A DNA stretch of 64,000 nt from positions 310,001 to 374,000 of the forward strand of contig JAPETS010000012.1 of assembly GCA_026023565.1 (NCBI GenBank), in the 5' to 3' direction. The notes beneath the pieces are model-generated. The model was not told where the DNA came from. It did not search any database and was given only the letters and a program-made list of their open reading frames with translations. Source of the DNA: Cirrosporium novae-zelandiae. Lineage: Eukaryota. Both the position numbers and the translations under genes were made by a program. Shown piece by piece: positions 1 through 64,000 of this stretch; the stretch's first letter is position 1; the number at the start of each line of letters is the position of its first letter.

Positions 1-663
1 ATTTCTCTCCCGCTAGGGAACAGTGCTCCCTTCTCATAGTATCCGATTCGAGGCATGATTTGCTGCTTCCTGTCGTCCGATGTTGATATCCTAATAAAAG
101 CCTCTCTCTCTACTAGTACACAAAAGCATAGAATCAAAGACCGCAGAAGGAAGGTGACCTTGTGCTTATTGCAAAAGAGGGCGCAGTTTTGGGGTGAAAG
201 GGGGGGGGGTCATCCTAAGGTTTCTCTGTTGCTTAGATTATATTTTTTACGATGCAGCCTCATCCAGTTCACTGCGGCGGCACGCCATCCCCCCCCCTAC
301 AGAGATAATAGGATGTTGTAACTTGCCCCACCTTGGAGAGGTTGTTGGCTCCTCGACCTTATCTGCTGTGCATTGGGCACCCTTACAGGATCTCGGTTGT
401 ACAGCCGCATTACGATAGGTGATTCTCTTCTTAATCGATGAATAATTAATCCAAGAGGAGGGAGGATCTTTGATTCCTGTTAATTAGCGAACCGACCACC
501 CTATGGGGGTTGAACGGATGCGGCTCAGACGACGTCACGATAACCCAGTCAGCCAGACGGACAAATGAGAACCCTGGGGTTCTTTAATAGACTATCACAT
601 GAAAATTAATTTCCAGTTTTGGGAAACTTCGTCTTGGTCTTCGCTAACTTGGTCGCCCTCAGT

Positions 664-2066
664 TCAGAAAAGCAATGATTGGTTCATGAGTTCCTTCACC
701 ACCCTCTGCGTTCCTTCTCCCACTTTATACCCTCCCACATTGGTCATACTCATATACGTCTCTGCCCGCCCCCCACCAATAACAGCCCACGCTGTCACAT
801 AATTATATTTATTACTCCCGACATGTGTCAGCGTATATCTGGACCCATCTGGCGACCTATTAGGAGACCTCCAAGCGCCAGGGGTGTAAGGCTCCTCCCC
901 CTCAGCCTTGAGATAAGGCATATGGAGGAAACGAAAATCTTCGGGCGAAAGGCCTAAGGGGGTCTCCTTTCCGCACGCGCCATCCACATGCACCCTTAAA
1001 AACTTATTGTACTGCTCCATGGGACAGTGGACCCTCCCCGCGGAATTAATGGCGGGAGGGCTATCCCGATGCCGTAGGTCCAGCTTTGTCATGGGGAGGG
1101 CAGGCGCGCCCGCAACGGGGTTCCGCTGGTGCGGCCACGGGTTCTCGATCGAGAACCGGCTGCTTTCGTCGTTGGGCCCGAAGCCGCAGTTGCCCATGTC
1201 CAGGGGTGCGAAAAGTCGGCTTCGGATGACAGCCTCCCACGTGCTGTTCGTGATGACATCGATGATCGCTCCCGCGATCACAAAGTTGATGTTGTCGTAT
1301 GCGAATGTTCCCAGCTGGCCTGCTGGCGGCTTGCTCATCGCTCGTTCTGTTATCAGCCACCGCCCTTCCCGCTCAGTGAGCAAGGGGTCATATAAGCTTT
1401 CGTAGAATGGAGCATCCTGGACGTAGTCCCCGACGAGGCCAGACCGATGCGCCGTCAGCATCTTCAGTGTCGTGTTCCGATGCGCATTATCCATTCCAGC
1501 TGAAAGCTCCGGCAGCGCCTGCGCCAGCGTAGTATTCCAAGACAGAACCCCATCCTTAGCTAGCAGTGCCACCAGCGTCGCCGTCATGGCCTTGGTGTTT
1601 GACCCAAGGTGGAACTGGTCTGATTCTCGGATTGTGGGAGGGGAGCCATTTCGTCTTAGGCCTGTCACGCCACAGGCGAAGCTTCCGTTCTTGCTGTGTG
1701 CGGCTGCGAGGCATGGGAAGTTGAGTTGCTTTCGGAGAGCTTCGAGGCGGGATGGGTTTACCGTTTGATGAGGGCGAGGAATTATTGAGAGGGGGATCGA
1801 GAGTCTTTTTTGGGGCGGAGGGTGGAGGGGGGGTTGGTTAGTGCATGCCTGAGAGAGTGGGGGGCGACTGGCTACTTGGGGGGATGGGCGGTAGTAATGG
1901 TGGTAATGGTAATAGCAGCAGTAACAGTAGTAGCATACCTCCAGCCCACCAACTCCCCGAGATTAACCGCACAAAAAACAACTGCGCAAAAGCAAACAAA
2001 AAAAATAATGCGATTTGCCACCCTGCCGCTCCGGTATTTATTATTCTGAGATCGGAAATGACCCAT
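664..2066 (-). CDS. Beta-lactamase/AmpC-family serine hydrolase with N-terminal hydrophobic anchor
   Basis: SxxK (GSNTK), YxN (AYDN), LTAHRSG and C-terminal HVG motifs. The tracked ORF (664-1668) stays open upstream to 1804. An intron 1805-1938 (GTATGC...CTAAC...AAG) joins it in frame to exon 1 (ATG 2066, MGHFRSQNNK...IIFFVCFCAVVFCAVNLG). Confidence 0.85.
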
Positions 2067-2577
2067 CACGGGGATGGGGATGGTCGTTTTTGTTGACTTT
2101 GACAAGGTCATAAATACCATACCATACAACCATACAACCATACAAATAAACAAATAAACAAACAAGTATCGATCGCTTTTTGGTAAAGCGAAAAAGGGCT
2201 GAGGGGAGATTATTCAAGAAAAGGAAAAGGTGTTTGGAATTCTTGGCTAAGGTGATACAAGGTAGAGAGAGGTGAGGGGGGGTTCATGTGGTGCATGCCT
2301 CGTTTTGTGGAAAGCCGATGATAAGTCCCGTGGAAAATAAGAACAAGAAAAAAGGGTAAAGGGGGGCTTACATGGATTTGTAATAATAGTAATTGCTATC
2401 ATAATATTTGATATGAAAGTTTTATTTGTTTTTCAAAGTCTTGAGGAATTGGGTATACAGTACATCAGACCTTACGGCCACTGGCCGTGGCTGTTGACTG
2501 TCCTGAGCCGCACCAAGGTGGTGGTGTAGTACAAGAAGATTGACGTTTAATAGTATTGTAGGTAATATATTTTCCTA

Positions 2578-5266
2578 CTACCAGCTAAATGATTCTTCAA
2601 AATATTCCAGTCCAGTATACCCTTGCTTCAACAAACGATGCACGATCTGCCGCGTATCATCAGCCAGGCATGCTGATCCGCATACCATTACGGCAGTACG
2701 GCAATTTCTGGGTCCCATCCCCACAATGTTTTTCATGGTTTGTTTGATGTCGGGCCGGCCAGAGTTGATCTCCAACTCAAGCTCTGATGGGTTGGCAATA
2801 TCGATGAATCTTTGGGTTTCTTCTTCGCCCGTTTTGTATTCTTCGGAGGAAGAGGTTGCGAACAGCGATATATCAATATTAGGGCGATGAAGTGCAGGAC
2901 GGAGTTCGTAGTTCGCGACGTTGCGAATAAAAGCTCGCTGGCGACATGCCCAGATGAGATAGGTTATGCGTGTCATTGTTGTTCCCTTAGGCTCGGTGAT
3001 TAGGTCGTGGACGTATGGCAGTACACCAGTAATTCCGCTACCGCCCGCTATCAAAATTACAGTCTCGAAGGTCCTCAAGGGACGTCGGGTTCCATACGGA
3101 CCTTCTAGTAAGACTTTGGTCGCTCTAGGTTGGGTTGCTGATCGGAGACAGAAATCTCGTAGCCTTGAGGTGAATCCATCATATGGCCGGATGAGGAATG
3201 TGAGCTTTTGCTCCTCTTCAAATGGCTGTACTTGGATTAGTGATGCCTCCGAGTTAGATCTTGATGACGATCTTGAGGACGATCTCGATGATGGTAAGTT
3301 GTCTTGTGAATCTTTGTCAATACCAACGTTGTTTTCCTTCTTGCCTTGGCTAGGGGATGTCTCTGTTGGTAGTGAGTATGGCCTTCTATAGCCAGGATTC
3401 CAACTTGCCAAAGTAAATGGATGTGATTCCCACCACTTCCAGGACACGGGCATGTATAGATAATAATACTGTCCCAAATCTAGGCGGAGAAGTTTTGCCT
3501 CAGGAATCACATTTAGTCTTATGATGTTAGATTCTCGGTCATAGAACACGGTTGCACTAGTAGCCCATATATACTTGCCACTGTGGCTCACATAAAAGTT
3601 GCAATAAAGCAGTCGCATAACGCGAGCAGCTCTTTCAAATATCCAAAGAGCAACCAGCGGCCACAGATAACAATAGAATCCCTCGACTTTCTTTGCATGG
3701 CTGGTTAGTATGTTAGTTTATGAGGCATTTATCAACGTTATAGACTCTTAAACTCACTAGAATAGTGTGACTAATGCTACAGTAGCAAAGGTAATATGAA
3801 GGGCCAAGAATAAATCATAGCAATGCTTGCGAAACCACATCGAGGAGAAGAAAAGCAAAAATGAGAAGGATATAAGGGCCTAGGCAGCATTAGTCATTGC
3901 TGAAGATACTCGCACAGATAATAGCAGTACGAACAATAGCACCGCATTGCCAGTACTCTTTCGCCCAATTGATTTTATATTTATACAAGCCGCTATCTTA
4001 GAGCGGCATCAGCTCTGTGTAAATCTTTTGCAAAATGATTCACGGAGTACTCACTAAGGATTGTGTAACACGAGTATCCAATACCGTGGATTAATGCCAA
4101 AATAACCTCGACTCGACCAATGGTGCGATGGAATAAATTAAACATCTCGAAATCCCATCCTGTGAGCCACTGGAATATATTATTTCGTCCCGCAAAAAGC
4201 CAGAGCCATGGAAGATTCGAGAAGCACAGGATCCCCGCGCGGTCAGATAAGTAACGTATAATCTGAATCGTTTTTGAATGCCAGCTGGACAATTATGTAT
4301 ATTAGAAGTGTTATTGAGCAAGACAGAGGATACAGACTAGAGATTGCCGTCGAAAGCATGGTAATTGATGGAACATAGAGCAACGCTCAAAGCAACATAA
4401 CTAAATATCACAATCGCTTCAATGCGCGTTGGAATGGTGCACCAGAATATCGACTGCCGATGATTATGGCCAATGACCACGGGGATGGTAAAGTTGGTTC
4501 TGAAAAAATGGCAGAGACGGGAGAGAGGAGAGGCGCCTTTGCTAATGGATTGAGATAGCATAGCGGGAGCATTGTTTTCTAGGTCATTAAGATAGCTATT
4601 TAGACGTTCGTCGTTTATCACAGCCGAGAAGAAATTTGAGATTATTCCTAATATGAGAACTCCGCCCCAGAATCCATAAAAGACAAATCTGCATGCAAAT
4701 GTCAGCTTCCCGTTATGTAATGAGAGGATATTGGTACCCATATCGCCGATGCGACTTCCACTCGAGATTGCGAATATTCTGGGGGGGGGTTAGCATCCAT
4801 AAGCCTCTAGTACCTACGAACATTGACTAACATCTGATTTCAGGGCTCTTGCAAAAAATGTGCGGGAGAGTAAAATGGTTTGATTCCATGTCTCAGACTC
4901 TGAAGTTTTATTGTAGTCGACGATTGGAATATCTGCCATATATGCATTTGTAAAATTCGCTGCAATCGATTGATATGGCGGAAGTGAAATATGGGCATGA
5001 GTTTCACAGATTTCCCGGTAAAATTGAAATCCAGCGACAATCTCATTGGTATTGCAATATACATGAGCGCAAGCATACCAAGAGGAAACCTGAAGTTGAT
5101 TGCCGCATTCTGTTTTCCAACGACTGTCATCCGGATAGCTACCTGCAAATGTGAGGTAGGACAGCCCAAGGTAGCAGCTATCTACGCATCTTTGATTGGT
5201 CGATGTTTCTGACCAAGCAGATACCAGTTGGCAAAAGTAAATAAGACCTAGAAATCCCCAAAGCAT
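2578..5266 (-). CDS. Ferric/cupric reductase transmembrane component (FRE family), multi-exon
   Basis: Signal peptide and Cys-rich N-terminus; ferric reductase TM region (AGRNN, FHRTIGR...IHGIGY); FAD motif HPFT; EGPYG; NADPH motif IAGGSGIT; VCG; C-terminal EESFSW. GT-AG introns separate the ORF pieces. Confidence 0.93.
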
Positions 5267-5543
5267 CGTGAGTGTACATAGAGAGAAATAGAAAATATCA
5301 TAAAAATAATCTAATCAGCTTAAAACGCGAGAAGTAGAACGGCTAGACTACATTCCTTGAGTCGGAAGTTGTCGCAGTATACCCGGTGGAGCTAAATCTC
5401 TTCGGGTAGTTCTTATCCCTTATCTTCCGTAGTGAATTAGAGCAAATCAATAGAACATTGTGAAAGCCAACTATGAATGGCACTTTGTTGAGGATTTTTC
5501 TCCTTGGGTGGGGAAGAATGGAGATGGCGTGGTTATTAGCTCC

Positions 5544-5579
5544 ATCAGATAACTTTGAGTCAACCTTTTGATCAGATAA
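5544..5579 (+). promoter_or_regulatory. Two ATCAGATAA elements (SreA/Fep1-type iron-responsive GATA sites) upstream of the ferric reductase
   Basis: Exact ATCAGATAA at 5544-5552 and 5571-5579, about 280-310 nt upstream of the FRE ATG. They match the established ATCWGATAA consensus. Confidence 0.7.
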
Positions 5580-6834
5580 CAAGACTAAATTACATGATCC
5601 AATCATGTCCTTATCTCAAGGTGACGGTTTCACTCTTCTTTTCGCATTTACTTGGTCACAATTGCTAACCTTTCGAAAATGTTCATACAGTGTCTATCAT
5701 TTACTCCCTCAGCGTATCGCGCTTTCGCCCACTACTTTGCCTCATTGAGCTGATAACCATCTCTACGACAGTTTCTTCCCTCCTTATATTATAGTACGAC
5801 TCCTATCACTTGATATCTTCCAATTCTACTGGCAATAGGACTCAAGCAAACTTCGAAAGCATCGTGGATTTACCACGTAGATCTGGAGAGACATGAGGGG
5901 ATGCAATTGTGAAGAAATGTTTGAGCGAGGCATTGCTGCAAGTCATTAATGGCTTGACAATTACAAGTAAAGGTAGGGTCTGAGGACGTCAATAGCGGAA
6001 GCAGTATTGGAGATACAGAATAATCAGACAGCAACAGGCAGATGGCCCCGAAGAAATTGCGCCTCAAGACATAACTTTTTTTCCTCTAATGTTGGATTAA
6101 AGCATAATGGTAGCGTATGAAGTAAACATTGGTTATTGGGAATTTATAGGGGCTGAGGGAGGGTCGTATGTTTAAAGGTGTAGTCACTTAAAAATGAAAG
6201 CGACTATAAATCTAGAAAAGTGTCTTTGGGAAGGCTTTTCCAAGGTTATTTTTCTGGGTCTGGTCGCTTTCATTTTCATTTTTATCGAAAGGTATAATGC
6301 ATACAATGAGCTGATCTAACCTGTACAAACTAGAAAGTCATAATTATCGGTTTACGATATTGCAGATCACCTTAACGTTTTCCTCATGCACATGCAGGAG
6401 AGCTATAATATCAATGCTCGAGAGATTTTTCTTAACTTTTTGATGACTGCAATAAGTCGAGCTATGCTCAAACAAGGGATGAAGGCAGAGTGAGAGTTTT
6501 CTTATTTCCGAAGAAGGACTAATATATATCAACATATATCATAGAAGGAAGACTAACCAGTTAAGCTTTAGTCTTCCTTTACTTACTATAGATGATGTCC
6601 TAAATTTGCAGAAAGATTCTATACTCCTATCTTATAACCCGATCTTTAACATACAATATATAACCACGGATGTATTAGGTGATACTCTGATAAGAAATCC
6701 TACATTAAGTTATCCTAATCCTAACTATGGGCCCTAATGAATCAAGATTCATAGGATTCCCTCCTAGTGATTTGCTGAAAAGTGTTTTTGTCATACCACA
6801 TTTTCATTTGCTTCAAATGACATATTCTTTCCCA

Positions 6835-7953
6835 TCATTCATGTCCTTGCATTTCCCATTGCTTGTACATCAAGTCGTATAGTTTCAGATCTTGCATTGC
6901 ATCCTTGGCTGTTGTCTTTATTGGCTTTCCGTTGACTAGGCACTCATACATTTCCTTCAATTCTGCCGTATACGCATCTTCATAACTAGTCAGAATCTCC
7001 CGGGTCGTTGACTGTCCATCCTTATCTAACTCGTCTACTTTCACTTTGATCGGCAAACCTTTAACGTAAGGAGTATCATAAAATATGGTTACTGTCTTGT
7101 TCATACCATAGACAGCGAGGTGTGCATCGAACCGTGGGACTCTATCGATACCAGACTCATAATTTACGGCGAAAGGACTACCATCCTTATTACGATAACC
7201 GAAAAGAGCTGTATAGAAAGGATCGTTGGCCGAAACTCCAATCACTTTTTCAGGGAAACCCAAAACCTCTCTCATCAACGACAAGTCATGCGAACCCAAT
7301 GATCCTAAAAATCGGCAATATTGCGTTCGCTTCTCAGTTACTTCGGCACCATTGAAAGCGTCCGACATCATTTTGTTAAGACGTTTGTCGCGCTCTGCAC
7401 TAGTATTAGGAGGATGGTCGTTGAATTTAACAGGGAAGGTCCCTGATTGGCTGACAAAGAGGGAATTTAGTCCCACTATATCGCGAGACCTTGCATACAG
7501 AATTTTTTCAATGGAGGCAACCTCCTCCTTGAATGCCTTTACGAAGCTGTGGGCATAGCGCCGCATATACCCAACAAACACCTTTACACCATTAGATGCA
7601 TTAATCTCAGCGTTATATATCTGTCGTGCAGACTCCAAACTCAGCGTCAACGGCTTCTCGACCATAACATGTTTCCCCGCTCTTAGGGCAGCAATAATGT
7701 ATTCAGCGTGGAAGTCGTCAGATGTGAGAACGAAGATAACATCGATATCAGGACTATCGAAAACATCTTGAGGGTTGGTTGTTGCACGCGGGATACGGAA
7801 AACTTTGGCACAATGCTCCGCAGACTTTTCGGAAATGTCGCAGATTATGGTAGTGGTGTAGTAGTCATGGAGGAAGGTTAGGCATGGGAGATGTCCAACT
7901 TGGGCGATTTCACCAGCGCCGATAATGCCTACATGAAGGATCTTAGAAGGCAT
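6835..7953 (-). CDS. Gfo/Idh/MocA family NAD(P)-dependent oxidoreductase (inositol dehydrogenase-like), intronless
   Basis: VGIIGAGEIA Rossmann motif, GKHVMVEKP, VGYMRRY, and LGSHDL catalytic region. Likely start MPSK at 7953. Confidence 0.9.
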   Translation of the reverse strand: MPSKILHVGIIGAGEIAQVGHLPCLTFLHDYYTTTIICDISEKSAEHCAKVFRIPRATTNPQDVFDSPDIDVIFVLTSDDFHAEYIIAALRAGKHVMVEKPLTLSLESARQIYNAEINASNGVKVFVGYMRRYAHSFVKAFKEEVASIEKILYARSRDIVGLNSLFVSQSGTFPVKFNDHPPNTSAERDKRLNKMMSDAFNGAEVTEKRTQYCRFLGSLGSHDLSLMREVLGFPEKVIGVSANDPFYTALFGYRNKDGSPFAVNYESGIDRVPRFDAHLAVYGMNKTVTIFYDTPYVKGLPIKVKVDELDKDGQSTTREILTSYEDAYTAELKEMYECLVNGKPIKTTAKDAMQDLKLYDLMYKQWEMQGHE

Positions 7954-9878
7954 TTTGAGATCGAGGTAAGGCTTGAGGGATGAGAGATACTGATGAACAA
8001 TTAATGATTTCAAGGTCCGCAGCTAGAGGTGACAATGTTATTAAGCACACCGAAAGTACGCAATATCTATCTCATATAAGATACTGCTCCGACGCGGCTA
8101 TTGTTTAGATTTACTTTATAATTCATGTGACGTGTTGCAGTGGCTTGAGGGCCACTTAAGGTAGACCTGCAGATGTGGTGCGGATGTGGGTAGGGTAAAA
8201 GATTAATATCTGGGATCATTTGGTAAGTTTAGCTCGGTTCGAGAGTGGGGAATGGCGGGGTGGAGGGGTACCAAATTGGCATTGCTTATCGACATATCTA
8301 AGGCTCTTGTCCCAAGCAACAACCCGCTGTCAATGATTTTTCTGGTTCTCTTCTGCAACGGTGTTACACTCTGCAGCTTTTGATCCAAAACAGGACCTCG
8401 AGAGTACATCCCGTTGCAAGTATATTCTTCATTACTGATGAACAAGGAGCCTTCTGATACTTGCAATTAACAACCAGCTCGAAGAATTCATAATATAACG
8501 AAGGAATTTTCACAAAAGGCAGATACGACCATGTCTCTCATTTTGCAAATCGATTATAACCAGATATCGAATATTATAGCTTCAGCGTGACTGAATCCCA
8601 GCAAGTAGATGGGTGATTAAAATAATAAGTAACAGAATTGGAGATAGGCCGCAAAAGTAAACGCTGCGCTATGAATGCTGTCCTCCTTGAACTACTTGTC
8701 TATCTATATGGTCCAGAAACATCCTATGACTTGATCTTCGAAGATGCAGCTCATTTTTCAAAAGCTGAGTTTCACTTTGGTTTTTTTGCTTGAGGTCTTA
8801 GTATGATGCTTTTAGACCTGCTACGACTTACGACTTGCTGCAGAATAGAGACCCCGTCAGAAATTCACATGCTAACTGCTACAGATGATATGGCTATATC
8901 TGACCCAAGATATTGCCCATTATTGAGATCAGCCTAAGCGTCTGCTAGCCAGTAGGGGCATCTGATATTAGAATACCCCCGAACTCGAAGACAAGGCTTA
9001 ATTCTGATAAATGGAGTGGACGATACAGAAAGCTGAATAGGTGATGGGTCAAAAGTTAAGAAATATATGTCTGATAAGACCAGGTGAAACGGCAAATCTT
9101 GAATGTATGAGAAGTATTGAGACATTGGCATGTGTTAGTGGAAGGTTCCATAAGAATTTGGGGCCAACAGTTTGGTTCTCAACAAGCGGAAAACTGGGAA
9201 TTTGCAAGCGACGGCTGGGATTAGCTTGGCTTTGTTAACAAGACTCATTGCATGGTTAATGGGACTCTTTGAATGTCGGATAAATCCGTAGGATGTCTTA
9301 TTTTCTACTATACACGTAACCACATTCAGTCTTACCAAAGTTGATCGTCAATTGAGCTGTGATATGAGATTACAAAATGCTGGTTGGTTTCCATCTTTAT
9401 AATGTTTGCCTAAGGCATGAAAACTCAAAAAGTTCGGGACACCAGACACGGTTAGCGTATGCATCTCGGATGATTGAACTGCATTCAACGCGTCTCCTCT
9501 ATCCGTGTTCAACTCTTTAATTCTATCCTTGTTGGATAGAAATGATTTAAGTGAATCTGTGCTACAATGCCTTTCTACCATACATGAGTAAAAGAAACTA
9601 ATATTTGTTTTAATTAAGAAGCCAAGCTTGAGCTCACGTCATCCCCATCAGGCAAGGAGTGGGCGCTGGCATGCGTCGGCCTTTTCACGAGCTGATTGTT
9701 TTTACTATAGGAGCGGCTGAAAACGCCTCTTATGAGGAGGCATTATGGCTGTATATCACAAGTTAAAATTTCCCTTGTTTATCTTTTGAGTCTTAGCTAG
9801 TAGTTACCTATTTTAACCTGGAGTTTTCCACATCAACTCTTTATTCTCATCTCCCTCTTCTACATTTGTATTCTCTCA

Positions 9879-12800
9879 ATGGCAGCAACTAACCAAGCCG
9901 TAGACAATACTATGGATGGAATTCCAGGTACTGGTACTGCTCCGAACGGAACCAACTCATCAGCATATGCGGTACCTACCTATGACATGCACACCTCCGA
10001 ACCAGCGGGTCAAGGGCAAAATAGTTCGCGCAATTACAGCAAATCCTCAAAAAGATTTCCCCGAATATCAAGGCCAGTGGAGCTGCTGAGAAGCGCATAT
10101 GATGTCGTGGTTATTGGGTCTGGGTATGGTGGAGGTGTGGCTGCCTCCCGCATGAGTAGAGGAAGACAATCAGTTTGTGTTTTGGAAAGGGGCAAAGAAA
10201 GATGGCGTAAGTATACTGCAATATTCAAATATCCCTAGGAATTGGACATATACTTATATAAGAATAACTCATAGCGGGTGAATATCCTAGCAATCTAATA
10301 GAGGCCATGCCCCAACTTCATGTTTCCGGGAATGTTTCAATAACTGGCCAAAGGAGTGTCCCGCTCGACGAGGGAGATCCCACTGGCTTATACCATCTCG
10401 TTGTTGGTGCTGGGCAAAATGCGTTTGTTGGAAATGGTCAGCGGTTATCAGTATTTTCATATCTAAATAGTCGCTAACAATTTATAAGGACTCGGAGGAA
10501 CAAGTCTTCTCAACGCAAATGTATTTTTGGAAGCCGATCAAAAGACTATGGACTTGGAGTACTGGCCAAAGGATATCACTGCTCAAGAACTCAAGCAATG
10601 TGAGTGGGATCGCCGCTGAGAGCTTACATTTGTATATACTAACAAATGTGATCTTTTAGATTACCATCGCGCCAGAAAGGTCCTTCAACCAGAACCCTAT
10701 CCCAAGGAATATCCAGCCTTGCCCAAGTTGGAGGTTTTAGAAAAACAGGCAAAAGCGTTAGGACTCGGGGATAGGTTTTATCGAGTACCTCAGACAACTC
10801 GGTTCGTCGATGGGCCAAATAGTACCGGGGTGGAAATGCAGTCAAGTACCTTGACTGGTATGGATAGTACAGGGGTCAATGACGGATCCAAGTCAAGCAC
10901 TTTGGTTAACTATCTTAGCGATGCATGGAATTGGGGGGCAGAAATGTATGACTCCTTCAGGACCAATCAACGGCTATTCGTCTTCATTGGTTCATTGCAA
11001 ATACTTTTACAGTCTTCCTTGATCGAACCCGCTGACAAGTTAATTTAGGTTCTGCGAATGCGAAGTCCGTTATATGAAACAACATCCTACCAAAGAAGGA
11101 TATCTTGTGTTCTTTGCATGGCACGGTAGCAAGCGTGGAGCATTCAAGCAGAATATTTATGAAGACCTGATGTGGGTCCATGCTAAAATATTTGTCTTCC
11201 TAGGTGCCGGAACCTTGGGTACTGGGGAGATCTTGTTGCGAAGCAAGCAGCTTGGCCTCAGCCTCAGCCAATCAATTGGAACTGGCATGAGTGGAAATGG
11301 TGACATATTAGCATTCGGGTAAGCTGTTTCCTTGGATCACTTCTGAGTATCAGACTCATGGATTTAGATATAATACGGACGAAAACGTGAATGGGATGGG
11401 GAAAGCATTTCCAGACCCAGGGCGGCCAATTGGGCCTACTATTACAGGAGTCATTGATTGCCGCAATCAAGTCAATCCCCTCGATGGATTCGTCATTGAG
11501 GAAGGCGCTGTCCCTGAATCCCTTGTTCCGTTTTTACAGGGGATGCTAGAATTTACCCAAGGAAAGGTCTATCAGAAGGATTCCAACCTTCTTGAAAAAG
11601 CTCGACACATGCTCAGACGTCAAAAGAGTTTCCTTCTCGGACCATACACTCCACACGGAAGTGTCGAACATACTCAAGTCTACTTGATAATGAGCCATGA
11701 CAGTAATCAAGCAACCCTAACACTTGAAAAAGATAGGCCTGTGTTGAGATTCCTGGGTGTAGGCCGCAGTGAGCATGTCAAGTATCTCAATGATATTCTT
11801 GCACAAGCTACAGGGTCTGTGGGAGGCACACAGATCAACAGTCCGTTCTTTGCCTTTTTCAACGAGCAAGAGGTTCGTGACAATCGTGTGTTTTCAGTGT
11901 GTCGCGGCTTACTTTGATAGATTACTGTGCATCCAATCGGTGGTGCGATTATGGCTAGCGATGGGACGCCCGAGACTGGGTCCACTACTCAAATTGGCGA
12001 ACTACTAACTGGCCAAGGAAATGAGTTTCATGAGGGCCTTGTTGTCGTTGATGGCAGTGTGATTCCAACTGCTCTGGGGGTAAACCCGTTTGCTACAATA
12101 ACCGCGTTGGCTGAAAGATCCGTGGAGAAGGTTGCAGAAAAGAAGGGTATAAAGATTGACTATACAACTAAGAATGGTTCACTAGAACTCCAAACCCTCA
12201 CCTAATGTTCATCCAGCTAAGAGATTATCTAGGTGTTCTGGACCTTTTTGGTCAGCCCGCATTCCCGGTTGATGAAGAGGGAGATCTCCTAAAACCAGAG
12301 ATGATTATTAGAGAGGCCCAGGCAACAAGTAGTCCTGGGATTGAGTTCACTGAAGTGATGTCAGGTTTCATTCATCAGGGAGATAATATTGATGACTTCA
12401 ATATTGCGGAGAAGATGGGTCGAGGCTCATGCGAGGCTGCCCGTTTCTTCCTCAGCGTTCGTTCTTGGGATATTGATACTCGTAAGTTATCAGGCCGGTG
12501 ACATGATATTTATCCCGGATCTGAAACCTTCATATTACTTGGACTAATAAATTACAGTACTTTCTCGAGACGATCATCCTGCCATGTTGACAGGAACCTT
12601 CACGTGTGGAGCCCTCCCAGGAAGCCCTTTTATGGTTCTTCGCGGAAGCTTCCAATTATTCAACGAAGACCCACGAACACCAAATACTCGTAACTTGACT
12701 TATGACTTTGATATGGTAGGAACCGATGGAAGCAAAATGCATTTCAATGGCTATAAGGTAGTCAATTCTTCAGTGGCATTCTCGCCATTAGCAACTTGGA

Positions 12801-14246
12801 AGGCTACGTCCACACTTTATGTAACCCTCACAGCGCCGGAAAATGTTACAGTCGGCCGTGGTATACTGCACATAAAGCCACGCAATTTCGGCTCCGAGTT
12901 GGTTACGTTTACCCCAGTTGGGCAGAGTCTTTTCTCCAAAGCAAGAACAACAACCCAGTTCTTAACGTTCTTCACGAAGCAAGTTGCAAACATGTTCTTG
13001 GCACCCTTCAGTTTCCAACAATGGCCAAGCGAAAACTTTGTAGGATACTATGCTAACAAGCAGCCCCCGACAAGGACCATTAAGCTCAAGGCTTCTGACG
13101 GTGTTATCACCACAATGCAGATGTGGGATCCTCTCCCAGGTACAATGGAAGCAGCACAACCTGTCCATATTCTCTTCGTTCCTGGTGCGGCCGTTGACCA
13201 CCAGATCTTCGCACTACCCACGATCGAGTGCAATGCGATCGAGTATTTCCAGAAAGCGGGGTACCATATGTCTTGTGTCACACACCGTGTAGGGAAGACA
13301 CCAGTCGCCCAGAAGAACTATACCACGTTTGATGCTAGACTTGACATCAAAGCCGCGTTAGTGGAAATCCGAAAGGTTCAAAAGTCACACGACAAGATCT
13401 ACGTCATCGCTCATTGTGCCGGATCACTTGCTTTATCGATGGGTCTTCTGGATGGAACCATCCCAGGTGAATGGATTAGGGGTATCACAGCCTCTAATGT
13501 CTTCATGAATCCAAAGTTTGCCTTTATCAACCACATCAAAGCTTCGCTACCATTGCCATTGCCTAAAATCTATAGGCTCTTTATAGGGTCCTGGTTTTCA
13601 TGCATATCTAGCCGTGATGATGCATTCGTTCAGCAACTCCTCGACCAGGCCCTTCGCTTCTACCCCGTCGGCAGCAAAAAAGAAATCTGCAATTCCATAG
13701 TCTGTCACCGTAGCGAATTAGTCTTTGGAAGGTATGTTGTCCCCTCTTCCCTCTTCTCATTCCCAATACTAAGCCTCCACTCACCTCAGGCTCTGGAGTC
13801 ATGCCTCCCTCAATTCAGCCACCCACACTAATCTAGACAATTTCCTCGGCGGTACCTCCATGACCTCCCTCTCGCACCTCATGGCAATGGGGAACCTCAA
13901 CGCCGTCGCCAAGGACAACGGTGAAAGCCTTGTTACCAACCGCAACATCGCACGCCTAGCCGGAATTCCCATCTTCCTATTCTCTGGCTCTGAAAATGCT
14001 GTCTTCACTCCCGAGAGCACCGACATAAGCTACACGATGCTCAGAGACCAGCTAGGTAGCAAGGATTATGAGCGCGTCGAGTTCCAAGGCCGTGGGCATC
14101 TGGATTCCTGGATGGGATCCACAAGCAACAAGGATGTTTATCCAAGAGTTAAGGAGCATATTGAGAAGGTCATGCTCAATGCGGTTACGAAGAAAAAGGT
14201 GACGAAAAAGAAGGACCAAGGAGTAGCAGCCGTTCAGCAGGTATAA
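9879..14246 (+). CDS. Cholesterol oxidase-like GMC flavoprotein fused to a C-terminal alpha/beta-hydrolase domain, multi-exon
   Basis: YDVVVIGSGYGGGVAASR...LERG FAD motif; GGTSLLNANV; FLGAGTLG; HPIGG and DGSVIPTALGVNPFATITALAER (GMC C-terminal). The downstream hydrolase has AHCAGS and GHLD. Several GT-AG introns. Confidence 0.88.
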
Positions 14247-15445
14247 ACATTGGGATTTCTTTTTGAAAGTCGCTGATGTCCCTAAATTGTTCAAATTCCT
14301 TATTTTCAGTTTCTTTTTTCTTTCTTTTTAAAAAACGTATTATATCGTAGTTAATTGCTAAATAATGGTTTACAAGGGAAAAGTTCATAATATTACAAGT
14401 TTCTCATTCTACTCAGCAAAGAAAGATATAATACAGGAGATAACAGCTCCCTGCTACACAAATATTATTCTTTTTCAAGAGACGAAGTTCAACTTTCGCT
14501 CTAGCATAGTCTTAATGAAGCAGGGGAAAAGAATACATAGACTAGTATTGCCACAGTCTAGATAGATAGAGCAAGATAGAGCGGATTTTCTGAATTGACC
14601 CTGGACAAGTTTGGCATGAGCATAGCCTGAGCATAACATCAATAAGCATAATTTAGCTTGGTTAAGTTATGTAATTTATGCCTACGTCAAATTGTGCAAA
14701 ACTTAACCACCGGGGCATAACCCTAGGCTTGGTCTGGTGCCTAAAGCACTCGAATAAATATTTACAGTCATCTTTTGCCCTCGTTGATACTTGATGGAAA
14801 GAAGAGCATGACGTTTCTAGAGACTACCAGTTCATACTTGGAAGTTCAAGTCAAATAATAATGCATAACTGATTCCCTCCAACCAGGCTTATGATATCCT
14901 TGGGCCTCTTTTTCTTGAACCTCCTCTCCTACTTAGGTAGTCAAAACCACCTGCAAGAGATTGGAAGTCAAGAGAATGAATCAGAATATAGGCTGATACC
15001 GGCAACCCTCATCATGTGGCAAACTTACAGGGGAATCTCAAAAGTAATGTTCTACCGCCATAATTTGCTCAAACAAACACCTCAAGTTACTTCAACATCA
15101 GAGCAAGAATTTCCAACCCAGTTCATATAAAGCCTCAATGGACACTCAGCTGATTCATGTTGACAGCACTATCTTGGCTTTAACTCCTGTATTCCTATCT
15201 CTTAACCTTACATCTGTTATCTTCTCTCATTTCTTTGTCCAATCGGTATCTACACTGCTGGCTCCACTCACCGCTAGAAACTATAGCATCGCACAACTGT
15301 CGGGGGGTCCACACAGCAAGATAGGGTTCATCTTCAGACGTTGACACATACTCAGCAGACTCTAGCGTCTACCTGGATATTAAACCTAATTATCCTCACA
15401 ATAAAAGCCCTATAATGATCAAGAGACCTGAGGAGTCTGCCGTTC

Positions 15446-16930
15446 ATGATGTACACACAGCTCGAGGATGGTCTGAGATCTAAGTATCAATTTGACGAAG
15501 AAAAAGAAACGGCAGAAATTAACATTTCGACGATAAATACTTGTCTAAGCGAATCTGAGAATAACCCCCCATGTCCGACAATCGACCCAACAAACAACAC
15601 CAACACGACTGCTCTAAACGTCCTTAGCCTCGTTCGCGATGGCAGCACCATCCCCGACGAAGACCTCCGCTCCTTCATCCAAGGCATTGCATCGGGCACA
15701 GTCCCCGACTATCAAGCGGCTGCATTCCTAATGGCCGTGTACAACAAAGGCCTAAGTGACTCCTCCACCGCAACCCTAACACTCGCGATGCGTGATTCCG
15801 GCCAAGTCATCAACCTCTCCTCCATCCCAGGCATCAAAATAGACAAGCATTCCACGGGCGGCGTGGGGGACAAAATCTCCCTGGCCCTTGCCCCCTGGGT
15901 CGCCGCCTGCGGCATACCGGTCCCCATGATCAGCGGCCGCAGTCTCGGTCACACGGGTGGCACGCTCGACAAGTTAAGCTCTATCCCCGGCTTTCACGTC
16001 GACCTCTCCCTCCCCGAATTCTACTCGCAGATGAACAAAATCGGTGTAGCCATCATAGGGCAAACCACGGATCTAGCCCCCGCCGATAAAAAGCTTTACG
16101 CCCTCCGAGACGTCACCGCAACAATCGAATCCATCCCTCTCATCACCGCCTCTATCCTCTCCAAAAAACTAGCCGAGGGCATCGACTCTCTAGTTCTCGA
16201 CGTCAAAGTTGGCCGCGGGGCCTTCATGAAGGACCTCCCGCACGCACGCCAGCTAGCCTGGAGCCTCATCCGCGTGGGCTCCGCCGCCGGCATACGCGTC
16301 CGCGCCCTCCTGACCAACATGGACGCGCCCCTAGGAACCACAATCGGAAATGCCCTCGAGGTGCACGAGGCTATCGACATCCTGCACGGCCGCGGACCCC
16401 ATGACACAACCGAACTCACCCTCGCTCTAGCATCTGAAATGCTCGTCCTCGGCGGCGTGGCCCCCTCTCTCGAAGAAGCTCGAAAAAAACTCCTCGCCAT
16501 CCGCGATAGCGGCGCCGCCGCCTCAAAATTCGCAGCCCTAGTTGCAGCGCAAGGTGGAAATCCCGCTGTAGTCACCACCCCAGAGCTCATCTTACCCAAA
16601 TCCCGCTTTCGAACCCCTATCTACAGCGACGTCGTAGGCACAGTCACCGCCATCGACGCGCTGGACATTGCAGCCGTCGCTGCGCGTCTCGGCGCCGGTC
16701 ACATGCGCACAGACGACATCATCGATCCGGCCGTGGGAGTCACACTCCGCAGGACCATTAATACGACTGTGAAACAGAATAGTGAGTTAGCGGTTTTACA
16801 TCATAATGCCCCTTTGCCGGCAGATGCTATCTCGGTTGTTCGGAAGGCGTTTGTGATTAATAATAATGATAATGATAACGCGGCTGAAAGGGTGGAAGTG
16901 AAATCTTTGGTTTTGGAGACGTTGGGGTAG
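15446..16930 (+). CDS. Thymidine / pyrimidine-nucleoside phosphorylase (DeoA/Pdp family), intronless
   Basis: DKHSTGGVGDK, PMISGRSLGHTGGTLDKL, APADKKLYALRDVTAT, ITASILSKKLAEG, LVLDVKVGRGAFMK, GNALEV, LGAG...ID.AVG. All family motifs are present in one uninterrupted ORF. Confidence 0.95.
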   Translation: MMYTQLEDGLRSKYQFDEEKETAEINISTINTCLSESENNPPCPTIDPTNNTNTTALNVLSLVRDGSTIPDEDLRSFIQGIASGTVPDYQAAAFLMAVYNKGLSDSSTATLTLAMRDSGQVINLSSIPGIKIDKHSTGGVGDKISLALAPWVAACGIPVPMISGRSLGHTGGTLDKLSSIPGFHVDLSLPEFYSQMNKIGVAIIGQTTDLAPADKKLYALRDVTATIESIPLITASILSKKLAEGIDSLVLDVKVGRGAFMKDLPHARQLAWSLIRVGSAAGIRVRALLTNMDAPLGTTIGNALEVHEAIDILHGRGPHDTTELTLALASEMLVLGGVAPSLEEARKKLLAIRDSGAAASKFAALVAAQGGNPAVVTTPELILPKSRFRTPIYSDVVGTVTAIDALDIAAVAARLGAGHMRTDDIIDPAVGVTLRRTINTTVKQNSELAVLHHNAPLPADAISVVRKAFVINNNDNDNAAERVEVKSLVLETLG

Positions 16931-17552
16931 TTTTGGCTGGGGGTGCGATACGATAGGTAGATAGAGAGATGGATAGATAGATAGACAGGGGGCTAGATGG
17001 TATTGGACTATTAGGCTAATGGTGCATTCAGCATTCAGCATTCAGCACACAACTAGGCAACAAGCAACACGTAAATTCCGAATTCAGATTAGAAAATCTT
17101 TTGGTATACTATAAAAGTATATATCTACCTACATTGTATTTATGTTTGTAAATAGACTATATACTATCAGGGGTGGGGGGGGGGGGTGGATGGATAGGAT
17201 AGATAAGATGGATAAAATGATTATTATTTTCATAATTTAATTGGAATTGTGTACAAGTTATTGTCAAGGAATCAGCTATGCCTAAGCTCCCAGACCAAAA
17301 GAACGTGGATACCCGCTAGCCAACGAGTGATCTAGAATAGCTTATATAACCTGGGCTGCGCCCTCACAGTTATGATGTGCATGCGCGGTTGGTAAAAAGC
17401 ATAGAATAAAACCCCCCAAAGTTACATTGTAGCCAGTTATCCTATATTTCTAGCTACGCGTTATATATATAACGTCACGATCTCGAGGTTCCATCCAATT
17501 TATCCTCACATAAGTAACACCACACCACGTCACAAAAAATCATCAATCCAAT

Positions 17553-20500
17553 TTAATCCAACCACCTTGTATCCAACTTCTCCAAAAACGCAAAATCAAC
17601 ATTAACAAAACTCCTCCACCAATCCACCTCCAGCCTCCACGGCGCCGTCTGGATCGCAAAGGTCATCCCCACCGCCATCTTAAACAGCTCCTCATCATCC
17701 CCGCCCATAACCAAGAAAATATCCTTTCGGATCTTGACGTTGCGCCCGAGGATGTGCTTGTAAGGCTGGATGCGTGTTTGCGCTTGCCGGTGTATACTCC
17801 ACTCCGAGTACGGCATATCCTTGGGGGCAAACTTCCACCCCCAGGCTCGGTATTTAGCGTCGTAGAATGCGGTGGCATCTCGGTTGTCGAGACTAAGCAT
17901 CAGGGGGTAGAAGTATGCGCTAGACCAGAGACGGAGAGCAAAGCGGGCTTTGGGATTTTTTTTGGAGAATCTTTGTGCGGATGTGAGGAGAGATTCTTTT
18001 GAGGGGGGGACGTCGAGGGCAGAAATGCCTCTGATGTCGTCCAGCATTGGGCGTAAGTCTAAGAAGAGGTCGAATGGACGGTCGCCTTCTTTGTGGGCGA
18101 TGGCTTGACCGGGGATCATATCGGAATAGGAGTTAGCGATTACGCTTGCATTGTAGAGTTTGGCGATTATAGGTCAAATTGCAATGTCCCACTCGGCTGG
18201 GTAATTCTTTTGTAATGACCCCTCCTTTCTGATTGAATCCCACTCTTCCCAGAAAGATTTTGGTCTTGTTTTGTTACTAAGGTCAGATCTCCTGTCCGGA
18301 AGTTGCTTTGCACGCTCTTCTTGTTTCACGAGCAAGCTATCCTTGAACTTTTCCCCTCGCTCATTCTCAAAGAACTTGCTGGGGTAAAACAAAGATATCG
18401 AATCCATTGCTCGCTTCATATCTCTCCCCCCTCGCTTGATTTCAGCTGACACCATGTGGAACCACTCGTACATATCAAAAATTCTGAAAACGCCGTTAAA
18501 CTCGATATTGAAGTAGCCCATCTCCGTTATCATTTTCTTTGCTTCTCGATACTTTGCATCGGCATCTGGCTCTAAGCCAGACTCATGCCAGCACTTTTTG
18601 AATACTATGTTGCATTAATATTGGTCCCCGCTTTGGAATCTAGAGGCATACCTCTGGCTTTCTCTCTATCCATGAAGACATTAAAAACCGCATCAACATC
18701 TTCTTCCTCTTCTTCATCTTAGCCTGAAAACCCAAACTTCTTAGTTAGCTCCATTGATTTCCTCGTCTCCTCACTTATGGGTTCAAGGTCTTCATCCCCA
18801 GACTCATCAGTATAGTCTTCATAGTCTTCACCATCCTCTTCGTCAAACTCTTCGTCGCTAAAGTCGCCGTAATCTGAACTCCCCTCGTCAGCTTCGTCGG
18901 AGCTGTACTCTATGCCCTGCACGAATCGGTTTATGGATGGGCCATGACTTTCAAAGTCCAACAAGGCATTGGAATTCTTTTTAAAAAGCGCAGACTTATC
19001 CCCCAATTGCTCTTCTGGAAATAGGACAGCATCCTCAAGGGCATCTGCCTCGGCGTAGAACCAGTACTTTGGCGATTCCAATATTTCGCCCTTGTCATTC
19101 CACACTCGTGTAGTAGTGTCCTCGCTATGGAATACATCATAGATACTCCGGGCCTCTTCCCCCGGTTTGATCTCACGAACTCGGTGGTTGCTAGATTCTC
19201 TCGTTAAAGTCTTCAAAATTGGTGCCGCAACGTTGTAGAATTCTTTCATATCAACAAAACGATTGGCTTTAATAAGGGCCTATTGAGATTAGTTTATGAA
19301 TCTCGGTTCGATCCTCTGTGACACTCACTTCTGAGATATTTGAGTACAGATCAGAAAACGGTGATCCTGGATCTTTGTCCCATATATAAACGTCGTAGTG
19401 ACTATTGAATCCTAAATGCCATCTTCTGAATTTTTCCATTTGCTCAAAAAATTCCGGACCGACCTTTGAACGAACATTCCATTCATTTTTAGCTGCCCTC
19501 CCAGCCCCAGACTTCTCACAAACAAGCCAAAACTCCTCTTCTCGAGGTAAAACTATAATACGGCCTATCTTACCGTCACGGACCAAAAGTATCAAGTCGA
19601 ATGTTTACATCCAGAAGTACTAAAGGAATCTTCGGCTCACTAGGTCATTACGCTTAATGTAAGCACATACAAAATTTCTACTCTCAATTACCGCATGCAT
19701 TCGACGTCCTGGCCCACGCCTTCCAGTTTGATGGCGGGACGTTACCTTCTCAGCTTCATCGAATTGGAAATATGGAATGAAGCCCTAGCAAACCATATTA
19801 GTCTATATCCAACACCATCAAAGGTTTCATACCAATTCAAGGAGTTGCGTTTTATATCTATCACCGGCCCATTCCAACCAATTTGCTGCAGGAAAGAATT
19901 GATAAATCGCAAGAATTTTCAATTCGAAGAACTCGTCCCAGTTCCGGCAGAGCTGAACAGCATCGAAAAGGTTACAATCTTTAGCTATTATGCAAAACTG
20001 AAGCCAACCACCTCGGCTGATAGACTTTTCGCTAGGATAGTTGTAGATGGATTTCCCGCAGATTTTGACACGCATTTTCTTAACTCGAAATTCACCTTCG
20101 TCATCAACCTCTCCAAAATCAATCATTGCGTCTTGAGAAAACATTTCTTGCATTTTACGACGGTTCTGCGTTTGGCTCTCTCTTTTAGAAGTCCACTTTT
20201 CAGGAAGGGCGCCTTTACGATTGCGTGACTCCCAGAAATACGCAGGCTTCTTGCCTAACCTCTTATCTGTCTCGTTGTCATCATCTTCCTCCCTTTCATC
20301 ATCTTCTTCACCTTCTTCATCACCTCTAGTGAGATCTGCACAGGCATCACGAACTTCCTGTAGCTCAGGCTTTTCCATTCTAAGGCATAAGTCTCTCAAG
20401 TCCGCATTAGTGACATCTTTATCATTCAAGAATTCCTCGACGCTGTTGGCTCGGAGAGCGATTGGGAGTAGCGTCACATGAGAAAGCAACAATCGACAAA

Positions 20501-21718
20501 ATAACAGTTTTTTAATCTCAGCAATATCCAAGAGCAGATTATTTATCTCATCATCAGGGAGTGGCGCCGCTCTATAGTACAATTCAATGGGGTGTTCGAT
20601 TGTTCCTCTGACCATAAGCCCTTCACCATGAGCGTATTTAACACCCTCGCGAAGGCGTTTTCTTATCTGCTCCGGTGTCTCAATGGTTTCTTTACTGGCA
20701 ACTTCCTAACTTGTCCCATTTTTCTTGGCCTTCTTCTTTGCATTCTTAGAGGCCTTTGAGCTTTTAGCAGGTTCATTACCTTTGCCACCTGAGCCGTTGA
20801 GAGGAGTGTTCTCTTTCATGATCTTCTCCTTCTCCTCCTCGACTCCATTATCCTTCTCAGATCCTTCCTTTTCCAACCTCTCTTCAGGCATCATCAAGAA
20901 AAGCTTGATGAGCTCAACATAATTGGCACGTTCGCCCTCTTCAACGTCTTCAATCGGATCCCATTCTGCTTCCTCCTCTTCCTGTGAAAGTCGTGGCAGG
21001 CGTGACATTCGCTTCTTATAAACTTCATCTAAGTACTTCTCATCACGCTTTAAGGCTTCTTTCGTCTTTGATTGAGCCATACGGGCCTGCGTTTCCTTCA
21101 TGTAACGCTTAAATAGAGCTGCCTCTCGTTTAACCTTTTTCTTTTCATTTTCCCGATGGGTCTCTTCATCATCTTGGCACTGCCGTACCCACTCAAACCA
21201 TTTCTGCTTCTTATATAGCATATCCGCTGTTCTTCGTACCAATCGTTCTATCGCACGTAGCACGATAAATCTCTGGTTCTCCAGATTGTCCAGATAATGA
21301 TGGTGACCATAATCATTGTTGGAAGAAAAGAAGTGAGCATGATGGAGCTTCCGAGCACGAATAACTCTACCGAGAAGGACATATTTAAGATTGAGGTAGG
21401 ATTGGATTTCGTTCAACTCGGGTTCGGACTCGAGATCTTCGAAAGTTTGGTTTGCAAGGGCAACGGAGCTCTCAGCCAAGTACTTGGGAGGCGACTTGTC
21501 TAAGGCATCTAAACGAGCATTACGGTTCTTGTAACCTCTATACAGACCTATGAAAGAATCAGAATCAGAATCTTAAATAAGCAATTATGAATGGAGATTT
21601 GTTACAGACCTTGGCATTGCCTCGAGTGGAAGGCACAGAAAAGGCCATTTACGGATGTGGCATCTGCAGGGCAACTATATTGATCCGAAAGGTTTAATGC
21701 CGTACATTGAGGCGCTAT
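17553..21718 (-). pseudogene. Pseudogenised large fungal protein of unknown function (N-terminal Cys/His motif, acidic tracts)
   Basis: Exons joined by canonical introns give one long reading frame broken by in-frame stops at 20706-20708 (TAG), 19620-19622 (TAG), 19605-19607 (TAA), 18719-18721 (TAA) and 18174-18176 (TGA). Exon 1 has no in-frame ATG, but AAC-ATA-GCG lies at 21716-21718. Confidence 0.8.
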
Positions 21719-22619
21719 GTTATTTGTGTGAGGAGTAGCATCTGAATACTTAAATAGGGGGGATGGAGATTTAATAAATAGCTGTCTTTCAATTGGATGA
21801 AGTATGTGGCGACTCAAACAATTAAAGTCTGCAGGTACAGTGAAGTAAATGCCTCGAGACTACGGTGTACTGGGTACAATCAGATGTTTGCTCCCAGATG
21901 TTTGCTCCCAATCCATGTCATTGCGTATCTACTCGACGTCATGCGGTTTAGGTTTCTAAGACTTGCTCAAGTCTGGGGTCCGGGTTAGTCGTGCCAGATC
22001 GGGTAAGCTTTAAGTTATACCCAGGCTGTACTCAGGTGGTACCTAGGTTGTTCAAATTATGCTTAGGCGGGTCACTCTAACAAAACATATTACTCCTCGA
22101 GTAAGATACACAGTAGTAGCTATCATTGCTAGCTAAACATAAGTCTATTTCATTAAGTGCATACTAACGTGGTCCCTTTCTACACATTAATGGCGATCTT
22201 CTCAAAAGAAGACACGGACGACCTCGGACCGAACGTTTGAAACCTCAGATAATATATTTGCTACCTTGAGATTAAGATTGATGGAGAAATGACATCGGAC
22301 ATGTTCTATAACAACCCTATTTGATATAACCATTTGCTACGTCAAATTATTCTCTCGAGCATCATGCCAGCAATCTTCTTAACATGCTCCGACCACTGCC
22401 TCCAATGGATAAAATCAACCCACAAGTATCGAATATGGCAAACGGATCTGAAAGCTTCATGGCGTCCGGTTTCATATTACGAGAAGCATCCTATTTTATA
22501 TGGGCTGCACAGATGTTTCATTGTCGGTTGCAGCTATCATTTATTTCTTTATGAGAGGACTGTTGATACTGCTCAGTTTTGATTCTTCAAATATTTCCAT
22601 TCATTAAACACCTACCACC

Positions 22620-24014
22620 ATGTGGACTTTCATTCTTTTGACAACAGCCCTTTTAGGGCCCAGAGCTTATGCCCTTCCTACAGCAAGTGTAGCATCTCCC
22701 ACTACAGCTGCAGCTTCTTCCGTGACTGCAGCAGCTACTTCCAGCAACCCTTTCTCGGGAGTTCAGCTCTATGCGAATCCACACTATTCATCCGAAATCT
22801 ATACATCTGCGATTCCTTCTCTGACGGCCTCCTTGACTAGCAAAGCGAGCGCGGCTGCGGAAGTTGGAACATTCTTCTGGCTGTAAGTATCTTGCAAGTC
22901 ACACGCAAGAATGATGACTGAGCTGTTCAGAGATGCCGTTGACAAGGTTCCAACAATGGGCACCTATCTAAACAATATCAAGACCAAAAATGCTGCTGGT
23001 GCAAATCCTCCCATCGCTGGCACTTTTGTTGTCTATGACCTTCCAGATCGCGATTGCGCCGCATTGGCATCAAATGGAGAGTTTTCTGTAGATGACGGCG
23101 GGGTCGCCAACTACAAGGCCTACATTGACAAGATCCACACTCAGCTGGTGAAATACTCCGACATAAAAACAATTCTTGTTTATGGTTCGTTATAGCCTCC
23201 CTCCACGAAGCTGATCGAACCACCCGCTAACACAAGATCCAAAACCTATATTAGAACCCGACAGCTTCGGAAATCTAGTTACAAACCTCAACGTCGCCAA
23301 ATGTGCTGAAGCCGAATCCGCATACTACGAATGCTTCAAATACGCCCTCACGACCCTGAACCTCGACAACGTCTCCATCTACCTGGATGCCGGCCACGCC
23401 GGCTGGCTAGGCTGGGCCGCAAACCTGCAACCAGCAGCCACGCTCTTCGCTCAGATCTACAAGAACGCATCGAGCCCAGCCGCAGTCAGGGGATTAGCAA
23501 CAAACGTCGCAAACTACAATGCGTGGAGCATCGACACATGTCCCAGCTACACATCTGGCAACGAAAATTGCGACGAAAAGAAGTATGTCACCGCACTGGC
23601 GCCGCTGCTAGAAGCCGCAGGCTTCCCAGCCCACTTCATCACGGACACCGGTAAGTTCAACCCCATCCCCCAACCCAACTCAGCCCAGCCAAACTCAAAA
23701 ATCTAACCCCCACCTCCATCCCCGCAGGCCGAAACGGCGCACAACCAACTGCCCAAACCGCCTGGGGCGACTGGTGCAACGTAAAGTCTACCGGCCTAGG
23801 CAAACGCCCCACGACAGCCACAAACTCAACCCTCGAAGATGCCTTCGTGTGGGTGAAACCCCCCGCCGAATCCGACGGCACCTCGAATTCCTCGTCGGCA
23901 AGATACGACGCACACTGCGGATATAGTGATGCGCTGACGCCGGCGCCCGAGGCGGGGACGTGGTTTCAGGCTTACTTCGAACAGCTTTTAGAAAATGCCG
24001 ATGCTTCGTTTTAG
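22620..24014 (+). CDS. Glycoside hydrolase family 6 cellobiohydrolase (Cel6/CBH II-like) lacking CBM1
   Basis: Signal peptide, Ser/Thr/Ala linker, NPFSGVQLYAN, VVYDLPDRDCAALASNGE, EPDS, YLDAGHAGWLGW, ATNVANYN, WGDWCNV, FVWVKPPAESDG, APEAGTWFQAYF. Three introns; stop TAG at 24012-24014. Confidence 0.95.
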
Positions 24015-24576
24015 GAGGGGAAAGGGGGAGGGGGGATTGTGGATTAACCTTTCTGGGGGGGGGGGTTCTGGCTGGACCAGAAGAAAAACAAAATTCAAAA
24101 TGAAAGGGTGATTCAAAAAAAAGCAAGAAATGAAATAAAAGATTGATGATAGGTGGTCGGTGGTGGTAGATAAATAGATAAGATAATTTACCCCACTCAT
24201 GTGTAGAGTACACGATTTACTTTCCGTACTTTTGCCTGCTTCCACTACCATATGCATATGCATATGCATTTACATACGCATCCGCACATGCATAATATTA
24301 CACAAACATAACATAATGCTCCTAAACTATTGTTTTTTGTTTCTAATTCAGGGGGGATTTTATTTGTAAATTATAATTTTTTTTGGCTTGATGATGGGAC
24401 GCCTATGTAACCAAAATTGTAGGAGGCGACTGTAAATGGACTATGCACAATAGATAGATAGATTTCTCCAAGTAACTCCCGCTATAACAAGAACAACAAC
24501 GATAGGCACTTTCACTCTCTCCACCACACTTCCACCCTTCCACCCCCCCTTCTCTCTCATCCCATCCCTCTCCCCC

Positions 24577-24939
24577 CTACTGGCAAACACACATCCACAA
24601 GCAATGGACGAGCACATCCTTCTTCTGAAGCTCAAGAGGACCGGCTGCCCTCTCAGCTTCTCCGGAAGGAAGAAGCCCACCCTTCTCCTCGGCCTCCCCG
24701 GAACCCGTTCCAGCAGGAGTAAGCCCGCGCTTCTCCTCATCTTCGAAGTCGAGCTCGTTCACGTTGCATGGTGGCATGTGAACGGTGGTATTGGCATCGC
24801 AGTGGTATTCGCGGAGGACGAGATCCTGGTTCCGGTCGATACCATAGTTAGAGGGGTTAGGGGGTGTGGGCATGGCGGTAGCAAGGCCACCGGCTATGAT
24901 GGCAACGGTGGTAGCGGTGGCAATGGTTTTAGTATGCAT
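24577..24939 (-). CDS. Small secreted Cys-containing precursor protein (120 aa) with dibasic sites
   Basis: Hydrophobic signal peptide (ATATTVAIIAGGLATA), KR and KK sites, five Cys, and a TATA-rich tract just upstream of the ATG. Confidence 0.7.
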   Translation of the reverse strand: MHTKTIATATTVAIIAGGLATAMPTPPNPSNYGIDRNQDLVLREYHCDANTTVHMPPCNVNELDFEDEEKRGLTPAGTGSGEAEEKGGLLPSGEAERAAGPLELQKKDVLVHCLWMCVCQ

Positions 24940-25449
24940 TTTTATTTATTGGCTCGTGTAAGTTATATATTATATAATATAGATTATAGAGAAATAGAGA
25001 AGCGAATAAATAGAGAAGCAGATGGCTATTTAGTGGGAAACAGGGAGATTTAAATACCCTGGGGACATTGGGCACAGACGTCGCGTTCACAAACCAACTG
25101 ACTGTGTCGGTGATGAACATTTGATGATTTTGGTAGGAACCAATCTGTGCACTAGGCATATGATGCTAGATCCAAAGCCCGAGCGAGAGAAAGGATGTTC
25201 GAGCGGGAAAATCAGATATACCTAAATGCAGAACCTTGAAGTTAAAAAATCAAGCATGATCAAATGTATGGTTAAGTTCCTCGTTTCACACAATACTACC
25301 TCTGCCATCTACTGAGGTTATGACCGATCAGAGCATCAGAGGGAAGGAAATGGATCTTGATACAGATGTCGACACTGGCCCACGCTGGATAGGTATTCTC
25401 CCCTAACAGCTAGAATAATCAAAATAGAATTTTGACTGACTTTCACTCT

Positions 25450-25750
25450 TTACTTGGCCAGTAAATAGGCTTTTGGACAATGGCTCAAACTTTTTGATAC
25501 AGACCGAATGAAGTTTGAAGTTGAAACAATCGGCCTTCAACAACCAACAAAGCCAGTTTAGATTAACTAAGTTCTATCCGAGAGCGAACTCAACTTTGTC
25601 TAGCATCATTTGATCATATATTAGCGAGCATCTTGCAAAACAGGAGTTTGTTAGAAGTAGGGCACTTGATACCTTATGATCATGGAAGCAGCATGGGATA
25701 AACACAATGCCCTCCTTTACCCAAACGGAAAAGAATCAGCTCTTCTTTGA
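25450..25750 (+). pseudogene. Possible decayed coding remnant
   Basis: One frame reads protein-like (AFGQWLKLFDTDRMKFEVETIGLQQP...YLMIMEAAWDKHNALLYPNGKES) but is broken mostly by TAG/TAA, and an intron-like GTATTC...CTGAC...CAG precedes it. No family recognised. Confidence 0.3.
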
Positions 25751-26037
25751 TCCTCTGCGAGACATCTAGCAACGGAACACATAAAAGCAGGTAGGTCAAT
25801 ACAACTACAACCTAGATGATTCTGGTGCCAATTTCTGTATTGTTCGATCTAGCAATATAGAAGGCTCTCTCTCGATCTTCTTGCGTATATAAGTGTAATA
25901 TGTGATGAAATTTGCCTAGTCTCTCCTCAACTTAGCCATCATTACATTGCAAATCGATATTAGTTATAAAAACATTCTTCTTCAAGACAAACCAATCCTT
26001 ACACCATTTGACAACTACCCGAACGAAATATCCAATC

Positions 26038-26386
26038 ATGTTGAATTTCACAGTCTATGTCAAAAAAGGTACATGGTGAAATCCAACACAATACCAGCTA
26101 TTGAAAATCAACTAACTTGATCACCATAGTCAATCGGGAGGGCAGCGCCGCCATTGAAACATCAAGGATGGATACCGTTTATGACTTGAAAAAAAAGGTG
26201 GAAGCCAAAATGGGGATTCGAACTGAGGAGCAGCGATTGATTGCGGGGGGGTATGAAATGCGATTGAGGGATGATGATGGATATGAAATGACGGTGGGAG
26301 ATTATGAACTTGAACATGGAAGTGCGGTTCACTTTGCTTTGAGATTGCACGGAGGAGCTTCGCAAGTCATTACTGTGAAGAAATGA
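26038..26386 (+). CDS. Divergent single-domain ubiquitin-like protein ending LRLHGG plus a 9-aa tail
   Basis: Exon 1 ATG at 26038 (MLNFTVYVKK), intron GTACAT...ACTAAC...TAG, then DTVYDLKKKVEAKMGI..EEQRLI.GG...TVGDYEL..GSAVHFALRLHGG, a ubiquitin beta-grasp pattern. TATATAA lies near 25886. Confidence 0.8.
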
Positions 26387-26688
26387 CACGTGATGGAAGG
26401 AAGAGAGAGAATATGTCTTACTTGGTTGTGTCTGACTTGGCTAAATAATGAAGCGACTGATACCAAAGTAGATAGTTGGCGACTGACAATAAAAACCCGA
26501 TAAAAGCATGTTTCATGAATCGTAAATCATGAATCAATCATACTTTGGTAGGCTTGAGACTTGAGATTTTGAAGTCGGACCGGACCGCCGGGAGTGTTTA
26601 GGGTAGATTAGTTGCCTTGATAATTAACTATCGAGGTGATTAATGTGAGTTGTCTCTTCTCTCAACGTGGGCATGCACGAAAAGGTAC

Positions 26689-26771
26689 CTTAGTTATTTC
26701 CTAGTTATTTCTTAGTTATTTCTTAGTTATTTCTTAGTTACCTCGGTACCTTAGGTATTTCTTAGTTATTT
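26689..26771 (+). repeat. Tandem repeat of 11-bp unit CTTAGTTATTT (about 7 imperfect copies)
   Basis: Directly visible tandem array. Confidence 0.85.
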
Positions 26772-26941
26772 AACATACCTTGCCAAATTCAGTATTATTA
26801 CACGTATGGCTAGCTTAATGCTTGCCTAGACCATTGTGTGAAGCTTTCCCTAAGCAAATATTCCCCTGGTTAATCAAGGTTCAACCCCACCTATCATTGG
26901 TCGGACCACGGCAAGTGGAACCTCAACATGTGGAAATCCAG

Positions 26942-26999
26942 CCCCAAGTCACCCCAAGTCACCCCCAAGTCACCCCCAAGTCACCCCCCCCCAAGTCAC
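26942..26999 (+). repeat. Tandem repeat (C)nAAGTCA, 5 copies with variable C-run
   Basis: Directly visible tandem array. Confidence 0.85.
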
Positions 27000-27655
27000 T
27001 CCAAAGCCTAGGTACCGTGGCTACGTATCCACGGTACCACATCCAAGTAGCCCAGTAACCCAGTAACCCAGAAAAACTCAACTAGACTGTTTCTGTATAT
27101 TTTACTTGATATCTCCAAGCCCCCCCCCCCCCATTCCTCCCATTCTTCGTCCACTCAATCCCATCCCATAGCTGGCTTTCCATAAATATTTTTCCGATTT
27201 TCCTAATTTTCCAATCATCAATGTCTTGGTTAAAACCCCACCATAACGGTCTGCGGGCCGTCTGCAGGCACTATCATTGTCCAAGTCAAGACTAACTAAA
27301 CAAAATGGTTCAAAGTCGTTCAATCGGCAATTCCTTTTTTATGCCCAGGGCCGTTTGACCCGTAAAAAGACACGGTCTCCCTTATCCATTACTATGGATC
27401 GGCCTTAAATCGTTCAAAACAATCGTGTAATGATACATGTTAACCTATAATTGGTAGAACCTCGTACCAAAAGTACCCATCAATTGGGATCGAGATCACT
27501 CACACGCACACATCCCAGAACTGTTATCACAAAAGTTTTGCAAAAAAAAGCCATTGACGCAAACCTTTGTTAATTTCCCAAGGTGCCCTCTTCATTTCTT
27601 CATTCCTCTACTTGAAATCACACTTGACTAGTTGTGGGAGCAACAAAAAGACAAT

Positions 27656-28822
27656 ATGGAAGGAGTTGACCCTCAAGTTGCGTATTTATTTATTTTCAAT
27701 TGTTCTAGCTTCTTCCCTACATATTCATGATTACTGACAATTTTTTGAAATGTCGTAAAGGAACTTAGCCCTACAGCATATCCACAAGGCAATGACTTTC
27801 ACCAAATATGGTATCTCATGTTCGATCACAAGTTCTACCTCGCCCCCGTTCCAATAGAAACCACCCACCGCATTCTCGACGTTGGTACCGGAGGAGGTGA
27901 ATGGCCCTTGGCAATTTCAGAGAAATTTCAGCATGCCGAAATCATTGGCACAGACATTACACCAGTGGTGCAGACCGAGAAGGCTCCAAATGTCTCCTAC
28001 ATGATTGATGATTTGTCTAAAGAATGGACTGTGGAGGGCGAATTCGATTATATTCATGCGAGGGCTCTCGTGTCGGTGGTGAAGGACTGGAGACACTTTT
28101 TCGAGCAGGCATATGAGTACGAATCCCAAATTCATTTGATCTCAGATCTGGAGTCACAATAAGCCAGATCAACCGACAACAACCATGTCAGTTTTTTTTC
28201 AAGGCCTCCCCATAGTACGCTAGCCCCAGGCTCGCAATTTCCTTCGACCGCCCACATTACATTCTCATTCCATTGGAAGCTAACATTTGACAATCTAGGA
28301 AATTAAAGCCCGGCGGCTGGGTTGAACTCGACGAATTTACCTTTCCACTTCTCTGCGAGTCTGGATTTGCTCCCGACGACCTCGTAATTGACTGGTCACA
28401 CAAATTCTATAGCGCCTGCTTCTGCCGCGGCATAGATCTGTCAAATATCGTAGGTCTAGAAGATGAAATAGCTTCGGCCGGTTTCATCAATGTCAGCAAA
28501 CGAAATAAAAAATTTCCATTCAACCCTTGGGGCGAGGAGCCTCAGATGTTAGAAGTAGGAGAACTATGCGCGAAGAGTTTAAGTGATGATCTATCGCCGC
28601 TGAGTGTGGCGCTATTTACACAGGCATTTGGGTGGTCAGAGGAGAACATTGTGACATATCTACAGGAAGTTAGGAAAGAAATTTTTAGTAAGGATGTGCA
28701 TAGGCAGGTTAGAGAGTGAGTCAAGCCACTTTCTCCTAGATTGTCCATGACTAATTTTATACCTTAGGTTTATTTATTATGCGCAGAAGCCAGAAGACTC
28801 GGAACCAGAATCAGAAGAATAA
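27656..28822 (+). CDS. LaeA-like / TAM-domain SAM-dependent methyltransferase, multi-exon
   Basis: LAPV, ILDVGTGGGEW, IGTDITP, FDYIHAR, LKPGGWVELDE, AGFINV, FTQAFGWS, and YAQKP end, as in fungal LaeA-like methyltransferases. Exon 1 is uncertain. Confidence 0.88.
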
Positions 28823-29811
28823 TGGCCACTTTAACGGAAATTGAACATAATATCTCTCTTCTATCAGAACATGTCCTAGGCATGATGGAATGGTAAGGGC
28901 CGAGGACCAAGGACGGTGAATAAATGTGGAAGGAAGTACAACTGGACAGATAAATCCCAGCAGGACAGGGTGGGCAAAAAAATCCTGACAAAGATAGGTA
29001 ACGACAGGGGGTTATCATTAGGCGGCTGGACCCCCTAGGCTCGGGGGTCTCCCACCCCTCAACAAAGGAGGGGCTGTCACAAAGCTACTTCAATAGTGGA
29101 TAGAAACCAAAGGACCTTTAAGGACTTATGAGTTATGAAGAATTTTCAAGCAAAACGCATCTCAAGACCAAGCCCCCCCCAGACCCAGAGAAAATAAGTT
29201 CCAGTCAAAAAAAAAACTGAGTTTTCACTTTTCAATTACAATACCTCTGGAGCATTTATTTTTTCCACAGGACAAGAGCAAAAATCAACATGACTTGACC
29301 TAAGAATCTTTTTTTTTTTTGGAAATCGGGCCTTTTTTTTTCCTGCATGCATCGCATCATCCTTCATGATTGATGGGACGACAACAAAAGTGGTGTGTGT
29401 GACACATGATAGGAAACAACATCAAATCAAATGGAGTAATTATCATTAACCGGATTTGAAGTTGCAAGAAGGCTCATGTTCACCCTAGTTAGACATGTCA
29501 AGTTTGCGCCTCACACTGGCTCGCGTATTTCTCAAGTTGTTGTTTGTTGTTTGTGCGTGCCCGATGAAAATCTACGAAGTACGGTAGGAAGCGAAAGCGC
29601 CGTAGATATCTACGCAAGTACCTAGAAGTACCACCAAGGTACCCACGCACGCCGACCATACCATCCGATCTCTCACTTAATTAACAGTACTAAAGTACCA
29701 ACAACCGACAGCGAAAGAGAAAAAAAAAAAGCAAATACCAGCACAAATATCTCTCTACCTAGAGGTAATTATTCAAATCTTCGATCTCTCTCCCCAACAA
29801 ACGCCTAGACA

Positions 29812-29832
29812 GGGGAGGGGGAGGGGGAGGGG
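29812..29832 (+). repeat. G-rich (GGGGGA)n tract, potential G-quadruplex
   Basis: Four runs of at least 4 G separated by single A. Confidence 0.5.
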
Positions 29833-32350
29833 CCTTTTCACAAATCTTTTAACGAATCATATATCTAAATCTATAGGTAGGTCCCCCCAAGTAAATCTGT
29901 TCTGTAACCAATAATTATATTCCCTCTCTTTTTCAAAACCCGGCCAGGGATGATAGATATGCCGAGACCATGACATTCGGTGGGTGGGGAAGAGAGGGAA
30001 ATTTTTTTAATAGGTAGGTAGGTAGGTTGGTAGGGAAAGTTATCTTATCTTATCATTTCCGATTGGATATGGATATGATAATGCTCCACAGTACTCGAGT
30101 ATGTATGTCCAGTATGTATGTACAGTATGTATGAAACAACCAACCAAGGAGTAACGAATAACGAATCAATAAAAAGACGAATTCTTCTTTTCTTTATTTT
30201 ATTTTTTCTCTCGTGCACACGTATACACATATATACATAGAACATAGAACATGGAATATGGAAATTGTTAAATACCGAATACTACAGGAATGTAAATATG
30301 TAAAGATGGATAGGGGGGATATGGATATCTTATCTTATCTCAAGATTATCTCGCACGTGTTGATCGAGGGTTAGTTAGTTCGGGGTTTGGGGTTTGGGTT
30401 ATATATTCTTGATGGGTATGGAAGGGAAGTTATGTGTGTATATGTACATGTATATGTGTATACCATGATGTTCATTTTTTATTCGTCTATCCCGTTGGTT
30501 AGGCCCGGGCCAGTTGGGGTGGGGGGTGAGATATTGTACTGTACAGCGGCATATAGATGAGCGAACGTCCAAGTATTTCTATTCCTGCTTCTGCTTGTAC
30601 CGTACTTAGGGTTTCATCCCCACATTCCCTAGTTATCCCCCCCCCCCCACTCACGGATGATAAACTACTAACCAACCAGCCAACCAACCAAGAACGAAGA
30701 AGCAAACAAATCTAGATTTAGCTCTAGATATTTTTATCTCGAAGCTCATATGGCTAGCTGTCTATCTATCTGTCTATCTCTCTCTCTCTTTTTTTTTCTA
30801 TGGCTATTTTATCTTGCTATCCATTCCCGGAATTGATACATGTGGATATAAAATCGCCTTTGGTTTTGGGGTTTGGGTTTATATATGTATGGAAGGGGAG
30901 GGAGATGAGGAGGAAGAAAGCGGTGTAATGAAACCCTTTAAGGCTATTACGTTACATAATATAGTTTATAGATGGACCTAGAGATTTCTGAATCTTGGGT
31001 CCTAAAAGAAATGATAGTGGATAGATAGATAGTTGAGATGAATGAGCGTGTATATGATATCTCGAATCTGAGGTAGTTCTATTGCGTATGTATTGTGTAT
31101 ATCCCATACCCCATCTCTCTCCCCACCTGAATATATTTATCTCGCCCCTTCATCACTAACCTAATGATCTAATATACTCTGGATCCAACCCAACTCAATC
31201 TGCCCTCAAAACATGGGATGTGTTTTGGTGTGTTCTATTCCTTGGTTTTTGTATTTTGGGGAAGAGATGGTAAGTATGGCGAGGAAGGAATGAAGGAAAT
31301 GTGGATGCTGTGGTTGTTATGTATAAGAATTTGGGGTCGCGGGTATGTCGAGAGCTGAGGATGGATAAAGTTGTAGGTAGGTGGGTGATTAGTTATCTAT
31401 GTATCTAACCTTTTTAGCCTTTCTCTCACTTCCTCTCATTGTCTGAGTGAGGCTTTTTGTTCATGGTTAATTAGTATTAGGTGCAATGATGAATTCAAAT
31501 GATAATAAACAAGGCCAAAGGGTAGGTACATGATTGCTTCTTTTCAAAAAATTTTATTTAGTTGGTCTAGCTAGCCAGAAATAAGGGGGAGAGGTGGAAA
31601 TACTTTGTTGTTGGTGTGAGGGGTGTGAACGAGAGTGGAAGGTTCGTTTGAGATGGGGTGGATATGTGAGATGCGACGCGTATGGGTAAAGGGGGTTGGA
31701 TGTGTACCTACCTCTACGTATGCGTCCTTCAAGGTTTGGTGAATTGGACGGCTGATGAAGGTGTACTGAGAGAGACTCTTCATCTGATTTCACGTTTAGG
31801 GATGGGGTTGTCAGAGATGTTGGATGAGGAGCTAAGAATGTTTCTAACAGAAAGGGTAGAGTTTAATGTGTATGCATGGGAGATCGGACCCACGCTGTAT
31901 GTAGAGAAGAAATTAAAGACCTACCTACCTGTGCTGGGGAGAACTTGATCTTATCTCCACCAGAGATGGTGAGGGCCCCAGCCAGGGTTGAGGAAAAGAG
32001 AATGTATCATCTATGAGTTGAACTGATGGCTTTGAGCTTAAGGTATTTCAGCTTGTGTTGATGAGATAAGGAGAAACCCGAAGATCTAGAAAGTGAAAAC
32101 GAAATGCATGGCCTGTGAATCGAACTGCTGCCCTTGAGTTTAAGGTGTTTTGAGCTTGTGTTGGAATGATTAGGGTGAGTTGAGGAGGACTACATTTAGA
32201 CAAATTCCGAGTATCATCAGTCCCAACTCCTATACTCTTCTCCCAACCAATTCCCTCAAAATAATCTCTCTCTACTCTGCAATTGCGTATTCAAAAACGA
32301 GTACCTGCCTACCTCCATTAATAAAATAATAATAATAATAATAGAATAGC

Positions 32351-32563
32351 AAAAAAGATAGACAGGCTGGGGCCAGCGCTAGACGCTTAGGGAAAGAGGA
32401 CACTCGGAACTTGGAAGGCTCTAGACGGCTTACCCACTGCGCCCTGTTGTCTCCAACACGGCTCTAAATCAAGCCCTGGCGGGTATACACCTCGACCAAG
32501 TCTTATCCCGCTAGACCAGTGGACCTTTCGGTGGCTGGGACGCTATTCCCCAACCTGTCTGTG
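32351..32563 (-). ncRNA. Putative ~200-nt structured non-coding RNA gene (five-way junction, Pol III-like architecture), family unidentified
   Basis: 13-bp terminal helix AGACAGGUUGGGG/CCCCAGCCUGUCU and four internal hairpins joined by 0-2 nt linkers. Two hairpins are capped by GAAA and GAGA. A T6 run follows the 3' helix and a TATA-rich tract lies ~15-30 nt upstream. No ORF. Confidence 0.7.
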
Positions 32564-32695
32564 ATTGGCCCTGTTATAATATAATATATACCTACCCTCC
32601 GAGACTGGTGCACCCTCACCTGATTGATTGAGATTAGATTAGGGATACCATCTCAACAAGCACCTCTCTTCCCATCAACCACAGCCACTCGTAGC

Positions 32696-33632
32696 ATGAC
32701 TCAATCTCTGGTGATCGTTGCCACCACCACCACCGCCGTCATTGCAGTTGTCTTCCAAGATCGCCAACCACCTCCACTCACAACATGAAGCTCACAACAT
32801 GGAGCTCTTCCTTACCTAAGACGAAGAGGCACTCCAATCTTTGATTATTCTTTCCTTGGCCTCTCCTCCCTTGGCCTCTCTTTTCTTGACCTCTCTTCCC
32901 TTAACCTCTTTGGAAAGCGATGGGATTTATGTGTGTTTGCTCTCTATCCATGATACGTACTAGACCACACTCTTTCCAGAAAGTAAGGTCGGTTCAACTT
33001 CTACCCACTCTTCCTGAGCTTAACAGCAACAATCTTTCGTATCGGAATGATCTATTGATCCTTGCAACCTGAATTCAACATTAGCAACACTTTCAATCAC
33101 GACACAGTTGCCTCTCCACTCTAGTAAAAGAGCCAATGTTGGGGAGGATCATACGAGTAGCAAACATACAAAAGCCCTTACATTATCGCATCCATCTCAT
33201 CACCATTGTGGTCATCAAGGAAGTCCTTTACTTATGAGGGAATAGATATTGACTCCACAAATCCTAGTATGCTCACAATGTCACTCTGATCCAATAGTTC
33301 CATCACTTCTCACTTATTCGAGTATTGTTCTTCTGAATGGATACATCACCGCACTCTCCATGGCAGTATGGACCCTTGGCTTTTCTTCGAATCATGAATA
33401 CAATGGTTAGATTCCTCCAACAATTCGAACGCTTATTATTTCCAGAGGCTAGAATACGATGATATAGGAAAAATCGAAACTCGGCAGTGAAACAGAGAGA
33501 TACGTCAAGTCCTAGAGGCTGGAGATAGTTGGATAGTATGATATCGACATTGCTTTCGTGCCTACCCTTGATTCATGGTATGTTGGGACGTTGAAGGAAA
33601 AGATGGTAGAAGCAGAACGACACCAAGGTTGA
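32696..33632 (+). pseudogene. Possible decayed coding remnant
   Basis: One frame in 33258-33632 reads protein-like (IPPTIRTLIISRG*...YDIDIAFVPTLDSWYVGTLKEKMVEAERHQG*) with internal stops that are all TAG. 15-bp codon-phase repeats lie at ~32850-32910. No family recognised. Confidence 0.25.
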
Positions 33633-34168
33633 GATAAACCTCTCGCTAACGGGATGTCGGATGTCGGGATGTCGGAGGTACAGGTCTTGGTATTGTCAAA
33701 TTCTCGCGGCGGAGATTTATCTACTCCTTCTGAATATATCACTATCACTCGTCTTGAAGGATTTAATTGATCTATAAAAATGGCTTCGCATACAGTTGGA
33801 AGCCATCCTTTGAAATAAAGTTATCGGCCTGATCTCGGGGTTTATACTGGTACGACTTGATTGATCACCGACAAGAAGCTTCATCGGAGGCCGAGGGATA
33901 GCTATCAACGAATGAATGTGAAGCAAGCTATGGACCTGTAACCACCGGAACCTATAAGCAGGTTAAGAAGCAATGATGTGAATCCATTGCCCCGGCATTG
34001 CGTATGTAGGGTATTGCTGCGGCTTACAATCTAGCATAGCAACTATACGAATATTTATAATCGCCCCCGGACCTACCCCGCCATATTATCTGCTCATTCA
34101 ACTACGCTACTGTTATAGGATTACTTAATAGCTTTTCAAACAGGTCATTTAATATAGGAGAAACGGAG

Positions 34169-35928
34169 ATGGCAGATAAATACTACATCGGCAGTGCGAT
34201 CAAGACACCAGCCCCTCATCATGAGTCCTTCAAAGCACTCTGGGAGACCAAATGGAAGAAAGCCGTATGTTACTGAGAAGTAGATTGCGCCAAAAAGAAC
34301 TCCCTCGAGGCTAAATTTGAGTGCTGGCACAGTGTGAAATGGGTATTTATCCGTTCATGTTTGGCACCATCAAAGATTTCCAGCCCGTGGTTGACGAATT
34401 AACCAGGGTATATTCCAATTGACATTCCCTATCACTTATATCACTGACATAATGTATAGAAAGACATGAAAGAGCCATACGACTGGGATGCCTATGCCTC
34501 GACGTTTTCCCCATATGCCGAAGCTCTCGTCGAGAAAGCGACAGAAGCTGAAAAGGCTGGAGAGAAAGAAAAGGCAAGCGAATTATACCTGTACAGCCAC
34601 TCATAAACCTAGAAATTGATAAATAGCTACTGATATAGTTGATAGAAGAGCATCAGCTATATACCGCATCTCCCGGTTCCCAATTCCACGATCCCCAAAG
34701 CAAAAGCAAGCATGGGAGAAAGGAAAAGAAGCCTGCATCAAAGGTTTGGGGTATGCAATACTTCCCCCAACAACTCTAGCCCTTCTCGAATACTCACCTC
34801 ATACTTCCTAGCCTCCGCGAGCATCCCGTACACGAAATCCTCGTCCCCCACACCTACGGGATCGAAGGAGAAGGCTCTCACATCCCCATCTACCACGCAG
34901 TACCCCCCAAAGCCTCCAAAATCCACCCAGCCGCAACCCTCATAATCTTCACCGGCCTCGACGGCTACCGAACCGAGCTCGCAGTCTGGATCAAAGGCTT
35001 TATCGCGCTCGGTGTGGCTGTCATTGTCGTCGAGATTCCTGGGACGGGAGATTCTCCGGCCCTTCCGAGCGACCCCAAAGGAGCTGATAGGCAGTGGTCG
35101 AGTTTGCTGGACTGGATTGACCAGCAGGAGGCACTTGACAGCAAGAAGGTCGCTGTGTGGGGGTTTTCAACTGGTGGATATAGTGCCATTCGGATTGCGC
35201 ATACCCACGCGGAGAGGTTGGCAGGAGTGGTATGCTTAGGGGGAGGATGCCATCATATGTTTGATCCAGAATGGACAGACGAGGTGAATCATTTGGAATA
35301 CCCATTTGAGTAAGTGATCAAGACCTCAAACTCGCAAAAAACAATTATCATCAACAAACAGCAATTAACATATATGCACCTCTTCCCCCCAACAGTCTCG
35401 CAGGAAGTCTCGCCCACAAATTCGGCTATGGTAACGACATCACGACTTACAAAAAAGAAGCTAGCGAGAAATTCTCTCTGCTGAAGGATGGAACCTTGGA
35501 TAAACCAGGCTGTGCCAGATTGCTGTTGATCAACGTACGTCGAAAAAGAAAACGCTCTTTCTTCTTCCACCCATTTTATTTCCTAAACACCAGCCCCCCC
35601 CCAAACCCAGACCAAACCTAACATCTCTCCCCACAAACCCACAGGGCCTAGGCGATGAAATCTTCCCCATCGATGACATGTACATAGCCTTACAACACGG
35701 TTCCACTAAAGAAGCACGGTAAGCCTCATCCCCCCCTCCCTTCCCTCCTCTATCCAACTCACCTCCCAACTCCAAACTAACACCCCCTCCAGCTTCATCC
35801 CAGCCACAAAACACATGGGCGAACCAGCCTCATTCTTCATAATCCTCCCTTGGCTCTACAAGCTGCTAGGCGTCCAAGGAAATGCGGGGGAACAGATGTC
35901 GACGATTCCGTTCAAGGCTAAGTATTGA
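34169..35928 (+). CDS. ayg1: Ayg1/Yg1-like alpha/beta hydrolase (polyketide chain-shortening family), multi-exon
   Basis: HHESFKALWETKWK, GIYPFMFG, YRISRFP, GLDGYR, EIPGTGDSPA, nucleophile VWGFSTGGY, HHMFD..W....HLEYPF, HMGEP. These match my recollection of the Ayg1 family. Confidence 0.8.
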
Positions 35929-38105
35929 ATAAATGAATTCTTATAGTAGTAAGGGTGGGATGGGATAGACATGGGTATGGGTACAGCAGGTATGGGGAGG
36001 AGGAGGGAAGAAATACGATAATCTTATTTCCCCCCATTTCTTGTATGCGTGCCACACCCATTTCGAATGAATAAAAAAAAGAAATGAATATGTTAACACA
36101 GTAGTATAATGATAACGGTAATGAAGAATACCGATCATACATACCTAAATACCTACCCATATGCACATACACATACATACCCACACTTCCCCAAACCCAA
36201 AATCCGAAAGCCGGAGCCGGAGCCAGAGCAAGAGCCGAGACCAGGGACATGGACATCCCATACCCATGCCCATGCCCAGAATCATGTTATCATCAACCAA
36301 ATACCAAATACCCAAATACTTAAATACCCATATATACATAATAGTTACCAACCAACCATACTCATCCAATACTTTTTTCCCCTTCCCTCCTTCCCCGAAT
36401 ACGAATAAGAATACGAAAACAATTATGTGATTATCCAATAGTTAGATAGATGTTGGTATACATGCATGCATGCATAGCACTTGATGGAGTTGTTGGGGTT
36501 GTTGGGGGTTGGATAGCATGTACCGCATATACCATACCATATACTATATCCATCCATCTAGTCATGATACACAATACACACACAATAAAATAAATAAATA
36601 TATAGGGTGTATGTGTATATATATAGAGACAAAGAAAGAGAGCAATCACTCGTATAGACTAATCAATTAAGTAGATCGACACCTCCACCTCCCCCTCCAC
36701 AATGGACCGGGGTTGGGGTGGGGGGAGAGGGGACCAAGGACTTAACTTGGTGATTTGGAAAAACAATTCATACCTTTTTCTTCTCTTGCTCGTTTATATC
36801 GGGGTTTATTTGGTTGGTTGATTGGTTGGTTATATATACAGACAGACATAGCGATACATATATATTGACTCGTAATTTGTGTTGGTTGGTTCCGAATAAA
36901 TAACCATGTAACGAATCGTTAATTAAGTCAACCTGTATATAACAAGACAATTACAATACAATATAATACAGTACATAGAATAGTCAAAGTATCTAAACAC
37001 TTAAAAACTAATCAACTAAAATAATTAATTAGATAACTGCTTCAACGATTAATTAATTAATTACCCAAATCCATCTATTTGCATTTTTTTTATATTCATC
37101 ACTTAATTTCTCTCTTTCTCTCTGTATATGGAATATTCTCTGATAAATCCCTAGAAAAAAATCTTTCACGTGGGTGGGTGCATGCATACTGGAGATCGTT
37201 ATGTGGGGTATGTGGGAACACTGGCAAATACAGTACTGATGATAATTAATAGGTGTTAATGCGCTGGGGTTTCTGGTTCTCTTCGTTTCGTGTTGATCAA
37301 TTTCATAAGGGTGGAGTTTGATACCATAGGACTTAGGACTCAAGACCATTAATGAAACTGAGCTGTGATCCTTTTTTTTGTTAGGATGGAGGGGCTCGTC
37401 GAAGGGTATATACCGTATACAGGCCATGGCGGAATATATTCTGGTTTATTATCTCTCTTCAGTCACCACCTGTCGACTAGTCTTGGCCATCGAGGAGTAT
37501 TGATAGTGTTCACAAACATTGTGTATTCTCTGCGTTTTTGTTGGTCCTTCATTCTTGGGATACTGTTGGCGGCTGGATAGTTGGCTGGTTGGTGGAGATT
37601 GATTGGGCGATTTGAATCGTTTGATGGGATGTGTATCAAAGAGCCCCTGGAAATAAAATTGCCTCTATGGATTTATAAGGACTTTGACGCGTCACGTCTT
37701 TCTAGAAGGAGGCAAGTATAGTCTTACTACCATAAGCGGGTGGTGGTGTAATGTGATCGCAGAGAAAACAACAACATTTCCCCTCTTCTCAATTCCAAGG
37801 TAGCATTGAGGTGACTGCAAATATCGAAAGAATATGACTGATCATTCCTTACAAACCCGATTTTTCAATAAAGGCTCATGGCTTGAGGTACTAATGTGGT
37901 ACTAAACAATAATACTCTGTGGAACTTCTTGGTGTCTTGGGTCACGGAACGAATGGACCGGACGTCCCTGGCGTTTGGTTTTCCGTAGTGTGTAGTTAAG
38001 CATTCCCTTCTGGTCTATGAAGATTTGCTTTGTTTCTGACTTTCATAATATTAGAGCCGGGTTTCTAACCTCCGATTTATCACGTCCAAACAAGCTTCCA
38101 GGGTT

Positions 38106-40030
38106 TTAAAACATAAAATGCCTAGATTTTTGCTCAAGGGTCCTGATAAAGTTCTCATTTATATCCTTCTCTACACCAACTTGGCGACGATTATCAGTCC
38201 ATCTCCAAATCTCTTCGGTGATGTTCATCATATGATCCCGTGATACATCTCGATGCACATCCTTCATGGCTGTGTGTATACGGCGTACCCAGGACCGATC
38301 CTCTGGTGTTATGGCCTCACGAGCAGACATGTATAGCGGTAGGGGTAGGGATGAATCGGGGCCACTGCCTACAGGAATTGAATCAATAAGTCTAAAAATT
38401 GTCTTTGCAATTTGCTGCACCCGAATTGAGTCCGTAGCGTCTCTAAAAACGCGGCGCTGAAGAAGAAGATGGGCGGTCCAATAGAAGCATTCGCTAAGCA
38501 CATTGAGGTATAATCGGGACAGGTCGGATTCATTCGAGTCACCCCCGTCTGAAGGGATACTGGCCTTCTGGATCTCGGTCATCGTTCTGATAGGAAAACG
38601 GCTCGAGCCCCAAACGCGCAGTTCCGTTTCAAGAGTGAATGCTCGTGCGAGAGTATATGCAGACTGGTCTTCATTTTCGATCATCTCACAGGCCAAATTT
38701 GATATTCTCGCAAGGAAGCTGAGAACAGCTTGTGGACACCCAGTCATTTCACGGAACGAAGGCTCTGTATGATCTAGGTTTTCGTGTATTGAATGCATCC
38801 AAAAGTCGGGAGGGGCGTATGGTCTTTGATGTCGCAATATGGAAGTCACAACATCAATCATTGCAAATCTTTGAACTAGAACGCGGGAAGTAAATCCATG
38901 AAGGGGCTTATAGACGTAGTCAAGCTCTTCCAAGAAGTGAAATGCGCATTTTAAATGAGCCTCAACCTCAGTACTTCCGGTCATTACTACATTAGTAATC
39001 TGTAATAGGATCGTAGCTAGAGCCTCCTCCTTGGCCGAAAGGCTGGCGGTCTTGGTCAGTTGGGTTACGTCTGTCGTGTGACTTGACTCCCTTGAATCGT
39101 CTCTTGTCTCTAAAGCACTCAAGGCTTCCTGTAAGGACCTAAGGGCGCGACTCTGACGGGCAAATACCAGCTCAGCATTGCTTCTACCTTGAATCAACAT
39201 ATGTGCGGTAGCAACAGAAATTATAGTTTTTAGCAAAACAGGAGAGGCCAAAGCCATGGTTGAAAGCTTCCGGTAAGGGTTTTGAGCGCCATCTAGAGCT
39301 GGTATGCAGGCAGATACATGTTTAAAGTCTACCGAATGCTTAGTAGTCTTCATCGCTGTGATTATATGGTTTACTTACAATAGGCATAGGCAATACGTTC
39401 ACCCGGAGTCTCAAAGCAAAGAGCTAATGTATCGTCAAACATCTTATCATCAAGGATCCATACATCAGGAGGTGATGCTACTAGACTCCCTTCCGACATC
39501 TCTTCAGAGCGCTCCAGCTCGGGAGGCTCGGTTGCTGAACTTGGAGAAGAATCTTCGAATGAACCCATGTCACTTTCCAATATATCATAGTTTTCATTAT
39601 TGTAGATATATGAAGTGGGGTCATAGGTATCCAACTCTTTCTGTTCATCTGGTGGAGAGGTTTGTTGCGGAAAGGTGGTGGTTGTTAAACTGTTCTGTGA
39701 GCCTGACACATGATGAGTGGTGGAAAGTTGGTTCAAAGAATTTGTGGCCGTAGGTTGTACTTCTAGTATTCCGATGTGAGCTCTTGATGTATTTTTCGGT
39801 CTTGTTGTTGATCGAAACGATGAAGGACTTCCATTCTCAATCCATCGCAGCTTTACCGAATATTCACATTCTATTCCGCTTTTAGTACAGGCCCTGCAGC
39901 GAGGTCGCTCTTCGTCGCATTTCTTGTGTCGTTTTCTGCATGTTATGCACCCTTGTTGATGTCAACACTGTGCTACTTTCGATCGAAATTCATTCGATTT
40001 ACCTTGACGCGATCGAAGATTGCTTCTCAT
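38106..40030 (-). CDS. Zn(II)2Cys6 transcription factor with fungal-specific C-terminal (Fungal_trans_2-like) domain
   Basis: Reconstructed N-terminus MRSNLRSRQG|CITCRKRHKKCDEERPRCRACTKSGIECEY. A second intron at ~39330-39378 joins to the C-terminal domain (HLKCA, MTGCP, LPLYMSAREA). Confidence 0.92.
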
Positions 40031-40735
40031 GGTTTGATACGGTCAGTGGTGGTGTAGCGAGTAGGTTCTTGGTTCAGAGATGACAAAGTGGAGTACTCGG
40101 TTGGTTATTTTGACCTCGAACTCGATAAAAAAGATGGACAAGGCAGCAAAGTGGGTATAGTGACGCATGGGAATTTGAATCCCGGCGAAGATGCTGGGTT
40201 CATACAGTAAATACGGAAGTTGGGAGACTGGAGACTAGCCTTCCGAATCTGGTTTCCTGTTATCTTGCTTATCTGATAGGACCGGCGAACATGGCATTAT
40301 CATTGATCCCGACACAACCAGACATAGCCAAACTTCCTCAAGTACACCAGGCTAACATCGCTCAAACCTTAAACTTATATTAAAGTCCCTCTCGGAATAA
40401 ACAAACTTGTCTTTTTGAAACTCGTATTTCAAATAAAACTACTTTAGTATAGATCAAATATATATATGTAAAAATGTCCAACCCTCGTAATAAAATATAA
40501 CCAAACCAACGCCGGCCGTTTGGGAATCATATCCTGAACAATCTTTTAAAAAATAATATAAATGTCAACGCAATAAATAACACTAATAAAAATGACCGTA
40601 AAATACCCCAAGGAGCCAATGCCCAGAATGACAACCTCCAAAGAATCATAAATAGCTCTCCTTTAATCCCATCATTTTTTTGTTCAAAATCTACCTAAGT
40701 CTAAATCCTCAAGCTATAGCTAGAAATTTATTCCG

Positions 40736-41947
40736 TCAAGGGTGGAATTGACCTCCTGTTGTCGAGTTTGGCGCTACTAGTGGCCTTGTAGCTGGAGATG
40801 CCGGGCGAGGTGAGGTTCGATCGCGAGTGCTGGCACTGCTACCTTCACGTTGTGGGAATAAAGAGTAGTTGCTCGCGCTGCTGCCTTGGCGAGGGACGTG
40901 ATTATAGTTCGCATTACTAGAATCATCGTATCCCTGTGGTGAATTGGTGAGTGTCGGAGCGTCTGTTGGGGGTATGTAATAAGGATTGGGGACTGTAGAA
41001 AGTTCGTTATCAGATCCCTGGTCAAAAGAGAGGGTGCGGTTAAGGCGGGTGGTTTCGTCTGGGTTCGGGTTTTCAGACACGTTGTGATAGGCAGTAGAAC
41101 TCGTCAGGCGCTTTGCTCTAGTAGTTGTTGCCGGTATAATTGGAGTTGGTTTGTCCTCATCGTCACCGCCACCCAATCTTCTGGTGAGTTCGGCGCGCTT
41201 CTTCTTATCGCGTATATAAATGACCACGACGCTACTGAATCCGCAGAAGGCAAACCCGCCGAGGAAAAGACCGGCAAATATTGAGCTGCCTGTGGTGCTT
41301 CCATTACTGGACGAGGATGAGGAGGTAGTCGTAGCGGATGCGGTAGACGATGTAGTCTTTGTAGAAGTAGAAGTGGAGGTTGTTTTGGACGCGGATGAAG
41401 TCGTTGTACCCGAAGCAGAGCTAGACGATCCGGATGCTGTTGAGGAAGCGGATCCCGAGGCTGTTGATGTAGCAGAACCAGATGTGCTGGTAGTGGTGTC
41501 AGTGGTGTCGGTGGTGGTGGTGGCAGCATCTGATGTACTTGTGGAGTCGTCTGCTGTAGTGGTAGTAGCATCCGCCGTTGATTCGTCTGTCGTGGTTGTA
41601 GTAGCTACCTTAGCACGCCTCCTCAAACCTCGTCGAAGAGAGTCCTCTTTGATCCTTTGTTGTTCCGTCCATCCGCCATATCCGTTCAGGAAGCTTCGTG
41701 GAATTGCGTCTTCATCCAAGACGGAGCATCCTTCATCATTTACGCATTTCCAGAATTTTAAGGCAAAAGCGTCATTAGTTTGTTCCCAGCTTCCTTCCCA
41801 GAAACAATCAGATAGTACTTCGTAGGCATTTTCACATTGAAAATTGGTTGCAAAATCAGGCGGTATCGGTAAGGCTTTTCGAGCGTTTTGTGCTGTTGTG
41901 CGTAATGCAAAGGAACATGCTGCGAGGAGAAGCGGGGCTGAACGCAT
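40736..41947 (-). CDS. Type I membrane protein: signal peptide, small Cys domain, Ser/Thr-rich stalk, TM helix, cytoplasmic tail (Mid2/Wsc-like architecture)
   Basis: 403-aa intronless ORF with an N-terminal signal, four Cys, a long S/T tract, and TM IFAGLFLGGFAFCGFSSVVVIYI followed by RDKKKR. Confidence 0.8.
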   Translation of the reverse strand: MRSAPLLLAACSFALRTTAQNARKALPIPPDFATNFQCENAYEVLSDCFWEGSWEQTNDAFALKFWKCVNDEGCSVLDEDAIPRSFLNGYGGWTEQQRIKEDSLRRGLRRRAKVATTTTTDESTADATTTTADDSTSTSDAATTTTDTTDTTTSTSGSATSTASGSASSTASGSSSSASGTTTSSASKTTSTSTSTKTTSSTASATTTSSSSSSNGSTTGSSIFAGLFLGGFAFCGFSSVVVIYIRDKKKRAELTRRLGGGDDEDKPTPIIPATTTRAKRLTSSTAYHNVSENPNPDETTRLNRTLSFDQGSDNELSTVPNPYYIPPTDAPTLTNSPQGYDDSSNANYNHVPRQGSSASNYSLFPQREGSSASTRDRTSPRPASPATRPLVAPNSTTGGQFHP

Positions 41948-43080
41948 TATATTCGTTGGATTAGAAGAACGATTGATGCTGATATTTATAGTGACTGGAG
42001 TGGGAATCTTATTTTTTCCCCGTTGGTCGTGAGTATTTTAGACGTGTCAAAGAGTGGTGAAAGAGTTCAAATGAGCGAACGGAGGACAATGACCAGATAG
42101 GAATACTGGCTTTGGTGAGACGTCAAATAGGGTGAGTACTGCAAATGGAATATGGTCAAGTTAGATGGACTGAAAAAGAAGCAAGACAAAAGAACAGGAA
42201 AGGGGGAATTGAGTGCTATGTATACCAAACATTGTTGCTACAGCCAAGGCCCATGCAAGCACATCATTCCCTTGTTCGTTAGCATCGCAGAGAGATGGAT
42301 AGATTGTGTTGAGGGTGTTCAAGCTATGACGAATCACATTGTGGCTCGATGAACAACAATTGACCTAGATAGGGTTTTTGGTATGGTTCAGAAACCTTTG
42401 AGGTTAGAAAGTGGCTCGGGAATGGTTGATGCTACGATATGATCAACTCTCATGGGATAATGGCCTTTGTAGTACGCGGCAGTTGTGGAGCACTAACGAC
42501 AACAAGACTCTAAAAATTTCTTTTTTGAATACCGTTTAGAAACCGTTTCAGACCTTAAGACCTTAAAGGAGAGTCCTTGTAGCTTCGGTAAATAGTTATT
42601 CCCCAGCTCAGCCGCGGCCATGGCCCAACAACCCTTGGAACAACATGGCCTTAACAAAAGCTTAGACGTCAACACCGCACACCTCTTACGAATAACTCCC
42701 AATAAGTCCAAACCGAAGAAATTGGAAATTGCAACGGCTATTACTCCGCAAAGCTTGTTAATACATACTAGTGCCATCTACCATATTTACCTGTTCATTG
42801 CTTTCTGCCTTGCCATCTTAAATAAGTACCATAATCCGCCTTACACGACGCTCCAGCATAAGATGCCGCTTCGATCACCGTAGTAAATTGTATCCTTTTA
42901 GGGAGTTGAACACGCAGATCATCTTGTGAGTAACTAAACAGCCATTTATCCAGTATCATTATCGTCATTATATTAACAGTCATTCATTATGCCACATCTT
43001 TTTAGCACATCGTCATTTGCCCCGTGACTGCCAACTAGCTCCAATTATTCCTCCCCTCTCGAACCCACGACGGTCGTCCA

Positions 43081-45375
43081 TCAAGCATATGTTGATGTTG
43101 GAAGAGGCACGAAGCTCTCTGTATGGGTGGTGTTCGCTGTCCCAACCGTTGAGAGGTTTGCTGTGACAGGAAGAGTACCGTCGGCGATGTTCATATGGTT
43201 AAGCGTGCGATTATAGAACGCGAGAGAAGCGAGAGCTAGACCATGGTCAGTTCGTCCCTTAGATTGAAACAACATCGCAGAATTTCGAGTCAATGAGGTA
43301 GCATAAAGCATTAACAAGCTGGGTTTGTCGTATGGATAAAAAACAAAACAAGGATGGCTTCTTCTTACGTTGGTAATATGGAACTTCATGTCCTGACTCA
43401 TAGACCCTGGTGAAGCTGAAGTTCCCATACTGGCGAACCTCACCATATTGAACGCCGTCGACGACAAAGGCTTCATATCCTGCTGCTGCAAACTCTGCTT
43501 TATGCGTGTAATTTACAGCAAGGGAGACCGCCCTATGATAAGATTAGAATTCAATCTTCGCCACTGGATAACTAGACGCTAGATGGTAGGGATTTCCAAA
43601 CTTACTGTCCGCCAAACCAATTACAAATATAATCCGCATCACCGTAAAACAAGCCCACACGGACACCAGCATCGAGTAGCTGTTCAAGGTCTTCGATAAA
43701 GTTATCGTAAATGAAGTCTCCAGTAGATTGGAAAGCCCAGTAAGTGTCAGCGTAGTTTGAGGTATAATTTAGATTTACTTCAAGTAGAATCAGTAGTCGC
43801 ATCAATAAGAGTATGGTAGATCTCGTTTGGACAAACCTCCCAAAGCATTCTGAACGTATGCACTATTAAGATAATCAAGCATATAATCTGGAGGGGTAGG
43901 ATCATCATACGGATGCCGAATGTCATAAACACCCCGGTCTGAGAAAGGTCAACTCATGGAATCATAATTTGGTGCAAGAGCAACTTACCCCCGATGTTCT
44001 CATAGGGACCTTCTACATTATCCCTGCACATATCTGCAGCTTCTTGACAGATAGAATCGTAGGTTGTCTTCGTCAAATACTCCTTGGGCTCAGACCGGCA
44101 AATCGCAATCTATTTCCAAATACTATCAATTGACGATCTTTTTACGTCCGGTAAAAAGGTATTACCTGTTCGAGGCATCCGAGAGGCATGTTTAAAGCAA
44201 ACTTCATGTAACTATAAACAGTGTCGTTGACTGCTTTCTGTAATGCAAAGGTTAGCTGCTAATCACTAAGCCTGAAATCCAATGAAACATCTCTTACAAT
44301 TCCATATGTGTTGTTCACGGCCATCTCTGGATACCAAGGCGCTTGGGTCATTTCGTCAATAATACCATTTATAATCTATACCTAGAATTAGCAATATAAT
44401 GAAACCTTGAATGAGTACCTACACCCAAGCTATTAAAATTCAGATGAATTCCGTCAGCGGTACCATTGGCAATCTTTTCATTTTGCTCGTAAAAATAGTT
44501 GTAGAATCCAGGCCTACATAGTTTTAGCCGGGGAGTGCATAAAGGGTGACGGCTGACTTACCCATAGTGGCCCCCATAACTTTCCGTCCACAAATTGAAG
44601 TCCTTGTATGCGACTTCTGAGTCTAGTTGAGGTAACGCGCCGAGAAAAGCCTGCAGAATATGATAGCAAGCAATAGCAGCTAAGTCGGTGTCATCGATGA
44701 GATCCGCATCGGCAACAGGCCATCGTCCCGTCGGTTCTGCATAACTTGAGTTGAGGACAGCGCCAGACCAAGTTTCATCAAGAGATCCAACTTCTTCCGA
44801 TTCGTAAGAGAACCCGGTTCCATAAGGCTGGGATAGAAACAAAATGTTTGACACATTGTTCCAGCTATACGGATTGATTGAGGATGTTATGTTTTCGGTA
44901 ACATTGCAAGGCCCAAGTTCTAAAAATATCAGAAGTGTTACAAAGAAGGAGAGCACCAGTATTTACCTTGAAGAAGACCAATCATTGAATCCGACCCTGG
45001 ACCTCCATTCAACCACAAAGTGAAAGGATCATTGGCAGGATCAGATCTTGATTCGAAGAACCAGAAGAACGCATGTCTATCTGGCGCAAGATCTATGTAG
45101 CCAGAATACCTAGCTTGGCCATTAGAATAATACTATCTACATGTCTTGACGGGTGACACCCACGAGTTGACACCAGGTGTAGTTTCGCATACTCCAGCCT
45201 TCCCTGGCTCTTTGTATCGGATTGTCACATTCTGGGGTGATGTGATTGTCTTGTAATCGGTAATATTGGCAGGGATTTGTCGTGCAACTAGCTTGGGCTT
45301 TGGGCGGGAAGCTTCTCCCCAAGATGCGGAGAGTAGCAGACAGGCAACCGAGGTCTGAAAAAATTGTCCTAGCAT
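43081..45375 (-). CDS. Secreted serine carboxypeptidase (peptidase S10, carboxypeptidase S1-like), multi-exon
   Basis: Signal peptide, [27 protein letters not shown], catalytic [21 protein letters not shown], and [12 protein letters not shown]. Confidence 0.95.
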
Positions 45376-47969
45376 TTTGATGTTGTGCGATGAGGAAACT
45401 GCGAAATGTGTTCGGCACGACACCAAGCTCAATGGTCTAGGGAGAATAAAGACTGATATATAGTACGGTGAGCACCACAGCTGATCAAAGATGCAGGATC
45501 AAGGATATGGGCGCGGGGCGATGTAAGTTCCTATTATTTCAACCAATTTAATTGCACGGTGAGCCCGAAGAGCATCGTAATTTCGATTAGAGTGCTTGGC
45601 CAGCATCATAAGATACCGGGGGATGCGGCTGTAAGCAGGCTCAAGCAGAATTGACTTCCAGGAACGGCAGAGATCCAACCGTACTTCCAACAAAGATCCA
45701 CGAATTGCAGCTTGATATCGCGTGTCTAGCCATATGTGGAGGGTGGGTGGTGGATCAGGAACAGTACGGCGATCTGTTTTAAGAAGGCGGGAAAGCAGCC
45801 TTCCATGATTAGGATTTGATAGTTATCTCTTATCATATGGTTCAAGGTGGTGTAATATGTAAGAGAATGATGCTTGACGTTGTGGCATTGGCTACCACGG
45901 TACGCACCATACTGCGGCTCACAAGTTCACAACGGCGCTGCAAGTATAATCCCACGTAATTCTTGGCACCCCACATCCATCCCGTATCTAGTGATAATCA
46001 TCGGGGAAATATGTGAAAAAAGGTAGAGAGCTTCGAGAAGCTTTCATTTCTTGCCGGATGAAAACCATGAAATAGCGAATAGGATCGACAGAGTTAATCG
46101 GTTGTATTTGATAGTACTATCCACATGGGATAACCTGACTAGTTGGAGCCACTAAAAAAAACAACGTAAGGAGTACGAGAACAATCAATAATGCACAATG
46201 CACAAGGTACATGTACAGTACAATACATACTAGAATGTACCGTGCTCAACAGATTGCATGATCCGGTACATATATATATATAAATTAAGTTACAATTATA
46301 TTGGTCCCAACAAGTTGAATTGATATAATTATTAATCTTGACCTCAACCTATTCATCCTTCAACTTTGCTTTTTTTGCTATTGAGGAAGGATAAGGATTT
46401 GTGGCGTCCGTAGGTAGGTGACTCCGTTGTTGCCAAGTTCGATTAAGGATCCTATAGCTGGTGAATGGATGGAATTAATTAATGTAGGTGAAGTCGAGGC
46501 AAGGAGGAGCAAAGGATGCAAAATTGTCTTATGAAGTTTGATACATCATATTACGTTCTGGGTAGTAATACAACCACAATCTGTTCTGTGACAACTGAAA
46601 CAATTCACATTAATGTTTACATATATTTCTCTCCAACAAAGAATGACGCGGGGCACATCTAGAGTACTAGCCCCTAAGACCCATCTTCTCGGTTATCTCG
46701 CCATACTCGCCTACATAAAATCCAATGCAGATGACGCAGGGGATACATGCAGATATGATCAACTTTATCATATGGGATACCTATTCACGATAAACGAACA
46801 GGAAATATGAGCACAAATTGTAGTGAGACTGAACAGTCATGTTTTCATATGAAATTGGATAGTCGGCGAAGTATTATTAGAGAAATAACTATTGATCGCA
46901 CGCTTTTCATTATTTTCGCCACCGAGGAAAATAATGACCGGGCTATTATTACCCTCGAAATAATCCGAGTTGACCCAATGACGGATCTAAAAAGTGCGAT
47001 CGGTGTGGGGTTCGTAACGTGGATTGTCAGGAAAATGATCTACTTCCACAGTAAGATATTGGGTTAAAACCTGAAAATGCTTTTGTGTGCTGTAGAATGG
47101 CAGGCTCATAGTATCAATGGTTTATTGGTCCAGGAAGTGTTAGTGCAACCAATTTGAATTTTCCCAAGGACTGAACTCTTGTCGAATGAATAAATTAGAG
47201 TAGGTAGTATATAGAGTAACTTATTTAGCGACGACTTCACTTACTTCATTATTTAGGAAGGTATAAAGGCTAGAGTCATTGCTATGGGTCACGACCCCAA
47301 AGCTCATGAAGAGAGTGAGAAGGAAGAGGCCCATTAAGGCCCGGAGCTTGAGGGCGTCCATCAAAAGGACAGCGAAGGCAAGCGAGGAGGGGGCAGAGAG
47401 AGGGAGGTTGAGTACTGATCAAGAAGAAGCGTCCTGAGAATTTAAGAACCATACGTGCCCCCTTTTGTGTAATCTTGGGTTAGGAACCGAGAAATATACA
47501 ACCCGAGGGAAAGGAATGAGATTTAGAAAGCCAATCCCAACATAAGCCAAAACAGTATGGAAAGATATCGCTTATGCCACTTGTGGGTAGCATATGTGAC
47601 CTAGCCCTGACATTGGAGTAGAGTTTTGACCTGTGTCCACTTAAACGGGCCAAAAAGTGACATAGTTTCTCGGTCTGTGTCCGAGCATTTTTATTTGCTG
47701 ATGTATGAACATGTGTTGGTGATAGTTGTCCCTATAGAGAAAGTTAGGATATTGAAAATATTGTAATCAGTGAGAGTGATGTCGATTCTAAGCTAGCACT
47801 GGTGGTACAGCTAACCCCCCAAAAAAGTAAGGTGGGATTATCAGAGTTGCGCAGGCGATTAAGACTATAACAATATCAATAAATAACTTGAAAGAAACAA
47901 GTCACTATACCTTCTAAAATTAGTTATTATCACATTACTCCTTTTCGTTGCGCCCTTGAAACCAAAGTC

Positions 47970-48581
47970 ATGCCTCTCGAACTCTTGCCTGCATCCCTCG
48001 AAGATGTCCCAATCTTGACAAGCATATACTTCTCAGCTTTTCAAGATGCACTTGCTCTGGCTTTGTTTCCTCGAACCGAAGGTGTCCGTCTCTGGTGGGA
48101 ATCTCACCTCGACGAAGAAATGCGGAATGAACCCGAGGCTCGATTCCTGAAAGTGATTGATTTGAATACAAAAGAGATTATCGCATTTGCAAAATGGGTC
48201 CTTCCAAGCCAAGAGACACGGGCTGATGAGACGCCTTCCTGGCCTGAGGATTCCAATAATGAACTTTGTAACGAGTTTTTTGGAAACCTTGCCAAGGCAC
48301 ACGCAGATATTATGGGATCAATCCCACATTACTATCTCGAACTGCTGGTAACTCTGAACGCCCATCAAGGCCGTGGTGCAGGATCAATGCTTGTAAAATG
48401 GGGAGCCGAACGAGCCGATCAAGAGGGCCTAGAGGCATGGTTAGAGGCCAGCGAAAAAGGACTACGTCTGTATGAACGTTTCGGATGGCAGAAAGTCACA
48501 GAGGTTGTGACTTTGGGTGGTAGCTATATCGAGTCATGTATGAGAAGACGGTCTAGAAGCGCCGCCAACTGCATGAAATAA
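47970..48581 (+). CDS. GNAT family N-acetyltransferase
   Basis: IIAFAKW, YYLELL, acetyl-CoA motif HQGRGAGSMLVKWG, and LEAS..G..LYERFGW. Confidence 0.92.
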   Translation: MPLELLPASLEDVPILTSIYFSAFQDALALALFPRTEGVRLWWESHLDEEMRNEPEARFLKVIDLNTKEIIAFAKWVLPSQETRADETPSWPEDSNNELCNEFFGNLAKAHADIMGSIPHYYLELLVTLNAHQGRGAGSMLVKWGAERADQEGLEAWLEASEKGLRLYERFGWQKVTEVVTLGGSYIESCMRRRSRSAANCMK

Positions 48582-48882
48582 TTCTTATTATGTAGCCTTA
48601 AAGGTGACTTTTAGCTTCTAGATTGCTAAGAAATTTGATCTTTTACTCCATGTGATGAGAGTTGTATTCGCGGTTTTCATGATCTCGTTGATGCATATAT
48701 CACGGATACGGTAAATTCATATTTGAGGCAAAGGAGGCCCGTCCTAATTATGACTAGCCAATAGCTCAAAAGGAACAGTTCAGTAAACGCCAGTGCTACA
48801 AGGTTTTTCATAAGGTGCTTTTCATCCGTCTCCGCGTATTCATTGCCATGTCTGTCTTCTATCAATCGTTCAAATCGTAAAT

Positions 48883-51340
48883 TCACCTAGTTTTCTTTGC
48901 TTCTGTTCCAGGAGCCAGCCTCTCAATCAATCCTTTGCCCACATCTGCAGTTTCTTCCCATCCACGCTGCCTTGCCCAGAACCGATCACTTGGAGTGCTA
49001 TTATGTAAACTTCCCTCTCTAGCTTCTTCCTCTAATGATGCCCTTGTGATTCTTTCTTGCTTTTCTTGGTTCGGTGGCACGTCCACAGTGGCTTCCAAAA
49101 CCTCTTCTAGATACCGTTTTCGGACTGCGAATTGCTCAGATCGCTGTTTTTGCTGAGCTGGAGAATCAATCTTTGAAATCGCGACGGCTACTGTTTTCTT
49201 GAGTAGAGAATAGCTATGCTCGGAGAAGAATATGGTCAACAGAAGAGCCCAACCCTGGATATTTGTAGGGGTGCCACTAGGACCGACCCCGTCATTTCTG
49301 AAAAGGTAAACGAGAGCTGCGGTAGTAATGCTTCCTAGCCAGGTTAAAAAGCCCAAGCTATCAAGCCAAGGACCAATACTTTCTGCACGGGCAGGGGTGG
49401 GACGTTGCATCTCAACACATATCTTCACAGCATCGGAGCGGAGCTCAATCCAGTTATTGATGAAAAAAGATACTGCTGTGAGGGGCCAGACAACAGAGAA
49501 GAGTGACAGATAACCAAACTAAGAAGATCAGTTTATTTTTAATTTTGTATAGGTTTTCTGTGAGATAGAATACCTGAATGCACATTTCTCGTAGATCATC
49601 GGTCACATCATATTGGCTAAGCTCGGCTTCGTTTCGAACCCGGGCAAGAAACGCGGCTTCTTCTGAATGATCATGGGTTGCAGCATCAGATGTTGCCCCT
49701 CCCTTCCTAGAAGCTCTCTCGGTGGCCATCTCTTGATACTTTCGGAATGCCTTTCGCTTGATATACGGAACGATTGTCTCCATGGCAAAGTTAACTATTT
49801 GAGCCGTAACTGTGAAGTAAATAACCTGCTTTCTTAAACGGTCTGGATTGATTTGGAAGCCCGACTTTGGTGCCCTGAGTTGCTTATCATTCTCCGCGAA
49901 AGGCTTGACTGTCAAGCTGAAGATATCTAGGTATGGAACAATCGTGGAAGCAAATGGCACATAAATGAAGGCTGTAAGAAATATGGGTAGGTAGGAAGTA
50001 ATGAAATTGAGAACGAAGACTTTCTGCGTGAAAGCAGACTCATAACCATCGGTGGTCTCATAATTTTCGTATTCTGTAAGCTTAGTTGCAAAGTTGGTTA
50101 ATAGGGCTGATATTGTAGGGACTGATGTTGTTAAAATTCCAGTAGGGAGAAAAACCTGCGATTGTTAATAAAAGGTAACTGAGAGTTTCAGAAGACTTAG
50201 CAGTGAATACGACTAACCAGAATGCTTTTCAAAGGTCCATCGTAGACCTCCGAGATGAATATTTCGATTCCAAAACAGGTCGCTATGATCGTACCTAAAG
50301 CAACGGCTGCCACTATTGCGAATGGTATTTGGAGTAATTGCCTCCGAAGCCTTTTAGTAGCTGGGAATATATGCACGATTTCACCAGTAACAGGATCTTG
50401 AAGTTCTTGCTCGTGCTTGAATTTCCTTCTCTTTGTTTGGATAGCAGAAACTCCCTTAGTACCCCATTTAATGGCAAGGTCAAGTTCCTGTCGTTTCCAG
50501 TATTCGACAAATATTACACACCAAAGACCGTTAAAAATTGCGTATAGCGGGGAGAAATAACCCAATAGGAGCCACAGCGAGAATCCGAAGACAGCAGGCA
50601 GGGTTAGGAAAGCAAAGTAGCATTGAGTGAACGCAAAATAGAATCCAATCTAAATGAGTTAGCTAGGACTAAGAAAGTTGTTCATTTCAATAATTTACCT
50701 TCTCACCAAATCGATCCCGGATTTGGTCGATGTCCTCAGGCTTTAGGAAAGTTGCAGTGCTCCATTTCTTGATCCATTCCTTATTGTAGACATGATCATG
50801 TAGTAGAAATATCGATTCAACATTCTTCCAATCGCCTTCTTTTGGTGTGATTCCAGCACCTCCTTCAGTTCGTGGTCCTGTAATCATATTGTAGACGATG
50901 CGGAATCGTTCAGCCTCCGTCAAAGGCTCCAGGGTGAGAGATTTCTGGGTCTCTCTGTCTGGCTGTGCCTGACGCACGCCATAAAGCCAATCTCTGACTC
51001 TAAAACTTGTGTTAGTATTAAATGAGGCCAGAACTTGGATGAATGTTTACCTGGATCGGTAAACCAGCCTGGCCAGTCTCTCATCAGAGGCCACCTTTAC
51101 AAAGACCAGGACAGAGCAGTTGCCCCCGTTTCGAACTTCTGTATCTAGTCCGACCTCTCCCAAGGATTGGACAAGTTTTTGGAAGCTAATGACAGCAGCT
51201 TCCTTCTCTGCAAGCTGTGAGCTTGGTTGAGCTAGGCCAAACAAGGAAGACCAACCAGTAGTTGCAAAACGATAGGAAATGACATAGTCAACGTTGAAGT
51301 TATTGGCCAATGAGTTACCAGCCGATTTATGGGAGGCCAT
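48883..51340 (-). CDS. IST2: Anoctamin/TMEM16 family lipid scramblase/channel (Ist2-like), multi-exon
   Basis: NNFNVDYVI, IRDRFGEKIGFYFAF, EYWKRQE..LA..WG, ENYET, FVLNF, YDVTDDLREMCIQ, NNWIELRSD, RAESIGPWL. Confidence 0.9.
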
Positions 51341-52072
51341 AGGGATTCAAAGTGAGGGGACCTGGACTCTCACAAGTCAAGGCCAGTTGAATTTCAAATC
51401 TTCAGTTAAAAATGACACGGAGTTATTTAGGTTTAGGTGTAAATAGATCAGAATTCAAAGCTGAGCCATAGGTCCAGAATAGTTTCTATTATGCCTGGAA
51501 AGGTCCGTTCTTGAAGAAGTAGAGTTAGACAAATATGAGGCCGGACTTGATAAAATAGTAGATACCCAGGTAGTTATAGAACGTAGGTCGTAGTAAAAGG
51601 AGGGGGACTTGAAGCAAGCCCAACCAACATAAACAGGGAAGTGCCAGCGTGGTCGACGTCATTCACCAAGAACCAAGCAAAAACAATATTCCTATCGTTC
51701 CACCATATCAAAAAAATCAAGCTATCTAGACTACACTTGGTGACGATCTTAAGATTAATAATACATAAGTAAAGGTACTTTCTGAATGAATACAAAATCT
51801 CTCATAGACTACAAAGCAAATGATACACCAAGATCCACCATGGACTAAGTAGGTGCCTTGTGATACTTCCATTTAATGCCCATAACCGTGCCCGTTGGCC
51901 TTCTTATGGATCCAACCTTTTATTACTAATACAAAACCCAGAAGACCGAGAGGATTACCATGATGAAGCTCCTTCGGACCTATTACCTATTAAAATCCTT
52001 TTGACACAGTCGAATATTCTTGACTCCAACCCATAAACGACTTTCGGCAAGCCTGCATTAGGACGATACATC

Positions 52073-55000
52073 CTATAAGGCTGTAACAACAGACATCCAT
52101 TTCTGCTCATCTTTCCTATGTAAAGGATTAGCCAAAGAATAAATATAAGGTGGGAAGATAGCTTGAACGCACCCGTCAAAACGCAGCAGCATACTAAGCA
52201 CTGGTATCAACTGCTGCTTATGTTTTTTGTCTTTCTGCTCCAAGAACTGTAGAAGAACGTTCTTTAGATACTCTAGATCGATACCCGCCGATGATTGTGA
52301 ACTAGAAGATTCCACTGCAACTGTACGGGAGTTACCTCTCCCATTGGGTGTTGGGGACCCAACCAACGATCGCGACGATGGAGAGTCAATGGATGATCGT
52401 GTGGATGGTGCCTCCGAACCTCGCCCTACCTTTTTCGAGGTCTGAAGAGAACGAACTTCTTCTGTCATAATCTATAAAACTATTAGAACAGGCCCGACAT
52501 ATGAATTCGTGAGCAACGCACCTTGTTTGTCTTTTGTAGCTTCTCTACACGTAAAGTGCTTTCCTCGACAGCTTTTCGCAGTTCAGTCTTCTGCCTCTCA
52601 AGTTCGCCAGCTTGCTTCTCGCTAGCATCAAGAGCATCCCTTAATTCCCCCATTGCTCTACGGACATCATGAAGTTCTTTGGATGACTGCTCGTCATGTG
52701 CTTCTAATTCCTCACGTCGACGTCTCCACTCTCTCTGAGCGCTTTCGAGCTCTTCCTTCTCTTCCTCCAGAAGCTTGAGACTTCGCTCAGTCTCACGAAC
52801 CTTGTTTTTCATGTCGTCCATCTCCCGGGCTCTGCGACGACTGGCAGCACTAGCTTCATCTTCCGCTCGATCTCGTTCTTCAAGAGCTGCGTCTAATCGT
52901 TCTCTCATTTCTCGGAGCTTGATTTCGGTTCTGCCTTCAGCATCAGCCAATAGGCGACGCATCGTTTCCCCTTCCCTGCTGCGTTCACTTAAAAGCCTGT
53001 GCGCATCAGTTAACTCCTCTTCAAGATTTTCGCACCGTTCTCGGGCTTCTTTCATTTGTGTCGCTATTTCTGAAGTCTGGTCACGCATGCTACTCATCAA
53101 ACTCTGGGCACTGGCATGTTGTGCTGTCTTGAGCTGAATTTCATCCCGTAATCCATTGGCGTCGCGGGTCAACCCTACTACCTTTTCCTCCAGTTCGCGA
53201 AGTTGACCTCGACAGTTACGTAATTCTTCTTGCGCCTTCGCTAGATCTCTTGAATTCTGATCTCGAGCCTCAACCGCGTCTTGCCGTTTTGTTTCTGCTA
53301 CTTTAAGCTCGGAAACCTTGGTGCTAAGATATTGCTCAGCCTTTAGTCGATTGCTTAGTTCTTGTTCAATCTTTTGATTGAGTGTCTTGACGTCCGTTTC
53401 TCGATCGGAGATGCGATTTTTAAGACCGATCAATTCTGTGCTCAAATCCTCATTACGTGACTCGAGCCTTCGAATCTCAGAGTTCCTTTGATTAAGCTCA
53501 TCTTTGGCAGCTCGAAGGCCAGCAACCTCATTCCGTAAAGAGCGCAGCTCAGGTTGTGCTTTTTGTAAGGCCTCTCTCAGGTCCGTCATCTGCTTGAAGC
53601 GCGACGCAGCTAATTCCTGTGCTGCAGAAAGGTCTGTTTGTAGCGTTGTAGCCTTTATTCTCAAATCCTCAAATTCTGCCGTCAAGGATTCATGTGCCTC
53701 CGAGGATGAAGCAGCTTCAGCGTATTTTGCACTCATCTCTGCGAGCTCGGTCTCCACCTTACGAAGACTGGTTTCAAGGGATGTCTTTTCACTTTGTAAA
53801 CTTTTGATTTTGTCCTTAGCTTCAACATGTTCCTGGCCAACATTTATTAGCTCATACCGCAACTCCTCTATCTCCTCTTGAAGATCTGCCTCGTTTTTAC
53901 GCCTCGAATATGCTTCTTCGAGTGCCCTATCCTTCTCTTGGATTTTCAGTTTTAGTTCGGTAATTTCCTGCTGCAAATCCAGGATCCCGCCATCTACTTC
54001 TGTCATGGTACCACGAGACTCCTCACTCGTTTGCTGAACTGTAGGGGGGTTGCTAGGTGGGGAAACATGCCCCTGCTCTGGGGGATTTGTTTGCGCTGCA
54101 GGCCCTTTGCCACCTTTCCTATTCTTCTTCTTCCTTCTTGCACTTGATGCTGTGTTAATTGCTGGTTTTTTTGTAGACTGGCTCCCACTATCGGCAATGG
54201 CGGTGGGTAAAGTGCCACGGTTATGTGCGTCTGAGGACTTGGCAGTCACCTCTACCTCGAGCTGAGTGATTGTATCCCGAAGTTCCCTTGTCGCATTTTC
54301 TTTCTTCGAAATTTCAAGCTTTAAGCCCTCGTTTTTATTTTCGGCGTCTTTTAGCTGGCGCTTCAGGTTGTCAACTACCCCCGTAAGTATCGATACTCTT
54401 TTCGCGTTGCTCTCGTCTCGGGGGCTATTTCTGGGTTTTGATATTTCAGCGGCTTTAAGCCTCTCCAGCTCAGCTTCAACAGAACTCTTTTGCTCTTCTA
54501 GTTTCCTCAGATTCTCGCTTTGACTCTCAGCATCTCGAAGTTTCAATTTGAGAGTGTCAACCATGTTCGAAAGCTCAGACAGCCTCTCCTGGTTTTGCTC
54601 ATCTTCAGTCTTATTTTGACCGTCCGGTTTATTGGCTGCCTGCAGTTTATCCATTTCTGCCTTAAGTGAGCTAATTTGCTCTACCAGCTTGCGCTTTTCC
54701 TGTTCCAGATCTTGAACCTTTTCCTGTGACGAGTTGACTTTCTCCGTGAAACTAGCCTTTTCCATTTCCCAATTCGAACGAATAGTCTGCATTTCAGACT
54801 CTTGACGATCTTTTTGATCCTTCAGAATATTCAGTTCTCGGCCTGCTGATTCTAGGCTTTGAGCCATACTCTCCGTGGATTCTCGAGCCACTTCTAAGTC
54901 ACTTTTCAGGGTCTTTACTTCTATTTGCAGATCGCCTACCTCGATCTGACGTGCTTTAAGCTCCGCCTGAAGACGAGGAACTTCTTCATCGAAAGAGAAA

Positions 55001-56039
55001 AGATCCCCACTTTCGTTTTGTTCAACGCTTTCCGCTAATTCTTCTGGTTTTGGCTTCGGGGAGAATAATGACATCCCCGGAAAAGACGTATGGCGTGGTT
55101 TTATGGAAGGTGATAGTGGATTTTCAGAAAGTGCAGGAGAATTAAACTGGCTAGTAACAGGTGGGCCATGATTTGGTATTGCGATTTGCGCTTGCGAGGT
55201 TTGGGGTGGTTTTTCTGCAGCCTCCTTTTTAAGTCTAGCGACATCATCAAATGCTTCTTTGGTTTTCTTCTCGGCATCCTCAAGTTTCAACTTAAACGCA
55301 TCGCGATCGGCTGTCACTCTCTTCAGCTCTTCCAAGTACATGTCCACCTTAAGGGTTTGTTGGTTGAGATATTCGACGAGGGCTTGAGGCTCAGTTATCG
55401 ATGTGAGCGGTGTGTTCTCACGGAGTGTTGTTTCGAATGGCTCAATAGATTGTACTCTAGCATGTGCGACCCGATACGCGTTTAGAAGATCTAAGGCCAA
55501 ATTAGCATCAGTCCCGCCAGTGCACTTATGTTTATATGAATACCATTGTAACGGGGCTCCAACTTTTCAAGTCTTCGAAGTTTCACTTTGACATCCGTAG
55601 GGATCTCTCGTTCTAGTACAGGGATGACACCGCTCTCTTCAAGGACTGGGTCTTTGTTACCAAGGCCCGGGGTCTGTCCCGGAAGCCCTCTGTCTGTGTC
55701 CATGGTGGTATCGGATTTTTCAAGTGAAGGTTTCGGGGTAGTTGCTCTACTTAATGGGTCCTCGTCTCCGACGGTAAATGTAGTTTCGAATTCAGCGGGA
55801 TCAGGAGCTCTAGTTTGTTCCCCATTTTCTCGCCTTGTTCGTGTTCGCCTGGGAGAAGCGGTACGAGAATTCGTTCGCCTTGCCGAATTCGATCTTGGAG
55901 GTGGTGACTGTGTGGCTCTTTGGCGTGCTTGCTCCTCTGCTATTCGAGCATCGATGGCGCCTTTTAGACGCTTGAAAGGTTGAGACATTAGAATGATAAT
56001 TATTTGGATGAGGATTTAGGAGAAACTAACCTGGAACAT
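52073..56039 (-). CDS. IMH1: GRIP-domain coiled-coil golgin (Imh1-like)
   Basis: Micro-exon MFQ (56039) spliced to RLKGAIDARIAEEQARQ, about 1000 aa of coiled coil, and C-terminal GRIP motif DLEYLKNVLLQFLEQKDK...QLIPVLSMLLRFD. Confidence 0.88.
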
Positions 56040-56486
56040 TTTCCGCTATTCAAATAGCGCTTTTCATGGCGGCAAAATATGGTTGAGCACAAAGAAACGA
56101 AAGTAAGATGAAGTAAAAAATGGAGTCAGCTCCTCCTGACATGAATGAAGAATAAATGATCTGCACCCCCATTAGCAGCCAGATTGATTTCGGCTTTGAC
56201 CAAGTTGAAGCTACTACTGTAAGTACGGGAACAGATACTAACCATAAAAGGTTAGACTAGGGCATTCATGAGGCATCAATATTCAGCCCTATGACATGCT
56301 GTCGAAATGATGCCAGCAGGAAGGAACTTCTAAATGTTAATCTACCCCTCTGTTCGTTCCCTTCTATTTTTCACCCAACATTTATGGCCAGAAACACAAT
56401 CATGGCTTAGTAAATGATTTTAAATAAATATTTCATATCGCCCCTGTCTCCTAAAGTGTACTTCGAGAAATCGAAACGCGTTCACT

Positions 56487-57798
56487 ATGGCTTCTCTTTG
56501 GCCTTGGCGGGTTAGTCTCCATGTCGAAGTACATTGACAGGAAACTTATCTCCAAACAGCGCGGTGATACCCCAGAATCATTCGAGAGGAAGTTATCCAC
56601 CCTATCAAAACAGATCTCAAAGAATACTATCAAAGTCGATGGGCAGAGACAACGTTCGAGACGATTAAAGGTCCTCTGGACTCTTTACATATCCTTTGCC
56701 TACATCCTCTACTCGGTCATCCTCACTCTTGTTGTTGGCTTCAAGAACTGGGGGACTATTGAATACGCTGCTGTGTTTAGTGGCCCACTAGTGTACGTCT
56801 TGGAATACAATCGCTTGCTTCATCCATGAATATTAAATCGTTGTTCCAGGATCTATACTGTCAGATTGGCATTCACTGCGTTTTATGACTTTCGTATATC
56901 CTCTACTCAAGCTTATCTAGATGGGTTGCATAAACAACGAGATGCTACGATTGAAAAGCTTAAGGCTGCGACAAAGTATAACACCACGCAGCAGCTTTTG
57001 GAGAAATATGGAGGGGCGCCTTCATCCAAGTCAAAGACACATCGCAACGCCGATAGACAGAAGGGCCAGAGCCTCGAAGTCGACAACAGTCCACAAACAC
57101 CGAAAGGTGGAAGAACGGGGTTTGCCCCACCCCCAACTGCAAACGTTCCAAGGAGAAGCGTCTCTCTTAGTCCAAAGGGCATGGCTCACCCATCCTCTCC
57201 TGATATGGCTGGTAATATTCCGCCTCGAGCAAATGTTACCGGAATCGATCGACCTGCGTCTCTACATTCGCATCCAATAAATGAAGAGTTCGCACCCAAT
57301 GCTTTCCCAACCCCAACACAATATTCGATACCCGAGCAACCTAGATGGTACGATCGACTGATGGATGTGTTACTTGGAGAAGACGAAAATCTTCCTAAAA
57401 ATAGGATGGCCTTGATCTGTAAGCATTGCAGGCTTGTGAATGGGCAGGCTCCTCCTGGTCTCATGAGGTTGGAGGATGTTGGGAGATGGAAATGTGGTGG
57501 ATGTGGTGGATGGAATGGGGTCGAAGATGAAGTCAGGAAGATGGTTGCTAGGATTAAAGAAGCACCTACAGAAGATGAGTATGTCCCTATATCAAAAGGC
57601 GACGAAAGCTCTATCAAAGAGGAAACTTCGCAAGGCAGTGACGTTGAAGACGAAGGCAAAGCAGCTAATCCAAATGACAATACTTCAACACCTTCGGAGG
57701 GGGTGGTCTCTCCAGATAGTGATTCCAGTATTGATAAAGACCAGGTGAAGCACAGTTTGAACTCTAAGAAGCGGCGAGAGAAAGCTAAAGATAGTTGA
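56487..57798 (+). CDS. LNP1: Lunapark ER junction protein
   Basis: MASLWPWR exon, FERKLSTLS, two TM helices, IEKLKAATKYNTTQQLLEKY, WYDRLMDVLLGEDE, and zinc finger ALICKHC.LVNGQAPPG...WKCGGCG. Confidence 0.93.
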
Positions 57799-58242
57799 GG
57801 TGCTGTGTTCGTGGTTTCATCATTAGTTGAGAATAACTGATTTACTAGCAGAAGCTACATAAAACCTTCCATTGATCCCAGAGCTTTGTTTGCGTGAACA
57901 CATCACAATTTTCGAAACATATCACGAGGACGTTAACCATTACAGCTTTCCGTCTTCCTCTATGGTTTCTTATTCCTTTTCCTTCTAACTAATAGTGTAG
58001 TATTGAAATTTCCAAACTTTGACTTTGTTAGAAAAATTCGAACTTGGAGATTCTTCAAGCTATTGCTTATTTTAACTAAACTCGAAAGTCTTAAGGTAAC
58101 CACCATTCTTGTTTGCTAGCCTTAATTATTGATGTTCCTTCACCCAGGAACCGTTTGTTGTTACATTATAGTTTATACCATGGAATGTTACTTCAATAGG
58201 TTCTCCGTGAGTAATCCTAAATACATTTAAATAATACTGCTG

Positions 58243-58533
58243 CTACTCTTCTGCCGTCAGATCTCTTAATAGTAGACAAGGGGTATCTAGAATACAGCCA
58301 TTTGGCATCTCAAACTCATTTAATTTTTGCCCTCGATCGTCTTGTTCGGCGTCTGTGAGAGTTGAATTGTCTCTTTTGCTATGATTCGACTCAAAAGCAT
58401 TGTTTAGAGTGCGTCGTGAATGGCTAGGCGGGAATAGCTTTGCTGGTTCATTTGGGATAGGTATGACGCCGATGAGACTGAGAAGCCCCGCGCAGAGGAG
58501 GAAGATAAATTTGGAGCACTGGAGCGGATACAT
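58243..58533 (-). CDS. Small secreted precursor (~96 aa) with RR/KR sites and a C-terminal Cys pair
   Basis: Signal-like FIFLLCAGLLSLIGVIPIP, HSRR, HSKR, and GCILDTPCL. TATAAA lies at 58672-58677 upstream. Confidence 0.55.
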   Translation of the reverse strand: MYPLQCSKFIFLLCAGLLSLIGVIPIPNEPAKLFPPSHSRRTLNNAFESNHSKRDNSTLTDAEQDDRGQKLNEFEMPNGCILDTPCLLLRDLTAEE

Positions 58534-60732
58534 GGTACTCACTCAAGATGGCAGAGGAGGATATGGATTCAGGGGCGAGAGAGTCGCTGGTGATTCTAGC
58601 TACTATAGACTTGTAGCTGATATGATAAGGATGCTTGACTGAGAGGGAGAATGTTCGGATGTGTGCTCGGCTTTATATGATAACTCGGACCATGGGACTG
58701 TCATCTCTACCCGATTCATAAGCATATCGGCGAGGCCATGCTGAGAGCACTGACACCCCGTTCTATAGCTCCCTCAAAGATCCTGGACCGACCGATTCAC
58801 CACAAGTGTATTGTTTGCTCAGCTACTATCCACCATCTCCCCATTGGAAAAAAAAAACCCTTCGGGAGATCAAATGTAACTTTATCAATTACTCCTGCAC
58901 AATTCCACTTACATATTCCCGATAAATAGATCAACTTAGGGATTTTTAAAGCTCGATCGATCAGTCGATCCAAGCCAGAAAGCAAGGGCAGATATTCAAT
59001 ACCTTCTAAATATCCAGGAATTAACATCCCCAACACACACACTTAAATGATTATATCACCGTCATCAATCAAAACGTATAGATCTGTTCCAAACAAAAAC
59101 ATACCTAAAAAATAAATTTTTTATATTTCCCCAAGAACAAGAAATCCTCTGTGACATCTCCTAAGGGGCTCGTGAGGGCGACGATAGAGCATAGAGAGAG
59201 CGAAGAAAAAAAGAAAGAAAGAAAAATTAAGTCTCTAGCTTGTTGAGGGTTTCAGACTCCAAAACCGTGACATGCGAGAAGCGAAGAGATAAAGAAGCCG
59301 AGCACCTTCTAGACTCTCTTCTAGAGATTTAGGTTAGGCTTTGGGGTATTTGATGTATCTCTAATGCACCCATCCTGTCATTGCTCTCTGTTATTTGAGA
59401 CTTGTAGCTAAAAGGAAGGAAATACTAGGTACCTAGGTACTTTAGGTAAATATGAGACCTTTGATGGCCATATTCTGTTGATACGGTTAGTTAGCCCCGA
59501 GTTTGCCTGTATAATCCCTAAACTCGAGAATCGTGATTTTTTATTTATCATGAGATTATACTTGGATTTGTGGAATCGGCGTTTTTTCTTCGCCATCTCA
59601 CTTCACTTCGCCTGAACGTGATATTCAATTAATCGCCGAATAAGGGTTTCTCGAGATCTAGCTTTCGAAAAGAAACCTTATCCTATCTTTGCATACTAGA
59701 TCTGGTCAATCAACCACTGATCTTAGAATACTCCCTCTGAAAGACCACAGTGGTAATAATATTGGATCTAATCCATACTCCCCCACTCTTCTTCATCCCA
59801 ATTTTCGCCATCATTCCCCTGATGATCCCTATTGGCATGCAGGCGGTAACAATTGGGAGAATCGATTTCTCTGAAATCGCTCCGTTAGATGTGAACCGTA
59901 TCGGTGAAAAGTATCACATGGGTCTGATTGAAACGATTTATTGTTAGTGTTGATATTTCTTTATACAATGACAATATAGAATCTTTGGGCGATCTAGTAA
60001 AGTTGCAGCATCTCCAGCCTCCGTGTTTCCGATCATTCTTCAATTGAATATAAATAATGACGGGTAGAAAAATTCGGGCAAAAAAATAGGATAAAGCACA
60101 TCGTCATCAATAATGTGCTCTTCCGAAAGTCAATTAGATATATCATATATGTGAATCAATTAGACCGTTGCTCTCATAAGCTCGTTAGTGTGCCAGTAAA
60201 CTATGACTGCCAATCATGAAAACGACTCCTTGGATAAGGGAGCATTTTACTTGGTGATGAATCCTATGTTAATTAGTTCCAAGGTTCTCATCCTCAATTG
60301 CAAAATTTGCCGATATTTATTGGAGAGGGGAGTAGTTGTTCATCCTGCACGGCTCCAACTCTGCCCACTATCGCTATAAACATGGAGGAGTTGAAAGTTT
60401 TCATAGCAATAGAGGCTGAATGAAGATTAATGAGAGCAAATGATGAAGCTCGAAAATTAAAAAAACTCGAGGAAGTCGAATAATAATTACATAGGGAATT
60501 TCAACTCGACGACGGTTTAGAATGAAGGAAAAGCGTTAGTCTAGTGTAATTAACTCTAACGGTAATCGGCGTTTTAATTATTTACGCCGCGATTTCACTT
60601 TCATCGTCTGATCCATCTCTCCTTAGACTGACGAGAGTTCCCATGCTTGCTTCATAAGAATATGTCATGCCTCGTCTCATCACAAATATTTCCTTGTCTC
60701 CTTGGTAATGGCCTATCCCACATATAGTCCCA

Positions 60733-61798
60733 TCAGAAGCGTCTCCCCAAAGAACTTGAGGATGGAACTTTACCTTTAGGTTCAAACAGAGGCCTGTGTA
60801 TGGCAACCTCCTGGTTTACGTCCATACCAGCAAGGCCACATTCCTTTTCATTCAACTCACTTTTTTCTCGACGAAGAACATCTCCACCCAACTCATTATG
60901 GTCTTCTTGTACGTTATCCTTAGCCTTTGACAATGGGTTGTTCACACGTTTCTGCTTGTAATCAGCTACACGCGTCATACTCGACGGTTCTTTTCGAGTC
61001 GGAAGGCTTGTTTCCATAGCATCAGCTAATTCATGCCTCTTGCTTTTCATCCTATATTGATTGTGTCTGGATGAAATCGGGTTTCGCCTCCGCTGGGAGT
61101 ATGAAGTCCTCTGCTTCTCCTCTTTGCCTCTCCATGTTGCCAACAACTGTTTTCTTCTATCGGCTTGTTTCCACGCAACCGGACGTTTCCATGTAACGGT
61201 AATATCCTCCGTGGTGTCATCGCTACTCCATTCTTTGATACCCTCCTCACTGCCATAGTCATCCTTGCTGCTTGGTCGACCGGGAGGCCGCAAATTATCT
61301 TCTCCACTAGGCTGTAAAAGACATCTTTCCAGGAGGGCCCTTTTACCTCTAGTCTGCTCAGAGAACCTTTCTAAGCGAGCCCTCTCCCTACTTCGAGCTC
61401 GTGCTCTTTCACGTATCTTCCAATGTTGTTCATGAACCGCCTCCTTCGCTTTCCAGGCTAAGGTGAATGCGACGTCATTGACAGTAGAGAGGCCTTGATT
61501 CAAAATGCTCTTTGCTGTATGATATGCGTTTTCGCTTGGACCAGGAGGGGTGTATCCAACTTGTGCATTCGGATCCTATCACGTCATATAAGCAATCTGA
61601 GTAGCTTTCCAATAGGTCTGCAAAAATACAACTTACCCATACGTTATAAACATTCACATCAATAACCTCGAAGTCATCTTCGCTGACCTCGGATGGGCTA
61701 TACTTTCTTTGTCTCGCTAGGAAGTCATCATCCCCCCGTTGACCTCTGACGGCTTGACTTGCATTTGCGAATGCGTCTTGGGGTTTTCTGTCAAACAT
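60733..61798 (-). CDS. Hypothetical basic, low-complexity protein (two exons)
   Basis: Exon 1 (MFDRKPQ...VYNVW) is joined in frame by a GTAAGT...GATAG intron to the 256-aa ORF. No recognisable domain; the 3' end is uncertain. Confidence 0.5.
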
Positions 61799-63153
61799 GT
61801 TCACGGGGACACGAAATGAATGGAATTTGATTCATGCGCTCTTTACTGGAATGCCGTGATAATGACGAAAAAAGAGAGCCGAGCCGTTTGCTGCAATTCA
61901 GTTGAGCTAGATCCTAGGCGATAATGATCTCAGATGTCGAATTTTAGGAATACCAAACACATTTGAGTAGGAAAGGTGTAGGTATGATGTCTAGAGGATT
62001 ATTAGTGAGGTGTAGGATCTCTAAGGTGAGTAAGTCAACAGGTAGAGAGTTAAAGGGAAGAAACAAGTGATAGTGATACCAGAGGACGCTTCACTTGCTA
62101 TCACTTTACCAACGCCGCAGATTAATGTAAGCAGTCTTGTGAACCGCTCATCTATTTCAAAGTTGAGCAGCCCTCGACAAGCAAGTCGTGCTCCCTCGCA
62201 CAAATGCCAATAATTTTTATTCAAATATTGTAGGTGTTGAGCCGCCCGTGATAACCTATAACCGGAAAAAGACAGGTTAAAGTCGACCACAAGACAAGAA
62301 TCATTTATTCAACATTTCAATTCTAAACTTACAAACTCGTGCTAGATTATTCTATTTATTGTTGCAACGACTTTGGACGCGCACAGCTTGGGGCAAGCAA
62401 GCACCTTCGAATTCGGAATACCTCTAATTATCTACCTACCTGGACTCTTCTAGGACTGATCTAGTAAATATCTTAATTCTATGGGGGTCATCGAACTGTG
62501 TTGGGTAATGACCTTTTTACGCTCAACCCTCAGGCTAAAGCCTAAATGTCTAACAGTGTGAAAGCGCAATGCCCCTCCCTTCCAGGCAGCAAACAAACAA
62601 AGTAGAATTTTCCGGAGGTACAGTACCTTGAGGGGACGAGAAGAAAAAAACTGTACCTCGGTCATTTTTATCAATTTCCATCTCCATTTCTTTGTAGCAG
62701 CACACAGCAGAGGTGATTTCCATCTATAAAACGTTAACCGACTACCCAGCCCCCCCCATCTCTCAACTTCTCAAATAACAAGATCAAGAACACTCAAATT
62801 AAAACCCAAAAATTAAATGTATTAATATTAATTACCGTTCTAGTGAAACTTGCCCAACCAAAAGTCCGAACCAAAGCATGTTATCTATGGATCTACTCCG
62901 TGCTGTGTATAGGTCTAGTTATACCATCACCATCACCAAACATCGTACAAGTATAGGAAAAAAGCGAAAAAAAAACAACATCCAAATCCCCATAGCTATA
63001 GTCCTTACGCCATCCCATATTAGGAACCCAAGAGTAGAGAAACCACATCTGCCCATAGCTCCAACGAACGAACGAATAAATCACCTAAATTCTCCCCCAC
63101 CCCTGATTAATCTATCGACCTGTCTTGTCTCATCTATATCACTATTGTTTAAT

Positions 63154-64000
63154 CTAAGGGCCTGGCGATTGCATCTCGGCACAGGGTCCAAAGCTCAATC
63201 TAGCAACTTGTTCCACGAAGCCTGTTCCTTTACCTTTGCCTTTGCCTTTATCTTGGCTAGCATCCATATGTTCATCGTTTGTGCTTTGGGATTGAGGGAC
63301 GTCGGGATGAGAAGTAGATGAAGCGGCAATGCGCTCTTCCGGCGGGACGCCTAAGCCCACACCCACTAGATTCGTAGCCGCTGATTTTACGTGATGCAGG
63401 TCTTGAGGTTGAGGTCCATGTGAAGAAGAAGCGATAGGGGTAGCAGTCCCCATCGGCGTCTTTGCAGGGTCATCATCCTGATCTTCTTGCCATAATTCCA
63501 ACGGCCCTTTCAGCATCTCCTCAGCAGGCGAACTGGTCAAAGTATCTGCAAATTCGATGTTGACATACTTATTTGTCTTCGACGGCGGCTGGCTCTGGCT
63601 GCGTCCAGAAGTATACGTATCATCCTCTGTATTCTCCATATCGATGGCGCTGACGCTCCTTGAGAGGGACGGAGGACTGGCTAGGAACTCATCGTCGTCT
63701 TCATCTTCCTCGGCGAAGAAGCCATCTGTCCAGCGGCCGGAGCTGTCGCTTGTGGAAGGTCGTGAATCTCCTCGTGATGATCGAATCGTCCCTGTTCCAG
63801 TCCAGCTGCTTTGCGGTGTGGAACGTAGCTCGCGTACCTCATCTACCGCCTCACGGAGCTCGCTGTCGGTCCGTGAATGTGGATTGCGTTTTTGGCCTTC
63901 GACTTCCTCCCCGTGTACACCGGTAGGCTCGTCCATCGGTTTCGCGCGCTCCGTGTTGGTTTCGAGGTCGTCATCTGTTCGTGCGGCGACGGTATCTGCG
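63154..64000 (-). CDS. 3' part of a gene running off the window edge; disordered Ser/acidic C-terminus
   Basis: Frame is open from the window end to the stop at 63154. No family recognised. Confidence 0.65.
   Translation of the reverse strand, partial: ADTVAARTDDDLETNTERAKPMDEPTGVHGEEVEGQKRNPHSRTDSELREAVDEVRELRSTPQSSWTGTGTIRSSRGDSRPSTSDSSGRWTDGFFAEEDEDDDEFLASPPSLSRSVSAIDMENTEDDTYTSGRSQSQPPSKTNKYVNIEFADTLTSSPAEEMLKGPLELWQEDQDDDPAKTPMGTATPIASSSHGPQPQDLHHVKSAATNLVGVGLGVPPEERIAASSTSHPDVPQSQSTNDEHMDASQDKGKGKGKGTGFVEQVARLSFGPCAEMQSPGP

Follow-up and report, generated by a model that had tools for sequence, protein, structure and literature searches.

The closest described systems to the gene reported here are the thymidine and pyrimidine-nucleoside phosphorylases of bacteria and humans. 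Escherichia coli DeoA (NP_418799.1; PDB 1AZY, 4EAD) is encoded in the deoCABD operon, the pyrimidine-nucleoside phosphorylases (PyNPs) of Geobacillus stearothermophilus and Bacillus subtilis are represented by PDB 1BRW, 5OLN and 5EP8, and human TYMP by PDB 2J0F and 1UOU. Model fungi are not known to carry out phosphorolysis of pyrimidine deoxynucleosides. Transfer of single metabolic genes from bacteria to filamentous fungi, on the other hand, is well documented.

Here we analyze a 64,000-nt window of Cirrosporium novae-zelandiae contig JAPETS010000012.1, read on the forward strand, to which all coordinates refer. A thymidine phosphorylase gene lies at 15446..16930 (+) and, unlike E. coli deoA, stands alone. 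Its product is 46% identical to DeoA over 401 residues (340 bits). The best matches among solved structures are the Geobacillus and Bacillus PyNPs (414 and 379 bits, the former for Geobacillus), and human TYMP, which shares the family and fold, scores 311 bits over residues 58–471, which sets it well apart from the closer bacterial relatives. Most probably, the lineage leading to this Xylobotryomycetes fungus took up one gene from a relative of uncultured Myxococcota into its nuclear genome and domesticated it.

The gene and its surroundings

The ORF comprises 494 codons and a stop in one frame, with no internal stop, and its protein carries three Pfam domains, each above its gathering score (E-values 1e-14 to 5e-47): PF02885 (Glycos_trans_3N, residues 60–119), PF00591 (Glycos_transf_3, residues 131–358) and PF07831 (PYNP_C, residues 400–471). 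The best NCBIfam model is NF004490, thymidine phosphorylase (523 bits, cut-off 269); TIGR02644 was passed as well (514.4 bits, cut-off 409.05). Scores fell below the cut-offs of both the DeoA-type equivalog TIGR02643 (460.4 bits, cut-off 570.7) and the Bacillus-type pyrimidine-nucleoside phosphorylase equivalog NF004747 (470.1 bits, cut-off 559). In the translation, the motifs DKHSTGG, LRDVTAT and SILSKK lie at residues 133–139, 220–226 and 236–241, and the segment VPDYQAAAFLMAVY at residues 86–99. Over residues 57–494 the protein is collinear with the metagenome protein P0003, the gaps being one of 1 residue and one of 7 residues, so the gene lacks introns. Read from its translation, the ORF is a complete thymidine/pyrimidine-nucleoside phosphorylase of the NP-II family. 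An earlier sequence-only reading of this DNA had described an intact, intronless DeoA/Pdp-type protein with its KHST, RDVT and SILSKK motifs preserved, and each part of that description holds.

The gene is set between AT-rich intergenic flanks. The upstream flank (14247..15445; GC 0.35–0.43) has no ORF of at least 80 aa wholly inside it, and the downstream flank (16931..17552) contains a GATA-type microsatellite and a poly-G run. The upstream neighbour is a multi-exon fungal gene (11312..14246, +) whose ORFs lie in different frames, with a branch-point-like TACTAAG and a CAG at the frame change; its 329 relatives reach 67% identity, some of them have GMC_oxred_C, and the longest of their contigs measures 2.4 Mb. 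On the downstream side, two ORFs of 206 and 119 aa (17553..18533, −) belong to no recognisable family: neither matched an NCBIfam model, and the 206-aa ORF gave no Pfam match and no usable Atlas match. Elsewhere in the window, a Zn2Cys6/Fungal_trans_2 gene changes frame at a GTAAGT...TACTAAG...TAG intron, an anoctamin gene is likewise divided between two frames, and GH6, ferric reductase and lunapark genes are present. The neighbourhood is thus fungal and intron-containing, as had been proposed.

The lunapark gene, labelled as belonging to a Cirrosporium novae-zelandiae metagenome-assembled genome (MAG; class Xylobotryomycetes), is on the same 763,115-bp contig as the phosphorylase gene, and the next fungal lunapark is 56–58% identical. 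Because the host lineage is this isolated, the lack of a closer fungal orthologue is weak evidence that the phosphorylase is confined to this fungus. Repeats around the gene were short two-copy chance matches only, with no transposon or target-site signature. Neither phosphopentomutase nor deoxyribose-phosphate aldolase was found within the 64-kb window, and a tblastn search of the window with E. coli DeoB, DeoC and DeoD gave no homologue. A beta-lactamase-family ORF at 664–1962, considered as a second transfer, scored far under every NCBIfam cut-off, and we make no such claim for it.

Bacterial relatives and host imprint

To place the protein, 8000 candidates sharing the most words with it were scored and the best 120 used. 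The closest non-self match in this set is P0003 (66% identity, 603 bits); the other 118 matches among the best 120 of 8000 are 55–64% identical and 410–454 aa long. Organism labels within the same best 120 of 8000 are confined to five Myxococcota and two Deltaproteobacteria MAGs. No fungal name occurs among these best 120 of 8000 matches, a selection in which more distant fungal homologues could be missed, nor in the Atlas clusters, where the enzyme clusters are all bacterial. Myxococcota appeared among the members' names in 2 of 10 clusters, and 0 of 10 were labelled in another set; for longer or fused forms, 4 of 10 clusters had bacterial names (Alicyclobacillus, Thermaerobacter, Seinonella, Oleispirillum). 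P0003 itself appears to be bacterial, judging from its length, composition and short branch.

Searching genome contigs with the fungal protein returned five distant loci, from Bacillota, Thorsellia and Ignavibacteriales, at 44–50% identity; none came from a Myxococcota genome. Metagenome contigs searched with P0003 yielded 80 loci, which did not include the contig of P0003 itself; the best is 64% identical to P0003, and identity with the fungal protein is 55–64% across partial lengths. Two contigs that carry relatives, L030 and L006, have a GC of 0.67 and hold two-component genes, ABC genes and a MopE-motif protein. Candidate neighbours on the relatives' contigs follow the phosphorylase gene within ~20–55 bases.

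In a quick tree of 79 rows, the fungal protein paired with P0003 (support 99) within a 45-row clade (98). A careful tree of 44 rows gave the same pair at 100/99, within a 29-row clade, also at 100/99, that holds the Myxococcota and Deltaproteobacteria MAG proteins; both trees were built without animal or other fungal thymidine phosphorylases, the human enzyme being compared by PDB bit scores alone. Forcing the 28 bacterial rows of this clade into a group that excludes the fungal gene, a group named after the tree was seen, was 36.7 log-likelihood units worse and was not rejected by the AU test (p-AU 0.062). The sequence-only reading had put forward a phylogeny and an AU test as a check; here the tree places the gene in this clade at 100/99, and the AU test for nesting is borderline and not significant.

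These data bear on vertical inheritance, in which the gene would descend from an ancient thymidine phosphorylase of eukaryotes or fungi that this isolated lineage kept and most other fungi lost. The poor sampling of the lineage, with the next lunapark at 56–58% identity, speaks for it, as do trees that contain no eukaryotic homologues and the AU p of 0.062, which leaves a placement outside the 28-row bacterial clade not formally rejected. Yet the protein is sister, at 100/99, to one short-branched protein of bacterial length in the clade that also contains proteins from Myxococcota MAGs, scores 603 bits against P0003 and 311 against human TYMP, is encoded by an intronless gene amid intron-rich surroundings, and has no fungal name among its best 120 of 8000 matches. 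Vertical inheritance is, in our judgment, highly improbable. Horizontal acquisition from bacteria by this filamentous ascomycete, as originally suggested, is favoured by the bacterial nearest relatives, the placement in their clade and the fungal genes flanking the locus on the 763-kb contig.

The 5′ end of the gene departs from that of its relatives, whose alignments start at residues 55–58. The N-terminal extension (residues 1–54; 15446..15607, +) is acidic and Asn/Thr-rich and has no counterpart in any relative, which agrees with the unrelated extension of ~50 aa reported earlier. Codon 54, at the place of P0003 Met1, is ACG (15605–15607), and the next in-frame Met read from the translation is M96, within the conserved N-terminal domain. 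With ACG at the bacterial start site, translation must begin at the ATG at 15446 or 15449, adding ~53 residues. GC is 0.41 in the extension against 0.58 in the core, and its GARP/FYMINK is 0.13/0.33; the extension was probably recruited from local fungal sequence and is probably disordered. Close to the other end, an Asn/Asp-rich low-complexity run, NNNDNDN (residues 472–478; 16859..16879, +), lies in the 7-residue insertion relative to P0003.

GC is 0.56–0.63 within the ORF against 0.35–0.43 in the flanks, and to this extent the C/G-richer core described earlier is confirmed; GC3 of the core, however, is 0.66, just over the 0.37–0.64 of the window's other ORFs, and most of the contrast is therefore due to first codon positions and to the non-coding flanks. 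Third-position C and G frequencies are 0.50 and 0.16 in the gene, 0.49 and 0.15 in the native GH6 exon, and 0.52 and 0.39 in eight pooled bacterial relatives. The amino-acid make-up has moved towards residues with AT-rich codons (GARP/FYMINK 0.305/0.202, versus 0.379/0.122 in P0003). Codon usage (RSCU) correlated at 0.69 with the bacterial relatives and at −0.08 with pooled host ORFs, but we rejected this correlation as a test of foreignness because it is confounded: the native-looking beta-lactamase-family ORF gives 0.53 and −0.14. Third-position base composition is more informative. Among the ten top-scoring relatives for which DNA exists, seven show a GC3 of at least 0.87; values for L016, L051 and L025 are 0.60, 0.79 and 0.74, and L062 stands at 0.29.

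An assembly chimera, in which a bacterial fragment was misjoined into the fungal contig of a metagenome-assembled genome, would fit the MAG label of the record, the intronless gene and the RSCU correlation of 0.69 with bacterial relatives. It fits poorly with a bacterial-like stretch of exactly one gene between AT-rich non-coding flanks of 1.2 kb and 0.6 kb (GC 0.35–0.43), whereas the relatives' contigs have GC 0.67 throughout and candidate neighbour genes only ~20–55 bases away. Moreover, the site of the bacterial start now reads ACG, through which the frame continues into 53 AT-rich codons; GC3 is 0.66 rather than the 0.87 or more of 7 of the 10 best-scoring relatives with DNA; third-position C and G match those of the native GH6 exon; and no database protein among the best 120 of 8000 is more than 66% identical. 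The AT-rich non-coding flanks, the start loss with its extension, the Asn/Asp-rich insert and the GH6-like third positions disfavour contamination, and we assign a chimera very little probability.

Under the favoured reading of transfer and domestication, the donor of the thymidine phosphorylase gene would be a bacterial relative of uncultured Myxococcota and the recipient the nuclear genome of the fungal lineage. Several observed features agree with domestication: the bacterial start is gone (now ACG) and an upstream ATG with ~53 new residues takes its place, a small Asn/Asp-rich insert has arisen near the C-terminus, and third codon positions resemble those of a native fungal gene rich in C-ending codons, with the catalytic apparatus retained. 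The terminal branch of 0.88, against 0.16 for P0003 in the careful tree, is in line with this reading.

Active site and predicted specificity

Residues 55–494 (15608..16927, +) form the core, which is homologous to the thymidine phosphorylases of bacteria. This core keeps 68 of 69 near-invariant columns (at least 95% conserved among 269 relatives); the 269 relatives themselves keep a median of 68 and a minimum of 61. Its active-site residues are D133, K134, H135, S136, T173, Q206, Y218, R221, S236, K240 and K241. E. coli DeoA residues D83, K84, H85, S86, S95, M111, S113, T123, Q156, Y168, R171, S186, K190 and K191 are all matched in the fungal protein, and the phosphate- and base-binding ones (D83, K84, H85, S86, S113, T123, Y168, R171, S186, K190 and K191) are all identical. 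The Atlas structure model has a pTM of 0.83, and residues 54–494 align to a PyNP cluster model with a TM of 0.86/0.97. The product would be an active enzyme that reversibly converts thymidine or deoxyuridine and phosphate to the free base and deoxyribose-1-phosphate.

M161 takes the position of E. coli DeoA Met111 and S145 that of Ser95, and Met and Ser occupy these two positions in all 119 non-self matches among the best 120 of 8000. Geobacillus and Bacillus PyNPs, in contrast, have Lys108 in place of Met161 and Thr in place of Ser at the Ser95 position, as do the Bacillales pyrimidine-nucleoside phosphorylases L001, L003 and L004 at the Met111 and Ser95 positions. In the structural literature, Lys versus Met at the 108/111 position has been linked to the acceptance of ribo- versus deoxyribonucleosides. 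The residues at these positions suggest a DeoA-like preference for deoxynucleosides over a broad pyrimidine-nucleoside specificity. A "Pdp-style" label given earlier is not supported: among NCBIfam models the one for thymidine phosphorylase scores best, and M161 is as in DeoA, against Lys in L001, L003 and L004.

One substitution stands out. H419 replaces a near-invariant Arg, Arg370 in E. coli DeoA, which is conserved in 119 of 119 top matches (best 120 of 8000) and in 142 of 150 representatives. Those parts of the literature on E. coli Arg370 that were available describe docking contacts only, and no mechanistic role was found in them. R419H could mark a gene that was transferred and has since become a decaying or neutral relic without enzyme activity, as could the long terminal branch in the careful tree (0.88, versus 0.16 for sister P0003), the low-complexity insert and probably disordered extension, and the absence of partner genes nearby in the 64-kb window. 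The 494-codon frame, however, is intact despite 34% amino-acid divergence from the nearest relative, every catalytic residue tested is retained along with 68 of the 69 near-invariant columns, third-position usage is like that of a native gene rich in C-ending codons, and the Atlas model has a pTM of 0.83 (TM 0.86/0.97 to the PyNP cluster model). We consider a relic unlikely, and favour a transferred gene whose active site has been kept.

Significance and comparison with known systems

The transfer event itself is of a known kind and unsurprising. The case is unusually readable, with a replaced start, an apparently newly recruited N-terminus, host-like third positions and an intact active site, and it comes from a barely sampled fungal class, Xylobotryomycetes. 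To our knowledge, thymidine kinase is probably lacking in this fungus, as in other fungi; other filamentous fungi use a hydroxylase-based thymidine route. With thymidine kinase presumably lacking, the enzyme would allow scavenged deoxynucleosides to be turned directly into thymine or uracil and a usable sugar phosphate.

More tentatively, the gene might give thymidine and deoxyuridine a functional way into metabolism that is atypical of fungi, bypasses the hydroxylase route and serves DNA feeding or the inactivation of analogue antibiotics, with the extension and R419H as host-specific adaptations. If this speculative proposal is true, DNA from dead wood, microbes or partners would be usable as food, or nucleoside-analogue antibiotics would be inactivated, and no functional thymidine phosphorylase would have been demonstrated in a fungus before this one. 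An active enzyme would add a phosphorolysis step for pyrimidine deoxynucleosides that is not known from model fungi, and would also be relevant to reconstructions of fungal nucleotide salvage and to the use of nucleoside analogues on fungi. For intronless GC-rich ORFs in fungal MAGs generally, junction checks are needed before horizontal transfer is called.

Among fungi, the nearest parallel is BDLA_00012548 of the filamentous ascomycete Botryosphaeria dothidea, which has a PYNP_C domain and is listed among HGT candidates of bacterial origin (PMC11051394). That species belongs to another fungal class, and its gene is, like the one here, an uncharacterised candidate. The portion of the literature available to us yielded no fungal thymidine phosphorylase beyond this B. 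dothidea list (PMC11051394).

Among bacteria, the Myxococcota and "Deltaproteobacteria" MAG enzymes (for example the P0027, P0028 and P0034 cluster), together with P0003, have the same three domains and are 55–66% identical over residues 57–494. These bacterial proteins are 410–454 aa long and differ from the fungal protein in having neither the 53-residue extension nor the NNNDNDN insert. Their genes, where DNA is at hand, have a GC3 of mostly 0.87–0.96 and lie on GC-rich contigs next to bacterial-type genes, with a MopE-motif protein at one flank and a histidine kinase at the opposite one.

The phosphorylase gene and its bacterial relatives

The thymidine phosphorylase gene occupies 15446–16930 (+) as one open frame of 494 codons, and its product carries PF02885, PF00591 and PF07831, the full three-domain thymidine/pyrimidine-nucleoside phosphorylase build in Pfam. 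In NCBIfam the fungal protein scores 523 bits for NF004490 'thymidine phosphorylase' and 514 bits for TIGR02644, above the respective cut-offs of 269 and 409, and does not reach the narrower equivalogs TIGR02643 (460 vs cut-off 570.7) and NF004747 (470 vs cut-off 559). Every motif quoted in the sequence-only reading was found in the translation, and its description of the frame held. The gene is intronless, because the protein is collinear across residues 57–494, apart from gaps of 1 and 7 residues, with its closest relative, the 433-aa metagenome protein P0003 (66% identity, 603 bits). Residues 1–54 form the proposed unrelated N-terminal extension of ~50 aa, since alignment of the relatives begins at residues 55–58. 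The frame is also more GC-rich (0.56–0.63) than its flanks (0.35–0.43), with a GC3 of 0.66 in the core (residues 55–494) and a GC of 0.41 in the extension.

Among the best 120 of 8000 scored candidates, only the protein encoded in the window itself exceeds 66% identity; matches other than P0003 show 55–64% identity over lengths of 410–454 aa. Organism labels among the relatives listed are bacterial only: the best 120 include five 'Myxococcota bacterium' and two 'Deltaproteobacteria bacterium' MAG proteins, two further relative clusters contain Myxococcota-named members, and the 50%-identity representatives include longer or fused forms, which are likewise bacterial (Alicyclobacillus, Thermaerobacter, Seinonella, Oleispirillum). 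GC is 0.67 on L030 and L006, two contigs of relatives that offer sufficient flank. In both (L030, 2737–9009; L006, 428–6495) the phosphorylase gene lies outside any deo operon, with a large repeat protein bearing the MopE motif (PF11617) on one side and a histidine kinase on the other; L030 continues with an OmpR-type regulator.

A quick 79-row tree paired the fungal protein with P0003 (SH-aLRT 99) inside a 45-row clade (98) holding 8 of the 9 labelled Myxococcota/Deltaproteobacteria rows. A careful tree of 44 rows, built from 28/119 top hits, 11/150 representatives, 3/5 named loci and E. coli thymidine phosphorylase (DeoA, from NC_000913.3) after exclusion of near-duplicates and long-branched rows, recovered both the pair and an enclosing 29-row clade at 100/99, the bootstrap having not quite converged (correlation 0.974). 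Terminal branches measure 0.88 for the fungal protein and 0.16 for P0003. Constraining the 28 bacterial clade members without the fungal row was 36.7 log-likelihood units worse, no formal rejection at p-AU 0.062 and for a group picked post hoc from the tree. By bit scores only, the trees being without eukaryotic homologues, the protein appears not to be opisthokont-like, scoring 414 against Geobacillus pyrimidine-nucleoside phosphorylase (PyNP), 340 against E. coli TP and 311 against human TP among solved structures. We consider vertical descent of the phosphorylase highly improbable; transfer from bacteria to the fungus is well supported and probable.

Fungal surroundings and the question of contamination

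The window is fungal DNA. Intron-containing fungal genes do surround the phosphorylase, as had been proposed: a Zn2Cys6/Fungal_trans_2 regulator in two frames has a junction intron (GTAAGT...TACTAAG...TAG), and a multi-exon gene lies directly upstream. The window further encodes an anoctamin, in two frames, as well as GH6, ferric reductase and lunapark. An NCBI protein labelled MAG, Cirrosporium novae-zelandiae, matches the lunapark frame at 100% identity; it comes from a contig of 763,115 bp, a length also recorded for the contig of the phosphorylase protein. The species is placed in Xylobotryomycetes, described as an isolated lineage (PMC6712537). The next best fungal lunapark reaches only 56–58% identity, so this branch is thinly sampled.

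As the record is a MAG, contamination matters, and one measure leans towards an assembly chimera: the RSCU of the phosphorylase correlates at 0.69 with bacterial relatives vs −0.08 with pooled host ORFs. This measure was not relied on, because a native-looking beta-lactamase-family ORF behaves likewise (0.53 vs −0.14). Several observations speak against a chimera. The stretch that looks bacterial comprises one gene and no more, with AT-rich non-coding borders of 1.2 kb and 0.6 kb. ACG (15605–15607) stands where Met1 of P0003 falls, and no in-frame ATG, GTG or TTG occurs from the 15446 start to the conserved domain; the start of the frame must therefore lie within AT-rich DNA, at position 15446 or 15449. 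The 7-residue insert holds a low-complexity NNNDNDN run. Composition likewise argues against a chimera: GC3 is 0.66, whereas 7/10 best-scoring relatives with DNA have 0.87–0.95 (other relatives' loci: L016 0.60, L051 0.79, L025 0.74, L062 0.29); third-position C/G (0.50/0.16) resembles that of the native GH6 exon (0.49/0.15), with 0.52/0.39 in eight pooled bacterial relatives; and residues with AT-rich codons are commoner (GARP/FYMINK 0.305/0.202 vs 0.379/0.122 in P0003). No repeats or transposon marks were found flanking the gene. We judge a chimera very unlikely and favor transfer.

The beta-lactamase-family ORF (PF00144; 664–1962, −) is intronless, 432 aa long and nearly matches the phosphorylase in composition (GC 0.57, GC3 0.63), its RSCU correlation of 0.53 being with GC-rich bacteria. 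It demonstrates that GC3-rich native genes exist in the window. With every NCBIfam score far under its cut-off, nothing points to a second transfer here.

The upstream gene (11312–14246, +) has 329 relatives, with identity up to 67% and contigs up to 2.4 Mb. Its 426-aa exon has no Pfam match. GMC_oxred_C (PF05199) is present in longer relatives, and the C-terminal exon resembles an alpha/beta-hydrolase end; the gene may encode a fused oxidoreductase-hydrolase. The 3′ flank of the phosphorylase (16955–17221) contains microsatellite copies of the GATA/GATG type, along with a stretch of ~13 G. The directly adjoining downstream ORFs of 206 and 119 aa (17553–18533, −) both lack an NCBIfam match. 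The 206-aa ORF, with no Pfam match, no usable Atlas match and a poor Atlas model (pLDDT 0.32), is an orphan gene or no gene. At 19827–21572 (−), two neighboring ORFs (292 and 288 aa) share one frame, ~580 codons together, divided by a single in-frame stop (20706–20708). Pfam and NCBIfam gave no match for either, and the region has strongly negative AT and GC skew; the stop could lie in an intron, or the gene could be a broken lineage-specific one.

Predicted activity and known systems

The fungal phosphorylase retains 68 of the 69 columns conserved at ≥95% among 269 relatives, whose median is 68 and minimum 61. The sole change is R419H, at a position where Arg is kept in 119/119 top hits, 142/150 representatives and E. 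coli (Arg370), the role of the E. coli residue being left unsettled by a docking study (PMC10143232). The fungal protein is identical to E. coli DeoA at every phosphate- and base-binding residue checked. In Bacillus/Geobacillus PyNP, Lys108 is given as phosphate-binding (PMC13629066). The fungal protein instead has Met161 at the corresponding position, matching Met111 of E. coli DeoA, and 119/119 top hits have Met too. From the structural literature, Lys versus Met here presumably bears on ribo- versus deoxyribonucleoside acceptance. Atlas's own model of the fungal protein has a pTM of 0.83, and its residues 54–494 align to a PyNP cluster model with a TM of 0.86/0.97. Given the conserved columns, the DeoA binding residues, Met161 and the model alignment, an active DeoA-like enzyme is expected; an inactive relic is unlikely. 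The enzyme would reversibly convert thymidine or deoxyuridine plus phosphate to base plus deoxyribose-1-phosphate. Its physiological role we infer; no DeoB, DeoC or DeoD homologue was found within the 64-kb window.

Beyond one list of candidates, we found no further paper on a fungal thymidine phosphorylase. Single-enzyme transfers from bacteria to fungi are an already known kind of event, and the HGT candidates of Botryosphaeria dothidea already include a bacteria-derived thymidine phosphorylase (PMC11051394).

Follow-up and report, generated by a model that had tools for sequence, protein, structure and literature searches.

The window analysed here, a stretch of 64,000 nucleotides, derives from a metagenome-assembled genome (MAG) of Cirrosporium novae-zelandiae, a member of Xylobotryomycetes, a small class, according to the NCBI taxonomy. 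Its content is fungal, with a transcription factor of the Fungal_trans_2 family as well as other typical genes. On the plus strand, a GH6 (cellulase-type) gene of at least three exons is found at 22.6-24.0 kb (22887-24014), and further multi-exon genes encode a ubiquitin-like protein (26.1 kb), a methyltransferase (27.7-28.2 kb), an alpha/beta hydrolase (34.8-35.3 kb) and the transcription factor itself (38.1-39.4 kb). Among those listed, the nearest relatives of the latter are only 47% identical, which makes the existence of a close genome unlikely. Nearer to the start of the window, at 15419-16930 on the plus strand, lies an intron-less gene for a pyrimidine-nucleoside/thymidine phosphorylase of 503 amino acids. 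Its best relatives, the protein itself excluded, are 53-66% identical, and those relatives among the 120 listed that carry an organism name all belong to Myxococcota, to Deltaproteobacteria or to a Myxococcales MAG; this gene is a possible case of transfer from a bacterium to a fungus.

Between about 29.1 and 34.6 kb, the window contains no gene recognisable by Pfam and no open reading frame of at least 90 amino acids with a family match. A previous interpretation of this DNA, referred to here as the sequence-only reading, had described a 5-kb stretch devoid of intact protein genes, and this description holds, as nothing coding was recognised in the interval. Tetranucleotide microsatellites at 30747-31032 and 16959-16999 form inverted repeats with one another, and tracts of this kind show that simple repeats abound in the gene-free stretch.

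Within this stretch resides the subject of our analysis, a unit of 201 nucleotides on the minus strand (32560-32360 of the window) with a GC content of about 57%, located in a fungal intergenic region. Its two ends are complementary: the first 13 bases (32560-32548) pair with the last 13 (32372-32360) through 12 Watson-Crick pairs and one G-U pair, yielding the closing helix P1. Beyond a bulge of two nucleotides on the 5' side and one on the 3' side, a second closing helix, P2, is formed by five base pairs between 32545-32541 and 32378-32374, one of them being U-G. Enclosed by these helices are four hairpin regions. H1 (32538-32516) consists of a 4-bp stem, an internal loop and a 3-bp stem capped by a GNRA tetraloop (32529-32526), and H2 (32514-32476) of a stem of eight positions with one A-C mismatch and a large loop, in which the minimum-free-energy (MFE) structure places a small inner hairpin. 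H3 (32475-32427) includes a 5-bp stem with the second GNRA tetraloop (32453-32450); in the model of the sequence-only reading it is a single long interrupted hairpin, whereas in the MFE structure it is divided into two short hairpins and one strand of a longer helix. H4 (32424-32379) is an interrupted hairpin in that model and is paired otherwise in the MFE structure.

Upstream of the unit lies a TATA-rich 17-mer (32590-32574), a candidate TFIIIB/TBP site whose first T is 30 nucleotides upstream of the first helix base, the A at 32560, which is also the predicted start of the transcript. Downstream, three nucleotides past the helix, a run of six T (T6; 32356-32351) represents a candidate Pol III terminator that would leave an oligo-U tail at the 3' end, and directly beyond it, in the flank and outside the RNA, an AT-rich trinucleotide microsatellite with a GC content of 10% extends from 32350 to 32312. 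All motifs listed by the sequence-only reading were recovered at their places, including the T6 run three nucleotides after the helix and the TATA-rich 17-mer. In bins of 40 nucleotides, the GC content amounts to 55-62% throughout the unit and falls to 10% in the adjoining downstream bin and to 35% in the adjoining upstream bin, so that unit and helix share their boundaries.

Several features distinguish the two strands from each other and speak for the minus strand. On this strand, which carries the T6 run, the wobbles of both closing stems are G-U pairs; in the plus-strand orientation, the one in P1 would turn into a C-A mismatch. Likewise, both tetraloops read as GNRA on the minus strand only, and the MFE is lower there (-84.6 kcal/mol) than on the plus strand (-79.1 kcal/mol). 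Conversely, the A-C mismatch in the stem of H2 would be a G-U pair on the plus strand. These RNA-like, strand-specific features, and the layout to which they belong, are direct observations.

How improbable is such an arrangement? Helices of at least 13 bp, with at most one G-U pair and closing 40-400 nucleotides, are no rarity in the 64-kb window, with nine instances on the plus and six on the minus strand; T runs of at least T6 and TATA-like words each occur 45 times on its minus strand. Among these comparable helices, however, only that of the candidate is accompanied by a T6 run within 5 nucleotides and by an upstream TATA word. The real window contains this combination once and none of 150 block-shuffled windows contains it, by thresholds chosen after the candidate had been seen; three of the 150 contain the helix with T6 if the TATA condition is dropped. 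Comparably, when the interior was shuffled 600 times, two GNRA tetraloops on stems of at least 3 bp were reached once, and a single one 23 times. Thus, the layout resembling that of a Pol III gene, as claimed by the sequence-only reading, is real and unlikely to be accidental. By our own rough estimate of about 0.5% per window, a few such layouts would nonetheless arise by chance in a genome of 36 Mb.

The stability of the fold presents a divided picture. As a whole, the unit folds on the minus strand with about -85 kcal/mol (-84.6 to -85.4), corresponding to a z-score of -3.33 (0 of 200 shuffles) or -3.49 (0 of 300), and on the plus strand with about -80 kcal/mol (-79.1 to -80.4), corresponding to a z-score of -3.06 (2 of 200 shuffles). 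Without the 13-bp closing helix, however, the remaining interior of 175 nucleotides has a z-score of only -0.38, with 100 of 300 shuffles folding as well, which attributes the excess in energy entirely to the closing helix; without both closing stems, the z-score is +0.21. Accordingly, the interior shows no excess of paired bases over shuffles, 256 of 600 of which reach its count. When both strands of the entire 64 kb were scanned as 3,190 windows of 205 nucleotides each, the candidate ranked 40th in composition-corrected stability and 13th with a correction for GC content alone. Written as dot-bracket notation, the hairpin model of the sequence-only reading is consistent in itself, as all of its 58 pairs are standard pairs, including two G-U pairs that both fall into the closing stems; with -73.7 kcal/mol it is 11 kcal/mol worse than the MFE structure, which arranges H3 and H4 differently. 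The two long-range pairings that had been proposed in addition, one of them as a pseudoknot, do not exceed what shuffles provide, with two helices of at least 7 bp observed against a mean of 2.26, and one of at least 8 bp against 1.5. With both the interior and the long-range pairings at chance level, the proposed five-way junction and pseudoknot are possible drawings rather than findings, both being devoid of statistical backing outside the closing stem and the pair of GNRA loops. The claim of an exceptional structure depends on this stem and these loops only, and the description as highly structured holds in part, but not for the folding energy of the interior.

The same scan drew attention to two other sites. 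At 6189-6278, a near-perfect inverted repeat of 16 bp, present on both strands, encloses about 55 nucleotides; on the plus strand, the windows of 205 nucleotides that surround it (6081-6365) reach z-scores of about -4 and thereby belong to the most stable ones in the 64 kb. The most stable window of all, on the minus strand with a z-score of -4.6, falls into 35961-36274, directly downstream of the alpha/beta-hydrolase exons, where a short tandem motif forms a 14-bp inverted repeat spanning about 300 nucleotides.

An affiliation of the unit with established RNA families is not apparent. The 4,227 covariance models of Rfam 15, which include RNase P, RNase MRP, SRP, snRNAs, snoRNAs, Y and vault RNAs, ribozymes and rRNA, gave no match at gathering score anywhere in the window, and hence none that would remove the novelty of the unit. 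At E <=10, queries of 451 and 215 bases returned two chance matches only, one to a Pseudomonas sRNA inside the microsatellite (11.4 bits) and one, on the plus strand, to a frameshift signal (12.7 bits). Identities as SRP, Y, vault, snoRNA or snRNA were rejected, as no Rfam model for them matches, and layouts of the box C/D, H/ACA or Sm-site type are absent as judged by reading against their characteristic motifs. ARAGORN detected no tRNA gene in the window, and inspection by reading yielded no convincing internal A or B box, the best look-alikes matching about half of the consensus positions; a tRNA or tRNA-derived SINE was discarded on these grounds. The statement of the sequence-only reading that hallmarks of known RNA classes are missing is thereby borne out by Rfam and ARAGORN alike. 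Moreover, the literature searched yielded no printed description of the RNA, and six short pieces of the unit, compared with published text, produced only three chance matches, all in unrelated papers.

The unit is present in a single copy in the sequences searched. In the assembly of the one sequencing run found to contain it, which is the probable source, only one of 157,048 contigs (35.7 Mb) matches it at a likeness of at least 80%, and this contig of 7.8 kb runs unbroken through the unit. Within the 64 kb, no second copy but only the unit itself was returned by blastn, by a search for repeats and by a covariance model derived from it, and two other runs of the same study, from other organisms, contained no match at 80% likeness. 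A dispersed SINE or MITE, which the sequence-only reading had named as the finding that would undo its proposal, was rejected on the basis of these searches, and a target-site duplication is missing as well. Pattern scans were extended to metagenome contigs, with a two-part pattern (32529-32516 and 32439-32429) and with a purine/pyrimidine-coded pattern around a 14-base core, and to prokaryote genome contigs; none of the three produced a match, yet such scans detect near-exact relatives only and thus say little on distant relatives or on conservation.

What, then, could be the nature of this unit? Our preferred explanation, to which we assign a probability of roughly 0.45, is a small RNA gene that founds a new family, is single-copy and restricted to its lineage, and is transcribed by Pol III from the upstream TATA element. 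In this scenario, TBP/TFIIIB would bind to the TATA-rich stretch at -30, and transcription would begin at A 32560 and stop in the T6 run, releasing an RNA of about 204-208 nucleotides. The ends of this RNA would pair into the 13-bp and 5-bp stem with a short oligo-U overhang at the 3' side, a form that would be bound by La and shielded from exonucleases, and the interior hairpins, two of them GNRA-capped, may provide a small RNP with modules for protein binding or for tertiary contacts. Here we infer transcription itself, the polymerase, both ends, the binding of La and any RNP or function from the arrangement of the DNA, and the case is a lead from a single sequence. The suggestion of a new class of ribozymes or RNP scaffolds, as put forward by the sequence-only reading, exceeds the evidence.

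Alternatively, the constellation may have no product and no function at all, being a chance encounter of a GC-rich intergenic stretch and a 13-bp inverted repeat with an AT-rich microsatellite and a TA-rich tract. The interior that folds like its shuffles, the pseudoknot candidates at chance level, the abundance of comparable helices (15 in 64 kb), T runs and TATA-like words, and the modest stability rank all fit such an accident, all the more as the tests were performed post hoc on a feature selected from a very large scan. Yet it would have to assemble what not one shuffled window assembled, provide two GNRA-capped hairpins besides, have the GC content change at both ends of the helix, and place both stem wobbles on the strand of the T6 run, and we regard it as less likely than a gene, but as a serious rival. 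A product of a different kind would result if the unit were part of a longer Pol II transcript, lying in a lncRNA or in an untranslated region of a gene that escaped recognition, with the closing stem acting as a cis-regulatory or stability element. Table 1 of PMC8216456 lists conserved structures of 85-170 nucleotides in untranslated regions of fungi, and the absence of recognised genes from the surrounding 5.5 kb makes unannotated transcripts possible; however, the recognised genes closest to the unit are at least 2 kb away, those on the same strand at least 3 kb, a Pol II transcript would contain the T6 run along with the long AT-rich microsatellite, and the spacing of the TATA element suits a start at the helix, all of which renders this origin quite improbable.

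Two further explanations concern the ancestry of the unit. With inverted repeats of 13 bp and one mismatch at its very ends, it has the termini expected of a MITE, and as a discrete element of 201 bp with a second, 5-bp repeat and sharp GC boundaries, situated in a gene-free, microsatellite-rich stretch of 5.5 kb, it could be what remains of a small mobile element or foldback element after its insertion into AT-rich surroundings; the signals resembling those of a Pol III gene would then merely belong to the AT-rich target. We deem both the insertion and this view of the signals improbable, though still a serious rival, as the repeats are not abutted by a target-site duplication of 2-10 bp, the flanking bases differ, 249 of 1,000 shuffles yield a direct repeat as good as the best one in the flanks, which is thus not significant, no transposase remnants were found nearby, and at 80% likeness or above the element is alone in both the assembly and the window; the GNRA loops would be left unexplained. 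A strongly reduced relative of RNase P/MRP RNA, in turn, would have P1 and P2 as its closing helices, a CR-I-like stretch (32529-32516) pairing with 32439-32430 as a P4-like pseudoknot, and a P19-like hairpin ahead of the 3' strands. The purine-rich stretch of H1 and a stretch in H3 indeed offer 8 bp of complementarity, including two G-U pairs, but while one such pairing is observed, the mean in shuffles is 1.5, and 163 of 200 shuffles reach equal quality. Moreover, the bulged U expected in the P4 pairing of RNase P/MRP is absent, and the consensus positions are only partly matched. The P3 hairpin is missing between P2 and the CR-I-like stretch, which lies only 11 nucleotides from the 5' strand of P2, and if H1 is taken as P3 instead, no CR-I-like stretch follows it. 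The order of elements, from P1, P2 and the CR-I-like stretch through middle hairpins, a complementary 3' stretch and a hairpin to the 3' strands of P2 and P1, does resemble the topology of the catalytic domain as laid out in PMC13184271. According to the same paper, RNase MRP RNA is marked by a P8 pentaloop GARAR, a CR-IV of six nucleotides and a 3-bp P5 beside CR-I, whereas the purine loops of the unit are GNRA loops of four nucleotides, and neither a 6-nt nor an 8-nt CR-IV is recognisable, none being seen by reading before the 3' pairing partner. As in addition no covariance model of RNase P or MRP matches the unit, even at E <=10, membership was rejected; what the unit shares with the catalytic domain is a P1/P2-like closure, a purine-rich stretch with a downstream partner and a hairpin before the 3' closing strands, a remote resemblance from which P3, CR-IV, the GARAR loop, the bulged U and the covariance match are all missing, so that even a strongly reduced relationship seems very improbable.

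Returning to a Pol III-transcribed gene as the preferred reading, we tentatively propose a new family of structured small Pol III RNAs that is founded by this unit and distinct from U6, SRP, RNase P/MRP, Y and vault RNAs. With the same reservation, the RNA might constitute the core of a small RNP in Xylobotryomycetes, and possibly more widely in Pezizomycotina. To our knowledge, the Pol III products of fungi beyond tRNA and 5S are thought to be few, comprising U6, SRP RNA and RNase P RNA, and in some fungi RNase MRP RNA. If our reading is true, fungal cell biology would gain a new RNP through one more Pol III RNA, about 205 nucleotides long and combining a closed stem with GNRA loops, and poorly sampled fungal classes would contain RNA genes that family libraries have overlooked.

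Among known systems, the TATA-dependent Pol III genes of fungi for U6 snRNA, the 7SL RNA of SRP and RNase P RNA are among the closest in their layout. Like the unit, they have a TATA-rich element about 30 nucleotides upstream, a purine start and a T-run terminator directly after a structured RNA, and they are GC-rich within AT-rich flanks; a TATA element near -30 together with a 3' T run, by which such genes are recognised, is present in the unit. PMC10137851 and PMC7279448 likewise describe Pol III genes with TATA-like boxes at -31/-24. In contrast to these fungal genes, the unit has no match in Rfam 15 and no convincing A or B box. Y and vault RNAs are panhandle RNAs transcribed by Pol III, with paired ends and a 3' oligo-U tail. 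The predicted RNA would share with them the pairing of its ends in a long stem, the oligo-U tail and the size class of small cytoplasmic RNP RNAs; the unit is, however, about twice as long, has an uninterrupted closing helix and matches neither family in Rfam. In Y RNAs, it is a bulged helix that is bound by Ro60, and a helix of this type is not found in the unit. Fungal genomes have been screened for conserved structures before, as evident from PMC8216456 and PMC5640933, and the former contains a possible counterpart from Pezizomycotina, 'Intergenic structure 2' (Gao, Jones & Rivas, 2021). There it is given an average length of 144 nucleotides, against about 205 for our unit, and a function that is not known, and the comparison is one by description, in which identity is neither shown nor excluded. 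By this description, 'Intergenic structure 2' and our unit are both stand-alone, single-copy candidates for structured RNAs in the intergenic regions of Pezizomycotina.
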